Assembly: GCA_963704145.1 (NCBI GenBank)
Contig: CAVPHB010000001.1
Location: 91,212-155,211, forward strand
DNA: 64,000 bases
From: an uncultured Chloroflexia bacterium
Lineage (GTDB): Bacteria > Chloroflexota > Limnocylindria > Limnocylindrales > CSP1-4
Reading direction: 5' to 3'
In this document: positions 1 to 64,000 of the stretch, piece by piece
Position numbering within the stretch: position 1 is the stretch's first letter
Layout: every line of letters starts with the position of its first letter
Notes under the pieces: model-generated
What the model saw: the letters and a program-made list of their open reading frames with translations, nothing else
What the model was told of the DNA's origin: nothing
Databases searched by the model: none
Program-made: the position numbers and the translations under genes

Positions 1-1
1 G

Positions 2-247
2 CGCCTGGGCCTGGCGCGGCTCGACTTCACCCAGAACGCGGTCAACAAGACGCTCGTCGCGCCGTACGCCGTGCGGCCCGTGGGCAACGCCGCAGTCTCG
101 ACACCGATCGAGTGGGACGAGCTGGACGACCCCGAGCTGCGCCCCGACCGCTGGAACATCCGGACCGTCCTGGCGCGCATCGCCGAGCGCGGCGATCTCT
201 TCGCACCGGCGCTCGAGCTTGAGCAGGAACTGCCCGAGATCGGGTGA
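2..247 (+). CDS. 3' end of a LigD-type polymerase/primase (NHEJ) domain protein, 5'-truncated by the window edge
   Basis: Frame 2 reads ...RLDFTQNAVNKTLVAPYAVRP..AVSTPIEWDELDDPELRPDRWNIRTVLARIAERGDLF.. and stops at TGA 245-247. This matches the conserved C-terminal block of LigD polymerase domains as I recall it (QN..KT..APYS.R ... W.EL.DP ... GDL). Confidence 0.55.
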   Translation, partial: RLGLARLDFTQNAVNKTLVAPYAVRPVGNAAVSTPIEWDELDDPELRPDRWNIRTVLARIAERGDLFAPALELEQELPEIG

Positions 248-531
248 CCCGACGGCGCCGCGTGTGCTGCCCACAGCACATACCGGCCACACAGCGGCCG
301 AATGTCAGGCTGGCCGCACCAACCAGCCACGCTGGTAGGCTCCCGCCTGGCCGTTCGGCGTGCGCCGGTGCACATACAGCGACTCAACGGCCGTTAGGTG
401 CGCCAGCGCGCACATCTGACGCCACGCCGACGGTGAGGTCGAAGATCATCACACCCAGCCAGAAGTTGCGAAACGACGCGCCGGAGGAGCGGAGGGAGCA
501 GCCGGACCCCTTTGGTAGACTCGGCGGCCAC

Positions 532-606
532 TGGCGAGTGGCCAAACGGTAAGGCACCTGGCTCTGGATCAGGGGATTGAAGGTTCGAATCCTTCCTCGC
601 CAGCCA
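532..606 (+). tRNA. tRNA-Gln (anticodon CUG), 75 nt, CCA encoded
   Basis: Cloverleaf folded by hand. Acceptor TGGCGAG/CTCGCCA, anticodon stem CCTGG/TCAGG, loop CTCTGGA (anticodon CTG), T-arm GAAGG-TTCGAAT-CCTTC. U1-A72, G2-C71, G3-C70 and G73 are present. Confidence 0.9.
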
Positions 607-646
607 ACCTCCCCAATCATCCGTCAATCCGGGTACGCTCGCGCCC

Positions 647-2344
647 GTGAGCAGCGCACCACCGGCCCGCCCGGATAGAGCCGACTTCATTCGCGAGATC
701 GTGTCCGCCGACGTCCGCGACGGCCGGCACACGACGATCGTCACGCGGTTCCCGCCCGAGCCGAACGGCTATCTCCACATCGGCCACGCCAAGTCGATCT
801 GTCTCAACTTCGGCATCGCCGCCGAGTTCGGCGGCCGCTGCCACCTGCGCTTCGACGACACCAACCCGGAGAAAGAAGAGCAGGAGTACCTCGACGCGAT
901 CGCGGCGGACGTGCGCTGGTTGGGGTTCGACTGGGGCGAGCACCTCTACCACGCGTCTGACTACTTCGATCAGCTGTATGCCTGGGCGGTCCACCTGATC
1001 GAGGCCGGCAAGGCGTACGTGGACGACCTGTCGGCGGACCAGATCCGCGAGCACCGCGGCACGCTCACCGAGCCCGGCCGGAACAGCCCCTGGCGCGACC
1101 GCCCGGTCGAGGAGAGCCTGGACCTGTTCGAGCGCATGCGCGCTGGCGAGCTCCCCAACGGAGCGCGCGTGCTGCGCGCCCGGATCGACATGGCTTCGCC
1201 GAACATCAACCTGCGCGATCCAATCCTGTACCGCATCGTGCACGCGTCCCATCCGCGGACCGGCAAGGCGTGGTGCATCTACCCGACCTACGACTTCGCG
1301 CACGGCCAGTCGGACGCCATCGAAGGCATCACCCACTCGCTCTGCACGCTCGAGTTCGAGGCCCACCGACCGCTCTACGACTGGTTGATCGACAGCCTGC
1401 CCGTGCCCTCGCGTCCGCGCCAGATCGAGTTCGCGCGCCTGGCCCTGACCCACACGGTCCTCTCCAAGCGCGTGCTGCTGAAGCTGGTCAACGAGGGCCA
1501 CGTGCACGGCTGGGACGACCCGCGCATGCCGACGATCTCGGGCATGCGCCGGCGCGGCTTTCCGGCCGAGGGCATCCGCGATTTCGCCACGATCGTGGGC
1601 GTCGCCAAGGCGGACAGCGTCGCCGAGATCGGCCAGCTCGAGTACGCCGTGCGCAGCGTTCTCAACCGGACCGCGCCCCGTCGCTTCGCCGTCCTGGACC
1701 CGCTCAAACTGGTCATCGAGAACTACCCCGAGGGGCAGGCCGAGGAAATCGACGTGCCCAACAACCCCGAAGACCCGGCCGCCGGCAGCCGTCCGGTCAC
1801 CTTCTCGCGCGAGCTGTGGATCGAGCGCGACGACTTCATGGAAGAGCCGGCGCCCAAGTTCTTCCGCCTCGCTCCCGGGCGCGAGGTTCGCCTGCGCGCG
1901 GCGTACTTCATAACCTGCCGCGAGGTCGTCAAGGACGCCGCAGGCAACATCGTCGAGCTGCGCTGCACGTACGACCCGGCTACGCGCGGTGGCGATGCGC
2001 CCGACGGCCGGCGGCCCAAGGCGACGCTCCATTGGCTCTCGACCACACACGCGCTGCCGGCAACGGTTCGCCTCTACCACCACCTCTTCAGCAAGCCAAA
2101 CCCGGGCGCCGATGGTGACCTCATCGCCGACCTCAACCCAAGCTCCGAGACCGTGCTCGAGGAGGCGCTCGTGGAACGCAGCCTCGCCGATGCGCCCGCA
2201 GGCACGACGGTCCAATTCGAGCGGCTGGGGTATTTCACCGTGGACCCGGACTCGACGCCCGGCCGGCTCGTCTTCAATCGCACCGTCACGCTCAAAGACA
2301 CGTGGGCGAAGCTCCAGGCGCAGGGACGACCGGCGAGCGGTTGA
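647..2344 (+). CDS. glnS: Glutaminyl-tRNA synthetase
   Basis: Intact 565-aa ORF with a GTG start. It carries the class I HIGH motif in the GlnRS context ([26 protein letters not shown]), a VLSKR (KMSKS-type) motif, and is collinear with GlnRS over its whole length. Confidence 0.95.
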
Positions 2345-2390
2345 GGCGGGCGACATCGCCGACGTAGACTTGGCTCACTCCGTGCATCGC

Positions 2391-2465
2391 TGGCGAGTGG
2401 CCTAACGGTAAGGCACCTGACTCTGGATCAGGGGATTGAAGGTTCGAATCCTTCCTCGCCAGCCA
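2391..2465 (+). tRNA. tRNA-Gln (anticodon CUG), second copy, 75 nt, CCA encoded
   Basis: Identical to the 532-606 copy at 73 of 75 positions. The differences are at 2403 (T vs A, D-loop) and 2420 (A vs G, anticodon stem). It has the same CTG anticodon loop. Confidence 0.9.
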
Positions 2466-2652
2466 AGCCTCCGGTCTCGGCACGAACGCATCCCCTAACT
2501 GTATGTGGCGAACTCGACGCCACGGTGCGAGGGGTCCTTCTCGACGAGCTCTTGGGCGGACAGCCCCGTCCCGAAGAGTGCGGCTCCAGCCGCTACTGGG
2601 TCGTCACCGGTTTCGAACGGTTGTAGCCTCGACGTCGCCCAGGACGTATCCC

Positions 2653-2680
2653 AAAGGTCCGAATCCTTCCTGGCCAGCCA
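2653..2680 (+). pseudogene. Remnant of a tRNA-Gln 3' half (T-arm, acceptor 3' strand and CCA)
   Basis: AAAGGTCCGAATCCTTCCTGGCCAGCCA matches the last 28 nt of the tRNA-Gln genes at 25 of 28 positions. No matching 5' half lies upstream. Confidence 0.6.
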
Positions 2681-2926
2681 ACCCGCGTCGCCCTGTTTCT
2701 CGCGTGACTGCAGCCGGGATGGCGCTAAGCAAGCGATCGGGCGACGGCGTGGTCGAGGCGGCGACGTTTCACGCTCGTTCGCGCGCCCGCACGCTCGGAA
2801 GTCGGGGCCGAACCGGGGCAAGTCCCTACTTAACGCCACTCCCGGTGGAGTTGCGCAACTTCGGTATCAATAGCCCGCTTCATGCGCCATGATGCCCCGA
2901 AAGCCGAGCCCTGAGCGCAAGGAGTC

Positions 2927-3628
2927 ATGCCCATGGATCCCGCCCGACGCGGCACGGACAAGCCGCGCTTTGTCGCCTACGACCGTCCGCGGCTGCCGGC
3001 CGCCGACATGCGCGAGCGCGCGCGGGCGTTCCGGGCCGAGATGGCCGCCCGGCGGAGCGTGCGCGCCTTCGCGCCCGACCCGGTGCCGCGCGAGCTGATC
3101 GAGCAGGCGATCCTGACCGCCGCGTCCGCGCCGTCGGGCGCGCACCAGCAGCCGTGGACGTTCGTGGCCGTGTCTGACCGTGAAAAGAAGCACGAGATCC
3201 GGGTGGCGGCGGAGGCAGAGGAGCGGCGCAGCTACGAGGGCGGACGGATGCCGGCCGAGTGGCGGGCAGCCCTCGTTCCGCTGGGCACCGACTGGTCCAA
3301 GCCGTTCCTCGACGTCGCCCCCTGGCTGGTCGTGCTGTTCGAGCAAGTACACGGCTGGTTTCCCGATGGCAGCGTGCGCAAGCACTACTACACCCGCGAG
3401 AGCGTGGGCATCGCCTGCGGCCTGTTCATCGCGGCCATCCATCGCATGGGGCTGGTGACGCTGACCCACACTCCCTCGCCGATGGGCTTCCTGTCGCGCA
3501 CCCTGGGCCGGCCCAAGAACGAGCGCCCCTACGTGCTGCTGCCCGTCGGCTTCCCGGCCGAGGGCTGCACCGTGCCCGACCTGGTACGCAAGTCACTCGA
3601 TGAGGTTGCGATCTTCGTCGAGGGCTAG
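2927..3628 (+). CDS. Nitroreductase-superfamily flavoprotein, iodotyrosine deiodinase (IYD)-like
   Basis: Intact 233-aa ORF preceded by an AAGGAG RBS. RRSVRAF..PSGAHQQPWTFVAV..IR...EEEE..Y..RMP.EW...L..L.T.W.K..L..AP.L.V.FEQVHG...G...KHYY..ES.GIACG...AA....GL.T.T..P and the LLPVGFP..CTVPDL.RK.L ending are collinear with animal IYD as I remember it. Confidence 0.8.
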   Translation: MPMDPARRGTDKPRFVAYDRPRLPAADMRERARAFRAEMAARRSVRAFAPDPVPRELIEQAILTAASAPSGAHQQPWTFVAVSDREKKHEIRVAAEAEERRSYEGGRMPAEWRAALVPLGTDWSKPFLDVAPWLVVLFEQVHGWFPDGSVRKHYYTRESVGIACGLFIAAIHRMGLVTLTHTPSPMGFLSRTLGRPKNERPYVLLPVGFPAEGCTVPDLVRKSLDEVAIFVEG

Positions 3629-3659
3629 CGTGGACGTCCGGGCCCAGCCGGACGCCACG
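3629..3659. terminator. GC-rich hairpin between convergent genes (possible bidirectional terminator)
   Basis: CGTGG-A-CGTCCGG / loop GCCCAG / CCGGACG-CCACG gives 12 bp with one bulge. It lies directly after the stop at 3628. There is no clear U-tract. A second 6-bp hairpin (GCGCTT-TCGG-AAGCGC, 3688-3703) lies next to the tdk stop. Confidence 0.45.
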
Positions 3660-3711
3660 TCCCACCACCCGTGAATGTCAGGCCTAGGCGCTTTCGGAAG
3701 CGCTACGAAGG

Positions 3712-4329
3712 CTACCCGCCGCGCTCGACGTAGCAGCGCCGACAGCGCGCCTCGTATGCCTCGACGTGGGCCACACCGTCGCCATCCATGCCGCCGATGA
3801 CGACCAGCGGCGCATCCGGATCCGTGACGGGCACACCGTCGATCAGTCGCTGCGTCCGCGTCGCTTGCTCGGAACCGCAGACGTGGCAGATCGCGGTCAG
3901 CTTGCGCACCTCGTCGGCGATCGCGAGCAGTGCCGGCATCGGCCCGAAGGGCCGTCCGGCGAAATCGGTGTCGAGGCCGGACACGATGACCCCGCGTCCC
4001 TCCGCGGCGAGCCGGGCGAGCACATTGGCCAGTCCCGCGTCGAAGAACTGGGCCTCCTCGATGGCGACCACCTGGGCCCTGCCCGCGGCGACGATTGCCG
4101 GGATCTCGGCCGAGCTGGCCACGGCGGTGGCGTTCCAGGTGGCGTTGCTGCGGCTTCTGATCTCACCGCCGCCGATGCGGTCGTTGACCGCGTGGTCGAA
4201 GACGATCACCCGCCGGCCGGCGATCTCCGCGCGGCGCACCAGGCGCAGCAGCTCATCGGTCTTGCCCGAGTACATGCAGCCGGCGATGACCGTGATCCAG
4301 CCACCCTGCGAAAACATGGCGGTCCTCAC
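3712..4329 (-). CDS. tdk: Thymidine kinase
   Basis: 205-aa ORF with the P-loop context VIAGCMYSGKTDELLR, FD.A...EEAQFF, and C-terminal zinc-ribbon cysteines (CHVCGS...CRRCY). Confidence 0.9.
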   Translation of the reverse strand: MRTAMFSQGGWITVIAGCMYSGKTDELLRLVRRAEIAGRRVIVFDHAVNDRIGGGEIRSRSNATWNATAVASSAEIPAIVAAGRAQVVAIEEAQFFDAGLANVLARLAAEGRGVIVSGLDTDFAGRPFGPMPALLAIADEVRKLTAICHVCGSEQATRTQRLIDGVPVTDPDAPLVVIGGMDGDGVAHVEAYEARCRRCYVERGG

Positions 4330-4460
4330 TCGCTGAAAGGGGCGGTAGTGCGGGCGGCGACGGACCGGCGCGAGATGGCGGCGGTCAGAGGCTCAATGTC
4401 GCCCTTCGGTTCGCCCGCGTCAAGCGCGGCCCTCCCGGACCTGCGGGGCCGGATCGCCGG

Positions 4461-4832
4461 TCACATCGGCATCGGGCTCATCAGCTGGAAGTAGTTGCCG
4501 TCCGGATCTGTGAACGTGGCGATCCAGGCGTCGGGCGCTCCCTCGAGCGCTCCATCGGGCTGGTACGGCTCCCGGACGACTGCCGCTCCGGCAGCCCTGA
4601 GCCGGTCGAAGTCGGCCTGCACGTCGGCGCTCTCGATGTTCCAGATGATCCGGCCCGGCTGCGCGTTCGGTCCGTGGACCTGGTCGTGCGGCCCGACGGT
4701 GACAAGGCCGGTCCCGAGCTGCCAGCCGGTGTAGCCGCCCTCGGCCCAGCCCGGCTCGCCGAAGAGCCGGCTGTAGTAGTCGGCCAGGCGCTGCGGATCG
4801 TCCGAGCCGATGAGGATGCTGTTGAGGTTCAT
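4461..4832 (-). CDS. VOC / glyoxalase-bleomycin-resistance family protein
   Basis: The ORF track gives 4461..4892. I prefer the ATG at 4832 (MNLNSILIGSDDPQRLADYY...), which is preceded by GGAG. The fold-typical pattern is present (…W.IESADVQADFDRLRAAGAAVV.EP…DPDGNYFQL). Confidence 0.7.
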   Translation of the reverse strand: MNLNSILIGSDDPQRLADYYSRLFGEPGWAEGGYTGWQLGTGLVTVGPHDQVHGPNAQPGRIIWNIESADVQADFDRLRAAGAAVVREPYQPDGALEGAPDAWIATFTDPDGNYFQLMSPMPM

Positions 4833-5067
4833 AGGGTCTCCTGGTGGTCCGCGACGGTTAGGGCTGGACCATAGCCTGGCCATCGCCTGCACGCATAGGT
4901 CGCCGAGTCACGCGGCCTTCGGAGAATCAGTCTGTGTCAGAAGTCGCTGTCTGGGACCTGATCGCGCGCGCCGAGCCGCACCTTGTGTCAGGAGTACGGC
5001 TTGAGCGACGTGTGGCGCGAGATAGCGCGGGTCGGGCGGAATGAGGTTGCTTCAGCGGACAATTGGC

Positions 5068-5122
5068 GCGAAAGGCGTTGCGGCAACAGGCGAAAGGCGT
5101 TGCGGCAACAGGCGAACGGCGT
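5068..5122. repeat. Tandem 22-bp direct repeat (2.5 copies), each full unit containing the palindrome GTTGC-G-GCAAC
   Basis: GCGAAAGGCGTTGCGGCAACAG occurs at 5068-5089 and identically at 5090-5111, with a partial GCGAACGGCGT at 5112-5122. It sits in the 388-bp noncoding gap upstream of the VOC gene (minus strand). Confidence 0.85.
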
Positions 5123-5220
5123 ATCACCGCGAGTCTGACTGACCGACGCGCTCCTGGCCCGTACGCAGGTCCTGAGCTGTCAACAACGTGTCCGGGTAGC
5201 ACGGGCGAGTCAACCCGCCC

Positions 5221-5694
5221 TCAGACCGCCTGCGCCGCACTGGTGAGCAGCAGCACGACGGCGCCCAGCACGACCATGCCCCAGCACGCCATGCGCAGCA
5301 GGCGGAACCGACCCGCGAGCCAGGCCGCGTCAGTGTCGACCGCCAGGTCTGGCACGAGGATGCGGTCGATGACGATCCCGAGCCCCACCAGCCCGACGAC
5401 CACGAGATGCTTGACGAGGATGAGGGCGCCCCACGCCGAGCCGGCGATCGCGCCGAGGCCGCCATACGAGGCATCCACGACCATCAGGTAGATGCCGCTG
5501 AAGGTCATTACGCCGATCGACGCCAGGATCCACGGTATCGCCCGCCTTTCGAACGCGACGAGGAGCGGTCCGGCCGCGACGCGACTGTCCGAGAGCGACG
5601 GCAGCACGACCAGCGCGAGGGTGGCGTAGTAGCCCAGCAGCACCACGACCGAGAGCGAGTGGAGCCAGGCGGCTCCGAGATCCACGAGGCTCAC
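5221..5694 (-). CDS. Hypothetical integral membrane protein (4-5 predicted TM helices; possibly CopD-like)
   Basis: Intact 157-aa ORF, strongly hydrophobic throughout (…LHSLSVVVLLGYYATLALVVLPSL…VVVGLVGLGIVI…). The family assignment is not secure. Confidence 0.5.
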   Translation of the reverse strand: MSLVDLGAAWLHSLSVVVLLGYYATLALVVLPSLSDSRVAAGPLLVAFERRAIPWILASIGVMTFSGIYLMVVDASYGGLGAIAGSAWGALILVKHLVVVGLVGLGIVIDRILVPDLAVDTDAAWLAGRFRLLRMACWGMVVLGAVVLLLTSAAQAV

Positions 5695-5926
5695 GTTGAC
5701 CTCCTTCAGAGCGAGGCGACTGGCGGCTGAACTGGCCGGGGCGTCCGGGCCAGCAAGCGACCTGGATATGATGCCCGATGGCGCCTGTCACGCTCGCGGT
5801 TGACGGCCCGCTGGCGTGGAGTACGCTTCCCGGCCACAAGCCTGTTCAGCCCGAGCCGCGCGGCGCCGTTGCGCGATCAGCCGGGAGACAGGTTTGCGGG
5901 TGCCGGTGAATTGGCGCGGGAGCGGA

Positions 5927-8182
5927 ATGTCCGTCCGGATACGGGTGTCGCGCCACCGGCCGACGCGTCTGCTCGTGTCGCTCGCGTCAATGGTCTTCCT
6001 GCTCGCATCGTGTGCCGCCCCGGCCCTGACTCCGCCGCCGGGCAGCGGCGCTCCCCCCGGCAGCACCTCGCCGCTCGAGACTCCGGCAGCCTCAGTGCCG
6101 CTCGTGGACGCGACGCCCACGATGCTCGACAAGATCGCCGCCGCTGAACTGGCCGGCACGCTCGACCACGACACCGCCCTGTTGTACGAGGTATACGCGG
6201 CGCTCGATGCGCGCAGCCTGCCGGCCGAGTATCAGAGCGGCGCCGCGCAGACGGCCGAGGCGACCGGCGCGCTGGCCGAACTCGTCGGCCGGCTCGACCA
6301 ACTGACCCCCGAGCTGCAGGCGAAGGTCGGTCCGTTCCTTCGGCGACCGACCGAAGCGGACAGCTTCTGGGCGTTACGCCAGCTGGCAGGCGGTCAGGCG
6401 GCCGCGCCGCTTGGGCTGGCCGTGGCCGCGCCCGACTTCGCCATCGAGTACGACTTCGTCGATGTCGTGTCGCCCACGCCCATCCGCGTGTGGTACGCCA
6501 CCGCCCTGGGCGACACGGAGCGCCAGGCAGCGCAGCGCCTGGCAACGGAGATCGACGCCAGCGACATGTGGGGCAAGGAGACCGAGGCGATGGTCGGCCG
6601 CCAGCCGTGCAGCGATCTAGAGCAGGAGGCACCGCGCAACGGCGGCAGCGCGGCGCTCGATGTCTACCTCATCTACCCGCTGACCGGCCTTGATTGGTAT
6701 GGACGGAACACCGGTCTCCAGAACGCAGATGATCCAGCGAAGTCGAACATGGGCGTGACCGTCGCGGCGCAGTCCGGCACCGGCTGCGCGTGGATCACCT
6801 ATATCGCGCTCAACGCCCGGCTGGGCTGGGATGACCTGCGCGCGACGATGGCCCACGAGCTGTTCCATGCGTTCCAGCTCAGCTTCAGGAGCTCCGAGCA
6901 AGCCGATCGCAAGTGGTGGAAGGAAGCGACCGCCACCTGGGTCGAAGACCTCGTCTATCCCGCTCTGAACACCGAGCAGGGCTACCTCGAGCAGTACTGG
7001 TCGCACGCCCTCGGGCCCAACGGCCCGCTCGACAGCACCGACAAGACCGCGGAGTACGCCGCCTACCTATGGCCGTTCTACGCCAGGCAGTCCGCGGGCG
7101 GGGACGAGGGCGTAATCGGTCGCCTGTGGGAGGAGATGCAGGGAGCCAAGTCGCCACTCGAGGTGCTTCGCGACAGCCCAGGCTGGACGGCCGGGTTCAA
7201 GGAGTTCGCACTCTGGAACTGGAACAAGGACCCGCTATTGGACTACCGCGACAGCGGGCAGCCAATCCCGGAGTCGGTGCTCGGTCAGAACGCCGGCTGT
7301 CTCAAGGAGAACTGCATCGTCCCACTCGGCAAGCAGGACCTGTACATCGACCTTGAGCACGCGTCGGTCGTCTACTACCAGGGCACGCCCGAGATCACCG
7401 TCGAACAGCTGCGCTTTGATCTGGCCGACCTGAGGGGCAAGCCGGGCGCCGGCCTGCAGGCGATCATCACCATCGGTCAGCCAGGCCCCGGGGCCGAGAC
7501 GCGGACGGAGGACTGGACGGATCTCGACAAGCGAGTCTTCTGCATCGCCCGCGAAGACGTGCGCGAGATCGTGCTCGTCGTTTCCAACAGCGGCATCGAT
7601 GCGGACCAGAAGCTGCAGGGCAAGATCGCCATCGAGGCGCTGGCCGCCCACTGCGGCGGCGGGCTGGCTACCTTCAGCCGGACTCAGACCTCATCGCACG
7701 CCGCCGTGGCCCAATGCGGCGTGTCCTCGTCGTACGAAGAAACCGCCACCCTGACGATGGTGGTGACGTTCGCTGCAGACGGCACGGGCACAGCCACGCT
7801 CAACGCGGAGCGCAATTCGACCGAGGTCTCGCAGGACGTCCTGTGCGGCGACGGCAGCGTCCACACCAAGACCGTTTCGGAGCGCATCTCGGGCACCAAA
7901 CCCACTGATGTCACCTGGAACATCACCGACGACGGTGTGATCGACTTCTACGCCGGCTGGGACTTCGTCACCGGCGGCACCACCGTGACCACGACGAGCT
8001 GCACGGCGCCCGCCTCATGCGACGGCACAACGACCGAGGAGTACGTCCTCGAGTACGACGCGCTGTACTTCACCGCCGCGGGCGATCCCTCCAGGTCGGT
8101 CATTACCGGCACGATGACCGAGGATGACTCGGGCGACGGCTATACCGATGTGATCATCTACACCTGGACGCTGGAGCGCTAG
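5927..8182 (+). CDS. Large secreted lipoprotein with a single HEXXH zinc-metalloprotease motif
   Basis: The ORF track gives 5816..8182. I prefer the ATG at 5927 (MSVRIRVSRHRPTRLLVSLASMVFLLASCAAP, lipobox LLASC) with an upstream GGGAG. It carries the motif TMAHELFHAFQ and a Thr/Gly-rich C-terminal region with paired cysteines. Confidence 0.65.
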   Translation: MSVRIRVSRHRPTRLLVSLASMVFLLASCAAPALTPPPGSGAPPGSTSPLETPAASVPLVDATPTMLDKIAAAELAGTLDHDTALLYEVYAALDARSLPAEYQSGAAQTAEATGALAELVGRLDQLTPELQAKVGPFLRRPTEADSFWALRQLAGGQAAAPLGLAVAAPDFAIEYDFVDVVSPTPIRVWYATALGDTERQAAQRLATEIDASDMWGKETEAMVGRQPCSDLEQEAPRNGGSAALDVYLIYPLTGLDWYGRNTGLQNADDPAKSNMGVTVAAQSGTGCAWITYIALNARLGWDDLRATMAHELFHAFQLSFRSSEQADRKWWKEATATWVEDLVYPALNTEQGYLEQYWSHALGPNGPLDSTDKTAEYAAYLWPFYARQSAGGDEGVIGRLWEEMQGAKSPLEVLRDSPGWTAGFKEFALWNWNKDPLLDYRDSGQPIPESVLGQNAGCLKENCIVPLGKQDLYIDLEHASVVYYQGTPEITVEQLRFDLADLRGKPGAGLQAIITIGQPGPGAETRTEDWTDLDKRVFCIAREDVREIVLVVSNSGIDADQKLQGKIAIEALAAHCGGGLATFSRTQTSSHAAVAQCGVSSSYEETATLTMVVTFAADGTGTATLNAERNSTEVSQDVLCGDGSVHTKTVSERISGTKPTDVTWNITDDGVIDFYAGWDFVTGGTTVTTTSCTAPASCDGTTTEEYVLEYDALYFTAAGDPSRSVITGTMTEDDSGDGYTDVIIYTWTLER

Positions 8183-8238
8183 CTCTCGTCGCGCGGACCG
8201 CGGCGTCACCTCGGCCAGCCCGACGGTGCCCTTAGCAC

Positions 8239-9474
8239 GTGATGTTACGCAACGCGTACGATGGGGAACCCCGTCCCCGCCGGTGGCGAGCACCGAGGAG
8301 CGTATCGACCATGGCCAGCCCTGTGACCAGCACGAGCGATCTGCTGCGTTCGCTGGGCCTGTCCGTCGACGGCCCGGCACGCTGGGGCAACCCGGTCGCC
8401 AGCCGCGCGGCCGGTGTCTTCGTGGTCGAGCTGCCCGGGGGCGCGGACAGCCCACCGATCGACATGATCTCGGTGCGCCGCTGGGTCGAGCGCGTGCCGG
8501 CGATGTTGCTCGATGGCGAGCCAAGCACCGCCCAGGAGGTGGCCCGCCAACTGGCCGCCTTCTGGCTGCCCGGTGAGCCGATCCTCTATGTCGGCCGCTC
8601 AGCCAAGTCGATCGGTGCGCGCGTGGGGTCGATGTACGCCACCGAGCTGGGCGACGCGCGGCCCTATCCCGCCGGCCATTGGCTCAAGACGTTGTCGGTG
8701 CTGACCAGCATGCGCGTGTGGTGGGCCGAAACCAACGCCCACGAGGAGTACGAGGACGCGCTGCTGGCGGCAGTCGCCGGACGGGCGAGCCCTGAGGCCA
8801 TCGCCACGCTGCCCGACGCGAGCGTGGTGCTGCCCTTCGCCAACCTGTCCGGACCGGGCGGCCCCAAGCGCCATGGCCTCACGCACGCACTGCGCGACGT
8901 TGACAGCACGACCGTGTCGGCCACTAGCGGCCCCGCCCGCCGGCGCGCAGCGGCCCGCCCGCGCTCCGCCGCCAGCACACCGCGCGAGCCGCGGCTGAAG
9001 GTCAGCCGGCCGGTGCCCGACCCAACGTACGTGTCGCGCGAAGGCCTCGACCGCCTGACCGCGGAGCTCGACGAGCTGCGCGCGAACGTGCGACCCCAGG
9101 TCATCGCCCGCGTCAAGGCCGCGCGCGAGCTGGGTGACCTGAAAGAGAACGCCGACTACGAGTACGCGCGCAAGGAACAATCGTTCGTCGAGGGGCGCAT
9201 CAAGACGCTCGAAGCGATGATCACCACCGGCGTCGTGATCGATGCGCCGGCAGCCGCCGAGACCGTGCACCTCGGTTCGACGGTGGTCGTCGAGTCGGAC
9301 GGCGAGCAGGATGTCTACCTCGTCGTTGGTTCGGCCGAGGCCGATCCGCCCAACGGACGCATCTCGTACATCTCGCCCGTCGGCCGCGCCCTGATGGGCG
9401 CGCGGGCAGGCGACGAGGTCTCCGTTCAGCTCCCGCGCGGGTCGATCAAGTACCGCATCCGCGAGATCCGCTGA
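8239..9474 (+). CDS. greA: Transcript-cleavage factor GreA with a ~260-aa N-terminal extension (GIY-YIG-like domain plus Arg/Ala/Pro linker)
   Basis: Uninterrupted 411-aa ORF. The C-terminal 147 aa (from GTG 9031) form a complete Gre factor: coiled coil LTAELDELRANVRPQVIARVKAARELGDLKENADYEYARKEQ (acidic tip) plus a globular domain (…ISYISPVGRALMGARAGDEV…). Upstream in the same frame are GVFVVEL … ILYVGRSAKSIGARVGSMY … EEYEDALL … LPFAN. Alternative N-terminal start is ATG 8311. Confidence 0.8.
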   Translation: MMLRNAYDGEPRPRRWRAPRSVSTMASPVTSTSDLLRSLGLSVDGPARWGNPVASRAAGVFVVELPGGADSPPIDMISVRRWVERVPAMLLDGEPSTAQEVARQLAAFWLPGEPILYVGRSAKSIGARVGSMYATELGDARPYPAGHWLKTLSVLTSMRVWWAETNAHEEYEDALLAAVAGRASPEAIATLPDASVVLPFANLSGPGGPKRHGLTHALRDVDSTTVSATSGPARRRAAARPRSAASTPREPRLKVSRPVPDPTYVSREGLDRLTAELDELRANVRPQVIARVKAARELGDLKENADYEYARKEQSFVEGRIKTLEAMITTGVVIDAPAAAETVHLGSTVVVESDGEQDVYLVVGSAEADPPNGRISYISPVGRALMGARAGDEVSVQLPRGSIKYRIREIR

Positions 9475-9477
9475 CCT

Positions 9478-10284
9478 TCAGGGTCGCTCGAGGCCGTGTG
9501 CCTCCAGCAGTCGCTCGTCGCCCAGGATCGTGGTCGCGGGCCCGTCGGCCACGATCAGACCGTCGTCCATCAGGACCACCCGCTCGAATACCTCGGCCAC
9601 CAGGCGCATGTCGTGCGTCGAGGCCACGATGGTCTGCGACCTGGCGCGCAGCACCGCGATGAACTCCCTTCGCCCACGCGGGTCGAGGCCGGCTGACGGC
9701 TCGTCGAACACGAGCACCTGCGGATCCATCGACAGGACCGTGGCCAGGGCGACGCGCTTGCGCTGACCCAGGCTCAGCCGATGCGGCATGCGGCGCTCGA
9801 AGCCGGTCATGCCGACGGCGGCCAGGGCCCGCTCGACCCGATGGTGGATGTCCTGTTCGGGCAAGCCCATGTGCAGCGGGCCGAAGGCGACGTCCTCGAA
9901 CACGGTCGGGCTGAAGAGCTGGTCGTCGGGATCCTGGAAGACGACGCCAACGCGAGCGCGAACGCGGCGCACCGTCGACCGGTCGACGACCAGGTCGCCC
10001 ACCCGGACCGTCCCGTGGGTCGGCTCGAAGATGCCGTTCAGGTGCAGCAGCAGCGTGCTCTTGCCGGCGCCGTTCGGCCCGACCACGGCGACCTTCTCAC
10101 CGGCCGCGATGGCCAGCTCGATCCCCTTGAGCGCCTCGAAGCCGTCCGGATAGCGGAAGTGAAGGTGCTCGATCAGGACCTCGGCGCCGGCCGCGTTGCC
10201 CGGGCCGGTGACGTCCGGCTGGTCATGATGATGGGCGCCGGCCTGATGGGCGTGGGCGTGTACGTGCGGCGCGGGTTGGGTCAT
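9478..10284 (-). CDS. cbiO: Cobalt/nickel ECF-type transporter ATPase CbiO, with a His-rich N-terminal tail
   Basis: 268-aa ORF with Walker A GPNGAGKST, signature LSLGQRKR and Walker B LVFDEPSAGLD. The N-terminus reads MTQPAPHVHAHAHQAGAHHHD. Its start overlaps the cbiQ stop (10281-10284). Confidence 0.9.
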   Translation of the reverse strand: MTQPAPHVHAHAHQAGAHHHDQPDVTGPGNAAGAEVLIEHLHFRYPDGFEALKGIELAIAAGEKVAVVGPNGAGKSTLLLHLNGIFEPTHGTVRVGDLVVDRSTVRRVRARVGVVFQDPDDQLFSPTVFEDVAFGPLHMGLPEQDIHHRVERALAAVGMTGFERRMPHRLSLGQRKRVALATVLSMDPQVLVFDEPSAGLDPRGRREFIAVLRARSQTIVASTHDMRLVAEVFERVVLMDDGLIVADGPATTILGDERLLEAHGLERP

Positions 10285-11075
10285 ATGCGCGGCAGCCAGA
10301 GCTGCGCCGTGACGATCAGGCCGAGGCAGGCCAGCAACACGACCGCCAGCACCAGGTATTCACCGGCGCGCACCTGTCGGCCGTGCATGTGCCGGAACTC
10401 ACCTTCGAAGCCGCGCGCTTGCATCGCCGCGTAGATCCGTTCGCTGCGCTCGTACGAGCGCAGGAAGAGCGAGCCGACCAGCGCGCCGGTCACCCGCGCC
10501 CGCCACAGCCAGCTGCCGCCGCCGCGTCCGTCGACGACCGCCGAGCGGGCCGCGCGCGCCCGGGTCATACGCCCACCCTCGCTGACCAGGACCGCCAAGT
10601 AGCGATAGGTGAAGCTGATGATGGCGACCATCACCCGCGGCAGACGCAGCTGGCGCAGACCGTCGACGAGCTCGTGGAAGGGCGTCGTGAAGGCGAGCAG
10701 CAGCGCGGCCTGGACGCTGATCCACGATTTGAGGGCAATCGTCGTGAACTGGCGCAGCCCTTCCCCGCTGACGGTCAGCGTCAGCGGGCCGAGCGCGATC
10801 TGGCCCAACGGATCCTCGGGCCGGGTGAAGACGAGCGGCAGCGCGGCGAGCATGAACGGCAGCGCGAAGAACGCCCGGCGAGCCGGCAGCAGCGGACCGA
10901 GGTGGGCGCCAAAGGCAGTCGAGACGACGCCCAGCCAGGCCACGGCGAGGGCGAGGTAGCCGCCCACCGGCAGCAGGCTGACCGTGACGATGAACGCGAT
11001 CGTCCCGAGGAACTTGACCCGTGCATCGGCGCGATGCAGCGGGCTCGGACGGGCGATGTAGCGATCGAGGTCCAG
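10281..11075 (-). CDS. cbiQ: Cobalt/nickel ECF transporter transmembrane (T) component CbiQ; start codon uncertain
   Basis: The ORF track starts at GTG 10967. The same frame upstream reads TTLDLDRYIARPSPLHRADARVKFLGTIAFIVTVSLLP, a typical CbiQ N-terminus, right after the cbiN stop (TAG 11085-11087). CTG 11075 is the only near-cognate start I see there. Confidence 0.75.
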   Translation of the reverse strand: MDLDRYIARPSPLHRADARVKFLGTIAFIVTVSLLPVGGYLALAVAWLGVVSTAFGAHLGPLLPARRAFFALPFMLAALPLVFTRPEDPLGQIALGPLTLTVSGEGLRQFTTIALKSWISVQAALLLAFTTPFHELVDGLRQLRLPRVMVAIISFTYRYLAVLVSEGGRMTRARAARSAVVDGRGGGSWLWRARVTGALVGSLFLRSYERSERIYAAMQARGFEGEFRHMHGRQVRAGEYLVLAVVLLACLGLIVTAQLWLPRI

Positions 11076-11084
11076 GGTAGTGGC

Positions 11085-11411
11085 CTACGACTGCCGGCGC
11101 CGGGAAAGCAGACGACCGAGCAACACCATCGCCCCGAAGACGAGCGCGACGCCGATCAACCCGGCGATGATCTTCGACAGGTTGCCGTCGATCCCGGGCA
11201 CGTTGTAGCCCGGTAGGAGCGAATAGAGGGCGGCCTGGGCGGCCTCGAGGAAGCCCTGGTCCTGGGCCACCCGCTGCAGACCATCGGGGTCAGGCGAGGC
11301 CAGCGGCGCCAGCACGATCACGACCAGGGCGGCGATGGCCAGCCCGGCCAGCCACCAGTGGCGCCGGATGGCCGAGCGCGGGGCGGGCTGCCTGTTCGGC
11401 TGATCGGCCAT
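11085..11411 (-). CDS. cbiN: Small membrane component of the Co/Ni transporter (CbiN-like / PDGLE-domain protein)
   Basis: Inside ORF 11085..11636 I prefer the ATG at 11411 (MADQPNRQ…WWLAGLAIAALVVIVLAPLASPDPDGLQRV…IAGLIGVALVFGAMVLLG). It has two TM helices flanking a PDGL motif. There is an ATGA overlap with the cbiM stop. Confidence 0.65.
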   Translation of the reverse strand: MADQPNRQPAPRSAIRRHWWLAGLAIAALVVIVLAPLASPDPDGLQRVAQDQGFLEAAQAALYSLLPGYNVPGIDGNLSKIIAGLIGVALVFGAMVLLGRLLSRRRQS

Positions 11412-12076
11412 CAGATCGCTCCGCCGGCCGGGGCCGGGCGGGCGTCGCGCAGCCTGAGCAGGTCGGCCCGGGTAACGGCGATGAACGCCAGCGCGGCCAT
11501 GGTGATCAGGGCTTCGCCGATCCCGATCAGGGTATGGACGCCGACCATCGCCGGCAGGGCGATCTCGAGCGGCGTGGTGCCGCTCAGGACCAGCTGGACC
11601 GTCATCGCGATCGATCCCAGCACGACCGAAGACCACGCCGCGATGCCCGCCGCTGGGATGCGCCGCCGCTCCTCACCGCCGAGCAGCCGGGCGATCACCC
11701 GATACAGGTAGTACCCACCGAGCGTGCCGACAATGCCCATGTCGAAGATGTTGGCGCCCATGACCACCAGGCCGCCGTCCTGGAAGACGATCGCCTGGAT
11801 GGCAACCACGCAGGCCATCGCCAGCGTGCCCGCCCACGGTCCGAGGAGTACCGCGGCCAGGACGCCGCCGAGCAGGTGGCCGGTCGTGCCACCAAAGACC
11901 TGGAAGTTGAACATCTGGGCGGCAAAGATGAATGCCGCCATCACGCCGAGAAGCGGCACGGCGCGCTCGTCGAGCGTGGCGTTGGTGCGTCTGACCGCGA
12001 CGGCCAGGACGAGGGCGGTGAGCAGCCACATCGCCGCGGCAACGGGCAGCGACAGGAACCCGTCCGGCGCGTGCAT
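11411..12076 (-). CDS. cbiM: Cobalt/nickel ECF transporter substrate-capture component CbiM/NikM
   Basis: Inside ORF 11411..12214 I prefer the ATG at 12076, giving an N-terminus MHAPDGF. This is the canonical M-H-x-P-D-G metal-binding N-terminus of CbiM/NikM. The protein is polytopic. Confidence 0.85.
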   Translation of the reverse strand: MHAPDGFLSLPVAAAMWLLTALVLAVAVRRTNATLDERAVPLLGVMAAFIFAAQMFNFQVFGGTTGHLLGGVLAAVLLGPWAGTLAMACVVAIQAIVFQDGGLVVMGANIFDMGIVGTLGGYYLYRVIARLLGGEERRRIPAAGIAAWSSVVLGSIAMTVQLVLSGTTPLEIALPAMVGVHTLIGIGEALITMAALAFIAVTRADLLRLRDARPAPAGGAI

Positions 12077-12179
12077 CTGCAGCGGATCGATGATCCGGCT
12101 CGGTCCAGAGCCGGCGATGGCGGCGAGCACTCGTCTTTCCTCCAGCCCAGTTGCCCGGCATCGTAGCCGCAGCCCGTCC

Positions 12180-12201
12180 TTATTGCAACAGCAGGCAATA
12201 A
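12180..12201. promoter_or_regulatory. AT-rich 7-8-7 perfect inverted repeat in the divergent cbiM / Fur-family promoter region (putative metalloregulator operator)
   Basis: TTATTGC-AACAGCAG-GCAATAA read directly from the sequence. It is flanked by TATACT / TATATG -10-like hexamers and lies 27 nt upstream of the regulator ATG (12228). Confidence 0.5.
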
Positions 12202-12227
12202 CTTCGCCGTGCATATACTGGGTAACG

Positions 12228-12695
12228 ATGACCAGCCCCGGAGCGGCGGCGACGCGTGATCAGGCGGCCCAGTGGAGCCAGGTCCGCGCCCGGTTGCGCG
12301 CCCGCGGGCTGCGTTGGACGCCGCAGCGACGGCTGGTCATGGAAGTGCTCGCCCAGGCCCGCGGCCACGTCACCGGCAGCGACCTTGTCGAACGCTGTCG
12401 CGTGCGCGACCCGGACACGACCCCCTCCACCGTCTACCGCACGCTCGACGTGCTCGAGGAGCTTGGCTACATACGCCACAGCCACTCGGCCGCCGGACGA
12501 GAGGAGTTCCACGTGATGCCCGGGGCGGAGCACGGACACCTAGAGTGCCGCATCTGTGGGCGAACCTGGGAGCTCGAGGCGCGCGATACGGCGGCCATCG
12601 CCGATCCGATCAGCGACCGCTTCGCCTTCAAGCCCGATGTGGGCCACCTGACCATCTCGGGCGTCTGCTCAGCCTGCGCTGCCGGCGGCGGCTGA
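12228..12695 (+). CDS. Fur-family metalloregulator (Fur/Zur/Nur-type; metal specificity unknown)
   Basis: Inside ORF 11724..12695, starting at ATG 12228. It reads GLRWTPQRRLVMEVL…VTGSDLVERC…PSTVYRTLDVLEELGYI…HGHLECRICG…CSAC, i.e. a winged helix plus two CxxC pairs. Confidence 0.85.
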   Translation: MTSPGAAATRDQAAQWSQVRARLRARGLRWTPQRRLVMEVLAQARGHVTGSDLVERCRVRDPDTTPSTVYRTLDVLEELGYIRHSHSAAGREEFHVMPGAEHGHLECRICGRTWELEARDTAAIADPISDRFAFKPDVGHLTISGVCSACAAGGG

Positions 12696-12703
12696 GCTCC
12701 TGA

Positions 12704-13244
12704 TCAGCACGCGCCCGGGAGGCGCTGCGGCCGTCGCTCGCCCTGGGCGAACGGGTCGCCCATCAGCTGGGTCAACAGATCGATCGTGTCCTGGTCGGCC
12801 CCCAGATACAGGACGATGATCCGATCGCGCTGCCAGAACTTCGGCCAGCCGTCCCAGTCGATCATGGAGGTCCCGATGTTCGAGGGATCGGTCGGGTCGA
12901 TGGCGGCGCTGACCGACGCACGCTCCTGCTCGGATGCGTAGGCGAAGACGCGGACGTCCTCACCGGCGACGCAGATCACGAGCTGTTCGACGGCCAGTGG
13001 CTGGCCGTCGAACGAGTCTGCAACCGCGGCCTCAGACCCGGCGTCGGTGAGGTCGTCGACCAGCCCGACCGGGCCGTGTCGGAAAGCTCGGCGTCGCCTG
13101 CGGTGGCGAGGCAGTCGCGTTGCCCGGCCCGCCGGATGCGACAGGCGACGGGGTCGCTGATCCGGGCGCGGGTGCGGGGCTTGCGCAGCCGAATATCGAA
13201 AGGCCCAGGGCAACGAGCAGCAGCATCAACGGTCTCTTTGCCAT
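12704..13244 (-). pseudogene. Hypothetical lipoprotein, reading frame switches once (~13075)
   Basis: The signal/lipobox MAKRPLMLLLVALGLSIFGCASP is in ORF 13032..13244. The body (…DDLTDAGSEAAVADSFDGQPLAVEQLVICVAGEDVRVF…IIVLYLGADQDTIDLL…) is in ORF 12704..13213. Confidence 0.5.
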
Positions 13245-13326
13245 TGCCGCATGACCGTGAACGCAGCGCGCGAGTTCCCGGGCTCAGCGCCTGCCGCCGC
13301 CGTCGGCGGCGGCTGGGAGTATCGGC

Positions 13327-13699
13327 TCAGGCGCCGTTATCGGTCCCGCCGTCATCCTCTTCGTCGCCCAGCACCGTCAACTGGTGCGGTGCGTCGGGGG
13401 CGATCTCGACGCGCCGGCTGCGCGGCCGCGCTGGGTCGGCGCCCATCCGCCGGCGCGTCTCTACATCGACGCCGCCGCCGTTGCCCTCCAGCGCCGGGTG
13501 CTCGACCAGCGCGATGAGTCGGTTGGCCATGAAGCGGCCGGTGCGCACGGGCGTGCCCGAGCGCGTCACCTCGCGTGACCTCGACCACGCCGCGGCGGTT
13601 CGTGATCTCGATCCGCCGCCCGGCGCGGCGCGCGACGATCTCGAACGTCTGGGTGCCCTGGCCGGTATCGACTACCGCCTCAACCCGATCACCCTTCAT
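13327..13699 (-). pseudogene. Small hypothetical protein, reading frame switches once (~13570)
   Basis: MKGDRVEAVVDTGQGTQTFEIVARRAGRRIEITNRRGVVEVT (ORF 13352..13699) continues as …TRSGTPVRTGRFMANRLIALVEHP… (ORF 13327..13569). I do not recognise a family. Confidence 0.35.
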
Positions 13700-14819
13700 G
13701 GCCGGAGGATACGCCTGGTATAGCGCGCACTTCCTGGCGCATGAACGACCACGTAGGCCAACGCGAAGGCGCCGCGGTGAGCGCGATCAGGCCGATGAAC
13801 TGCGGCCAGACCACGAGCAGGCTCTGGTCGAGCGACAGGATCGATGGCAGCGCGCGCTCCTCCGGCCTGCGCCCCGAGTACGCCGTTACATCGAACGTCC
13901 GCATACTCGGGTCGAGCATTGCCGCGCGTCGACTCGCTAAAGAGCTGGCTGGGCGAGATGAACGACAGGTTGCGCTGCGTGCGCCTCGTTGGCGACGACC
14001 GCCTCGGCGCTGTCCTCGCCCATCGGCGGGACGAGCGTCAGGAACGACGCCGACCAGCAGGCTGACGAACAGCGTCAGCACGAGCCACACGGCGATCGCC
14101 ACCAGCGCCGACGTCGCCGCCCGACGCATGAGCACCGAGCAGAGCAGCGCCAGCGCCAGCCACAGCGCCGACGTAGACGACGGCGAGACGATCCAGACCA
14201 GCGAGGCGGACGACCTCCTCGATGCTCGGGCAGGATGCCCAGCTGGAGGACGCCGATGGCCGCCGACGACGGCGATGATGGCGATGAAGATGACCGCGAT
14301 CGCCGACAGCCCGGCGACGAACTTGCCGTTGATGACGTCGTCGCGGTGGATCGGCTGCGACGATCAGGCGCGGCAGCGTGCCCTCGGACCGCTCGCCGTT
14401 GATCGCCGTCGAAGCCGAAGGCGATGCCCAGCAACGGGCCCGAGGAAGGCCGATGAACGAGGTGAACGGCGGGACTTCGCCGCGGGTAGGTGAACAGGTT
14501 CAGGAACAGCGACGGCGCGCCGCTGGCGTCCGGGGCCACGTCCTCGGATCGCGCCGGCGGTGGCATAGACCGACGCAGCGGCGGCCAGCGCCAGCACGAG
14601 CGTGAGCACCAGGAACCGGACGCTCGAGGACGTGGTCGGCGAACTCCTTGGCGGCGATGACGCGCCAGCCCGGCGCGCAGGCCCGTTCGGCGCGCGGCGC
14701 GGTCGTAGCGGCGCTCGGCCGGCTGCCGGGTCGGCCGGGCGCGGACGGAGGTTCTTGCGCCGCCGGCCGCGCGCGGTCGCGTCCGGTGCGCTGGCCACCG
14801 AGTTGGACTGGCCGCTCAT
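13689..14819 (-). pseudogene. ABC-2-type transporter permease, multiple frame switches
   Basis: The ATG at 14819 overlaps the ATPase stop (ATGA). Hydrophobic segments are spread over three frames (…VRFLVLTLVLALAAAASVYATAG…; …ATSALVAIAVWLVLTLFVSLLVGVV…; …ILSLDQSLLVVWPQFIGLIALTAAP…). Confidence 0.5.
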
Positions 14820-15816
14820 GCGGCCGCGCTCGCTGGCCGCGAAGTAGCGCCGGTAGATCTCGTCGAGCTCGTCGCCGCGGCGGCGCAGGTGGGACGGCGG
14901 GTGACCGGCCTCGACCATCGCCCGCACCAGGTCGGCCCGGATGTCGCGCTCGGCCGACACGACCAGCATGCGCGCGATCGCGTTCGTCGGCGTCGACGCC
15001 GAGTCACACCGCGGACCTTGGCGACGGCCTGGCGGCGTCGCGTCGAGCGGCCGGCCGCCTGGACGCTCGATCTCGATCGGCCCGCTGCCGAGCTGCTCGG
15101 CCAGCTTGTCCATCGCGCCCGCTGGCCACCAGCTTGCCGGCGACGAAGATGCCGACCTGGTCGCACACCTGCTGGACCTGGTGGAGCAGGTGGCTGGCCA
15201 GCAGCACCGCAGCACCGTCGTCGGGCCAGCTCACGCACCAGTCCAGCACTTCGACCGACGCCGGCCGGGTCGATCGCGGTGGTCGGCTCGTCGAGGATGA
15301 CGATCGACGGGCTCTTGACCAGGACGTCGGCGAGGCCCAGCCGCTGGCGCATGCCGCGCGAGTAGGTCTCGACCTTGTTGTCGGCGGCACCGGTCAGACC
15401 GACACGCTCGAGCAGCTCGTCGATGCGCTCCTCGGCCGCGTGCTTCGGTCGATGCCGTTCAGGCGGGCCGTGTAGCGCAGGTTCTGGCGACCGGTCATGG
15501 CCGCCGTAGAAGCCGACGCTGTCGGGCAGGTAGCCCACCTGACGCTTGACCGCCAGCGGGTGGCGCACCGGATCGAGGTCGAGCACGCGCGCCGTGCCGG
15601 CCGATCGGCTCGGTACAGGCCGAGCAGCATCAGGATGGTCGTCGTCTTGCCCGCGCCGTTGGGCCCGAGCAGGCCGAATACCTCGCCGTGCTTGACCGTC
15701 AGATCGAGCTGGTCGACCGCGGTGAACGTCCCGTAGCGCTTGGTCAGGCCCTTCGTGCGGATCGCCGGGGCGCCCGATGGCGCGGTCTGGCCGACCGCCG
15801 ACTCAGCGCCGGCCAT
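14816..15816 (-). pseudogene. ABC transporter ATP-binding protein (ABC-2/DrrA-like), at least 4 frame switches
   Basis: [50 protein letters not shown] is in the frame of ORF 15394..16983. [22 protein letters not shown] and [35 protein letters not shown] are in 14816..15586. [20 protein letters not shown] is in 15004..15390. The C-terminus is in 14364..15215. Confidence 0.8.
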
Positions 15817-16983
15817 AGCGCTGGAAGACAAAGAACAGGCCGATGGCGCACGACGGCCAGGATGCCGATTCCGATGACAGGCCGCCCAGCGGCGACGTCT
15901 CCACCGTCGTGCGAAGCTCGATGCGAGTCGCTGGCCTCCTCGGTCGAGGCACGCAGGCTCACCACGTAGTCGCCGGCGACGGCGTTGTTGGCCGCCTGGA
16001 TGGTGACCGGAATGGTCACCTGCTGACGGGCGGGGATGGACCGGGATCGTCTCGGACTGGAAGGTGACCGTCCAGTTGCGCGGCGGCGTGGCCGTCAGGG
16101 CGACGTTCTCGAGCGGCGCGCTGCCTTCGTTGAAGACCACGATGGACAGCGTGGTCGTGCTGCCGACGGTCACCTTGGCGCTCAGGCGCTGGTCCTCTGT
16201 CGTCATCGACATGGCGTAGTTGCCGGTGATCTCGACTCCGAGCTGCGCCTCGACTGGCTGCGGGCCACCGAGTGCTCGAACCGTGATCGGATAGGTTCCG
16301 GCAGCTTCGTTGTTGGGCGGGTTGATCGTCACCCGGACGGTCGACTTGCCGCCCGAATCGACGACCGCCGTGGTCGCCTGGGCGTCGCCACCCGGCCGCG
16401 CGTCGATCAGCCAGCCGGGAAAGCCGTCAGCCTCGAAGCTGAACGTGATCTGCTGGTTGGTGTCGTTCTGCAGGTCAAGCGAGAAGTCGAAGGTCGCATC
16501 GGCCGAGCCGCTCTGGGTCGGGAAGTTGGAGGACATCGTCACGGCGCCCGGCTCGACCTGCTCGATGGCGAGGTCGAGCGTCAGTCGAGTCGTGATGCCG
16601 GCCCCGCTGCGGCCCTCGATGACCACCTGGTTGGTGCCCGCGACGGCGACGTCGGGGACGGCCACCTCGGCGCTGAACTCGGCGCTGAACTGCGTCGGCA
16701 GATCCGGGTTGGCCTCGGTCGTCACCGCCGCGATGGTTGAGCCACCGCCACGCAGACGGGTCGTCCAGCCGTCGGGCTGGCCGACTACGGCAAGGTCAAC
16801 CCGCTGGGCCGTGTCGGTGGTGACGGTGACAGCGAACTTGGCCGTTGCCCCGGGATCGGCCACCACGGATGGGAAGGGCGTGGTGATCTCGAGCGGCCCC
16901 TGGGCCAGCACGGCCGCCGGCAGGATCAGGAGCATGACCAGCGAAGCGGCCAGAACCGCACGCAGAACGCGCATCTTCAGCAA
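15803..16983 (-). pseudogene. Exported NEW3/CARDB-like repeat protein with a C-terminal TM anchor (typical partner of ABC-2 exporters), at least 3 frame switches near the 3' end
   Basis: It has a signal peptide ([29 protein letters not shown]) and repeated beta-rich modules (…[16 protein letters not shown]…, …[12 protein letters not shown]…, …[19 protein letters not shown]…). The tail continues in ORF 15744..16019 ([24 protein letters not shown]) and a third frame that ends …[12 protein letters not shown]. Confidence 0.6.
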
Positions 16984-17120
16984 ACTCCAGTCGTTGGTGG
17001 GCTATTCACGGCAGGCGGGCGGCATTCGTTGCTGCAGCTCCGATGTCAGCCGGGGCCGCTCGCGCCCAATATCGTCGCTCGCCAACGTTGCGAGCGGGCG
17101 ATCGGCTGGTGCCGTTTTCT

Positions 17121-18620
17121 TTAACTGTCGGCCGCGATGCTACTCGCGAGTTCGACAATTGTCCGGATCATCGGCCCGAGCGGGCCCTTGGGTGCGTACG
17201 GGCGATCCTCGTCCGACCACGCCGTGCCCGCGATGTCGAGATGGACCCACTCGGTCTGCGGCTCGACGACGGCATCGATGAACGCCGCGCCGAGGCTGGC
17301 ACCGCCGCCCCGTCCGCCGCTGTTCTTCAGGTCAGCCACGTCGCTCTTCATGTCCTCGCGGTACTCGTCCGACAGCGGCAGCTGCCAGATCCGCTCGCCG
17401 CTCGCCTCGCTCGCCCGTCGGACGGCATCGACAAAACCGGCCGGGCGGCCGAAGAGGCCGCTGTAGTGCCGGCCCAGCGCGACCATCACGGCACCGGTCA
17501 GGGTGGCCACGTCGACGATCCGGGTGGCGCCCTCGCGCTGCGCGTAGGTGATCGCGTCGATCAGCACCAGCCGGCCCTCGGCGTCGGTGTTGATCACCTC
17601 GACCGTCTTGCCGCTCATGCTCGTCACGACATCGCCCGGCTTGGTGGCGCGGCCGCCGGGCAGGTTCTCCGTGCATGGCGCGACGCGATCAGGTTGATCG
17701 GCAGGCCCAGCCGAGCGACCACGCCGGCACCGGCCAGCACCACCGCCGCCCCGGTCATGTCCTACTTCATCAGGTGCATGTCCTGGGCCGGCTTGATCGA
17801 GATGCCGCCCGAGTCGAAGGTGATGCCCTTGCCCACCAGGCCCAGGTCATAGCCGTCGCCGGGCCGGCCGCGGTAGCGCAGCACGACCAGCTTGGCCGGC
17901 TCCGCGCTGCCGTGCGCGACGGACAGGAAGCTGCCCATGCCCAGGGCGGCACAGGCGTCCTCGTCCAGGATCTCGATCTCGAGCCCGGCCAGAGCCGCGA
18001 GATCGGCGGCCGCCGCGGCGATCGCGGTCGGCGTCATCAGGTTGGCCGGCTCGTTGGCCAGGCCACGCGACCAGTTGACCGCCTCACCCACATACTGCCC
18101 ACGCGAGATCGCCGCCGCGTCAACCGGCGCGCCGTGCGCCGACCATCAGCAGGACTTCGTCGATCGGCGGCAGGCGACGCTCATCCGCACCGGTTCGGTG
18201 CGCCTCCGGCCGCCACATGGCGTAGATAACACCTTCGACCGCGCTCTGAGCGGCGGTCTGCGAGTCGAACGCCGACGTGTCGAGCACGACCCCGATACGC
18301 CGTGCGTTCGACGGCCACAGCGCACGAACGCCGGCGCTGACCACCTGCCAGCCGCGCTGGATGTCGAACTCGGCGCGCGGGCCGGCGGCGACGATGACGA
18401 GCTGGGTGGGAGTGCCGTCGGCGCCCTGCTCGAGCTGCGTCATGGCGCTGAACAGCTTGCGCTGGCCGCTTTCGCGGGCCACCCATTCGGCCTGGCGGCG
18501 GATCACGGCCGGCGCGGCGCTGGCGGCGTCGCCCTCCTTGAACACGGGCACGATGAGCGCGTCCAGCTGCTCGCCCTCGAGCGATGCGACAGTCCGAAAG
18601 TGCACGGCGAACAACCTCAT
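17121..18620 (-). pseudogene. pepA: Leucyl aminopeptidase (M17), at least 3 frame switches
   Basis: The N-terminal domain is in ORF 18120..18722 (start ATG 18620, MRLFAVHF…). NWSRGLANEPANLMTP…GKGITFDSGGISIKP is in 17762..18091. NTDAEGRLVLIDAITYA…DVATLTGA…HLDIAGTAW is in 17121..17627. Confidence 0.85.
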
Positions 18621-18720
18621 GAGCGTGGAAAGGGCCCGGGAGCAGAAGAGTATTAGAGTCACTGTCTTCGCGCCCAGCCGCGCCGGTCGGGCGTGGCCCC
18701 ATCGTTCAACCGGAGATCGC

Positions 18721-19371
18721 ATGCCGCGTCGCGTCTTCAGCTTCGACCAGCCCGATCAATTCATCTGCGCAGCGGTGGGCGAGCCCGGTCAGCGGGCGTT
18801 CTTCCTGCAGGCGGTCAAGGGCTCCCGGGTCGTGTCGGTCGCGCTCGAGAAGGGCCAGGTGGCCGTGCTCGCGGAGCGCCTCGCGATGCTGCTGCTCGCC
18901 CTGCGCCAGGGCGGAGTGGACGTGGGCGAGGAGTTGCCCGGACCGTCACCGAAGCTGGCCGAGCCGATCATCGAGCAGTTCCGCGTCGGGACGCTGACCC
19001 TCGGCTGGGACGCCGACAAGGGTCGCGTCGTGATCGAGGCGCGCGAGCTGGGCGACGACGACGAGGAGACCGACGAAGACGAAGACGAACCGGCGGAGGA
19101 GACAGAGCTCGCGGCCCAGGGCGAAGATCTTGACGAGGAGGGCGACTTGGTCCGTGTTCAGCTCGAGCCGCCCGCCGCGCTGGCGTTCGCCAGTGGTGCC
19201 CTGGCGGTTGTCCAGGCCGGCCGGCCACCGTGTCCGCAATGTGGCGCGCCGCTCGAGCCGACCGGCCACTTCTGTCCGCGGCGCAACGGCTACACCCACG
19301 TAGCGCGGCCCGGGCATGGACCCTGGCCGCGCCAGTCGACGGCCGTCCCTCGAGCTGCTGCGCGACGGTGA
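18721..19371 (+). CDS. DUF3090-family protein
   Basis: ATG 18721 lies inside ORF 18277..19371. It reads MPRRVFSFDQPDQFICAAVGEPGQRAFFLQAVKG…, has an acidic insert (DDDEETDEDEDEPAEE), and a C-terminal CPQCGAPLEPTGHFCPRRNGY zinc-ribbon-like motif. The last ~25 codons overlap the next gene and may be read-through. Confidence 0.7.
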   Translation: MPRRVFSFDQPDQFICAAVGEPGQRAFFLQAVKGSRVVSVALEKGQVAVLAERLAMLLLALRQGGVDVGEELPGPSPKLAEPIIEQFRVGTLTLGWDADKGRVVIEARELGDDDEETDEDEDEPAEETELAAQGEDLDEEGDLVRVQLEPPAALAFASGALAVVQAGRPPCPQCGAPLEPTGHFCPRRNGYTHVARPGHGPWPRQSTAVPRAAARR

Positions 19372-20080
19372 GCTGAGATCCTCGGCCGTCTGACCGACGC
19401 GTCCAACGCGACTTCCTGTGCCGCGTCAGCCGCCGGACTCGACGGATCCCGACGCATGGCCCGATGACGACCGGCCCCGGCGAGCCGACGTGCGTCTACA
19501 AGCCGACCCGCGGCGAACGGCCGCTGCACGACTTTCCCGACGCACACGCTGGCCCAGCGCGAGGTGGCTGCCTACCTGCGTCTCGGAGGCCGACGGCTGG
19601 GGCATCGTGCCGCCCACCTGGTGCGCGACGGGACCGTTCGGACAGGGCATGGTCCAGGCCTGGATCGAGGTCGATCCAGCGGTCGACGTGGTCGAGCTGG
19701 TCATGGCCGCCGATGATCGCCTGCGCTCGATGTGCGTCTTCGACGCGCTGGTCAACAACGCCGACCGCAAGGGCAGCCATCTGCTGCCGCTGGTCACGGG
19801 CGAGATGCGGGCGTCGACCACGGCATCTGCTTCGCCGTCGAACCCAAGCTACGCACCGTCCTGTGGGCGTGGCGGGGCGAGCTGCTCGCACCTGCCGAAT
19901 TGGCTGCGCTGAGTCGAGTGCGTGCCGCGCTTGACGCAGATCTGGGTGCCGCCCTGGGTGAGTTGCTCGAGCGCGCCGAGGTGCGACGCCACCATGGAGC
20001 GCGCCGAGGCGCTGCTGACGACCGCTCGGCTTCCCGAGCCCGATCCCTCGCGCCCAGCGGTGCCCTGGCCGCCCTTCTGA
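19317..20080 (+). pseudogene. SCO1664-family (PI3/PI4-kinase-like fold) protein, at least 3 frame switches
   Basis: …LELLRDGEL…/…GRLTDASNA…/…VYKPTRGERPLHDFPD…/…DGPFGQGMVQAWIEVDP…VFDALVNNADRKGSHLL…/…HGICF…PKLRTVLWAWRGE… are spread over three frames. The stop is TGA 20078-20080. Confidence 0.65.
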
Positions 20081-20100
20081 GCGCCCGGTGAATCCGGCGA

Positions 20101-25485
<5,385 letters not shown>

Positions 25486-25707
25486 CGGATGCTCACCGGA
25501 TGCTCACGCAATGTGCCGCTGCGCGCACCCAGCGGCGAGTCAGCCGCGCGAAGTGCAGCTGGACGCACGGATCAGCCACCCTCATGGAGCCACGCCTCTC
25601 CGACGCGCGCGCCGGAGAGCACCTCCCGCCGCCGTGTGTCCGTAGGCTGCTGCCCAGCGCACACACCGCTGCGTCTGCGCTCCGTCGGCGGCGGCGCGGC
25701 CGGCCGG

Positions 25708-28700
25708 TCACTTCTTCTCGCTCTTGCGCGGTGCTTGGGTGCTGGGCTTGGCCGTCCGCTGACGCACTGGCCGGGTCGATGTCTGCTTTGGCTGTGGCGC
25801 CGATGCCCGCTTGGGCGGGGTCGCGAGCCGGCGCTCGAGCTCGTCCAGCCGATAACCGGACTTGCCCGCCGCGGCGATGAGCTCGCGCAGGCGGGGCAGG
25901 TCAAGCGACGTCACGGCGTGCTCGAACAGCTCGCGGTTGAACCAGGTCACGCCATCGTGCTCGTTGACCCCGATCGCGCGGCGGAAGCGGTCGTCGTGCA
26001 GAACGTCGGCGGGCAACGGCGCGCTGTCGATGCGCGGACGGGCCTTGCGCCGGCCGAGGGTGAGCGCGACACCGGTCAGCTCCGGCTCGGGCAGCACGCG
26101 CTCGGCCTGCCAGCGCTCGATCCAGCGGCCACCGGCCAGGCCCTCGTCATGCTCGCCCACGAAATGGTCGAGCGCCAGCGCGACGACGAGCGGCCCCTCG
26201 CTCGCTGCCGATGCGGCGGGCGCTGGCGCAGATGGCAGCGCGACGCCGAGCAACGCTGCCGCCTCGCGCAGCAGGGCGTCGACCGGTTCCCCGCCGAGTG
26301 CCGCACGCAGCGCATCGTGGAACGGCTGCAGCTCCAGCTCGCGCAAGCGCGTCCTCGATGCTCGGCACGCCCCGACCGTCCAGCCAGCCCGCCAGGCGAC
26401 CGTAGCGGCCGTCGCTGTCGCGCACGTCACGTAGGTCGAGGAAGGCCCGGCACTCGTAGGCGTGCAGATCCAGGTACAGACCGTGCTCGCTCAGTCTCGC
26501 GCTGGTTGCGCAGGTACTCGAGGCCGGAGCGGTCGTCGCGCAGCGACGAGGTAGTCGTCGGCGCCACCGCTCAGGCCAAGCCCGTCGACCAGCGAGCGGC
26601 CGGTCACGGCCGCGCTCCTGATCCAGCCGCGCGTGTCGCCGAAACGGTTGTGGTAGACGATCAGCGTCCGCTCGCCGTGGCGCCGGTTGGAGTACGCGAA
26701 GACGTCCTCGTTGACCGTGCCGTTGGCGGTGACGAAGTCGTACAGCGCAAAGTCGGCCACCTCGGCGAACAGCGCGCGGCGGTGCAGCAGCGGGAAGATC
26801 TCGCGCTCGTGGCGGGCGATCAGGTCGGCATCGGGCGTCTCGTCAAGGTAGGCGCGCCGGTACTCCATGCCGTAGTTCTCGGCGAACCCCTCGACCTGGC
26901 CGTGGCCGAACATGGGCAGCCCGGGCATGGTCGCCATCAGCGTCGCGACGCCGAAGTACTTGTCGCCCTTGCCGAACTGGTCGACCGCCGTGCGCTCGTC
27001 GGGGTTGTTCATGAAGTTGACGTAGCGCTTGAGGATCTGCGGGTCGAACTCGAGCGTGTTCTTGATGACCAGCCGGTACTCGGCGTTCTTCTCGTCGCGC
27101 AGCATGTTCATGAACGCGCTGTTGTAGACGCGGTGCATGCCCAGCGTGCGGACGAAGTAGCCCTCCATCAGCCAGAACGCCTCGGCCAGCAGCAGCGTGT
27201 CGGGCGCCTCCTGCGCGACCCGATCGACCACCTCGCGCCAGAACTCGACCGGCATGGCGCGTCGAAGTGCGCGCTTGGTGAGCGCGTACTCGGCGCGCGA
27301 CGGGATCGCGCCGCCAGTGCCCGGCTCGGGGTACCACAGCCGCTGGACGTGCTTCTTGGCCAGCGTCATGGCGGCGTCGAAGCGGATGATCGGGAACTGC
27401 CGCGCGACGTGGAGGATGGTCTGGATGACCGCCTCGCGCACCTCCGGCTTGAGGTAGTCGAGCTGCGCGGTGTCGTTCCAGGGCATCGAGGTGCCGTCGT
27501 TGCCGTGGTAGATGTAGCGCTCCTCGCCGCTCCAGCGATCGACGCGCTTGAAGACCACCGCGGCGTCGGTGCGGTCGTAGTAGTGGTCCTCGATGTAGAT
27601 GCCGACGCGCTCGTCCGAGGACAGGTTGGGCCCGTTGAACGTGTAGGCCGGATAGGGCGGATCGGGCGCGCTGCATGAACCAGTCGGGGTGCTCGATCAC
27701 CCAGCGCGAGTCGATGCCCATGTGGTTGGGCACCATGTCGCTGGCCAGGCGGATGCCGCGCGCCCAGGCGCGGTCGCGCAGGTTGCGGTAGGCCTCCTCG
27801 CCGCCCAGGTCGTCGGCGATGCGGTAGTCCATCAGCGAGTAGGCCGAGGCGACCGCCTCTGGGTTGCCGCGCAGCTGCTTGATGCGCTGCGAGGCGCGGC
27901 TGCGCTCCCACAGGCCGATCAGCCACAGGCCGGTGAAGCCGCTGCGCGGCCAGCCGGTCGAGCTCCTCGTCGGGGATCTGGTCGAGGCGCCAGATGGGCC
28001 GGCCGTGGGCCCGACTCAGCTGGTCGAGCCAGACGTAGGTGCTCTTGGCCAGCAGCACCACGCGCGGCATCCAGTCGAGGTCCTGGCTGAAGCGCTCGAC
28101 CTCGGTGTCGGACTCGCCGAAGCCGTGCAGCGCGGCCGTGTCGCTGGCCGCGTCGCCGTCCGCGGCGCCGCCGTGCGTGGCGTGGAAGCGCATCCAGACG
28201 GCACGCTCATCTTCGGTCAGCACGTCGAGCGAGACGACCAGCCGGTCGCCGAAGCGCTCCGCGACGAAGCCCCAGCGCTCGCTGATCCAGCGCAGTTGCT
28301 CGGCCAGCGAGCCGGGCGCCTCGAGCGCCGGCCGGCGCAGCAACGTGATCAGGTCGTCGTCTGCTCGGCCCAAAGCCGGGCTGGGTCTTGAAGTACGCCT
28401 CCACTGCGCGCACGGCGGCGAGGTAGGCGCTGCCTTCGGCTCGAGCGGCGTGTCATCGAACAGCTCGCCGTAGGTCATGAAGGCCGGGTTGCCGTTGGCC
28501 AGCCAGACCATCAGCAGCTCTTCGAGCACGATCTGGCGGTTGGGTACGCCGTCCGTGGTGCCCAGAACGTAATCCTCGGCCTTCATCTCGCCGCGGTAGG
28601 CGGCCAGCGCCGGGAAGCGTTCGGCAAACGCAACCAGGGTCGCCTCGAGCTCGTGCTGGCCGAGTGCCTGCTCGAGCGCAACCAGCGCGCCAGACATGGC

Positions 28701-28988
28701 CCGTGGATTGCGCTGGCGGCGATAGAGCTCGACAACGAAATGGAGGATCTCGTCGATCAGTCCCAGCGCGTTGATGTCGCCCGCCCTTACCGTCGCACCG
28801 GGGTCGGCGACGAGGTCGCGCCGGGCGTTCATCCGTTGTGCAAAGCGGCGCGCCGCGGCGTAGTCGGCGAAGACGACGTTGCCGCTCAGGGCAAAGAGCG
28901 CCTCGTCGAAGCCGTAAAGATCACGCGACGCGCCTGAGACATGGAACTCGAAGGTCATACGACGCGCGCTCTCATTGGTCAGCGCCAT
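25708..28988 (-). pseudogene. Large (~1090 aa) alpha-amylase-family (GH13-like) protein, at least 4 frame switches
   Basis: The N-terminus MALTNESARRMTFEFHVS… is in ORF 27366..29114. YSLMDYRIADDLGGEEAYRNLRDRAWARGIRLASDMVPNHMG is in 26843..27832. IIRFDAAMTLAKKH…LLLAEAFWLMEGYFV…MPGLPMFGHGQVEGF is in 26491..27558. The C-terminus, ending in a Lys/Pro-rich tail, is in 25708..26430. Confidence 0.7.
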
Positions 28989-29098
28989 CCTACCGATCAC
29001 GGCCGATCGCGGCCGATCGCGGCCCGCGGGCAGCCTCGTCAGGACGGTCGCTGCTAGAGTTGCGCCCCGATGACCCCGGGCACCAAACGGGCGGGCGA

Positions 29099-30271
29099 AT
29101 GACACACCAACCAACGAAGGCGTCTCGTGAGCGGCACGGCGGGCTGGTCCGCCGGGCGATCCTGGTCCTGGGCCTCGTGGCGCTGCTGATGCCGGCCGGT
29201 GCGCCGCCGGCGATGGCCGCCGGGCTCGGCCTCGCGCTGGTCGAATTGGGCTTGTCGCAGCCGGTCTTCGTGACCCATGCCGGCGACGCGCGCCTGTTCG
29301 TGGTCGAGCAGGGCGGCCTGATCAAGATCGTCGGCGGCGGGACCTTCCTCGACCTGTCCGGCCTGATCAGCCAGGGCAGCGAGCGCGGATTGCTCGGCCT
29401 GGCCTTCCATCCCGACTACGCATCCAACGGCCGGTTCTACGTCAACTACACCCGTGCCTCGAACGGCGCCACGGTGGTCGCCGAGTACCGACGCTCGGCC
29501 GGCAACCCCGATCAGGCCGACGCGGGCAGCGCGCGCACGGTGCTGACCATCGACCAGCCGGCGTCGAATCACAACGGTGGCTGGCTGGGCTTCAAGGGCG
29601 CCAACCTGTACATCGCCACCGGCGACGGCGGCGGCCTGCCCGGCACTCGAGCCCAGAGCCTGACCAGCCTGCTGGGCAAGATCCTGCGCATCAACCCGCT
29701 CGACCCCGACGGCAACGGACCCAAGACCTACAGCATCCCGGGGGGCAACCCCTACGTCGGCCGGTCGGGCAGTGACGAGATCTTCGCCCGCGGCCTGCGC
29801 AACCCGTGGCGCTGCTCGTTCGACCGGCTGACGCGCAGGCTTTGGTGCGCCGACGTGGGCCAGGGCGCATGGGAGGAGATCAACCGCTCACGCACCGGCC
29901 GCGGCCTCAACTATGGCTGGCAGCTGCTCGAGGGGCGCCACCGGTATCCGTCGGGCGACGCCTGCACCAGCAAGTGCCGGACGCTGCCCATCGCCGAGTA
30001 CTCGCACGCGGCAAATGGCGGACCCTGCTCGTCCGTGACCGGTGGCTACGTCTCGCGCCGGCCCGGTGCCGTCCTGCACGGCCAGTACATCTTCGGCGAC
30101 TACTGCTCGGGCAAGGTGTGGATCATCCCGGCCGGTTTCGGGGCCGGCTCGGCCCTGCCCGCCCCGGTGGCTGACACGGCCCATTCGATCAGCTCGTTCG
30201 GCGAAGACAACGTCGGCCGCCTCTACCTGGTCGACCGCGGCGGCGTTATCTACCGGCTGACCGACTCCTGA
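29099..30271 (+). CDS. PQQ-dependent sugar (glucose/sorbosone) dehydrogenase-family beta-propeller protein, secreted
   Basis: ATG 29099 lies inside ORF 28838..30271. It has a signal-like N-terminus, then GLLGLAFHPDYASNGRFYVNYT, NHNGGWLGF…LYIATGDGG, RNPWRCSFD and CSVTGGYV-type blades. It is a paralog of 53601..54956. Confidence 0.8.
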   Translation: MTHQPTKASRERHGGLVRRAILVLGLVALLMPAGAPPAMAAGLGLALVELGLSQPVFVTHAGDARLFVVEQGGLIKIVGGGTFLDLSGLISQGSERGLLGLAFHPDYASNGRFYVNYTRASNGATVVAEYRRSAGNPDQADAGSARTVLTIDQPASNHNGGWLGFKGANLYIATGDGGGLPGTRAQSLTSLLGKILRINPLDPDGNGPKTYSIPGGNPYVGRSGSDEIFARGLRNPWRCSFDRLTRRLWCADVGQGAWEEINRSRTGRGLNYGWQLLEGRHRYPSGDACTSKCRTLPIAEYSHAANGGPCSSVTGGYVSRRPGAVLHGQYIFGDYCSGKVWIIPAGFGAGSALPAPVADTAHSISSFGEDNVGRLYLVDRGGVIYRLTDS

Positions 30272-30305
30272 CGCCCGCCTCCCGCGCCTGTGCTCGAGGC
30301 GTCGC

Positions 30306-31025
30306 TCAGTGGAAGTTGTTCCACAGGTATTCGCGCACCGTCAGGCCGCTATCGTGCACGGCTGCCGCCAATTCGCGACCCAGGTAGCGCCAGTGCCAGG
30401 GCTCGTAGCGGTAGCAGGTGACGGACTTCTTGCCCTTGGGATAGCTGAGCATGAAGCCGTAGCGCCAGCCGTTGGCGTTCAGCCATGCGCCCGCCGGCGT
30501 GTCGGCCCAGTCGTTGTAGTGCCAGCCCTTCTTGGCGGTGTCGGCGCTGCCGAAATCGATCGTCGTGCCCAGTTGATGCTCGGAGTGGCCCGGGCGAGCC
30601 ACGGTCGTGCGCGCCAGGGTCTCGCCGTACAGGGCAACTTCCCGGTTGTAGAGCGATTGCTGCTGGCTGTAGGTGCGGTACGCCGACACGACGCGCAGCG
30701 GCGCGCCGGCGGCGCGCGCGTCCGCGGCCAGGGCGGTCAGATCGGCCAGCATCGTGCGCCGCACGCGCGCGCCGCCGTTCAGGCCGGCGGCGGAGGTTGA
30801 GACCAGGCGCCGCGGGGCGTAGCCGGGCGGCAGCCGATAGATGGTGTCGAGCAGCGTCGTGCGCCACTCGCTGCGCAGCCCATGCAGCGTCACCAGGTCG
30901 TCAAACTGGCACGCCGGCAGCGGCTCGGCCGCCACGCTGCGCGCGGGATTGGCCGCCGCGCCATAGAACAGCAGGCTGAGCACGAGGCCCAGCGCCAACA
31001 GCTGACGAGACCACCCAGTTGACAC
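30306..31025 (-). CDS. M15-family D-alanyl-D-alanine carboxypeptidase (VanY-like), membrane-anchored
   Basis: Inside ORF 30306..31310 I prefer the GTG at 31025 (VSTGWSRQLLALGLVLSLLFYG…). It has SAYRTY..Q, PGHSEHQLGTTIDF and EPWHWRY zinc-ligand motifs. Confidence 0.75.
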   Translation of the reverse strand: MSTGWSRQLLALGLVLSLLFYGAAANPARSVAAEPLPACQFDDLVTLHGLRSEWRTTLLDTIYRLPPGYAPRRLVSTSAAGLNGGARVRRTMLADLTALAADARAAGAPLRVVSAYRTYSQQQSLYNREVALYGETLARTTVARPGHSEHQLGTTIDFGSADTAKKGWHYNDWADTPAGAWLNANGWRYGFMLSYPKGKKSVTCYRYEPWHWRYLGRELAAAVHDSGLTVREYLWNNFH

Positions 31026-31155
31026 GGCACTCCCTGGAGACGGCGGCTTCACACCCGACTGTGGACGTTTGGGGCACAGCGCGTCAAGTCGTCGATCGTC
31101 CCGGCCTTGGTCACCCCCTGAAACCGATCCCGGTTCCTGTGCGTACTCTTCCCCG

Positions 31156-32697
31156 ATGGATCGCCCGCGTTGGATGTGGTGGCTGGCCGGTATGGCCGCC
31201 ACCGCTGTGGCACTCGGCGCCGGCGAGCTGACCGCAGGGCTGCTCGGCGGGGGCTCGATCATCGCCGCCATCGGCGCGCTGGTCATCGCTCTCCAGCCAC
31301 CCGGTGCCAAGGACCTGATGGTCTCGCTGTTTGGGACCTACGACAAGCTGGCGCTCGAGGTCATGACCGCGAGCGGCGGCCTGCTGGTCGGCGGGCTGCT
31401 CGGCCTCATCGCGCGGCGCGACATGCGCGGCGCCGTAAGCGGACTCCTAGCTATCGCGGTCGTGGGCTTCCTGCTCCTCGTGCAGGATCCGCTCTCCGGC
31501 CCGATCTCCTCGGCCGCCACCGTGGTCGCTGCGGCCGTCGCGGGGAGCGTGTCGCTGACCTGGCTGGCGCGAATGATCGGGCGGCCGCAGGCGGACGATC
31601 CGGCGTCAGGCGACGCCGCGCTGCAAACACCCAGCGCCCTGGCGCGGCGCAGCTTCCTCGCGGCCGGCGCGACGGTCGTGGCCGTGGGGGGCGTGGTCAC
31701 GCTGGTGGGCCGCTATCTGGGAACGCAGCTGACTTCAGTTGGCCCGCCCGTCGCCATTCCGGCGCCGAGCGCAACTCTGCCGCCCGTACCGAGTGGCGCC
31801 GACTTCGGCATCGCCGGGCTGAGCCCGATCGTGGTGCCCAACGACAGCTTCTACCGCATCGACACGCGCCTCAGCACGCCGCACCTCGATGCCAGCACCT
31901 GGAAGCTGCGCATCCACGGCGTGGTCGAGCGCGAGGTGACGCTGTCCTACGCCGACCTGCTCCGGATGCCGCTGGTCGAGCGCTACGTGACCATCTCGTG
32001 TGTCTCGAACGAGGTCGGCGGCTACCTCGTCGGCAACGCCAAGTGGACCGGCGTCTCGCTCGTGTCGGTGCTCGATTCGGCCGGTGTGCAGGCGGCCGCG
32101 ACGCAGATCGTGCCGCGCTCGTTTGACGGCTGGACCGCCGGCTTCCCGACCGCGCACCTGTCCGGAGCGGGCAGCGAGGCGATGATCGCGCTGCAGATGA
32201 ACGGCGTGCCGCTGCCCGCCGAGCACGGCTTCCCGGCGCGACTGATCGTGCCCGGGCTGTACGGCTACGTGTCGGCGACCAAGTGGCTGACCGAGCTCGA
32301 GCTGACCACCCTCGAGGCATTCGACGCCTACTGGGTGCCGCTCGGCTGGGCCAAGCAGGCGCCGATCCTGACCCAGTCGCGCATCGACGTGCCCCGGCCG
32401 GGCAGTGTCGGCGCCGGCCCGTTGCAGATCGCCGGAGTGGCCTGGGCGCCGACGCGCGGCATCAGCCGCGTCGAGGTCAAGCTGGACACCGAGCCGTGGC
32501 GCGAGGCAGAGCTCTCGCTGCCGCTGTCAACGGCCGCCTGGGTGCAGTGGCGGACGACCGTCGATGTGGCCGCCGGCCCGCACTCGGTCCAGGTCCGTGC
32601 GACCGACGGCACCGGAGAAACGCAGACCGAGACCCGCACGCCGCCCGCCCCGGATGGCGCGCGCGGCCACCACTCGATCCGCTTCAACGCCGCATAG
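31156..32697 (+). CDS. Sulfite-oxidase-family molybdopterin oxidoreductase with an N-terminal polytopic membrane domain
   Basis: ATG 31156 (MDRPRWMWWLAGMAATAV…) lies inside ORF 31069..32697. It has ~6 TM helices, then FYRIDT…W.L.I.G.V…TISCVSNEVGG…W.GV.L…GFPARLIVPGLYGYVSATKWL and an Ig-like dimerisation domain. Confidence 0.8.
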   Translation: MDRPRWMWWLAGMAATAVALGAGELTAGLLGGGSIIAAIGALVIALQPPGAKDLMVSLFGTYDKLALEVMTASGGLLVGGLLGLIARRDMRGAVSGLLAIAVVGFLLLVQDPLSGPISSAATVVAAAVAGSVSLTWLARMIGRPQADDPASGDAALQTPSALARRSFLAAGATVVAVGGVVTLVGRYLGTQLTSVGPPVAIPAPSATLPPVPSGADFGIAGLSPIVVPNDSFYRIDTRLSTPHLDASTWKLRIHGVVEREVTLSYADLLRMPLVERYVTISCVSNEVGGYLVGNAKWTGVSLVSVLDSAGVQAAATQIVPRSFDGWTAGFPTAHLSGAGSEAMIALQMNGVPLPAEHGFPARLIVPGLYGYVSATKWLTELELTTLEAFDAYWVPLGWAKQAPILTQSRIDVPRPGSVGAGPLQIAGVAWAPTRGISRVEVKLDTEPWREAELSLPLSTAAWVQWRTTVDVAAGPHSVQVRATDGTGETQTETRTPPAPDGARGHHSIRFNAA

Positions 32698-33079
32698 GCC
32701 CCTGCCGGCCGGATCCGCGTCGCCGCCAGCGCGCCCTAACGAGTGCGGCTATCGCCCCCATGCTTAGCCGTGGGGTAGCGGGGTCGACAAGGCGGGCTCA
32801 GCCGGTGAAAGGCGGGGGCTATCCGCCCGACTAACGCCGCCATGCATAGGTCTGCCCGTTTTGGTCGACAACGACCCTCGCTCGCCGCCTGCACCCGCCC
32901 GATCAAGCACTATCGATCGCCAACCTGGATGGATAAGCATGGGAGGACTACGCCAACCCTCAAGCAGCGTTGCCGTCCTGCGTGGTCGCGAGTCAGGCCC
33001 ACGTCCAGCGCGGATCTGGAGAGGTCTATCTGCCGGTCGACCGAACACGCCCACGAAGGACGACCACCACCCACCCCTC

Positions 33080-33847
33080 CTAGAGGCGGCCGGCGCTGAT
33101 GATGCGCTGCAGGAAGCGTTGCGTGCGTTCCTGGGTCGGCGTCTTGAGCAGCAGCGACGGCGGGCCCTGCTCGAGGATGACCCCTTCGTCCAGGAAGCAG
33201 ATCCGATCGGCCACGTCGCGTGCGAAGCCCATCTCGTGCGTGGCAATCACGAGTGTCATGCCCTCATCGGCCAGCTCGCGGATGACGTCGAGCACCTCGG
33301 CCACCAGCTCCGGATCGAGCGCTGCCGTGATCTCGTCGAGCAGCAGCAGGTCGGGCTTCATGGCCAGTGCGCGGACGATCGCGGCGCGCTGTTGCTGGCC
33401 GCCGGACAGCCGGTCGGGATACTCGTCGCGCTTGTCGGCCAGGCCGAAGCGAGTCAGCAGCGCCCCTGCCTCTTCCTCGGCCTGCTCGCGCGACATGTGC
33501 AGGACCTTGCGCGGCGCGAGGGTGATGTTTCTCAGCACGCTCATGTGCGGGAACAGGTTGAAAGCCTGGAAGACGATGCCAATTCGGCGCCGTACGCGGT
33601 CGACACTCACGCCGCGCGCGGTTATCTCGTCGCCCTCGATCCAGATGCGGCCGGCGTCGATCTCCTCGAGCAGGTTGATGCAGCGCAGCAGCGTCGACTT
33701 GCCTGAGCCGGAAGCACCGATCAGGCACACGACCTCGTGCTCGGCCACGGTCAGGTCGATGCCGCGCAGCACCTCGAGGCGGTCGAACGACTTGTACAGC
33801 CCCTCGATCTGGAGTGCCGGCGTCGCGTCGTTCATCGCGGCCGTCAT
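33080..33847 (-). CDS. Polar amino-acid ABC transporter ATP-binding protein
   Basis: 255 aa from ATG 33847 (inside ORF 33080..34705). Motifs: GASGSGKSTLLRCIN, LSGGQQQRAAIVRALAM, LLLDEITAALDPE. There is an ATGA overlap with the permease stop. Confidence 0.9.
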   Translation of the reverse strand: MTAAMNDATPALQIEGLYKSFDRLEVLRGIDLTVAEHEVVCLIGASGSGKSTLLRCINLLEEIDAGRIWIEGDEITARGVSVDRVRRRIGIVFQAFNLFPHMSVLRNITLAPRKVLHMSREQAEEEAGALLTRFGLADKRDEYPDRLSGGQQQRAAIVRALAMKPDLLLLDEITAALDPELVAEVLDVIRELADEGMTLVIATHEMGFARDVADRICFLDEGVILEQGPPSLLLKTPTQERTQRFLQRIISAGRL

Positions 33848-34705
33848 CGCGCGCCCGCCAGCTGGCGCCGCCGGTCGCGCGCCGCGAGCCAATCGACGAA
33901 GCGAGCCATGGGGATGGTCAGCACCAGAAAGATCAGGCCAGTGGCCAGGTACGGAGTGAAGTTGAACGAGCCGCCGGCCTCGATCTGCGTCCGCCGAAAT
34001 ATCTCGATCACGCCGATGAACGACACCAGCGCGGTGTCCTTCTGAAGGCCGATGAAGTCGTTCAGTAGCGGCGGGATGACGCGCCGCACGGCCTGCGGCA
34101 GGACCACATAACGCAGTCCCTGGACGCGCGATAAGCCGAGCGACCGGGCCGCCGCTTCCTGCGATGGATGGACGGCCTCGATGCCCGCGCGGTAGACCTC
34201 GGCCACGTACGCCGACCAGACAAGCACCAGTCGCGACCAGGCCCCACACGAACGGATCGGTCGTGACGCCGGGCAGGCGCAAACCGGGTATTCCAAAGCC
34301 AAGGATGTAGATGACGAGGATGCTCGGCACGCCGCGAAAGACATCGACGTAGATCACGGCCGACAGTCGGAGCGGGAAGAAGACCGGACCGGGCAGGCTG
34401 CGCATGACCGCAAGCAGCAGGGCGAGGATGAGGATCAGCATCTCGGCCATGACGAACAGCTGGACGTTCTTCCACAGCGCACGGACGACGTTGGGCAGCG
34501 TCGCCCAGAAGATCTCGGGGTTGAAGAACGACTTCTGGACCTGGGCCCAGCCCGGTGAGGTGACGATCAGGTAGCCGGCCAGACCGAATACGACGATCGT
34601 GCTGGCGAGCGCGACGAGCGTGCCACCGGGCCGCAGGCGGCCGAGCAGCCGAGATTTGCGGCTGCCCGGCAGCTCGGGCGGGGTCGTGGGTGCGACCCCG
34701 CTCAT
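33844..34705 (-). pseudogene. Polar amino-acid ABC transporter permease, one frame switch (~34260)
   Basis: The N-terminal two thirds are in ORF 33080..34705 (…VFRGVPSILVIYILGFGIPG…). The C-terminal third is in ORF 33844..34344 (…EAAARSLGLSRVQGLRYVVLPQAVRRVIPPLLNDFIGLQKDTALVS…). Confidence 0.8.
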
Positions 34706-34727
34706 TCGTCTACCTGAACCTTCGGAG

Positions 34728-35791
34728 CTACTCGAGGAACTTAATGTCCTCGCCGGTATTGATCCATTCGTCGAGGATGTCCTGGGCCGAGCCGTCGGCC
34801 TGGATGTGCGGCAATGGCCTGGTTGACGCAGGCGACCAGCGGGTTGTCGAGCTCGAGCACGAAGCCAACGTGGTCCGGCTCGGCCGGCGGGCCGAACTGG
34901 CCGACGATGGTGCCTTCCGGCTCGTCGGTGCCGAAATCCTCGAGCTGGGCGTCGCGCATGTAGAACGCGGTGGCCAGGTCGACGATGATCCCGTCGATCG
35001 TGTCACCCTGCAGCGCCTGCAGCGCGCCCGTGTTGTCCGGGAAGTTCAAGGGCTCGACAGTCGGCGCGATGACGTTCTCCAGGAAGTTGAAGCTCGTCGT
35101 GTCGGCTGCGGCACCAAGTCGGAATGCCCGCAGCTCCGCGATCGAGGTCACGGCGGTGATGCCGTTCGGCGTCAGCGCCAGCACTGACTGGTTGGATTCG
35201 AAGTACGGGTCGCTGAAGGTCACGGCCTGGGCGCGCTGCTCGGTGATGGCGATCTGGGCCATGTGGAAGTCGAACGCCTTCTCGCCCGGCGCGAACGCCT
35301 GCTCGAAGACCGGGTTGGCGATCCAATCGACCAGCTCGGGACCGAAGCCCATCGACTGCGGCGACCGCATAGGCGGTCGCGCCCTCGAAGCCCTCGCCCG
35401 AATAGGGCTCGGCGCTGAAGTCGCTCTCGCTCCATGGCGAACCACCCTCGGGCTCGTTCGGGTACGGATCCGCGGCGTTGCCGCCCATCCACGGCGGGAA
35501 GGCCGGGATATCCGTGCTGAGCGTCAAGCGGCCGGGGTTCTTGAGCGCCAGGTTTGCCGGCGCGCAGGCGTCAGGCGTGGCGGTGGGCGCGGCGGTTGGA
35601 GCAGCCGTTGGCGTCGGCGCGGCGGTGGGTGCGGCCGTTGGCGCCGCGGTTGGCGCGGCCGTTGGCGCCGCGGTTGGCGCCGCCGTCGGAGCGGCGGTCG
35701 GTGCAGCCGTTGGCGTCGCCGCCGGGACCGCTGTGCAGGCGGCCAGCAGCAAGGCGGCTGGCACGAGCGTAATTGCGCTTCGAAGTCTCAT
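34728..35791 (-). pseudogene. Amino-acid ABC transporter substrate-binding lipoprotein with a (PTAA)n linker, 2 frame switches
   Basis: The lipoprotein signal MRLRSAITLVPAALLLAAC and repeat are in ORF 35003..35791. The PBP type II body (…FDFHMAQIAITEQRAQAVTFSDPYF…GDTIDGIIVDLATAFY…) is in 34741..35445. The end (…DILDEWINTGEDIKFLE*) is in 34728..35006. Confidence 0.75.
35576..35719. repeat. In-frame 12-bp tandem repeat (~11 units) encoding (PTAA)n
   Basis: On the plus strand GTTGGCGC(C/G)GC(G/C) units are visible across 35576-35719. The translated minus strand gives AATPTAAPTAAPTAAPTAAPTAAPTAAPTAAPTAAPTPTAAPTAAPTATP. Confidence 0.8.
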
Positions 35792-35847
35792 GGTCTGTCC
35801 TCCTCTGTGTGGGCGAGGATAGCCATGGCGCGCCGATCGCGCGAGCC

Positions 35848-36213
35848 CTAGGGCCGCCGCTCACCCGCGCTGTGCACGATCGCGGCGATGATCGTCAGCA
35901 ACCCGAACCCGAGCAGCGCGACGAGTGCCCACGGAAACGTCCCGACGGCCCCTTCGGAGATTGGGGCGCTGATGATCACGCCCAGTCCGGTGGCCATCAG
36001 GATCAGCCCCCAGCCGGCGACGATCCAGCGCGGCAGGCGCGGGATGAAGATCCACGCCAGCAGCAGGCCGAGCTGGAGGAGCCCAGCCAGCCAGAGCACG
36101 ACCACGTCGACCGGACGGCGCGTGGCCTCGACCATCGCCATCGCCGCGGACGTCGTCAGCGCCGACACGGTCAGCCCGGTGAGTGCGAGCGCGAACCGGT
36201 CGCGGATCGGCAT
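35848..36213 (-). CDS. Small hypothetical membrane protein (~121 aa, 3-4 TM helices) at the 3' end of the paa operon
   Basis: The ATG at 36213 overlaps the paaD stop (ATGA). Hydrophobic helices include …VVVLWLAGLLQLGLLLAWIFI… and …WALVALLGFGLLTIIAAIV…. Confidence 0.45.
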   Translation of the reverse strand: MPIRDRFALALTGLTVSALTTSAAMAMVEATRRPVDVVVLWLAGLLQLGLLLAWIFIPRLPRWIVAGWGLILMATGLGVIISAPISEGAVGTFPWALVALLGFGLLTIIAAIVHSAGERRP

Positions 36214-36728
36214 CAGACCTCCTTGAACTGCTCGAATGGCTGCCGACAGTCGGCACAGTGGTAGATCGCGCGGCACAACGTCGGCCCGAAGGCGTTTTCG
36301 AGCGTTGTGTTGTGCGAAGCGCAGTATGGGCACTCGGCAGCCGGCAGGACAGGCAGAACCGACAACTCCCGTGACGCATCATCCGACCGCGGCGAAGGCG
36401 GCGCGAAGCCGCTCGCGCGCAGCGCGCTGCGACCGTCGGGCGTGATGCGCTCGGTTGTCCACGGCTCGGCGAAGCTGATCTCGACGCTCACGTCGGCAGC
36501 GAACTCGCGCAGCCGCTCCTCGACCGAGGTGCGCATGACCTCGATCGCAGGGCAGCCGACGAAGGTTGGCAGCAGCTCCACGCGCACCCGGCCGGGCGCG
36601 GCCTCGACGCTGCGCACGACGCCCAGATCGACGACCGAGATGGTCGGGATCTCCGGGTCGTGCACGTCGTGCAGCGCGGCCCAGATAGCCGCCTCGAGCG
36701 GACGGGCGGCGACCGACGGCGCTACCAC
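36213..36728 (-). CDS. paaD: 1,2-phenylacetyl-CoA epoxidase subunit D (PaaD; DUF59 plus zinc ribbon)
   Basis: Intact 171-aa ORF with a GTG start. It reads HDVHDPEIPTISVVDLGVVR…LLPTFVGCPA… and ends CPYCAS…LCRAIYHCADCRQPFEQFK. Confidence 0.85.
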   Translation of the reverse strand: MVAPSVAARPLEAAIWAALHDVHDPEIPTISVVDLGVVRSVEAAPGRVRVELLPTFVGCPAIEVMRTSVEERLREFAADVSVEISFAEPWTTERITPDGRSALRASGFAPPSPRSDDASRELSVLPVLPAAECPYCASHNTTLENAFGPTLCRAIYHCADCRQPFEQFKEV

Positions 36729-37573
36729 TCGGCGCCCTGCTCGAGCCGGGCGACGGAGGTGAACTGCCCCACAGCCAGCGGAACGATTCGGCCGGCTGAG
36801 CGTGGTCGCGTCCGTCCGCCGGCGGCCGGCCGGTCGCCGGGATCGGCGCAGCCTCAGCTGATCGAGTCAGGCCGTTGACCTCCGACCGCCAGCGGTCGGC
36901 CAGCACGGCCAGCGGCGTGGCGAGTATCCCGGCCGCGATGAGCACCTCTTCCCCGGGCAGCGGCGTGAAGACGGTCAGTGCGTCCGGCGCAAGGGCGTGC
37001 AGGGCGTGACACGAGCCTTGTCGCGCGGCTCGCCGTCGTGGGCGGCGAGCCGGCGCAGCCAGGTGTCGAGGTGCATCAGGTGGTAGCGCTCCTCGCGCCG
37101 GACCTTGGCCACCACCTCGGCCAGCGGCACGAACGCGGATGCGGCCAGCGCGGCGAGGCGGACGGAATCGGCCGTGTCGTACAGCCAGCGCCGGGCGATC
37201 GAGAATGCCCAGTCCTGGTACGCGGCTGGTCGAGCAGGCGCGCGTGGCGGTACTCCTCCGGCGCGCGATGGAAGGCCAGCCGATCGGCGTTGCTCATCGG
37301 TCAGCTGCGGCGACGCATCTCGTACCACACGCGGGCGTGGCCGATCTCGTCCTGCGCAAGCGAGCTGAAGGCGACGTCCTCCTCGAGCAGCGGCGCGATG
37401 CCGGTCCACTCGGAGTCCCGGAAGCCGCAGACGAACTCGTCATCGGCCATCGTCAGCAGCAGCTCGGCCAGGGCGCCGCGCTGCGCCGCGTCGAGCGCGT
37501 CGGCCGAGAAGGCAGCAACGTCGGGCTGGAGCAGCTGGCGCGTGGGTCGTCGGGCGTGCTCTGTCGTGCTCAT
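36722..37573 (-). pseudogene. paaC: 1,2-phenylacetyl-CoA epoxidase subunit C (PaaC), at least 3 frame switches
   Basis: MSTTEH…LAELLLTMADDEFVCGFRDSEWTGIAPLLEEDVAFSSLAQDEIGHARVWY is in ORF 37301..37885. …YQDWAFSIARRWLYDTADSVRLAAL…EERYHLMHLDTWLRRL is in 36975..37409. The end is in a third frame (…LEQGAEW*, TAG 36722-36724). Confidence 0.7.
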
Positions 37574-37961
37574 TGCCGGTCGCCCCCGGGCCTGCGCCTT
37601 GGCGCGCTTCTTGGCCAGGTCGAGCTTGTCGCGCAGGACGTAGCCGCCCGGCTTCTTGAACGTCCGGTCGAGCGGCGGCTGGAGCAGGTCCGGGTCGGAC
37701 AGGTCGCGTGATCTGCGTGCGCTGCACGACCCACAGCCGGACACTCTCCTGGCGCCGGCGTAGAACTCGCGCGCGTAGTGGATGCGCCAGGTCGCGATCG
37801 GGCGCGCGGACGTTGCCCGCGTGGACCATCGGGTCGCCGTCCTTCTCCTGGCGAAAGACCTCCCACACGCCCGGGTCGGCCTCATCGCCCAGTCGGCCGG
37901 CCTCGTCGCGCCGCCCCTCGGCGCCGGTCGCGGCCGCGGCGGAAGACGCGTCGTCCTTCAT
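37570..37961 (-). pseudogene. paaB: 1,2-phenylacetyl-CoA epoxidase subunit B (PaaB), 3-4 frame switches in ~390 nt
   Basis: WEVFRQEKDGDPMVHAGNVRAPDRDLA and RRQESVRLWVVQRTQIT are in the frame of ORF 37440..37961. IHYAREFYA and DLSDPDLLQPPLDRTFKKPGGY are in the frame of ORF 37301..37885. A TGA overlapping the paaC ATG (37570-37573) is in a third frame. Confidence 0.75.
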
Positions 37962-38156
37962 CGGGCACTTTCCCGTGTGACGGAACGGAACGTGCGCTTC
38001 GCGGCCTCATGCGGCCGTTGAGACCGGCTCCCGATGCACACCAACTGACTCACGCCAGGTTGTTGGGTGACATACATGGGCGTTTTCGCCGGCCAGACAC
38101 TCGGGATTGGCCGAGCGCGTTCACTGATTTCGGGATTCTGCTCGGTAGCCACTCTG

Positions 38157-39172
38157 TCAGGCCGCCGCCGAAGGCGCGGCGAGGATGGTCGCCCGCACCC
38201 ACGCGGTCTGCTCGTGGTTCAGCCGCCGGAAGTCGAGCCGCTCCTGCGCTCTTGGGGCCGTGGCCGGTAACGACCGTGCGCAGCTCCTGCCAGTCGGGCT
38301 CGGTGTAGCGCCACTCCCCGGTCGCGCTCGTCGAGGTGCAGTTCCGGGTCAGGCGGGAAGAGGCCGATCTCCCACAGCCGCGGCACGTACGTCGACAGGA
38401 ACTCCTGGCGCAGCTGCTCGCCCGTCTTCTCCTTGATGCGCCAGAAGAGGTCGCGATCCCTGGCCGGGTCGGTGCGCGGGCCGTGCATCTGCATCAGCGG
38501 CCCCCACCACCGATCGAGCGCCTCCTGGACCATGTCGCGCTGCATCTGGGTGCCGTTCATCATCGTCACGACCACGTCGCGGCCGTGCATGATGTGGACC
38601 GACTCCTCCCAGCAGATCTTCTTCATCGTGCGGCTGTACGGGCCATAGCTCGACTCGCGCAGCGCCTGCTGGGCGACGATCGCGGCCGCGTCGACGAGCC
38701 AGGCGATGATGCCCACGTCGCCCCACGACTTGGTCGGGTAGTGGAAGACGTTGTGGAACTTGGTCTTGCCGTCGAGCAGGTCCTGGTACATCTGCTCGCG
38801 CGTCTTGCCCAGGTCCTCCGCCACGCGGTACAGCAGCTGGGCGTGGCCGGCCTCGTCCTGGACCTTGGCCGTCAGCGCCAGCTTTCGCTTGCAGGGTCGG
38901 GCGCGCGCATGATCCACTCGCGCTCGGGCAGGATGCCCATCAGCTCGCTGTTGGCGTGCATCTCGACGAAGCGCAGCACGCTGGTGCGGTATTCGTCGGG
39001 CATCCAGTCGCGCGCCTCGACCTTGTGGCCGGCCTGGACGTGCTCGACGAAGGCGTCGTAGCGCTCCTCGTGGGTCAGGTCGGGATCGGCGAACAGCGCG
39101 CGTCCCGCGGTCTTCGGGCGCCAGGATGGGCGCGAGGCGAGAGCGGATCGGTCACGCGAACGTCCTCATCAT
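38157..39172 (-). pseudogene. paaA: 1,2-phenylacetyl-CoA epoxidase catalytic subunit A (PaaA), at least 3 frame switches
   Basis: ORF 38219..38917 holds the core: KRKLALTAKVQDEAGHAQLLY…KFHNVFHYPTKSWGDVGIIAWLVDAAAIVAQ…SYGPYSRTMKKICWEESVH. The N-terminus (…DWMPDEYRTSVLRFVEMHANSELMG…) and C-terminus (GEWRYTEPDWQELRTVVTGHGPKS / QERLDFRRLNHEQTAW…*) lie in other frames. Confidence 0.8.
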
Positions 39173-39768
39173 GAAGTTCGGGCTCGGGGTTGGCCAGGCC
39201 GTGCAAGGAGAGGTCGGCGTGCTGGTCGGCGATCTCGTCCGGCGTAACGTGTGCCATCGGGTCGGAACCAGGTCGCGATGCCGTTGAGCGCGGAGAGGAT
39301 CGCCATCGCCGTCAGCGCGCGGGTCGACCGGCTTGAAGTCGCCCGTGCGCGACGCCCTCGCGCGATCGCCTGGCGAAAGAGCGCTTCATAATCGTCGCGC
39401 CGGCCGGCCATCTGATCACGCCGCGTCCTGGGACAGGAAGCGCCACTCGTGCAGGAACACGGCGGCGTCCTTCTGGGCGCTGGTCACGACACCGACGTGG
39501 GCGCGGATCATTGCTCGCAGCCGGGCCGATGCCGGGCCGTCGCTGGCAGCCAGCGGACCGACCTCGGCGTTGAAGCGATCCGCCGCACGGATCACGATCG
39601 CCCACAGCATGTCCTCCTTGGACGCCACGTGCGCGTACAGGACTGCCGCCCTGCATGTCCAGCGCGTGGGCGATGTCGCGCACGCTCGTCGCCGCGTAGC
39701 CGCGCTCGCGGAAGAGCGTCGGAGGCGGCGTCCTCGATCTGCTGGCGGCGCGGCGTCTCGGTCGTCAT
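39169..39768 (-). pseudogene. TetR-family transcriptional regulator (probable paa regulator), at least 3 frame switches
   Basis: Starts at ATG 39768 (MTTETPRR…). The HTH region …RGYAATSVRDIAHAL… and the body ASKEDMLWAIVIRAADRF…MIRAHVGVV…FLHEWRFL (ORF 39416..39628), then …DDYEALFRQAI…AILSALNGIATWFRPDG (ORF 39169..39411), are in different frames. Confidence 0.7.
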
Positions 39769-39784
39769 GAGCGGGGCAGTCTAA

Positions 39785-39798
39785 CTAACGATTGTTAG
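39785..39798. promoter_or_regulatory. Small AT-rich palindrome upstream of the tetR-paa operon (candidate TetR operator)
   Basis: CTAAC-GATT-GTTAG lies 17 nt upstream of the tetR start codon, in an otherwise GC-rich context. It is embedded in CTAACTAACGATTGTTAGG. Confidence 0.4.
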
Positions 39799-39956
39799 GT
39801 CGGTCAAGTGGCCCCCCTAGCCGGCCACGCACTCGTGGATGCGAAACTTCACCACGTGCCCGCCCGTGGTTGGAGCTTCACGTTCCGCCGATCCTTGCCT
39901 GGAGCGGCGCCGGATTGAGGTGTAGTCGGCTCGCTGAAGCGGCTTATACTGCGGGC

Positions 39957-40846
39957 ATGCAGCCGCGTCGCCACGCGTGGTGGCTGATCATTGCGCCCTT
40001 GTTGGCGGCCGCGTGCTCGGGTCCCGCGCCGACTGCCAGTGCTCCTGTGCCACACCCTCCGCCACGGCTCAACCGTCTGAAGGCGCCCTGGCGCATTACG
40101 CCGGCGACACTTCGTTCGACTATCCAGCCGAGTGGCGGGTGATCGCCGAGAACGACATCCGAATCGGCCAGATCACCTACGTTGTTGTCGGGACAGGCGA
40201 GTGGCGCTCGGGATGCAACCTATCTGAGTGCACCGGCGCCGATGTCTTCGTTGCCGATCCGGGCGAGCTCGTTGCCCACTTCAGCTCGACCTATTCGGGC
40301 CCTGCTGATCCTGTCTATTCGACACCGCCTCTGGATGCGCGGCAGCTCCCCAGCGGATTGGCCGCAACGATCGAGGACGGCGCACAGACCACACTTGCGA
40401 CGGTATTCATCCCTGGACGTCGCGCGCTGACCGTTGACGTGCGCTACGGCGGCGAGCCCTCTGATTCCCGACGGGTGGCAGTGCACCGGATGATCGACAG
40501 CATCGCCGCGGGTGGCCAGTCTCCCGCCAACATTCGCACGGCTGCGTCATCGACCTCCTCCGTGGACTGCGTTGACCGGACCATTCAGGGGCAACTGGCG
40601 CGCGGCGATCTCGGCGGGCTCAACATCGCCCTGCCCGCCTTCTCGTGGGCAGCTGTCGAGTGGCCCCACGGCTGGACGGCGAGCATGGGTGAGGATCGTC
40701 GCGTCGAGCTGTTCGACGAATTGGGTGAATACGTCGCCCGAGAGTGGGACGACGTGGAGGTCGGCGGTCGTGGCGACAGCAACGAGTTCGTGGCGTGCGC
40801 CGATGCGGTGTCGGTTGTCCAGCCCTTCCCGCTAGCACCCGACTAG
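39957..40846 (+). pseudogene. Hypothetical lipoprotein, one frame switch (~40040)
   Basis: The signal/lipobox MQPRRHAWWLIIAPLLAAACSG is in ORF 39792..40142. The body (…AHYAGDTSFDYPAEWRVIAENDIRIGQITYVVVGTGEW…) is in ORF 39977..40846. Confidence 0.45.
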
Positions 40847-40872
40847 ATCCGGCTGAGAGCCTCGCCCGCCGA

Positions 40873-42127
40873 TCAGGGCGAATCGCCAGCCGGCGGTGGC
40901 CGGTCCATGGCGCGCATCGCCGGATTGATGAAGATCGAGATGGTCACGGCGAGGTACGAGGCGGCCATCAACACGATGGCCGTGACGACGCCGAATCGCT
41001 CGCTGATCAGGCCGGCGAGCAGCATGCCGACGGGCATGGCGACGTAGGCGCCGGACGTCAGCGCTCCGATCACCCGGCCACGCATGGCGCGCGGAACACG
41101 TTCGAACATGACCGTCGAGAGGATCGGGTTGATCGGGCCGGCGGCCAGGCCGGTGACCACCAACGCTGCCAGCGCAACTGGGAAGGGCGGGCGAAGCGCC
41201 GAGCACCCAAAACGGCAAGCCGACGATCACGAACGAGAGACCAAAGGTCAGCCTCCGTGGCAGGCGCGGCCCGACGATGCCGTAGCCGATCGCGCCAACC
41301 AGCGCCGCGCCACCGAAAGCCCCGATCAGGAGGCCCAGCCCAACCGCCGAGCCGTAGGTCTCGAAGCTGTAGACAGGCATGATCACCGCCAGCAGCGGCG
41401 CGTCGAGGAAGTTGGTGATCATGACGGTCAGGACCAGTGCGCGCGCCAGCCGGTCACGCCACAGGAAGCGCAGGCCCTCGAGCAGCTCGTCGATGTAGCG
41501 TCCTCTGACCGGTACTTCGGCGACATCCTCGCCCGCCGCGGCCGCGTGCTGCCTGATCGCCGGAGTCAGCAGGCCGATCAGCACCGCCGAGACGAGGAAG
41601 CTGGCCGCGTCCAGGAACAGCACATTCTGGGTGCCCATCAACAGGATCAGGGCGCCGCCGAGCGGTGCGCCGACCAGCATCGCGCCACGACGGACGGCCT
41701 GCGAAACGCTCGTCGCCCGCTCCAGCGGCGTGCCCGAAAGCTCGGCCAGGTCGGGCAGCATCGAGCTGCGGGCCGCGGTTCCCGGAGCGTCGAGCAGGGC
41801 GCCCAGGAAGACGAGGATCAACAGCTGCCAGGCCTGGATGCCCCACAGCAGGTGAACGACCGGGACGGCCGCGACCGTCACGGCGCTGGCCAGGTCGGCC
41901 ACGACCGACACCCTGCGAAAGCCGATCCGGTCGACCAATGTGCCGCCCAGGAACGACGCGACCAATGACGCGAGAGCGGTGAAGAAGGCGACCAGGCCGG
42001 TCAGCGCGGCGCTGCCGGTCAACTCGAGCACGAACCACGGAATGGCGATCAGCGTCAGCACGTTGCCGGAGACCGAGATCGCGTCGCTCGCGTACAGGGC
42101 GAGCAGCGGTATGCGTCGCGCTATCAA
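40873..42127 (-). pseudogene. MFS transporter (EntS/macrolide-efflux-like), one frame switch (~41180)
   Basis: ORF 40832..42127 covers TM1-10 (…GTLVDRIGFRRV…). The last two helices (…VVTGLAAGPINPILSTVMFERVPRAMRGRVIGAL…) are in ORF 40873..41163. Confidence 0.75.
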
Positions 42128-42163
42128 CGAGAGCCTAGCCAGACGGAGGTGGCGCCGCCGGCC

Positions 42164-42901
42164 CTACGGCGTCGTGGTGTCGAGTACGACGGCGATGGCC
42201 AACCCGTCGTAGCCCTTGGCGCCGACGGTCTGCACGATGGTCGCCGTCAGGCGCGGGTCGGCGGCCAGCCGCGCGTTGAATTGGCGGATCCCCCGGACGG
42301 CTCGATCGGGATTGAAGGGCTCGACGACCTGACCCCCGCGGACGACGTTGTCGGCCACGATCAGCGTGCCCGGTCGGGCGAGGCGAACCGACCAGTCGAG
42401 ATAGTCGGTGTAGCCCTCCTTGTCGGCGTCGATGAAGACCATGTCGAAGGGCTCTACGGACTGGTCGGCCAGGCGAGCCAGGCTGACGATGGCCGGCCCG
42501 ACCATGACTTCGACGACCATGCCCAAGCCGGCCCGTTCGAGGTTGGCCCGCGCCACGTCCGCGTGATGCGCGTCGAGCTCGAGACTGATCAAACGGCCAT
42601 CGACCGGCAGCGCCCGGCCGAGCCAGATCGCGCTGTAACCGCCGAGCGTGCCGACCTCGAGGATGCGTTTCGCCCCGATGGCGCGCGCCAACAGGTGGAG
42701 CAGCTTGCCCTGCGCGGCCGAGACCTGGATGGACGGCAAGCCGCCCGCCGCGCTGGCCCGCAGCGCCTCATCGAGCACGGCGCTGTTCAGCCCGAACAGG
42801 TCGGCCACGTAGTCGTCCACGCGGTCCCATGCGGCGCGATCGTCGGCAATACCGGGTGCCATCTGCTCCGGAAATATGAGCGACCAGTCAGCGGGCGTCA
42901 A
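42164..42901 (-). CDS. Class I SAM-dependent O-methyltransferase (family 3, caffeoyl-CoA OMT-like)
   Basis: Intact 245-aa ORF. It reads …QGKLLHLLARAIGAKRILEVGTLGGYSAIWLGRAL…GRLISLELD…FDMVFIDADKEGY…RPGTLIVADNVV…. Confidence 0.8.
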   Translation of the reverse strand: MTPADWSLIFPEQMAPGIADDRAAWDRVDDYVADLFGLNSAVLDEALRASAAGGLPSIQVSAAQGKLLHLLARAIGAKRILEVGTLGGYSAIWLGRALPVDGRLISLELDAHHADVARANLERAGLGMVVEVMVGPAIVSLARLADQSVEPFDMVFIDADKEGYTDYLDWSVRLARPGTLIVADNVVRGGQVVEPFNPDRAVRGIRQFNARLAADPRLTATIVQTVGAKGYDGLAIAVVLDTTTP

Positions 42902-43043
42902 TCAACCCGCCGATGCGATGCACGGGATGTGGGCATACGCTCCGCCACCCGAGTGTGACCATTGCTGCCCGCCCCGCAGTACATCAGGCGACCCCCACGG
43001 GCGGCTGCATCTGGTCACGATAGGGGTGCTATGAGATGGTTGC

Positions 43044-44798
43044 GTGGACACGGATCCCACTTCTCTTCACAACCGCTCGCCCGCTGCTCGCGTTGCCGAC
43101 CCGTTCGGCCGGCACATCAGGGCCAGGCATAGGGTGCCGGGTGTGGCCGTCGATGTCGAGGTGGAAGTGAGCCAGGAAGCTATCGTCCGACACTACCGGG
43201 CCGCGACACGCGAGGAGGTTGAGCAGGCCTTCCGAACCGAGGCCGCCCAGGCGGCGACTGCAGGCTATGTGCCGGCCGGCCACCGCTGGAGCCAAGACGC
43301 GCAGGGTTTGCTTTTGGCCGTCACCTACCAGCTGCCGGCGGCGGCACCCACCCCCACCCCTGCCGGCGCAGCCGACCAGTTCGCACCCTCCCAGCTGACC
43401 GCTCGGCAGGGTCAATTCGCGCCGGCCGAGGCGCACCTTGCCCCGGTTGCGGCCCAGAGCGCACGGTCGGCCCTCGTGGCACGTCCCGAACCAGTCGCGG
43501 CGACTGAGAGATACGCACCGCCGGTCGAGGCGCAACCTGCGCCCGCCCCTGAGCAGCCGCCGTTCGCCGCCCCTCCCGTCGCGCCTCCCGCCGCTCCTGA
43601 GCAGCCGCAGTTCGCCGTCGCGCCGGCACCCGAGCCGGAGCCCACGCCGGCAGTCGAGCCGGAGCCGGAGCCCGCGCCGGCGCCTGAGCCGGAGCCCGCA
43701 CCGGAGTCGGTGGCCGAACAAATCGGGCGCCAGGTTCGGCTGACCATCCAGACGATGGATCTGCATTGTGCCGGTGAGCCGCTGCGCATGATCAGGAGTG
43801 GCTTCCCGGACGTGCCCAGCCTGCCCGTGCTCGAGCGCCGGAGGTGGGTGATGGAGCACGCCGACCACGTCCGGCGCGCGATCATCCACGAGCCGCGCGG
43901 CCATCGCGACATGTATGGCGCGATCCTGCTGCCGCCCCACGCCGCCGACACCGACATGTGCCTGCTGTTCATGCACAACGAGGGCTACAGCACGATGTGC
44001 GGCCACGGAATCATCGCTATCACCACCGGAGTGATCGAGGAGGGGCTGTTCCCGGCGACCGGGCCAGTGACCACCATCCGCTACGAGGTGCCGGCCGGCA
44101 TTGTCGTGGCCGACGCGGCCACGGTGCAGCTCGAGGACGGCAGCTGGGCCGTCCAGGGCGTGCGCTTCACCAACGTTCCCGCCTACCTCGCCGCCCCATC
44201 GCTCTCGGTCCACGCCGACGGCCTCGATCTCTACGGGTCGGCAGCACAGCACGGCGCTCTGGCCATCGATATCGCATTCGGCGGCGCCTACTACGGCATC
44301 GTCAACGCGGCTGATCTGGGCCTGCGTGTCGTGCCCGAGCAGGCAGCTGCCCTGCGCCGCGTCGGAGCGTTGATCACCGACGTGCTGCGCCGTGATCACA
44401 CCCCGGCGCACCCGATCGACTCCGCGCTGGGCTTTGTCTACGGCACGATCATCGTCGACCTCGACCCGCGCTCGTCGCCCGACGGGCGCGGCCAGGGCGC
44501 CCACATCCGCAGCGCGACGGTCTTCGCCGACGCCGAGCTCGATCGCTCGCCGTGTGGTTCGGGCACCAGCGCGATCCTCGCCCAGCTCCACGCCCGGGGT
44601 CGGATGAGGGTCGGCCAGGAGATCGTCAATGCCGGGATCACGGGCGAGCATTTCCTGGGCCGGATCGAAGGTGAGACGGCGCTCGGGCCGTATGCCGCGG
44701 TAAGCACCAGCATCGCAGGCACGGCCTACGTGACCGGCTACTCGACCTTCATCGTCGACAACCGCGATCCGCTCGGCGAGGGCTTCGTCCTGAGCTAG
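43044..44798 (+). CDS. Proline racemase / 4-hydroxyproline epimerase-family enzyme (Cys/Cys type) with a ~220-aa N-terminal extension
   Basis: Uninterrupted 584-aa ORF. The catalytic core starts near 43708 (…VRLTIQTMDLHCAGEPLRMI…HEPRGH…MCGHG…DRSPCGSGTSA…). Upstream in the same frame are a short globular-looking segment and a Pro/Ala/Glu-rich tract. Confidence 0.8.
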   Translation: MDTDPTSLHNRSPAARVADPFGRHIRARHRVPGVAVDVEVEVSQEAIVRHYRAATREEVEQAFRTEAAQAATAGYVPAGHRWSQDAQGLLLAVTYQLPAAAPTPTPAGAADQFAPSQLTARQGQFAPAEAHLAPVAAQSARSALVARPEPVAATERYAPPVEAQPAPAPEQPPFAAPPVAPPAAPEQPQFAVAPAPEPEPTPAVEPEPEPAPAPEPEPAPESVAEQIGRQVRLTIQTMDLHCAGEPLRMIRSGFPDVPSLPVLERRRWVMEHADHVRRAIIHEPRGHRDMYGAILLPPHAADTDMCLLFMHNEGYSTMCGHGIIAITTGVIEEGLFPATGPVTTIRYEVPAGIVVADAATVQLEDGSWAVQGVRFTNVPAYLAAPSLSVHADGLDLYGSAAQHGALAIDIAFGGAYYGIVNAADLGLRVVPEQAAALRRVGALITDVLRRDHTPAHPIDSALGFVYGTIIVDLDPRSSPDGRGQGAHIRSATVFADAELDRSPCGSGTSAILAQLHARGRMRVGQEIVNAGITGEHFLGRIEGETALGPYAAVSTSIAGTAYVTGYSTFIVDNRDPLGEGFVLS

Positions 44799-44850
44799 AT
44801 CGGCTGGATCGCAACCAACTGGCTCGCGGTTGTGTTATCCCAGAGTGCAC

Positions 44851-45417
44851 ATGGAAGATCTCGCCGCGCGCCTGGCCGTCGACATCGATGACGCATTCGC
44901 TGACGTCGTGCGCAATCACCAGGACCTCGTGTTCCAAGTCGCGCTGCGCGTGGTCGGCGACAGCCCGAGTGCGGAGGACGTCGCGCAGGAGGCTTTCGTG
45001 CGCGCATATCGGGCGCTGAAGTCGTATCGGCCGGATCGAGTGCGCGAGCTGCATCTGCGGCCGTGGCTGGCCCGCATCTCGCTCAACCTCGCGCGCAACC
45101 ATGTCCGCGACCGGCGTCGGCACGATGTCCTCGACGACATGGTCCAGGCCGTGCCCGACGCGTCAGATGGACCGCTGCGCCTGGCTGAGCGACGCGACGA
45201 GCGGCGCATGTGGGCGCGGCTGCTGGCGGTGTTGCCGCCCCGCTTCCGGCTGGCCGTGGCGCTGCGCCACGTCGATGGCTTGTCGTACGAGGAGCTGGCG
45301 GAAGCGCTGCGTCGACCCATCGGCAGTGTCAAGTCGGACGTACACCGCGGCGTAGCGCTGCTGCGTGCGGCCTACGATGCAGAGCAGCGGCAGCTGGCCG
45401 CACGGGAGGCAGTCTGA
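44851..45417 (+). CDS. ECF-type sigma-70 family RNA polymerase sigma factor
   Basis: ATG 44851 (MEDLAARL…) lies inside ORF 44830..45417. Region 2 reads …DVAQEAFVRAYRAL…PWLARISLNLARNH… and region 4 reads …LRHVDGLSYEELAEALRRPIGSVKSDVHRG…. Confidence 0.85.
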   Translation: MEDLAARLAVDIDDAFADVVRNHQDLVFQVALRVVGDSPSAEDVAQEAFVRAYRALKSYRPDRVRELHLRPWLARISLNLARNHVRDRRRHDVLDDMVQAVPDASDGPLRLAERRDERRMWARLLAVLPPRFRLAVALRHVDGLSYEELAEALRRPIGSVKSDVHRGVALLRAAYDAEQRQLAAREAV

Positions 45418-46253
45418 TGAGTACCTCTTCTCGGAGGGAGCATGATCCGGGCGCCGACCGACTCATCACCGGCGGGCTGCGCAGCCTGCGCCAGGCTGCG
45501 CCAGCCGGCCTGGCCGACGCCGTCCTGGGACGGCTGGCGATCGGCGACGCGTATGTCGAGGTGGCCGGGCCGATCGGGCCGCTGTTCGTCGCCTTCGGGC
45601 GGCGCGGCATCTCGCTCGTCGAGCGAGCCTACGACGCGGGCCAGTTCGAGGAGGAATTCCGAGCCATGTTCGGCCGGCCGGTGCGCCGCGTGGAGCGGGC
45701 GCCGGAACTGATCGAGCGGGTGATCGACGTTCGCGTCTGGGGACGCAGCCCGGCCGGCCGGACAAAGGTGCCGCTCGATCTGCAGCAGCTGCCCGACTTC
45801 GAACGGCAGGTGTTGCTCAAGACGCTCGAGATCCCGCGCGGCGAGGTCCGGCCGTATGCCTGGGTGGCAGCCGAGATCGGCCGTCCACTCGCGGTGCGCG
45901 CGGTGGGCAATGCCCTGGCACGCAACCCGGTGCCCTTCGTCGTGCCCTGCCACCGCGTCGTGCGCAGCGACGGGCGGATCGGCCAATATGGCGCCGGCGG
46001 CCCGACCGCCAAGCGCGCCGTGCTCGAAGCAGAAGGGCTGGACACCGCCGAGCTGGAACGCCTGCCGGCCGCCGGCGTGCGCTTCACCGGCTCCGACACG
46101 ACCCACATCTACTGCTACCCGTCGTGCCGCAATGCGCGGCGCATCACGCCCGCCCACGTGGTGCGGCTGCGCTCGGGCGACGAGGCACGCCGAGCAGGGT
46201 TCCGGCCGTGCCGCGTGTGCCGCCCAGTCGACGCTCCCTTCCGCGCAGCGTGA
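45417..46253 (+). CDS. Methylated-DNA--protein-cysteine methyltransferase (MGMT/Ogt) domain protein with a C-terminal Ada-type Cys4 zinc domain
   Basis: The ATG at 45417 shares one nt with the sigma-factor stop (TGATG). It has the MGMT active-site context NPVPFVVPCHRVVRSDGRIGQY. The C-terminus TTHIYCYPSCRNARRITPAHVVRLRSGDEARRAGFRPCRVCRP aligns with E. coli Ada N-terminal TTGIFCRPSCRAR…AGFRPCKRCQP, with all four Cys present. Confidence 0.85.
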   Translation: MSTSSRREHDPGADRLITGGLRSLRQAAPAGLADAVLGRLAIGDAYVEVAGPIGPLFVAFGRRGISLVERAYDAGQFEEEFRAMFGRPVRRVERAPELIERVIDVRVWGRSPAGRTKVPLDLQQLPDFERQVLLKTLEIPRGEVRPYAWVAAEIGRPLAVRAVGNALARNPVPFVVPCHRVVRSDGRIGQYGAGGPTAKRAVLEAEGLDTAELERLPAAGVRFTGSDTTHIYCYPSCRNARRITPAHVVRLRSGDEARRAGFRPCRVCRPVDAPFRAA

Positions 46254-46263
46254 ACCAACGCGC

Positions 46264-47268
46264 GTGAGCCGGCCGGTCGCGACCATCGCGGGCACCGCCG
46301 TCATTTCCGTCCTAGTCCTGCTGGGCGTCCACATCCTGTTCCCGCAGCGGGCTGGCGTGGTGGCGTTCACGCAGGTGATCGAGCCGTTCATCGTGCTGAG
46401 CGCGCTGATCGTCGCGCCGCTGGCGTTGCCCGGTCGCGCGCGGTGGCGGATCGCCGTGGTGCTCGGCCTTGTGGCGCTGGCCGCCCTTCGTTACGGCCCG
46501 CTGCTCGTGTCGTTGCCGTCGTCCGCCGCGTCGGACGCAACGATGCACGTGGCAACATGGAATCTGCTCGCCGGGGGTCCGAGTGTAGAGCGCGCCGTGA
46601 CCGGGCTCGCCAACGCCGATCTTGACATCGTCGGGCTCCAGGAGCTCCAGCCCCGGGCTGCGGCTGCGCTATCGGCCGACCCGACCACGGCCGCGCGCTA
46701 CCCGTTCCGGGTACTTGCACCGGAATCCTCCGTTCTCGGTATGGGCCTGCTCAGCCGATACCCGATCGTGTCGCATGAGGAATGGTCGGACCCGCCGCTG
46801 ATCCGGGCGGTTGTCGCACCGGTCGGAGCTGAGCCGGTGACAGTGTTCGTCGCACACCCGCTCCCGGCCCGCATCGACACGCTCGTCGGCGTTCCGATGT
46901 CACTTCAGACCGCCCGTCGCGACGCGGACATCGCCTTCATTCGGTCACTGGTCGAAGCCGAGCTGGAGACGGGCCGGGCGGTGTTGGTTCTGGGCGACCT
47001 GAACGTTACCGAGCGGGAACCGGCCTACGCGACCTTTGCCCAAGGCCTCGACGACGCCCATCTCAACGCGGGCATAGGGCCAGGGCTGACCTGGCTGCCG
47101 GAGGAACTAGCCTTCCTGCCCTTCGGGCTGCTGCGCATCGACTACATCTTCACGAGCCCGGCCCTGCAAGCATCTGGGATGCACGTCGACTGTCGGGCGC
47201 GGAGCGACCACTGCCTCGTCGTAGCCGACATACGAGACACCAGGCTCGCAGGGAGGAGCCTCTTGTAA
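46264..47268 (+). CDS. Membrane-anchored endonuclease/exonuclease/phosphatase (EEP) family protein
   Basis: GTG 46264 lies inside ORF 45856..47268. It has three N-terminal TM helices, then …HVATWNLL…DIVGLQE…VLGDLN…RIDYIF…SDHCLVVADI (EEP catalytic motifs). Confidence 0.7.
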   Translation: MSRPVATIAGTAVISVLVLLGVHILFPQRAGVVAFTQVIEPFIVLSALIVAPLALPGRARWRIAVVLGLVALAALRYGPLLVSLPSSAASDATMHVATWNLLAGGPSVERAVTGLANADLDIVGLQELQPRAAAALSADPTTAARYPFRVLAPESSVLGMGLLSRYPIVSHEEWSDPPLIRAVVAPVGAEPVTVFVAHPLPARIDTLVGVPMSLQTARRDADIAFIRSLVEAELETGRAVLVLGDLNVTEREPAYATFAQGLDDAHLNAGIGPGLTWLPEELAFLPFGLLRIDYIFTSPALQASGMHVDCRARSDHCLVVADIRDTRLAGRSLL

Positions 47269-47386
47269 CCCGTCGATTGACCGAGCTGAGTCGAGGGCAT
47301 GGGCACATGGCCACTCCGCGCGTTCGCCAGGCTCGACTGAGGCGGGCCGAACGCGGTCCGGATGAGCGTATCGTTATTTCCCTCTG

Positions 47387-48073
47387 ATGAAGGAGAACAC
47401 CGAGCCGCAACGGCCCACGAGGCTCGACGAACGCGTGACGCCCGGCTGGGCAAGCCTGACCGCCAATGTGCTGCGCGGCGGCGGCATCGCCGTCGGCCTG
47501 CTGGTGCTGTGGCTGGGCGTCCTGACCGGTGGGTTCTTCCTTCTGCTCACGGCCGTGCTCGCAGCCATCGCGATCGTCGGCGGTTGGCTGCTCGGGAGCT
47601 TCGTCCTGAGTGAGAAGTGGCGCGCTCGACCCACGGCGCGCCTGCTGTCATTCGTGCTCGTCGTCGCCTTCCCCGTGCTGCTGGTCGTGATCGCCCAGGT
47701 CGCCGGCCCGCTGCTCACGCCCGCGCCACAGACCACCGCGTGCCTGACCGGGTCACTTGCACGCGGCGAACAGCGCAGTGAGCCACTGGCCGTTGATCCG
47801 CGCATCACCTCGATGCAGTTCAGGCTGCAGGTCACGTCCGTGGCCGGCGGCTCGCTGCGCTATTTCGTCGAGGACCCGTCCGGCGGATCCGCATGGAGTG
47901 GCCGGCAGGAAGTGGCCGGGCTTAACGAGAGCGCCGAGATCGCATCGATTGGTGGCCGGTGGACGATCAACATCTTCGGCGAGGCGGATCGGGCCGAGTA
48001 TCAGCTGGAGTGGATCGGGCAGGCGCCGGGCGTGGACCCGACCCCGGCGCAGTGCATTGAACCGAGGATCTAG
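47387..48073 (+). CDS. Hypothetical membrane protein (3 TM helices plus an extracytoplasmic beta-rich domain)
   Basis: Intact 228-aa ORF with GAAGGAG directly upstream. I do not recognise a family. Confidence 0.5.
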   Translation: MKENTEPQRPTRLDERVTPGWASLTANVLRGGGIAVGLLVLWLGVLTGGFFLLLTAVLAAIAIVGGWLLGSFVLSEKWRARPTARLLSFVLVVAFPVLLVVIAQVAGPLLTPAPQTTACLTGSLARGEQRSEPLAVDPRITSMQFRLQVTSVAGGSLRYFVEDPSGGSAWSGRQEVAGLNESAEIASIGGRWTINIFGEADRAEYQLEWIGQAPGVDPTPAQCIEPRI

Positions 48074-48963
48074 CTCGGTCGCTCGGCCCTGGCGAAGACT
48101 ACCGGCGCCTGCCAGCGGAGGTCCCGCGGCGACAGGCGGGCCAGGCGCGCCCGGGCGTTGCGCTCCAGCTCGGCCCGCCGGCCCTGGTCGAGCCACTTGA
48201 CCAGGGCGCGCTCGTCGTAGGCCAGCTTGTACTCGAGGTATGACTCCATCGTCCAATCGTGAACGAGCAGCTCCTCGCGGGCCGATGCGTTGACGAAGCC
48301 GGCCCGGCGCAGCTCGGCGGCCGCTGCCCGGCCGGAGCGGACGTCGCCCGCGTGCGGCTCGTGGCCTTCTTCGGGCTCCTCGATCTCGAGCTCGAAGACA
48401 GCCTCGTCGAACTCCTCGGCCGCCCGGAACGGCCCGGGAGCGTCCCGGTCGAGCCAGGTGACGTAGGCGAGCAGCCCGCCCGGGCGCAGGACGCGGCCGA
48501 TCTCGCGCAGGGCAGCCGGGCGGTCGGGCACCAGCTGCAGCACGAACGACGACATCGCCACGTCGACCGACGCATCGGGCAGTGGCAGCCCATCGGCCGG
48601 GCCAAGAGCGAACTCGATCCGCGCTGCGTCCGGCTGCGCCTTCTCCGCCAGCCGTCGGCGCGCCACATCGAGCATGCCCGCGGCGGCGTCGCTGACGACG
48701 ACGCGCGCCTCCGGCCAGCGCTGCACGGCGCTCAGCGCGAGTGTGCCGGTACCCGCGCCGACGTCGAGAATGCGCGCGCCGCCGGCGACCGAGCCGCCGC
48801 CGACCGCGCCGTCTGCCGTTCCCCGTCGCGCGCCGGCAGAAGCGACGGCCGCGTCGATCGCGTCCAGCAGCCGGCCCGACGTCTCAACCAGAACTGGTGC
48901 CCAGTAACGCTCGTAGTCGGCCGCGTCGGCGTCGTAACGCGCAACGATCGCGTTCGCGCTCAC
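48070..48963 (-). CDS. Class I SAM-dependent methyltransferase
   Basis: 297 aa from GTG 48963 (inside ORF 48070..49560), with a GTGA overlap with the MMPL stop. Motifs: RILDVGAGTGTLAL and …LRPGGLLAYVTW…. Confidence 0.8.
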   Translation of the reverse strand: MSANAIVARYDADAADYERYWAPVLVETSGRLLDAIDAAVASAGARRGTADGAVGGGSVAGGARILDVGAGTGTLALSAVQRWPEARVVVSDAAAGMLDVARRRLAEKAQPDAARIEFALGPADGLPLPDASVDVAMSSFVLQLVPDRPAALREIGRVLRPGGLLAYVTWLDRDAPGPFRAAEEFDEAVFELEIEEPEEGHEPHAGDVRSGRAAAAELRRAGFVNASAREELLVHDWTMESYLEYKLAYDERALVKWLDQGRRAELERNARARLARLSPRDLRWQAPVVFARAERPS

Positions 48964-51283
48964 CCGGCATCCGCCGCGGCGCGATCCTCGACATGGCTGA
49001 AGCCGAGCCGGTCGGCCAGCCGGCCGAGCGGGCCCGGCGCCCACCAGTTCCAGCGACCGAGCAGCCTCATCGTCGCCGGCACGAGCAGGACGCGGATGAT
49101 CGTCGCATCGACGAAGACGGCAATGGCCATGCCCACACCGAGCGACTTGATGATGATGATCTCGGCCAGGGCGAAGGCGGCGAAGACGCTGACCATGATC
49201 AGCGCCGCACCGGTGATCACTCCCGCAGTGCGGGCCAGGCCTTCGGCAACAGACGCGGCGTTGTCGCCTGTTCGCCGGTAAGCCTCCTGCACGCGCGACA
49301 GGAGCAGCACCTCGTAGTCCATCGACAGCCCGAAGATCATCGCGAACATGAGCACCGGGTTGCCGGCCACGGTGTAGCCGAGCGGCACGAAGTCGAACAC
49401 CTCGTGCAGATTGCCCTCCTGGAAGATCCAGACCAGGGCGCCGAAGCTGGCGCTGATCGAGAGCAGGGTCATGATCACCGCCTTGATCGGCAGCACGACC
49501 GAGCCGAAGAGCAGGAAGAGCACCACCGCGCTGACGAGCAGGGTCATCGCCACCGCCCACGGCGTCCGCTCGCGCATCGCGGCCAGGGTGTCGTAGTTGG
49601 CCGCGATGTAGCCGCCCACGCGGGTTGAGATGCCGTCACCCGGCTCGACCGCGCGCAGCGTGTGGGTCAGGTTGAGACCGGCCTGCGCGGACGGGTCGGC
49701 GGTGGTGTGAACGACCAGCCGCACGGTCGAACCGCTGACGTAGTGCGCCCGAAGACGGGCCAGCTGCTCGGGCAGGCCGGGCAGGTTCAGCGTGGCCGGA
49801 TCGGCAGCGAACAGTCGCGCCACCTCGGCCGCCGTCAGATCGGCACCTGTGAGCGGGTTGGGCAGCGCGAAGGGGCTCTCGATCGAGCTGACCTGGTCGA
49901 TCTGGCTCGAGCCGTTCCCCGTAGTCGAGCAACGCGCGATGTCGGCCTCGGAGTACGGATCGCCGGGCACATCGGCGAGGATCTCGAACGGCGTCGTCGC
50001 GCCGCCCGGGAACTGATCGCGCAGGGCGACGTAGGCGTCGCGGCTCTCGCGCCCCTCGGGCAGCACCGAAGCATCGGGCACGGCCTGGTTGAGGCGCAGG
50101 AAGGGCGATCCGGCCACGAGCAGCAGCAACAGCGTTGGGATCAGCACCAGCGTCGGGTGGCGCATGACCTGCAGGGCGACGCGCTCCCAGCGGCTGTCGG
50201 CGCGCGCCGCCGCGCTGCGGGCAGGCCGACGCGGCGGCGGATGACGCCCAGGCCGCCCGACAGGCTGAGCATGTTCACCCGCGGCCCGAGCATGCCCAAC
50301 AGAGCGGGCAGGAAGGTCAGGCCGTAGATGACCGAGCAGAGCACCACGAACGAGCCGGCGATGCCGATCGACGAGATCGCCGGCGAGGCGAAGAAGAGCA
50401 GTCCGAGCAGGCCGATGGCCACGGCGATGCCGGAGAAGGCGACCGCCTTGCCGGCCGTGCCCACGGCGACCTGGACGGCCTGCTCGACCTCGCTCCCGCG
50501 GCGCAGCTCCTCGCGGAACCGGCTGACCAGGAAGAGCGAGTAGTCGATCGCCAGGGCGAGGCCGAGCATCGTCGCCACGCTGGTGACGTAGATGCTCATC
50601 TCGGTCTGCTGCGCCGCAAGGAAGATCAACGCCAGGCTGCTGGGCACGGCCAGACCGGCAATGAGCATCGGCAACCCGGCCGCCAGCAGCGAGCCGAAGA
50701 CGACAACCAGGATCAGCATGGCGAGCGGCAGCGAGAGCGCCTCGGCGCGGCGCAGGTCCTCCTCCGACTGGGCGTTGGCATCGCCGGCAAGAGGTCCGTA
50801 GCCGGTCAGCTGGTACGTCAGCCCGGGCTGCGGCCTGATCTTCGCGCGCAGACCGTCGACCAGGTCGATCGAGCCCTCGTCGGTCGTGTTAAGCAACACG
50901 ATGAGGTACGTCGCCGCGCCGTCGAAGCTCAGGAAGCGCGGATCATCGCCTGCAGCGCGGAAGCCGAAGACGCCCTGCACGTTGGCATCGTCAACCAGCG
51001 CGGCGACGGTCTGGTCGACCTTGTCGAGCACCTCGGGCGTGTCGGTGCGACTGCCGTCCGTGGTACGCAGGACGACGATCAAGCTGCTCTGGCCCTGCTG
51101 AAAATCGCTCGCCAACCGCTCGGCCACGAGCGCCGACTCTGAGCCACCGACCAGCCAGCCGCCGGAGCTGAGTACGCCACCCGCCTGGCCGGCGAGAGGC
51201 AGGCTGGCCAGCGCCGCGAGCAGCGACAAGAGCACGACGAGCCGGCGGTGGCGGTAGACAAACGCGCCCCACGCAGAGAACAA
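48960..51283 (-). pseudogene. MMPL/RND-superfamily membrane transporter, one frame switch (~50190)
   Basis: The N-terminal half is in ORF 50141..51283 (…GLALAIDYSLFLVSRFREEL…). The C-terminal half is in ORF 48960..50165 (…FGLSMDYEVLLLSRVQEAY…GRWNWWAP…). Confidence 0.8.
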
Positions 51284-51329
51284 GAGGCAGCTCCTCGATC
51301 CGCACTCACCCGATCGCGCTGCTGGCTCG

Positions 51330-53591
51330 ATGCACGACGACGGCCAAGCGTTCGCGGCCGATCATAACGGCCGCGACGCTGCTAACCTGCGCCGCGTGAG
51401 CGACATCGCTCCGCCGACCGCCGATCGTCCCGACACTCGCGGCCGGCGCCGGTGGCCCAACCTTTCGACGCGCTCGGGTCGCCAGCCATGGTGGCTCCTG
51501 CTCGGGCTGGTCGCCGGGCTGATCGCGCTCATTGCGCTCGTAGTGGCCAGCATCACCCTGCTTGCCGCCCCTCCCCAGCCATCCCAGGCGGTGCTCGAGC
51601 TGGCGCCTGCGGCCGACCTGGACCGGCGCTGGGGCTCCTATCTCTCGGAGCGTGAGTGGGGCACGCCGCGCGAGGCCGTGGGCGCCAACGGCTGGGGCCT
51701 CAGCTGGCGCGGCGCGATCGACACCGAGTACCGCTACAGCGACGACGGTATCGGCGGCATGACCGACGCGGGCAACGAGTTCCGGCTCAGCTGGGCATTC
51801 TGGGATGGCGCGGCCGCGCACGTCAGCGAGCGCTTCAACGGGCTGGCCAATCCGCAGGGGCCGGCGGGCGAGCAGATCACGGACAACCGGGTCTTGCGCG
51901 AGAACGGACCGACCCATGCCTACCAGCGCCTGACCTACCACTACCCGAGCGAGACCGCGTGGTTCTCGATCGATCTCGAGACGGCCAGGCGCAATTCATC
52001 GAGCATGACCATGGTCGCCACGGCGACCAACACGACCGCCGAAACACGCACCCTCGATATCGTCTTCAAGGCCCGGCTGGCACCCGGCGGCGAGGTTGAG
52101 CCGCTGACCAACGGACTGCTGCTGGGCGGCGGCGAGTCGGTCGTCGCCGTCGTCGGCCAGACGACGAGCGAGTGGCAGATCACGGCACACAAAGGCGCCC
52201 TCGACGAGAACCTGCGCAGTGACGGGCTGGCCGGCGACCTGGGCGGCCACATCGGCGCGCTGGCCTATCGGCTGGAGATTCCGGCCGGCGCCAAGAGCGT
52301 CATCCGCATCGGCGCCGCCGAGGTGCTGTCGGCCGACTCTGAGGAAGCCGTCGCCAGCGCCACGCGCGTGGCGAGCGAGGTGCTCGCCGCCAGCGACAGG
52401 ATCGTTGACGCACGGCGCCTGGAGGCCGCCGGACTCTTCGGCGGCGAAGTGACAGAGCATCAGGAGCTCTACCGCCAGGCGCTGATGAGCCTGATGTGGA
52501 ACGAGACCTACTACCGCTGGGACGGAGCTTCGGGCGTCAACCCGACGTGGGCGGGCCTGATCGACGCGCACGACGTCCTGATCATGCCCGACAAGTGGGA
52601 GTTCCCCTGGCCGGCCAGCTGGGATTCGGCGTTCCAGGCGGTGACGGCGTCGCTGGTCGACCCGGTCATCGCCCAGGATCAGCTGCGCTTCCTGTTGTCC
52701 GATCGCTGGCAGCAGCCGGACGGCCACATCCCGTGCGCCGAGTGGGTGATGAACAACGAGTGCCCGCCGATCTTCGCCTGGGCCGCCTGGCGGGTGTACG
52801 AGCGGAGCCACGACACGGCCTTCCTGCAGGAGATCTACCCCGGCCTGCAGCGCAACTACGACTACTGGTGGGCGAGCAACATGGTCAACGATGCGCTCTT
52901 CACGGGCGGCTTCCTGGGCATGGACAACCTGCCCCGCGGCCTGACCGGCGCGCCGCAGGCGGACGCCAGCGCATGGATGGCCCTCTTTGCCCGGGACATG
53001 GCGCGCATCGCCAGCGAGCTGGGTGACCCGCTCACGTCGGAGCGTTACTGGGTCGACCGCGGGCGGATCCAGGAGGCAATCAACGTCCACCTGTGGGACG
53101 AAGAGTCGGGCTTCTACTACGACCTGACGTCAAGTGGGGGCAGGCTGCTCAGCCAGAAGTCGTACAGCGGGCTGATCCCGCTCATCGCCGGCGTCGTCCC
53201 GCCCGAGCGCGTGCCGGCCATCCTCAGTGCGCTGCGCGACGAACGGCAATTCCTGTCGGTAGGCGGCGTCCGCAGCCTGTCCAAGTCCAGCCCGCTCTAC
53301 AAGCCCGCCCTTGGCGGGCGAGGAGTCAACTCGAACTGGCGCGGGCCGGTGTGGGTGCCGATCAACTACCTGCTGATCGAGGCGCTGACCGACATCGACC
53401 CCAGCCTGGCTGATGAGCTGCGCAGGCGCGTTGTAACCAACGTGGAGACCGACTGGCAGTCGACGTCCCGCCTGCACGAGTTCTACGACGGCGACACGGG
53501 CACAGGGTTGGGCGCCGATGCCCAGGCGGGCTGGACGGCGCTGGTGGCCAACCTGATCAGAGAGGGCTGGCCGGCCCCGGCTGGTCCCTGA
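51330..53591 (+). CDS. GH63-like (MGH1-like) glycoside hydrolase with an N-terminal TM anchor
   Basis: Intact 753-aa ORF. Its C-terminal (alpha/alpha)6-type region reads …WEFPWPASWDSAFQA…PPIFAWAAWRVY…GMDNLPRG…ADASAWMALFARDM…FYYDL…NWRGPVWVPINYLLIEAL…GADAQAGWTALVANL. The start could be a downstream GTG. Confidence 0.6.
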   Translation: MHDDGQAFAADHNGRDAANLRRVSDIAPPTADRPDTRGRRRWPNLSTRSGRQPWWLLLGLVAGLIALIALVVASITLLAAPPQPSQAVLELAPAADLDRRWGSYLSEREWGTPREAVGANGWGLSWRGAIDTEYRYSDDGIGGMTDAGNEFRLSWAFWDGAAAHVSERFNGLANPQGPAGEQITDNRVLRENGPTHAYQRLTYHYPSETAWFSIDLETARRNSSSMTMVATATNTTAETRTLDIVFKARLAPGGEVEPLTNGLLLGGGESVVAVVGQTTSEWQITAHKGALDENLRSDGLAGDLGGHIGALAYRLEIPAGAKSVIRIGAAEVLSADSEEAVASATRVASEVLAASDRIVDARRLEAAGLFGGEVTEHQELYRQALMSLMWNETYYRWDGASGVNPTWAGLIDAHDVLIMPDKWEFPWPASWDSAFQAVTASLVDPVIAQDQLRFLLSDRWQQPDGHIPCAEWVMNNECPPIFAWAAWRVYERSHDTAFLQEIYPGLQRNYDYWWASNMVNDALFTGGFLGMDNLPRGLTGAPQADASAWMALFARDMARIASELGDPLTSERYWVDRGRIQEAINVHLWDEESGFYYDLTSSGGRLLSQKSYSGLIPLIAGVVPPERVPAILSALRDERQFLSVGGVRSLSKSSPLYKPALGGRGVNSNWRGPVWVPINYLLIEALTDIDPSLADELRRRVVTNVETDWQSTSRLHEFYDGDTGTGLGADAQAGWTALVANLIREGWPAPAGP

Positions 53592-53600
53592 CCCGCAGCG

Positions 53601-54956
53601 TCAGGGGGTGCGAGCGACGACGCGGTAGATCCCGCCGTTGCCGTTGACGACATACAGCTCACCGGCCTCGTCCTCGCCGAACGAGGACGGGTTGAGCGAC
53701 GACGATCCGAGCTCGAACATCCGCGCGCGGCCGGTCTCAAGTGCCTCGTCGGCGTCAATGGCCCACAGCAGCCCGCTGCAATAGTCGGAGAAGACGTATG
53801 CGCCGTAGAGCGCCGGATACTGAGCACCGCGGTAGACGTAGCCGCCGGTCACCGAACAGTGGCCGGCGTGGTCGTATGAGACGACCGGCAGGGTCAGGCC
53901 GCCGCGGTCGCAGCCGCTTCGGAGAAAGCAGCGCTCAGCCTCCATGGTGTTCCAGCCGTAATTGCGGCCGCCCGCGCCGGCTGGCTCGACGTCGATCTCC
54001 TCGTGCAGATCCTGACCCACGTCGCCGATGAACAGCCCGCCGGTCAGCCGGTCGAACGAGAGGCGCCACGGGTTGCGCAGCCCCCAGTCCCAGATCTCGG
54101 GCCGGCCGCCGCCGTCGGCAAAGGGGTTGTCGGCCGGGATGGCGTACGGATCGCCCGAGTCGACGTCGATGCGCAGGATCTTGCCCAGCAGCGTGTCGAG
54201 CCGCTGGCCGTTGCCCAGCGGGTCATTGGCCGAGCCGCCGTCACCGGTGCTGATGTACAGGTAGTGATCGGGGCCGAAGGCGATCATGCCGCCGTTGTGG
54301 TTGCTGAACGGCTGGGTGATGCCCAACAGCACTCGCTCGGAGTCGGGGTTGCCCGTTCCATCTGCGCCTCGCGCGAACTCGGACACGACCGTGTCTCCCC
54401 GGCCGTTGGTGTAGTCGACGAAGAAGCTCCCGTTCGATGCATAGTCGGGATGGAAGGCCAGTCCGAGCAGGCCCTGCTCGCCGCCGGACTTGATCCGCGC
54501 GCTGATGTCGAGGAACGGCGACGGCGCGACGTTGCCCTGGGTGTCCAGCGTCCAGACCACGCCGCGCTGCTCGACCGCGTAGAGCAGGCCCGAACCGTCA
54601 CCCGCGTTGGTGACCAGCGTCATGGGCCTGAAATCGGTCGCCAGCGGCTCGACGGTCAGGCGCACCGCAGAAGGATCGAATTCGCCGCCGGGAGGCGGGC
54701 TGACCGAGGCAGGGGGCGTACCTGTGGCAGACGCTGAAGGAGTTGGTGCGACGCTCGGCCCGACGGTCGGGGTGGCGGGCGGCGATATCTGGCTGGGCTG
54801 CGGGCTGGCGCTGGACGGGAAGGTCGGTGTCCGTTGTGGGCTCGGGGAGGATGCTGGGTCGAGCGGGCTGGAGGTCGGCAGGCGAGCGGTGGCACAGCCG
54901 GCAAGCACCAGGCAGAGCACCCCCGCAGCCGCTAGTCGCAAACGAGTGCCGCGCAC
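53601..54956 (-). CDS. PQQ-dependent sugar dehydrogenase-family lipoprotein (paralog of 29099..30271)
   Basis: Intact 451-aa ORF with lipobox LVLAGC and a Pro/Ser/Thr-rich linker. It reads GLLGLAFHPDYASNGSFFVDYT, NHNGGMIAF…LYISTGDGG and RNPWRLSFD. Confidence 0.8.
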   Translation of the reverse strand: MRGTRLRLAAAGVLCLVLAGCATARLPTSSPLDPASSPSPQRTPTFPSSASPQPSQISPPATPTVGPSVAPTPSASATGTPPASVSPPPGGEFDPSAVRLTVEPLATDFRPMTLVTNAGDGSGLLYAVEQRGVVWTLDTQGNVAPSPFLDISARIKSGGEQGLLGLAFHPDYASNGSFFVDYTNGRGDTVVSEFARGADGTGNPDSERVLLGITQPFSNHNGGMIAFGPDHYLYISTGDGGSANDPLGNGQRLDTLLGKILRIDVDSGDPYAIPADNPFADGGGRPEIWDWGLRNPWRLSFDRLTGGLFIGDVGQDLHEEIDVEPAGAGGRNYGWNTMEAERCFLRSGCDRGGLTLPVVSYDHAGHCSVTGGYVYRGAQYPALYGAYVFSDYCSGLLWAIDADEALETGRARMFELGSSSLNPSSFGEDEAGELYVVNGNGGIYRVVARTP

Positions 54957-55024
54957 AGTGTGATGGTGACGCAGTCGGCTGATCCGCGCTCCACCGACGG
55001 CGATCCGCCGGATCGGCTGGCCAG

Positions 55025-55363
55025 TCAGGGTGCCGCGTCCGAGTACGCAATTGCGACGAGCGTGTCCTGGTCGGGGTAGTAGAAAACGCGGACTGGCTCA
55101 CCGCTCACGAGGTGTTCACGCAGATGCGCTGCCGGCAAGTCGCCGCCGCCCACGTGGAGTGTCCCAACTCTGAAGCGCAGGGACTTGCCGTCTGGAGTGC
55201 GCAGCGTGAACTCGTCCACGTGGGCAAGATCCGGCCCATCGACGGCAGTCACGACGCCGATGGCCTCGAGCGGTGGGCAGCTTGAGTTGTCGGCGCACAC
55301 TTGACAAGCTGCGCCAAACGACGCCAAGACGACGGCGAGCAGGGCCCAGCGGGCAAGGCGCAT
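55025..55363 (-). CDS. Small hypothetical secreted protein (112 aa)
   Basis: ATG 55363 ([20 protein letters not shown]…) lies in the tail of ORF 55025..57100, 15 nt downstream of the aceE stop. No family recognised. Confidence 0.45.
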
Positions 55364-55377
55364 GGGCGGAGCCGGCG

Positions 55378-58120
<2,743 letters not shown>

Positions 58121-58202
58121 GTGCGGCCCATCTTACGGGCGCCCGCCGGCACTGTCGTCAGACGCATCGGTTTGGCCTTTGAGGCGGCCGTATGCTTCAG
58201 GT

Positions 58203-59123
58203 GTGCCAGCGACCCCAAAGCGAAACCCGGCCAAGCCCGATCAGCGGCCCGCCGGCGGCAACGACGTTTCCGCGCACCCCGCTCCGTCGACGGGCATTGC
58301 CCTGGGCATCGACGTCGGCGGAACCGGCGTCAAGGCAGCGCTGGTCGAGGTGGCCACGGGCACCATCGTGTCGCGCCGGGTTCGCGTCAATACGCCAAAG
58401 CCGGCCGCCCCTGAGCCGGTCGCGGCGACAATCCGGCACGTCGTCGACATGATCGCCACCGAGCGTCGAGATTCCCGCGGGCATCCCGGTCGGCTGCGGG
58501 CTGCCGTCGGCGATCAAGGCGGGCCAGGTCATGACCGCGGCCAACATCGACAAGCACTGGGTCCGTCTCTCGGCCGACGAGGTGATCGGCGCGGCCCTGG
58601 GTCGGCGCGTCGTCGCGCTCAACGACGCGGATGCTGCAGGGCTGGCCGAGATCCGCTTCGGCGCCGGCCGCGACTGCAATGGGACGGTCCTCGTGCTGAC
58701 CGTCGGCACGGGCATCGGCAGCGCCCTCTTCGTCGACGGTCGGCTGGTGCCGAACACTGAACTGGGCCACCTCGAAGTATCTGGACGCGACGCCGAGACA
58801 CGCATCATCCGGCGTGGCGCGCGATCGGCGCCGCCTGCGCTGGCGGTCGTGGGCGACGGAGTTCAACGTGTACCTGGCACGGCTCGAGGTCTACTTCTGG
58901 CCCGACCTGATCATCCTCGGCGGCGGCGTGAGCAAGGTCATCGAACAAGTACCGACAGATCCTGCGCGAGCCGCGCGCCGATCGTCGCCGGCACAGTACC
59001 TGAACACGCGGGCATCATCGGCGCGGCGATGTACGCGGCCGAGACGTACGCGGCCGAGCTGGCGCGACGGGTGAAACGACCGCCGTCGACAGCTGGCGCT
59101 CGGTCGCGGGCGGACCGCCGTGA
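58203..59123 (+). pseudogene. ppgK: Polyphosphate/ATP glucokinase (ROK family), at least 4 frame switches; ends approximate
   Basis: GIALGIDVGGTGVKAALVE is in the frame of ORF 57960..58760. NIDKHW…VVALNDADAAGLAE…VLVLTVGTGIGSALFVDGRLVPNTELGH is in 58531..59256. WATEFNVYLARLEVYFWPDLIILGGGVSK is in 58814..59074. Confidence 0.7.
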
Positions 59124-60019
59124 GCGCTGCAGGTCCACCTACTCGACGCGACCTACGAGCTGTTCCGCGCCCACTTCGCGCCGCGCCCGCAGCGACTCGA
59201 CGCGCGCGGGCAACCCGGCCAACGCAACGATCGGGCTGATCGAAAGCACGCTCTAGCTGCTGCGCGACGATGGCGTGACTCATCTGGGTTGCGCGGCCGA
59301 CCACGTCATCCGATCGTGGCGCAACGAGCGCTGGCCGGGCTACAAGACCGACGTCGGCGTGGACCGCGCGAGCTGCTGCGCCAGTTCGCCCAGGCCGAGG
59401 ACGCGCTGCGCGCGCTGGGCGTGGTCGTCTGGCCGCTGGTCGAGTGGGAGGCCGATGACGGGCTGGGCACCGGCGCGCTGCGCTGGGCCGATCACGCCAG
59501 GTGTCGAGCGGGTCGTCATCATGACGCCCGACAAGGACATGGCCCAGTGCGTGCGCGAGGACGGCCGGGTGGTCATGTACGACCGGCGCAAGCGCGCCTT
59601 CGTCGATGCCGACGGGGTGCGCGCGCAAGTTCGGCGTCTCGCCGCGAGTCGATCCCCGACTTCCTCGCGCTGGTGGGCGATTCGGCCGACGGCTACCCGG
59701 GCGTGCCCGGCTGGGGCAAGGTGTCGGCCGGCGCGGTGCTGACGCGTTACGGGCACCTGGAGGACATCCCCGAGCGTGTTGCGCACTGGGATGTGCACGT
59801 GCGCGGCGCGCGCGGCTTTGGCGGCGTCGTCTGCGCGAGCATCGCGAGCTGGCGTTCCTCTTCCGCGAGCTGGCGACGCTGGTCGACCGATGTCCCGCTG
59901 GTCACCGAGTCGCTCGACGATCTGCGCTGGCGCGGCGCCCACCGCGCGGCCTTCGAGGCGCTCGCCGAGCGGCTGGCCGCGCCCGATCTGATCGCCGCGT
60001 CCCGCGCTGGGCCGACTAG
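59120..60019 (+). pseudogene. 5'-3' exonuclease (FEN / Pol I N-terminal-domain-like), at least 5 frame switches; ends approximate
   Basis: VHLLDATYELFRAHFA…, …DGVTHLGCAADHVIRSWRNERWPGYK…, …VWPLVEWEADDGLGT…, …VVIMTPDKDMAQCV… and …IPDFLALVGDSADGYPGVPGWGKVSAGAVLTRYGHLEDI (H3TH motif) are distributed over all three plus frames. Confidence 0.65.
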
Positions 60020-60029
60020 CGCAGTGGCA

Positions 60030-60854
60030 ATGCCACGGGATGTGACTACCGCCAACGGCGTGCTTCGTGGCTTGGCGAGGTCCGGACTCTGGATCGCCGT
60101 TCCGTGGTTCCTCGCGCTCGTTGCACAGGCAAACTCGGCGCTCGTATTCGGTTGGGCCGGCGCGGGTGGCTTCCTTGTGATGACTCTGCTGTGGGTCGTC
60201 GCCGTGGGCTCGAGCGTCGTCGCGGCGGGGGCATTCCTGGCAACGCATCCTGATATCGGGCATTGGTTTCTCTTGGTGTGTTTCGCTTGGTCGGCCCTCC
60301 TCATTGTCAATCTGTTGAGGCTCCCGATAGCCGGAGTGATCTGGATCTTCTATCTCGGCGTGTTGACCGTCGGCTGGATCTCCGCCATCTTGGTGTCGCT
60401 GATCGCGTTTCGCGCCGCCTACGTGCTCCCATCGGCCAAGCTCGCGCTGGCAATCGTTGTTCTCGGCGCGGTGGGGACGATCTTCGCCATGACCGCGCCC
60501 TGGAATGACGCGTATGCGATCCTCGTGTACCGCGTCCACGAGGCGGGCTATGGACAACTCGCCACGGATGCCCGCCGAGGCGCGCTTGCCGGCGATCTAG
60601 CTGACGACAGAGCAGCGGTCCTTCCCGCTGGCCTTTCGGACCTCAGCACCAGTGGACGACTCCTGGTTGCCGGCGCCTGCGGGGGCGAGCCAGTGCTGTT
60701 TGCGCCCATCTACTTCGGCATTCCAGACGGCGCCGTCGGCTACATCAACTCGTCCTGCTCACAAGAGGAGTTGAACCGCTCCTATCTCGACGGCGAAGGC
60801 GACGACTTGTACCCACGCATTTACCTCGGTACTGGCTGGTGGTGGGCGTACTAA
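60030..60854 (+). CDS. Hypothetical polytopic membrane protein (274 aa) with a C-terminal soluble domain
   Basis: ATG 60030 lies inside ORF 59289..60854. It has six hydrophobic helices followed by …LLVAGACGGEPVLFAPIYFGIPDGAVGYINSSCSQ…. No family recognised. Confidence 0.5.
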   Translation: MPRDVTTANGVLRGLARSGLWIAVPWFLALVAQANSALVFGWAGAGGFLVMTLLWVVAVGSSVVAAGAFLATHPDIGHWFLLVCFAWSALLIVNLLRLPIAGVIWIFYLGVLTVGWISAILVSLIAFRAAYVLPSAKLALAIVVLGAVGTIFAMTAPWNDAYAILVYRVHEAGYGQLATDARRGALAGDLADDRAAVLPAGLSDLSTSGRLLVAGACGGEPVLFAPIYFGIPDGAVGYINSSCSQEELNRSYLDGEGDDLYPRIYLGTGWWWAY

Positions 60855-61090
60855 GGTCGAGCGACTGAGTTGGTCAGTTTCTGCTCCTCGCCGCGCCGCT
60901 CCTTCTTCCTGTGTGAAATGTCGACGACGCTGACACACCCGGCACAGGAGAGGCGTTAGCAGTCGCTCGCACTACGTACCGGAGCGTGGCCGAGCACAAA
61001 CCGAGGTGTATTCGGCCGGCTTAAGCCCCTCGTTAGTCGAGTTATGTCAGCCTGATCGACATCTGGGTAATCAAGCTTCGCGGGGGCGTA

Positions 61091-61981
61091 CTATCCCGAC
61101 CGGAAGTCGGCGAGCAGGAAGCGCAGCGCGTCGGGCAGGCGGTGCGACCACGCAGCCCTCGTTGTGAGCGCGTAGCGCTCCTCGACGTAGTGCAGGTCGC
61201 GGCCCTCGCGCCGAGCCGCGCGCGATGCAGCGCGTCGCGCACCCGCCGCGCGTCGGCGGTCTGCCGCGCCACTCGCGGCCGCCCATGTCGAGATGGATGC
61301 GCGTCGGCGGCAGGGGCGACTCCTCGATCAGGCGCACGACGGCGGTAGTCATTCAGAGCCACAGATGGGCTCATCACCCCGGCCAGGCCGAACACTGCAC
61401 GCTGGGCGAAGAGCGCGTAGAGCGCTGATCAGGCCGCCCATCGATGAGCCGATGATGCCGGTCGCTTCACGCTCGGCGCGCGTCGGAAAGGAACGGTCGA
61501 TCAGCGGCTTGACCGCGCCGACGAGCCAGTCGAGGTAGGCGTCGCCCTTGCCGCCCATGATGCGCCGGCACGGCCGCGCCAGGTGAGTCGTGCTGCGCCA
61601 CGGGTTGTACTCGTTCATGCGTCGTCGCCGCGTTGGGCGACGGCGACCGCTATCGCCTCGCAGCCCTCCTGCGCCAGCTGCTCGAGCGCCTCGTCGGCGT
61701 CCCACTCGACGCCGGAGAACGAGGTGCCTCCGTCGAACACGTTCTGGCCGTCGTGGAAATAGAGCACGGGTAGCGCCGACCGTCGGTCCGCGCGCTCCCG
61801 GGCCATCGCGTTGGCCGAGCGACGGCGGCAGGTAGACGACGATCTCGCGCGCGCCGCCCAGCTCGGGGCTCCCTCGAGCTTCGGGCCACACCAGGACGGT
61901 GCCCGCTGACGGTGTTGTCCGACCCGTGGACGTCGGCGTATGGCTTCCACCCGCCGGCCAATGGGTCACTCGGCGGCTCAC
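61091..61981 (-). pseudogene. Esterase-family alpha/beta hydrolase (putative esterase, PF00756-like), at least 4 frame switches
   Basis: …REIVVYLPPS… and …GIIGSSMGGLISA… are in ORF 61349..62089. VLYFHDGQNVFDG…WDADEALEQL is in 61615..61950. The tail …LHYVEERYALTT…LPDALRFLLADFRSG* ends at TAG 61091-61093. The GTG at 61981 overlaps the upstream stop (GTGA). Confidence 0.6.
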
Positions 61982-62472
61982 GATCCGTGATGGCATGCCG
62001 TGTCGGCGCAGCTCCTCGGCCAGGTCGAGCGGCGCGACGATCGCTCGGTTCTCCATGTCTGCCCACTGCTCGCGCGGCACACGCCACATGATCTCGAACT
62101 CGTTGCCGTCCGGGTCCGCGGCCGTAGAGCGACTTGGTCACGCCGTGGTCGCTCGCGCCACCCAGCGCGCCCGCCTGCCTGGAGGACCTCCGCGGCGCGA
62201 CGCCAGGTCCTCGATGCGCGGCACCTCCCAGGCGAGGTGGTACAGGCCGGTCGAGCCGCGCGGCGGGCGTGGGCGCGCCTGAGCCAACGGCATCAGGCCC
62301 CAGGTCGTGATGGTTGGTCGAGCCCGCCGCGCGCAGGAAAGCAGTGAAGTTGCGGATGCGATCGACGATCTCCGAAGCCGAAGACGCCCGGTAGAAGTCA
62401 ACCGACGACGATCAAGGTCGCGCACGTAGAGCACGGCGTGGTTGAGGCCGCGCAACGGGGATTGGCAGTCAT
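61978..62472 (-). pseudogene. VOC-family (glyoxalase / extradiol dioxygenase-like) protein, at least 3 frame switches
   Basis: The ATG at 62472 overlaps the IMPase stop (ATGA). LRGLNHAVLYVRDLDRS…, …GLYHLAWEVPRIEDL… and …FEIMWRVPREQWADMENRAIVAPLDL… are in different frames. Confidence 0.55.
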
Positions 62473-63286
62473 GCGAGCAGCTCCAAGAGCGCCTGGTGGT
62501 GGAGCGGCGCCGCGCCGAGCAGGCCGATCGATCTGGCTCGGCGCCGGAGATATCGAACCACGGCCCGCCTTCGAGCGTCGTCAGCCGCGCCCCGCCCTCG
62601 ACCGCGATCAACCCCGGCAGCGCAGATATCCCACAGCGACAGTGCCGCCGGACTGGACGAAGCGCGTCGAAGCGACCGTTGGCCAAGATAGGCGAGGCCA
62701 GCGCGGCACTGCCCATCGAACGCGAGACGCGGATGCTGCGCCGGATCGCGATGCTCGCGCTTCGCCCAGCCGCGGCGCGGTAGGGACGAGCGAGACGACG
62801 CAGTCGGACCAGCCGGTCTTTGGCCGGATGCTGGATGGGTTTGCCGTCGAGCCGCGCCCCTCGGCCGGCCATGCGCGGTGAACATCTCGTCGCGCACCGG
62901 GTCGTAGATCACGCCCAGGACGGACGGCCATTGACGGCCAGGCCAATCGCGACGCAGAAGACGGGGATGCCGTTGGCGTAGTTGACCGTGCCGTCGAGCG
63001 GATCGATGATCCACACTCGCTGCCGGTCATCGGCCGCCGACAACGCATCGACCGACCCGGCCGACCGTGCGACGGCCTCGATCTTGCGCCTCCTCGGCCA
63101 GGAACGCGTCGTGCGGGAAGGCACCGCGCAGGGCACCGATGATGAGCTGCTCGGACAGCCCGTCGACCTCGGTGACGACGTCGTGCTCGGCCTTGTGGAC
63201 GATCCGCTCGAGCCGCTCGTAGCGCTCCATCTGCAGCCGGCCGGCGCGCCGGGCAGCCTCGATCGCGACCGCCAGCTCATGGTCAT
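62469..63286 (-). pseudogene. Inositol monophosphatase (IMPase/SuhB) family protein, at least 5 frame switches
   Basis: ELAVAIEAARRAG…HDVVTEVDGLSEQLIIGALRGAFPHDAFLAEE is in ORF 63027..63374. VWIIDPLDGTVNYANGIPVFCVAIGL is in 62909..63430. GVIYDPVRDEMFTA and WDICAAG are in 62469..63014. LIAVEGGARLTTLEGGPW is in 62138..62872. Confidence 0.7.
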
Positions 63287-63377
63287 GGCGCGCCGCTGAA
63301 CGGCTGCCGGGGGCGGGAAACGATCTACGCCACAGGCCGATTGTAGGATTGCCGCCCGATGACAGCCCAGGCACGCC

Positions 63378-64000
63378 ATGACGCCCGCCAAGACCTGGAC
63401 GCTCGTCGCTGCCGTCCTCGGCTCGAGCATCGTCTTTCTCGACTCGGCCGTGCTGACCGTCGCGCTGCCGGCGATCGGACGTGAGCCGCGCCTGTTTGTC
63501 GACGTGCTCGAGGGCCAGAACTACATCCAGTACGGCTACCTGCTGACGCTCAGCGCGCTGCTCGTGCTGGCCGGCGCGCTGTCCGACTTCTACGGCCGGC
63601 GGCGGCTGTTCGTCATCGGCCTGATCGGCTTCGGCATCACGTCCGTCCTGTGCGCCGTGGCGCCCAACCTTGAAGTGCTGATCGTCGCGCGCCTCTTCCA
63701 GGGCGCGGCCGGGGCGTTCTGGTGCCCGGGTCGCTGGCCATCCTGACCAACGCCTTTGAAGGCGTTGGCAGGGTCGGGCATTCGGGGTATGGGCGGCCGC
63801 AACCGCAGGCGCGGTGGTCCTCGGTCCGTTGGTCGGCGGGCTGCTCGTCGATGACGTTGAGCTGGCGTTGGATCTTCCTGATCAACGTGCCCTTCGTCGT
63901 GGTTGCTGCCTGGGCCGCACAACGGTACGTCGTTGAGAGCCACGATGACAGTGCCGCGGGCAACTTTGACTGGCTCGGTGCCTTCCTCGTCGCCCTCGCC
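63378..64000 (+). pseudogene. MFS transporter (DHA2/EmrB-like), 3'-truncated by the window edge and with at least 2 frame switches
   Basis: ORF 63378..63746 reads MTPAKTWTLVAAVLGSSIVFLDSAVLTVALPAIG…LSDFYGRRRLFVIGLIGFGITSVLCAVAP…ARLFQGAAGA. It continues as …LAILTNAF… and …WRWIFLINVPFVVVA… in other frames. Confidence 0.65.

Follow-up and report, generated by a model that had tools for sequence, protein, structure and literature searches.

Canonical GreA, represented by the E. coli protein (PDB 1GRJ) and by the models NF001263 and TIGR01462, is about 158 aa long and has no extension. Extended forms are covered by two models, PRK06330 (718 positions, named 'transcript cleavage factor/unknown domain fusion protein') and PRK14720 (906 positions), in both of which a lineage-specific N-terminal extension is carried on a full Gre; these extended GreA proteins are those of Chlamydia and spirochaetes. 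In the helicase-like protein HelD a Gre-like coiled coil in the secondary channel docks a larger protein, and its Gre-like part is not a cleavage factor. The GIY-YIG nucleases UvrC (1YD6, 1YCZ), I-TevI (1MK0), R.Eco29kI (3MX4) and R.Hpy188I have the same order of elements as the domain that is joined to GreA here, namely the GIY strand, the YIG strand, a helix with Arg, beta-3, a helix with the (here putative) Glu, and Asn. The tyrosine of the GIY motif acts as general base in GIY-YIG catalysis, as established for the Hpy188I mechanism, and mutagenesis has shown both tyrosines to be required in the known enzymes (PMC3045582). Fusions between effector domains and the C-terminal domain of GreA/B have a precedent in the predicted effector-TPR-GreA/B-C-PIN conflict systems of Kaur et al. 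(2021, PMC8195603).

The gene analysed here (8311..9474, + strand, 387 aa and a stop codon) lies in a 64-kb window, the whole stretch of DNA that was analysed, and all features given below are on the same strand. The C-terminal 150 aa of its product share the Gre domains, acidic tip and fold of canonical GreA, but the fusion adds an N-terminal domain of ~190 aa and a basic N-terminal linker of ~42 aa. It scores 45 bits against PRK06330 (cutoff 697) and 89 bits against PRK14720 (cutoff 714), the alignment being confined to the Gre part in each case, and the extensions of those proteins are much larger and unrelated to the domain found here. Like the effector-TPR-GreA/B-C-PIN systems, it couples a nuclease-type N-terminal domain to an RNA polymerase-binding, Gre-derived domain; those systems, however, have a lone Gre C-terminal domain with TPR, PIN and swappable effectors, whereas the fusion has a full GreA and a single fixed N-terminal domain. 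Pfam detected GreA_N and GreA_C only and neither TPR nor PIN in the fusion, which ends with the Gre C-terminal domain. HelD (PDB 6YXU) was matched weakly by Foldseek (E 0.24) and differs in both partner domain and domain order. The domain departs from the GIY-YIG nucleases by two inserted helices (~45 aa) between the GIY and YIG strands, by a further helix and strand at the N-terminus, and by Phe in place of the GIY Tyr and Met at Arg+4. Public databases label such fusions plain 'GreA', and no description uniting GIY-YIG with GreA, nor GreA with Limnocylindria, is present in the literature searched. Within that literature the fusion is an undescribed GreA variant, as the preliminary description of this DNA had supposed.

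The open reading frame runs through 411 codons (8239..9474) without interruption, being open upstream as far as GTG 8239. This single unbroken frame had been reported before and is present in the translation, as are all of the peptides quoted with it (AAGVFVVEL, ILYVGRSAKSIGARVGSMY, EEYEDALL, LPFAN, the basic linker and GDLKENADYEYARKEQ). The start codon is likely to be ATG 8311 rather than 8239, judging by the Shine-Dalgarno-like GAGGAG that can be read directly 10 nt 5' of this ATG (8295..8300), by the public gene call P0001 (387 aa, 100% identical to the ATG 8311 product) and by the N-termini of homologues. An internal start at GTG 9031, which would give a short GreA only and had been raised earlier as a possibility, was rejected because this codon is not conserved: its equivalent is CTG, GTC, GTT or CTC, and never a start, in six of six related loci. 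The sequence directly upstream of GTG 9031 holds no purine-rich Shine-Dalgarno motif. No promoter-like or terminator-like sites were found around the gene, and the 64-kb window contains no Rfam families beyond two tRNAs.

Both Gre domains are complete in the GreA part (aa 238-387), and together their Pfam matches span aa 264-410 of the 411-aa frame. The N-terminal coiled-coil domain (aa 240-306, 9028..9228) matches GreA_GreB_N (PF03449) above the gathering score, with E about 1.2e-24 to 1.3e-24, and comprises AF2 helices at 243-273 and 281-306 that Foldseek matches to 1grj. Its acidic tip, G275-D-L-K-E-N280 (9133..9150), was read directly and includes D276 and E279, which we take to be the equivalents of E. 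coli GreA D41 and E44; the motif GDL[RKS]EN is kept in 124 of 124 full-length fusions. The C-terminal globular domain (aa 316-387, 9256..9471) matches PF01272 with E about 7.8e-23 to 8.5e-23, and has Foldseek and PDB matches to GreA, GreB and Gfh1. The NCBIfam GreA equivalog NF001263 is passed with 152 bits (cutoff 145) and TIGR01462 with 147.2 bits (cutoff 139). Structural agreement is close, with a Foldseek TM of 0.89 for 1grj and of 0.89-0.91 for GreA targets (normalised to target), and the fusion profile, when compared with PDB sequences, returned Gre proteins only. Foldseek results for the model of the whole protein were dominated by the Gre part. The C-terminal 150 aa constitute a complete and apparently catalytically competent Gre factor, the completeness of which had been recognised in the preliminary description.

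The N-terminal region, previously given as a single domain of ~260 aa, consists instead of a folded domain of ~190 aa (aa 5-195, 8323..8895) and a disordered basic linker of ~42 aa (aa 196-237, 8896..9021; AF2 pLDDT <50 over aa 199-231). The linker is rich in Ala, Pro and Arg and has a net charge of +5; across 124 fusions the medians are 47 aa and +7. The AF2 model of the domain (pLDDT 92.4, pTM 0.88) has its secondary-structure elements in an order that fits the GIY-YIG fold, together with an additional helix and strand at the N-terminus that go beyond the layout of those enzymes. The putative 'GIY' beta-strand, G35-V36-F37-V-V-E-L (8413..8433, with F37 at 8419-8421), was placed by column counts and by hhalign to the GIY strand. 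It is separated by the two-helix insertion (aa ~46-87, 8446..8571; AF2 helices 52-61 and 74-82) from the 'YIG' strand I-L-Y93-V-G-R and the Arg helix after it, in which R104 is found together with M108 at Arg+4 (8581..8640; UvrC and I-TevI alignments). The YIG hallmark, Tyr-x-Gly, takes the form Y93-V94-G95 in the window. The helix after beta-3 (8740..8784) carries E148, a putative metal-binding Glu, along with E145, E146 and D149, as judged from column counts, motif and position, and column counts also identify the conserved Asn motif P175-F-A-N178 (8833..8844). N178 follows E148 by 30 residues, against about 12-15 between Glu and Asn in GIY-YIG nucleases; the spacing is large here because of a variable loop, and the shortest homologues, such as P0113, come down to ~13.

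Membership of the GIY-YIG superfamily is indicated by several signals, each of them weak. In hhalign, the domain matched a GIY-YIG profile, itself validated against PDB UvrC, SLX1, I-TevI and EndoII, at 85.8% (E 5.4e-6); with the insertion cut out (aa 44-87), and aa 1-29 at the N-terminus as well, the figure rose to 95.4% (E 2e-8), the confident region being short at 24-35 columns. The GIY strand of the domain is paired with that of the profile, and the YIG/Arg region aligns to UvrC 'YVGKA..R..Y' and to I-TevI Y17/R27/H31; the equivalence of E148 to I-TevI E75 comes from motif and position, as the hhalign tail has low confidence there. The best PDB sequence match is UvrC 1yd6 and the best Foldseek PDB match is R.Eco29kI, the latter weak (E 0.11, probability 0.41, TM 0.30); a BFVD structure search with the domain gave nothing significant. 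Scans of the domain and its relatives with Pfam, NCBIfam, PHROG and PADLOC gave nothing above threshold, and the GIY-YIG models of Pfam and NCBIfam had zero matches to the window protein, even below threshold. Among 42 distant relatives, 21 sub-threshold Pfam matches fell to four families named for GIY-YIG or belonging to its clan (PF01541 10, PF20815 7, PF19239 3, T5orf172 1, the last presumably a member of the GIY-YIG clan), while other families occurred once each. The residues invariant across the family (G-x-Y, Y-I-G, R, E and N) follow the GIY-YIG order and sit on fitting secondary-structure elements. On these converging weak signals the domain is placed in the GIY-YIG superfamily as a divergent member. 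The earlier claim of a GIY-YIG-like domain with its motifs in the expected order is upheld by the hhalign match, the sub-threshold clan matches, UvrC and R.Eco29kI; PF01541, the Pfam model suggested as a check of that claim, misses the window protein.

The catalytic residues have fared unequally. At the position of the GIY Tyr, 123 of 141 fused proteins (87%) have Phe, including F37 here, whereas 12 of the 141 retain Tyr and 29/29 stand-alone relatives have it. The Arg+4 position is M, L or I in fused proteins (M108 here) and Y or F in stand-alone relatives. R104, aligned with R27 of I-TevI and with the Arg of UvrC, is found in 139/141 fusions and all stand-alone relatives, and E148 in 125/141 fused, 29/29 stand-alone and 15/15 C-extended proteins, being absent from 11% of fusions. 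Of the 134 fused proteins that are ungapped at the Asn position, 126 have N178, as do all 29 stand-alone relatives. A complete canonical set occurs in ~8% of fusions (e.g. P0111 and P0119), and in a neighbour-joining tree the fusions with Tyr branch early, whereas a crown group of 117 sequences, all with Phe, comes later. The window copy belongs to the crown group. The fused clade has its own acidic cluster (E145, E146 and D149), within a wider invariant surface that it has gained: D20, P22, R32, E40, R96, D115, R135, W137, W138, T141, E145, E146, Y147 and D149. Canonical nuclease activity is doubtful because the GIY Tyr has become Phe and the Arg+4 Tyr/His has become Met, Leu or Ile. The delivery of nuclease activity to stalled complexes, as proposed in the preliminary description, is therefore not borne out by F37, M108 and the Phe of the fused homologues.

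The profile of the N-terminal domain matches 932 representative proteins, stand-alone forms included. Relatives without GreA are either stand-alone (~200 aa) or C-extended (~300-340 aa), with E down to 1e-77 (e.g. P0280, P0204 and P0354). They are scattered over Bacillota, Actinomycetota and Proteobacteria, and all are annotated 'hypothetical protein'; they keep the full catalytic set. Gene context is informative for four stand-alone relatives, three of which adjoin restriction-modification or other defence genes, and the genes found near such relatives include type I/IIG restriction-modification, HicAB, HNH, DndB, ScoMcrA_N and cas. One relative, WP_157681613.1 of Mycobacterium sp. JS623, is encoded in a region of plasmid pMYCSM02 with a DNA methyltransferase.

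The fusion itself is common in public databases, a point that the preliminary description had suggested checking. With the N-terminal part alone as query, no fewer than 685 protein clusters were matched, and among the 120 matches listed nearly all carry both GreA Pfam domains; 124 full-length fusion proteins are present in the databases. It forms one unbroken frame at seven independent genomic loci, including two whose contigs measure 2.4 and 2.9 Mb, and this agrees with the earlier view that it is not an assembly artefact. All named sources but one are Chloroflexota or Limnocylindria, and identity among the homologues is 50-67%. Pairwise identity averages 56.6% over the N-terminal domain and 59.6% over GreA, and the pairwise values of the two parts correlate with r = 0.77. 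Both parts evolve together as one gene, and by these sequence comparisons the N-terminal domain is under constraint as strong as that on GreA itself. The neighbourhoods of the fusion are variable and metabolic, and differ between genomes; no restriction or defence genes were present in those examined, no conserved operon partner was found among the fusion loci, and neither the 64-kb window nor the loci retrieved contain a second greA.

We favour, with slightly better than even confidence, the explanation that the fusion is the GreA of Limnocylindria-type Chloroflexota, extended at its N-terminus by a non-nuclease binding module derived from a GIY-YIG domain. As F37 and M108 replace catalytic residues, the domain is probably a non-catalytic tethered module, and one that more likely binds nucleic acid than cuts it. 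By analogy with other bacteria, the Gre module would dock in the RNA polymerase secondary channel and stimulate cleavage of backtracked RNA. The GIY-YIG-derived domain would have lost the Tyr at position 37 and the Tyr/His at Arg+4 while keeping Y93, R104, E148 and N178 and gaining a new invariant surface. It is most likely a tethered binding module, predicted to sit at the mouth of the secondary channel, from which the domain and the basic linker may contact downstream DNA, extruded 3' RNA or the polymerase surface. Such a contact is predicted to alter the recruitment or retention of GreA on paused or backtracked complexes. A housekeeping role is also suggested by the metabolic neighbourhoods of the fusion, set against the defence contexts of the stand-alone relatives.

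The retention of R104, E148, N178 and mostly Y93, and the new invariant acidic residues adjoining E148, would also suit an active polymerase-tethered nuclease with an altered active site (the E145/E146/D149 cluster, or Y93 as base) that GreA would deliver to stalled or backtracked elongation complexes, where it nicks DNA or trims RNA in transcription-coupled incision or the resolution of conflicts, a reading that we regard as possible if unlikely. The strong constraint on the domain is in line with it, as are the 12 fusions with a GIY Tyr, several of them with a complete set; because of such sequences, the fusion probably began with an active nuclease. Against it stand the Phe at the general-base position in most fusions and in the window copy, the aliphatic residue in place of the proton-shuttle Tyr/His, the requirement for both tyrosines in known GIY-YIG enzymes (PMC3045582) and the loss of E148 from some fusions; constitutive cutting on each GreA-bound polymerase would, moreover, be hazardous. 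Distinctly doubtful is the wider proposal that GreA links a GIY-YIG endonuclease directly to the secondary channel throughout a bacterial class, so that DNA is incised, or RNA processed, at elongation complexes that have stalled or backtracked; this would be a one-protein pathway of transcription-coupled incision or conflict resolution, independent of Mfd-UvrABC, with the canonical Tyr in early branches and a remodelled E145/E146/E148/D149 site in the crown group.

It is very unlikely that the domain is unrelated to GIY-YIG, its motifs being convergent and its fold new, for instance as a polymerase- or protein-binding module. Curated models do miss the window protein, the Foldseek matches are below significance and the confident hhalign region is short, but independent weak signals converge on one superfamily and the invariant residues are the exact GIY-YIG hallmark set in the right order and elements. 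An anti-phage or conflict protein, in which the Gre part targets phage-hijacked polymerases and the N-terminal domain is the effector, has a precedent (PMC8195603), and the non-fused relatives occur in defence islands or mobile elements; we consider it highly improbable here, since the fusion is without TPR or PIN, has a full Gre coiled coil with a catalytic tip, scores above the housekeeping equivalog cutoff and lies outside defence islands, and its would-be effector lacks catalytic residues. The nearly exclusive Chloroflexota or Limnocylindria sources, the 50-67% identity and the divergence of the two domains in step also argue against such a role. The GTG at 9031 and a few database entries with the N-terminal domain only could point to an indel, an assembly join or a separate short GreA, but this has next to no chance of being correct given the continuous frame in seven independent assemblies and 124 full-length proteins, the lack of a start codon at the 9031 equivalent in six loci or of a purine-rich Shine-Dalgarno upstream, and the out-of-frame GreA remnants held by two of the N-terminal-only entries. 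These two, P0089 and P0071, were considered as stand-alone N-terminal domains and are taken as frameshifted or truncated calls because of those remnants.

A defence-island nuclease appears to have become a fixed part of the transcription machinery, with its catalytic Tyr lost en route. Few bacterial transcription factors are as well understood as GreA, and each copy examined in this lineage has an extra, equally conserved domain that annotation pipelines have missed. The domain also defines a new, unannotated GIY-YIG branch of ~930 representative clusters, stand-alone forms included. The fusion offers a testable system for an accessory domain at the secondary-channel mouth, whether for RNA capture, downstream DNA contact or regulated recruitment. 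We know of no polymerase-tethered GIY-YIG enzyme; if the Tyr-bearing fusions are active, they would be the first.

A B3/EcoRII-N-like identity, guessed for the C-terminal ~90 aa of the ~325-aa relatives, was unsupported by Pfam or PDB profile search. Two relatives, P0171 (653 aa) and P0184 (512 aa), are over-long: both carry read-through tails rich in arginine and resemble frameshifted calls. In the window, GC and GC3 are equal in both halves of the fusion gene and in the neighbouring gene.

The subject gene lies on the forward strand in a single open frame of 411 codons (8239-9474), in which the ORF list and the translation show no break, and every peptide string quoted in the preliminary description was found in that translation. 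The open frame therefore stands as first described. Translation probably begins at ATG 8311 and not at GTG 8239: a GAGGAG lies just ahead of this ATG at 8295-8300, the identical protein in the public gene call, P0001, has 387 aa, and homologues carry few residues ahead of the first conserved block. Residues are numbered here from ATG 8311. A conserved internal start at GTG 9031, which would give a short GreA, is unsupported, as all six related loci have CTG, GTC, GTT or CTC at the equivalent codon.

When the N-terminal 240 aa alone were used as a database query, 685 protein clusters were retrieved. Nearly all of the 120 clusters listed have lengths of 370-420 aa and contain the two Pfam domains of GreA. 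Entries that bear a name are annotated 'transcription elongation factor GreA', with Chloroflexota or Candidatus Limnocylindria/Limnocylindrales as their source. Both parts share one unbroken frame in four genome-collection loci and in two contigs of 2.9 and 2.4 Mb, as they do in the window, and the fusion that had been proposed from one sequence is thus conserved. GC and GC3 are similar in the N-terminal half, the GreA half and the neighbouring gene. Among 124 full-length fusions the mean pairwise identity is 56.6% for the N-terminal domain and 59.6% for GreA, with a correlation between the pairwise values of the two (r = 0.77).

Two of the few database hits that have the N-terminal domain only, P0089 and P0071, were rejected as genuine single-domain proteins, because out-of-frame GreA remnants at their ends give them the look of frameshifted calls. 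Arginine-rich read-through tails or such remnants occur among these two, P0171 (653 aa) and P0184 (512 aa), and the four are typical of frameshifted calls from high-GC metagenome contigs rather than distinct architectures. The fusion P0025, with 65% identity to the window protein, is on a 6.5-kb contig with the NCBI source 'Candidatus Caenarcaniphilales', an order of Melainabacteria; this label probably stems from faulty binning and not from a second phylum that has the fusion.

Every sequence test run assigns the window protein to the GreA family. In Pfam, aa 264-410 of the 411-aa ORF match GreA_GreB_N (E 1.3e-24) and the C-terminal domain of GreA_GreB (E 8.5e-23), and with 152 bits the protein exceeds the cutoff of 145 set for the NCBIfam GreA equivalog NF001263. 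The coiled-coil tip GDL[R/K/S]EN, the site of D41 and E44 of E. coli GreA, the two acidic residues needed to stimulate cleavage, is kept in 124/124 full-length fusions. With both domains, an equivalog score above cutoff and an intact acidic tip, the complete Gre factor of the preliminary description was confirmed. In an AlphaFold2 model made from a 46-sequence alignment, the Gre module is predicted with confidence and can be superposed on E. coli GreA. The linker is disordered there (pLDDT below 50 for aa 199-231); across fusions its length varies from 38 to 129 aa around a median of 47 aa, Ala, Pro, Arg, Thr and Ser are abundant in it, and its net charge has a median of +7.

The N-terminal domain had no match in Pfam, NCBIfam, PHROGs or PADLOC, either in the window protein or in 46 fused homologues. 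An exhaustive HMMER search with its profile (E <= 1e-3) gave 932 representative proteins, which include fusions, stand-alone proteins of ~200 aa and proteins of ~300-340 aa with varied C-terminal extensions. The invariant residues of the distant relatives are, in order, G-x-Y, Y-I-G, R, E and N, which is the hallmark set of GIY-YIG nucleases. Modelled alone, the domain folds with high confidence (pLDDT 92.4, pTM 0.88), and these residues map to the expected elements: a strand at 35-40, a strand at 91-97 followed by a helix at 101-110, and a strand at 135-140 followed by a helix at 144-158 and then PFAN. Several independent signals, each weak, agree on this superfamily. Sub-threshold Pfam matches of 42 relatives include 21 to families that are named GIY-YIG or are members of the same clan (PF01541 10, PF20815 7, PF19239 3 and T5orf172 1); every other Pfam family was matched once. 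Against PDB sequences, the best match of the relatives' profile was the UvrC GIY-YIG domain 1yd6, over the YIG strand and the Arg helix (E 0.1), and faint NCBIfam matches over the same segment were to UvrC and to a DEDD exonuclease-domain protein, which also carries a GIY-YIG domain. The best Foldseek match of the model in the PDB was the GIY-YIG enzyme R.Eco29kI, at a non-significant E of 0.11 and a TM of 0.30.

A direct comparison was made by hhalign with a small, hand-entered GIY-YIG profile of I-TevI, three UvrC, Cho, YhbQ and Slx1 sequences; this profile retrieves UvrC, SLX1, I-TevI, UPF0213 and EndoII structures from the PDB. The match had a probability of 85.8% (E 5.4e-6), which became 95.4% (E 2e-8) once aa 1-29 and the two inserted helices that separate the GIY strand from the YIG strand (aa 44-87) were removed; this alignment covers the Arg helix as well as the two strands. 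The GIY-YIG-like character first suggested for this region is upheld as superfamily membership by hhalign and by motif order, although the window protein itself has no GIY-YIG match in Pfam. We conclude that the domain is a divergent branch of the GIY-YIG superfamily, absent from curated libraries.

Two catalytic side chains are lost in most fusions, including the window protein. The GIY tyrosine at position 37 is present in all 29 stand-alone and 14/15 C-terminally extended relatives, whereas it is Phe in 123 and Tyr in 12 of 141 fusions (F37 in the window). Position 108, four residues after the catalytic Arg and equivalent to H31 of I-TevI and a Tyr of UvrC, is Tyr or Phe in stand-alone proteins and Met, Leu or Ile in fusions (M108). 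In the structures of Hpy188I with DNA, the GIY tyrosine acts as general base and is partnered by a second Tyr/His as proton shuttle, and both tyrosines were needed for folding and/or activity in the enzymes tested (PMC3045582). Other positions are better kept: the YIG tyrosine (Y93) is Tyr in 29/29 stand-alone proteins and in 109 fusions, with Phe in 30; the catalytic R104 is near-invariant and N178 conserved in both groups; and the putative metal-binding E148 occurs in 125/141 fusions, 29/29 stand-alone and 15/15 extended proteins. The fused clade has also gained the near-invariant residues D20, P22, R32, E40, R96, D115, R135, W137, W138, T141, E145, E146, Y147 and D149. As the window copy fails two defining catalytic features, the domain is best termed GIY-YIG-derived, having descended from GIY-YIG nucleases, and not a GIY-YIG nuclease.

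In a neighbour-joining tree of the domain, the fusions form one clade apart from the all-Tyr stand-alone and extended forms. Tyr-bearing fusions branch early within it, followed by a crown group of 117 sequences without the tyrosine, the group that the window protein most resembles; this order is only suggestive because the internal branches are short. The Tyr-bearing fusions, from other samples, include P0111, P0119, P0127, P0130 and P0149.

The N-terminal domain is co-evolving with GreA, strongly constrained and of GIY-YIG ancestry. As in other bacteria, the Gre module would dock in the secondary channel of RNA polymerase. The GreA N-terminus lies outside the channel in solved Gre-polymerase complexes, and by analogy the domain, joined to GreA by a basic flexible tether, may stay close to the mouth of the channel, where it could reach downstream DNA or 3' RNA extruded on long backtracking. 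Since the domain has lost the general base, retains the residues that bind phosphate and metal and has acquired a new conserved surface, we lean towards a binding module and not a working nuclease, one that would modulate GreA recruitment or retention and perhaps give a GreB-like grip on longer backtracked RNA. The main alternative, that the domain still cuts by way of a remodelled active site, seems rather unlikely. An active nuclease tethered to the polymerase is best sought among the Tyr-bearing fusions, several of which, P0111 and P0119 among them, have the canonical catalytic set in full.

A conflict-system role, modelled on effector-TPR-GreA/B-C-PIN proteins (PMC8195603), is less likely. 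The window protein is not one of these TPR/PIN systems, and the architecture, conservation pattern and genomic context of the fusion all speak against this role. The fusion gene is not set in a defence island and had no conserved partner gene in the window and two other genomes: in the window it is flanked by a DUF6055 protein on one side and, on the other, by a cobalt transporter of the cbiMNQO type that converges on it, and in the other two by unrelated metabolic and transport genes. No second Gre gene was found in the 64-kb window or the fetched loci. Nor is the protein a member of the extended GreA families PRK06330 and PRK14720 of NCBIfam, and the literature searched contained no paper joining GIY-YIG and GreA, or GreA and Limnocylindria. 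Its interest for transcription specialists is moderate, and would be high only if the nuclease reading were true.

The convergent cluster (9478-12214, reverse strand) encodes a cbiO/cbiQ/PDGLE(cbiN-like)/cbiM ECF-type cobalt or nickel uptake system, and its stop codon and that of the fusion gene are 3 bp apart. An Rfam scan of the whole window at the gathering threshold found no cobalamin riboswitch; its sole matches in 64 kb were two forward-strand tRNA genes (532-603 and 2391-2462). Directly upstream of the fusion, a 788-aa ORF (5816-8182, forward strand) is rich in Ala and Pro at its N-terminus and matches DUF6055 weakly (E 3.7e-8). Another contig with an identical GreA fusion has a DUF6055 gene in the same place, and as the public call there is 762 aa, the start of this ORF is probably further downstream.

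Unlike the fusions, the non-fused relatives are often in defence or mobile contexts. P0280 is among a type IIG-like enzyme, HicAB, an HNH nuclease and a type I restriction-modification system; P0354 adjoins type I restriction-modification genes; P0204 directly follows a ScoMcrA_N gene, with DndB, resolvase and type I-E cas genes nearby; and a Mycobacterium plasmid copy is within a run of small genes including a DNA methyltransferase. The context of P0305 is ordinary and metabolic. These proteins are annotated 'hypothetical protein', with named sources in Bacillota, Actinomycetota and Proteobacteria; genes of this family lie in loci L012-L014 (gene at 6001-6606), L016 (6001-6978), L006 (681-1310) and L009 (7007-7621). 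With a complete catalytic set in both its ~200-aa stand-alone and ~300-340-aa extended forms, this family is a possible new nuclease of restriction or defence. The extended forms carry at least three different C-terminal modules, represented by P0189, P0226, P0236, P0244, P0254, P0264, P0266 and P0268 (~90 aa), by P0173, P0175 and P0248, and by P0253 and P0256. The commonest has the motif VTxxDIxxGxIRxP...K.LxP...W(D/N)PR.G...SG; its resemblance to a B3/EcoRII-N-type DNA-binding domain was unsupported by Pfam and PDB profile search. Another type gave a faint HARE-HTH match.

Follow-up and report, generated by a model that had tools for sequence, protein, structure and literature searches.

The locus lies on the plus strand of a 64-kb window, the whole stretch of DNA analysed, and is made up of an ECF-type promoter-like motif (44811–44838), a gene for an ECF (group 4) sigma factor (44851–45417), a gene for a 278-aa MGMT/Ada protein (45417–46253) and a gene for a membrane-anchored endonuclease/exonuclease/phosphatase-fold (EEP) protein (46264–47268). 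The sigma factor, 188 aa long, consists of a sigma2 and a sigma4 domain only (Sigma70_r2, PF04542, 4e-18; Sigma70_r4_2, PF08281, 5e-12) and passes the ECF superfamily model TIGR02937 with 87.2 bits (cut-off 42.9), a combination characteristic of ECF (group 4) sigma-70 factors; the reading of this gene as an ECF sigma gene in a preliminary description of the DNA is thus borne out. The 188-aa protein reached none of the equivalog models, and an identical protein is present in public data (P0121). No canonical anti-sigma gene was found adjoining the sigma gene. What follows it directly is the MGMT/Ada gene, whose start codon (ATG, 45417–45419) has base 45417 in common with the sigma stop codon (TGA, 45415–45417). 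This 1-nt overlap had been reported correctly in the preliminary description, as had every other sequence-level feature that it listed for the block.

The 278-aa protein opens with an N-terminal extension (aa 1–44, 45417–45548), continues with MGMT/Ogt N- and C-domains (45549–46037) and then carries an Ada-type Cys4 zinc methyl-phosphotriester acceptor domain (aa 219–270, 46071–46226). The MGMT part matches DNA_binding_1 (PF01035; aa 127–207, 1.5e-28, 98.9 bits, cut-off 27), TIGR00589 (85 bits, cut-off 46.4) and the structure of Mtb Ogt (4bhb, 1.3e-17), and its active-site motif PCHRVV is intact, as had been claimed, with the cysteine at position 178 (codon 45948–45950). The presence of both DNA_binding_1 and the PCHR cysteine is the hallmark of the MGMT/Ogt family, and the protein is inferred to be a catalytically intact suicide O6-alkylguanine alkyltransferase. 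Among the Pfam families that the preliminary description named for 45417–46253, PF01035 and PF02805 match, while PF02870, the ribonuclease-like MGMT N-domain, gives no Pfam match at E ≤ 0.1 in the 278-aa protein. The MGMT N-terminal-like segment itself stands, since aa 53–203 align with residues 24–171 of Ada-C (1sfe) and with positions 198–338 of NCBIfam PRK15435, but the first ~44 residues fall outside MGMT. The zinc domain is recognised by Ada_Zn_binding (PF02805, 2e-11, 44.1 bits, cut-off 23), and C233, C237, C265 and C268 align with Cys38, 42, 69 and 72 of E. coli N-Ada (1adn, 9e-7), which agrees with the domain assignment made previously; Cys233 (codon 46113–46115) is the counterpart of Ada Cys38. 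The 278-aa protein showed neither an HxxxCxxC motif nor a TM helix nor an AraC HTH, and there was no match to any HTH family. The preliminary description was therefore right that the zf-HC2 motif and TM helix are missing, that the Ada domain order is reversed and that the AraC HTH is absent. With 99.8 bits, the protein falls far below the cut-off of the Ada equivalog NF011964 (345).

The PCHR motif is kept in every sigma-linked member (58/58 from metagenomes, 22/22 from genomes). The Ada zinc domain is present in 43 of the 58 sigma-linked metagenome members, and its four cysteines are conserved among the relatives that bear it. It is missing from short forms, which make up about one quarter of the members (Stackebrandtia, Actinomycetospora); these have neither a ZAS motif nor the Ada zinc domain and retain the sigma neighbour, the extension and PCHR. 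The MGMT cysteine is the sole invariant reactive residue across all forms (58/58), and the view that the zinc domain is an essential part of the module has to be given up, as about a quarter of the sigma-linked members do without it.

In all 22 informative genome loci (Chloroflexota, Acidimicrobiales and actinomycetes) and in 52 of 55 metagenome loci, the gene directly 5' of the MGMT gene encodes an ECF sigma factor. The pairing whose conservation the preliminary description had left to be checked is thus found in 74 of 77 informative loci, and the MGMT/Ada protein occupies a conserved anti-sigma slot, as had been proposed. The pair is also present in cultured Nonomuraea, Actinomadura and Stackebrandtia (Stackebrandtia nassauensis). 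It is the gene pair alone, without flanking genes, that is kept across two phyla, Chloroflexota and Actinomycetota; the genes around the module are mostly unrelated to DNA repair. Most gene junctions are ATGA, GTGA or TGATG overlaps (49/63 at offset -1). In-frame sigma-MGMT-Ada fusions are rare, namely P0099 and the divergent P0356 (36% identity); three further candidates (P0320, P0376 and P0324) turned out to be frameshifted translations and were rejected.

The promoter-like motif, GCAACC-N14-TGTGTTAT, ends 12 nt 5' of the sigma ATG, a near-leaderless arrangement. It recurs with the same spacing 5' of sigma in all 13 Chloroflexota genome loci that include upstream DNA, regardless of the upstream gene, and a degenerate version, GCA[AG]C-N14-16-GTGTT, precedes sigma in the Acidimicrobiales loci, in L023 and L025–27, and in Nonomuraea and Actinomadura. 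A candidate for the ECF-type autoregulated promoter that the preliminary description had suggested looking for upstream of 44851 is thus present at 44811–44838. The motif occurs once in the 64-kb window (0.00 expected); neither there nor across ~280 kb of related loci was a further convincing copy found, and no conserved sequence was seen upstream of the -35 element. Presumably this motif drives autoregulation of the operon.

The EEP gene starts with GTG at 46264, 10 nt past the MGMT/Ada stop codon, as previously described, and no terminator-like site was found between the two genes. Its product has an N-terminal TM/hydrophobic region and matches PF03372 (4e-22). The gene is found downstream of the pair only in close Limnocylindria-type relatives (L001, L002, L005, L009, L025–27 and L029); all Actinomycetota loci lack it, as do the remaining Chloroflexota loci whose downstream DNA is long enough to tell, so it does not belong to the conserved unit. 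The EEP gene is probably co-transcribed with the module, and its distribution suggests that it is probably a lineage-specific passenger outside the core. The idea that the EEP protein is the true anti-sigma factor was considered and rejected, since it begins directly with TM helices and lacks a cytoplasmic N-domain, and its conservation is confined to close relatives.

The N-terminal extension of the 278-aa protein is a conserved segment in its own right, which the preliminary description had overlooked. Across members it is 30–55 aa long, with the consensus L..L....AP..L...VL..hGL.D.Y., and it accompanies the sigma gene strictly: 78 of 78 sigma-linked MGMTs have it, whereas none of six independent relatives without it is linked to sigma (0/6; Fisher p=2.5e-9). 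In two of these, L034 and L117, the same neighbour, Pro_racemase, abuts the extension-less MGMT-Ada gene. The likely origin of the extension is indicated by long forms, in which a zf-HC2 domain is fused to MGMT+Ada_Zn (P0268, 27.2 bits; P0283, 24.3 bits; P0266, 22.2 bits; cut-off 22.2). The N-terminal profile of these long forms matches the structures of the anti-sigma factors RsiW (3.9e-7) and RslA (5.6e-6), and also DdvA and ChrR; the RsiW match is full-length and takes in the AP..F...V helix, and an ECF sigma gene directly precedes one of the long forms. Helices 1–3 and the zinc motif of class I anti-sigma factors (PF13490) are present in P0268, P0283 and P0266, whereas the 278-aa protein gives no match to this model. 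Its extension aligns instead with the segment that follows HxxxCxxC in the long forms (hhalign, 78% probability, E 1.8e-5, 29 columns). Used by itself as a query against solved structures, the extension profile returned chance-level matches and no anti-sigma structure. Most of the coevolving contacts between class I anti-sigma factors and regions 2.1 and 2.2 of sigma2 are made by helix 4, which blocks core binding (PMC7406223). I propose that the extension is a remnant of a class I anti-sigma domain, comprising the end of helix 3 and helix 4, and a putative sigma2 binder.

Structure prediction added little. AlphaFold2, given the 278-aa protein and 46 homologues, in an alignment in which no row fell below 69% identity, returned a model with pLDDT 66 and pTM 0.42 in which the MGMT core itself was poorly modelled; the extension appears there as two helices (11–24 and 32–39). 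The natural fusion P0099, used as a stand-in for the complex with a 6+30-row alignment set, gave pLDDT 64 and pTM 0.36, a result that is uninformative rather than negative. The pLDDT of the extension in the fusion (64–70) is no higher than in the lone protein (~75).

Judging from these homologies, the most likely role of the 278-aa protein is that of an anti-sigma factor in the cytoplasm, with suicide alkyl acceptors as its sensors. On balance I lean slightly towards a two-gene module in which this protein is a soluble anti-sigma factor and sigma is set free upon alkylation. The first ~44 residues, corresponding to helix 4 and the preceding end of helix 3, would act on sigma domain 2, helix 4 covering its core-RNA-polymerase-binding face, while the remainder would consist of the suicide O6-alkylguanine alkyltransferase followed by the Ada-type Cys4-zinc methyl-phosphotriester acceptor. 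Translational coupling would fix the sigma:partner ratio, the near-leaderless operon promoter would be recognised by sigma itself, and the unalkylated partner would keep sigma inactive. Repair of alkylated DNA would alkylate the partner irreversibly on Cys178 and/or Cys233 and thereby inactivate or destabilise it; sigma would be released and the operon transcribed again, so that the single-use repair protein would be replaced and any further genes of the regulon switched on. Human AGT becomes unstable once it is alkylated and is then degraded, which offers a ready mechanism of release. Sigma-partner binding, alkylation-triggered release and autoregulation are the inferred elements of this scheme, which suggests that alkylation damage is the input of the switch, consuming the repair protein and releasing sigma. 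A more specific, tentative version is that the switch counts alkyl lesions stoichiometrically, one repair event consuming one anti-sigma factor and freeing one sigma factor, and that the single-use repair protein is made anew from an ECF promoter dedicated to it. If this were true, an adaptive response widespread in soil Chloroflexota and Actinomycetota would have evolved independently of the Ada/AraC route, when a repair protein of the MGMT(-Ada zinc) type had an anti-sigma helix grafted onto it.

Several observations would also suit another arrangement, which I regard as unlikely, in which the MGMT/Ada protein is a mere repair effector that is co-transcribed with sigma and makes no contact with it, sigma being controlled at the level of transcription or through an anti-sigma factor encoded elsewhere. 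Output genes are frequent in ECF operons, stand-alone MGMT+Ada_Zn repair genes occur without sigma, and AlphaFold2 gave no confident inter-domain packing in the fusion; moreover, gene overlaps of 4 nt are a common feature of high-GC genomes and their operons, and the overlap alone is for that reason weak evidence. The excerpted description of ECF122, a group without a recognised anti-sigma factor (PMC8999054), points the same way. However, a mere effector leaves unexplained why an extension of 30–55 aa occurs only with an upstream sigma gene (78 versus 0/6), why this extension aligns with anti-sigma domains, why a full zf-HC2 domain is present in the long forms, and why the gene pair, rather than its flanking genes, is conserved across two phyla.

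Granting that the partner is an anti-sigma factor, its release could be brought about by something other than alkylation, namely thiol oxidation or an electrophile at the Cys4-zinc site, or competition between DNA and sigma binding. Zinc-thiolate redox sensors are enriched among soluble class I anti-sigma factors (PMC7406223), the long forms carry a ZAS motif in addition, and the Ada domain, too, is a Cys4 zinc site, for which RsrA-type zinc anti-sigma factors set a precedent of the redox type. Such a signal is nonetheless improbable, as the short forms have neither the ZAS motif nor the Ada zinc domain and yet keep sigma, extension and PCHR, the MGMT cysteine being the only reactive residue invariant in all forms (58/58). 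I give little credence to the converse idea that the partner is a positive co-factor which, once alkylated, binds DNA and/or sigma and helps the ECF holoenzyme to initiate. Both MGMT and Ada zinc domains bind DNA, and contacts between Ada and sigma have a precedent: Landini and Busby reportedly showed that methylated E. coli Ada contacts region 4 of sigma70. Natural sigma-partner fusions exist, too, and fusing an inhibitor to its target would be expected to be deleterious. A co-factor is, however, hard to reconcile with the lack of a conserved candidate binding site upstream of the -35 element, with the homology of the extension to inhibitory anti-sigma domains, and with the absence of the AraC HTH from which Ada derives its sequence specificity.

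Among alternative sigma factors, those of the ECF type form the largest class, and for many of their groups there is no established control mechanism. If the anti-sigma reading were confirmed, covalent, stoichiometric read-out of DNA alkylation would be a new class of input for sigma/anti-sigma signalling, and bacteria would have solved the problem of adapting to alkylation a second time, independently; it would also follow that a single anti-sigma helix is enough to tether sigma. Since the module is present in cultured Nonomuraea, Actinomadura and Stackebrandtia nassauensis, experiments are feasible.

The system proposed here combines traits of several known ones. Like the genes of class I (ASDI/zf-HC2) anti-sigma factors (RsiW-SigW, RslA-SigL, ChrR-SigE, RsrA-SigR), the MGMT/Ada gene directly follows that of an ECF sigma factor and would be autoregulated; the long-form relatives hold the complete domain with HxxxCxxC, and the window protein is soluble, as are RsrA and ChrR. 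It differs from class I proteins in having neither helices 1–3 nor the zinc motif, and in carrying paired suicide alkyl acceptors where their sensors are a redox zinc site, a cupin or a periplasmic domain. With E. coli Ada it has in common both alkyl-acceptor domains with their key residues and, if the proposal is correct, irreversible self-alkylation as the signal. Conversely, the zinc domain is N-terminal in Ada and C-terminal here, and Ada binds its promoter directly through the AraC HTH, whereas the output here would be sigma release. The catalytic domain is homologous to that of Ogt/MGMT proteins (Mtb Ogt, 4bhb; human AGT, 1eh6), with the Tyr, Arg-finger, Asn, PCHR and Glu positions conserved, and would likewise be a single-use, stoichiometric enzyme; canonical MGMTs (L095, L102, L024) have no N-terminal extension, Ada zinc domain or sigma neighbour. 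The stand-alone MGMT+Ada_Zn proteins P0297, P0312, P0323 and L034 share the domain order and conserved cysteines (40–57% identity), but their first residues already belong to the first MGMT strand, so that the extension is missing, and no sigma gene lies upstream; their gene neighbours are a Y-family polymerase or Pro_racemase.

The nearest catalogued group is ECF122 of the classification of Casas-Pastor et al. (2021), which the excerpted text of a review (PMC8999054) presents as having no recognised anti-sigma factor, an unknown mechanism and a conserved adjoining 6-O-methylguanine DNA methyltransferase as candidate regulator. The sigma-MGMT pairing, which the preliminary description had taken to be undescribed, is thus already on record. 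The window shows the same context, an adjoining 6-O-methylguanine DNA methyltransferase and no canonical anti-sigma factor, and is set beside ECF122 by this excerpted group description; the example given there is actinobacterial, and the actinomycete loci found here have exactly such a pair, whereas the window comes from a Chloroflexota (Limnocylindria-like) lineage. The ECF122 exemplar, WP_057211282.1 (Cellulomonas sp. Root930), is absent among the 120 sigma profile matches listed, the main text of the primary classification paper, as excerpted, does not mention the group, and no published experimental link of ECF or anti-sigma factors to alkyltransferases was found beyond that review. Its excerpted ECF122 text contains neither the Ada zinc domain, nor the N-terminal extension, nor the extension's anti-sigma homology. 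What is new here is the restriction of the extension to sigma-linked MGMTs and its apparent likeness to the part of anti-sigma domains that follows the zinc motif. A catalogue entry is thereby turned into a concrete proposal, in which the adjoining MGMT would act as a degenerate class I anti-sigma factor and a suicide repair enzyme would serve as its sensor, a sensor doubled in most members by an Ada-type zinc methyl acceptor.

The product of the window's ECF sigma gene (ATG 44851 to TGA 45415-45417, + strand) is 188 aa long and has both a Sigma70_r2 and a Sigma70_r4_2 domain; it passed the ECF superfamily model TIGR02937, and the same model search reached no equivalog for it. As the preliminary description stated, the sigma stop codon and the partner gene's ATG (45417) share one base, the last of the former and the first of the latter. 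The partner gene runs to 46253 on the same strand and encodes 278 aa. The domains earlier ascribed to this partner were largely recovered: the MGMT catalytic domain (Pfam DNA_binding_1, aa 127-207, 1.5e-28) with an intact PCHRVV active site (Cys178), and the Ada zinc domain (Ada_Zn_binding, aa 219-270, 2e-11), whose C233, C237, C265 and C268 fall on the E. coli N-Ada residues Cys38, 42, 69 and 72. No zf-HC2, transmembrane segment or HTH domain was found in the 278-aa protein, again as described. The MGMT N-terminal segment had no match to the Pfam N-domain model, but aa 53-203 can be aligned with 1sfe, the C-terminal fragment of Ada.

Upstream lies a Pro_racemase gene (43044-44798, +, 584 aa). 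The gene for the EEP-fold protein, which has an N-terminal membrane region, starts at GTG 46264 (+), ten nucleotides past the partner stop, where it had been placed. Further downstream, genes for a class I methyltransferase and an MMPL protein lie on the opposite strand, and no canonical anti-sigma gene was found among the neighbours of the pair in the window. The Pro_racemase carries a Pro/Ala-rich low-complexity N-terminal extension of about 237 aa, and its relatives vary much in length (458 aa in locus L025, 781 aa in locus L026). After the EEP gene comes an ORF of 228 aa (47387-48073, +) that contains hydrophobic segments and has a good Shine-Dalgarno sequence; it gave no Pfam match and has no equivalent at that position in L025 or L026. 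The MMPL ORF (48960-50165, -) has 401 aa versus 789 aa for the syntenic gene of L026, which may point to a frameshift, or to an interruption of the gene further upstream.

The sigma-partner pair is real and conserved. Scanning one genome per species gave 24 relatives of the 278-aa protein, and an ECF sigma gene lies directly upstream in 22/22 genome loci with sufficient upstream DNA and >40% identity; the pairing thus recurs elsewhere, namely in Chloroflexota (Limnocylindria-type MAGs), Acidimicrobiales, Stackebrandtia, Actinomycetospora and another actinomycete, with overlapping or abutting stop and start codons (TGATG, ATGA, GTGA, TAGATG). A metagenome scan by family profile, in which 80 of 582 relatives were kept, found the sigma in 52 of the 55 loci whose upstream DNA measured 500 nt or more, and a 4-nt overlap at 49/63 junctions. 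PCHR is kept in all 58 complete partners of that scan, and the Ada-type Cx3C...CxxC domain in 43 of them, the rest being short forms of 181-211 aa. Cultured Stackebrandtia nassauensis has the pair with MGMT only, Nonomuraea and Actinomadura coerulea with MGMT+Ada_Zn. The genes flanking the pair change between lineages, and the EEP gene, which the preliminary description put in the same block, was found 3' of it in the window's close relatives only. What is conserved at the core is therefore sigma plus MGMT, to which the Ada zinc domain is often added, while the EEP gene is a local passenger.

Repair-related neighbours were seen at two loci only: in an actinomycete (L023:1789-2640) the gene after the pair, overlapping the MGMT gene end, encodes a 2OG-Fe(II) oxygenase of PF09859 ('Oxygenase-NA'), whose annotation makes it active on damaged DNA, and at L018 a 5'-3' exonuclease follows. 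The sigma-MGMT-Ada pair of Nonomuraea has, 2-3.6 kb upstream, a conventional ECF sigma and zf-HC2 anti-sigma pair plus thioredoxin (L109:409-1712), which makes a convenient experimental comparison within one locus.

The preliminary description had proposed looking upstream of 44851 for an ECF-type promoter, and one is present: GCAACC-N14-TGTGTTAT, at 44811-44838. The same motif precedes the sigma gene in every Chloroflexota locus regardless of the preceding gene, ending about 12 nt before the sigma ATG, and GCA[AG]C[CG]-N13-14-GGTGTT occupies the equivalent place in Acidimicrobiales, another actinomycete, Nonomuraea and Actinomadura. Read as GCAAC-N18-GTT, it resembles SigH/SigR/SigE-type ECF promoters. 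Its conservation would imply autoregulation and a near-leaderless transcript, and its position places the sigma start at 44851 and not at TTG 44830. A single copy of the motif lies in the window (0.00 expected), and about 280 kb of related loci have it almost exclusively at the operon, so that no wider regulon can be named from the DNA searched. The -35 element lies within an imperfect inverted repeat, CGCAACC ... GGTTGTG (44809-44833), spanning the promoter spacer; the repeat can also be seen in loci L002 and L003, but not in most others.

In the family alignment, the canonical MGMT start, a strand Y-x-x-V-x-GPIGPL, falls at residue 45 of the window protein, and the 30-55 residues before it make up an extension that is conserved (consensus L..L....AP..L...VL..hGL) and was modelled as two helices in an AlphaFold run of low confidence. 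It is present in 78/78 sigma-linked members examined, and six independent sigma-less relatives, one behind a Y-family polymerase and two being canonical MGMTs, start directly at the MGMT strand, an association with no exceptions (Fisher p = 2.5e-9). In two of the six, L034 (1147-1941) and L117 (1083-2899), which belong to separate lineages, Pro_racemase abuts an MGMT-Ada_Zn gene that lacks both sigma and extension, as if these had come or gone together, as a single block between the same two neighbours. Short MGMTs at six metagenome loci (L099, L100, L101, L103, L104, L106) carry a different extension, RRLHxRLVxEAExxGVLDVAYRT, and have far more divergent sigma neighbours (tblastn E 1e-5 to 1e-7); the type of extension seems to follow that of the sigma.

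More distant partner relatives were gathered with P0099 as query. This protein (463 aa) and P0356 (464 aa), only 36% identical, are in-frame natural fusions of an ECF sigma to an MGMT-Ada_Zn partner; three further candidates, P0320, P0376 and P0324, were rejected as frameshifted translations. Many of the distant relatives (297-319 aa) have a longer N-terminus with an N-terminal Cys and HxxxCxxC, and three reach the Pfam zf-HC2 cut-off of 22.2 bits (P0268 27.2, P0283 24.3, P0266 22.2). Among solved anti-sigma factors of class I, the profile of this N-terminus matches RsiW over its full length (3.9e-7) and RslA (5.6e-6), as well as DdvA and ChrR. An ECF sigma gene lies directly upstream of one long form, and another has a fragment of sigma4 where its contig ends. 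The window extension aligns to the long-form segment after the zinc motif (hhalign 78% probability, E 1.8e-5), a segment that takes in the linker and helix 4 along with the end of helix 3. Published coevolution and crystal data show that helix 4 of class I anti-sigma factors binds sigma2 regions 2.1 and 2.2 and so keeps the sigma from binding the RNA polymerase core (PMC7406223).

On the most fitting reading, the family consists of cytoplasmic anti-sigma factors with an MGMT sensor, usually plus an Ada zinc domain. It comprises three forms, with a full zinc-finger domain, with a helix-4 remnant plus MGMT and Ada (as in the window), and with a helix-4 remnant plus MGMT; in all, the MGMT cysteine is the invariant reactive residue. 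The extension data agree poorly with a partner that is only a co-transcribed effector. An anti-sigma factor sensing another signal, such as thiol oxidation, is a weakened alternative because the short forms have no zinc site at all, and a positive, Ada-like co-factor is a further rival. Both AlphaFold runs were low in confidence and bear neither way on sigma-partner binding.

Most likely, sigma and partner are a sigma/anti-sigma pair whose sensor domain is of a new kind. The unalkylated partner would sequester the sigma, and alkyl transfer would inactivate or destabilise it; human AGT, once alkylated, is destabilised and degraded. The sigma would then be set free and the operon expressed again, replenishing the single-use partner. 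I infer partner binding, release on alkylation and induction; the pair is directly testable in cultured actinomycetes.

The preliminary description knew of no earlier account of such a module. Literature searches found no paper testing the sigma-MGMT association, noting the Ada zinc domain, or recognising the long forms with zf-HC2 or the remnant of an anti-sigma domain. The pairing itself is already catalogued, and the statement is only partly right: the group description in a review of non-canonical ECFs puts ECF122 among the groups of unknown mechanism without an anti-sigma factor, with conserved 6-O-methylguanine DNA methyltransferases in its neighbourhood as candidate regulators per the 2021 reclassification (PMC8999054). 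The main new point is the N-terminal extension as a putative anti-sigma remnant. As far as that group description goes, ECF122 and the window pair have in common a methyltransferase gene beside an ECF sigma (PMC8999054).
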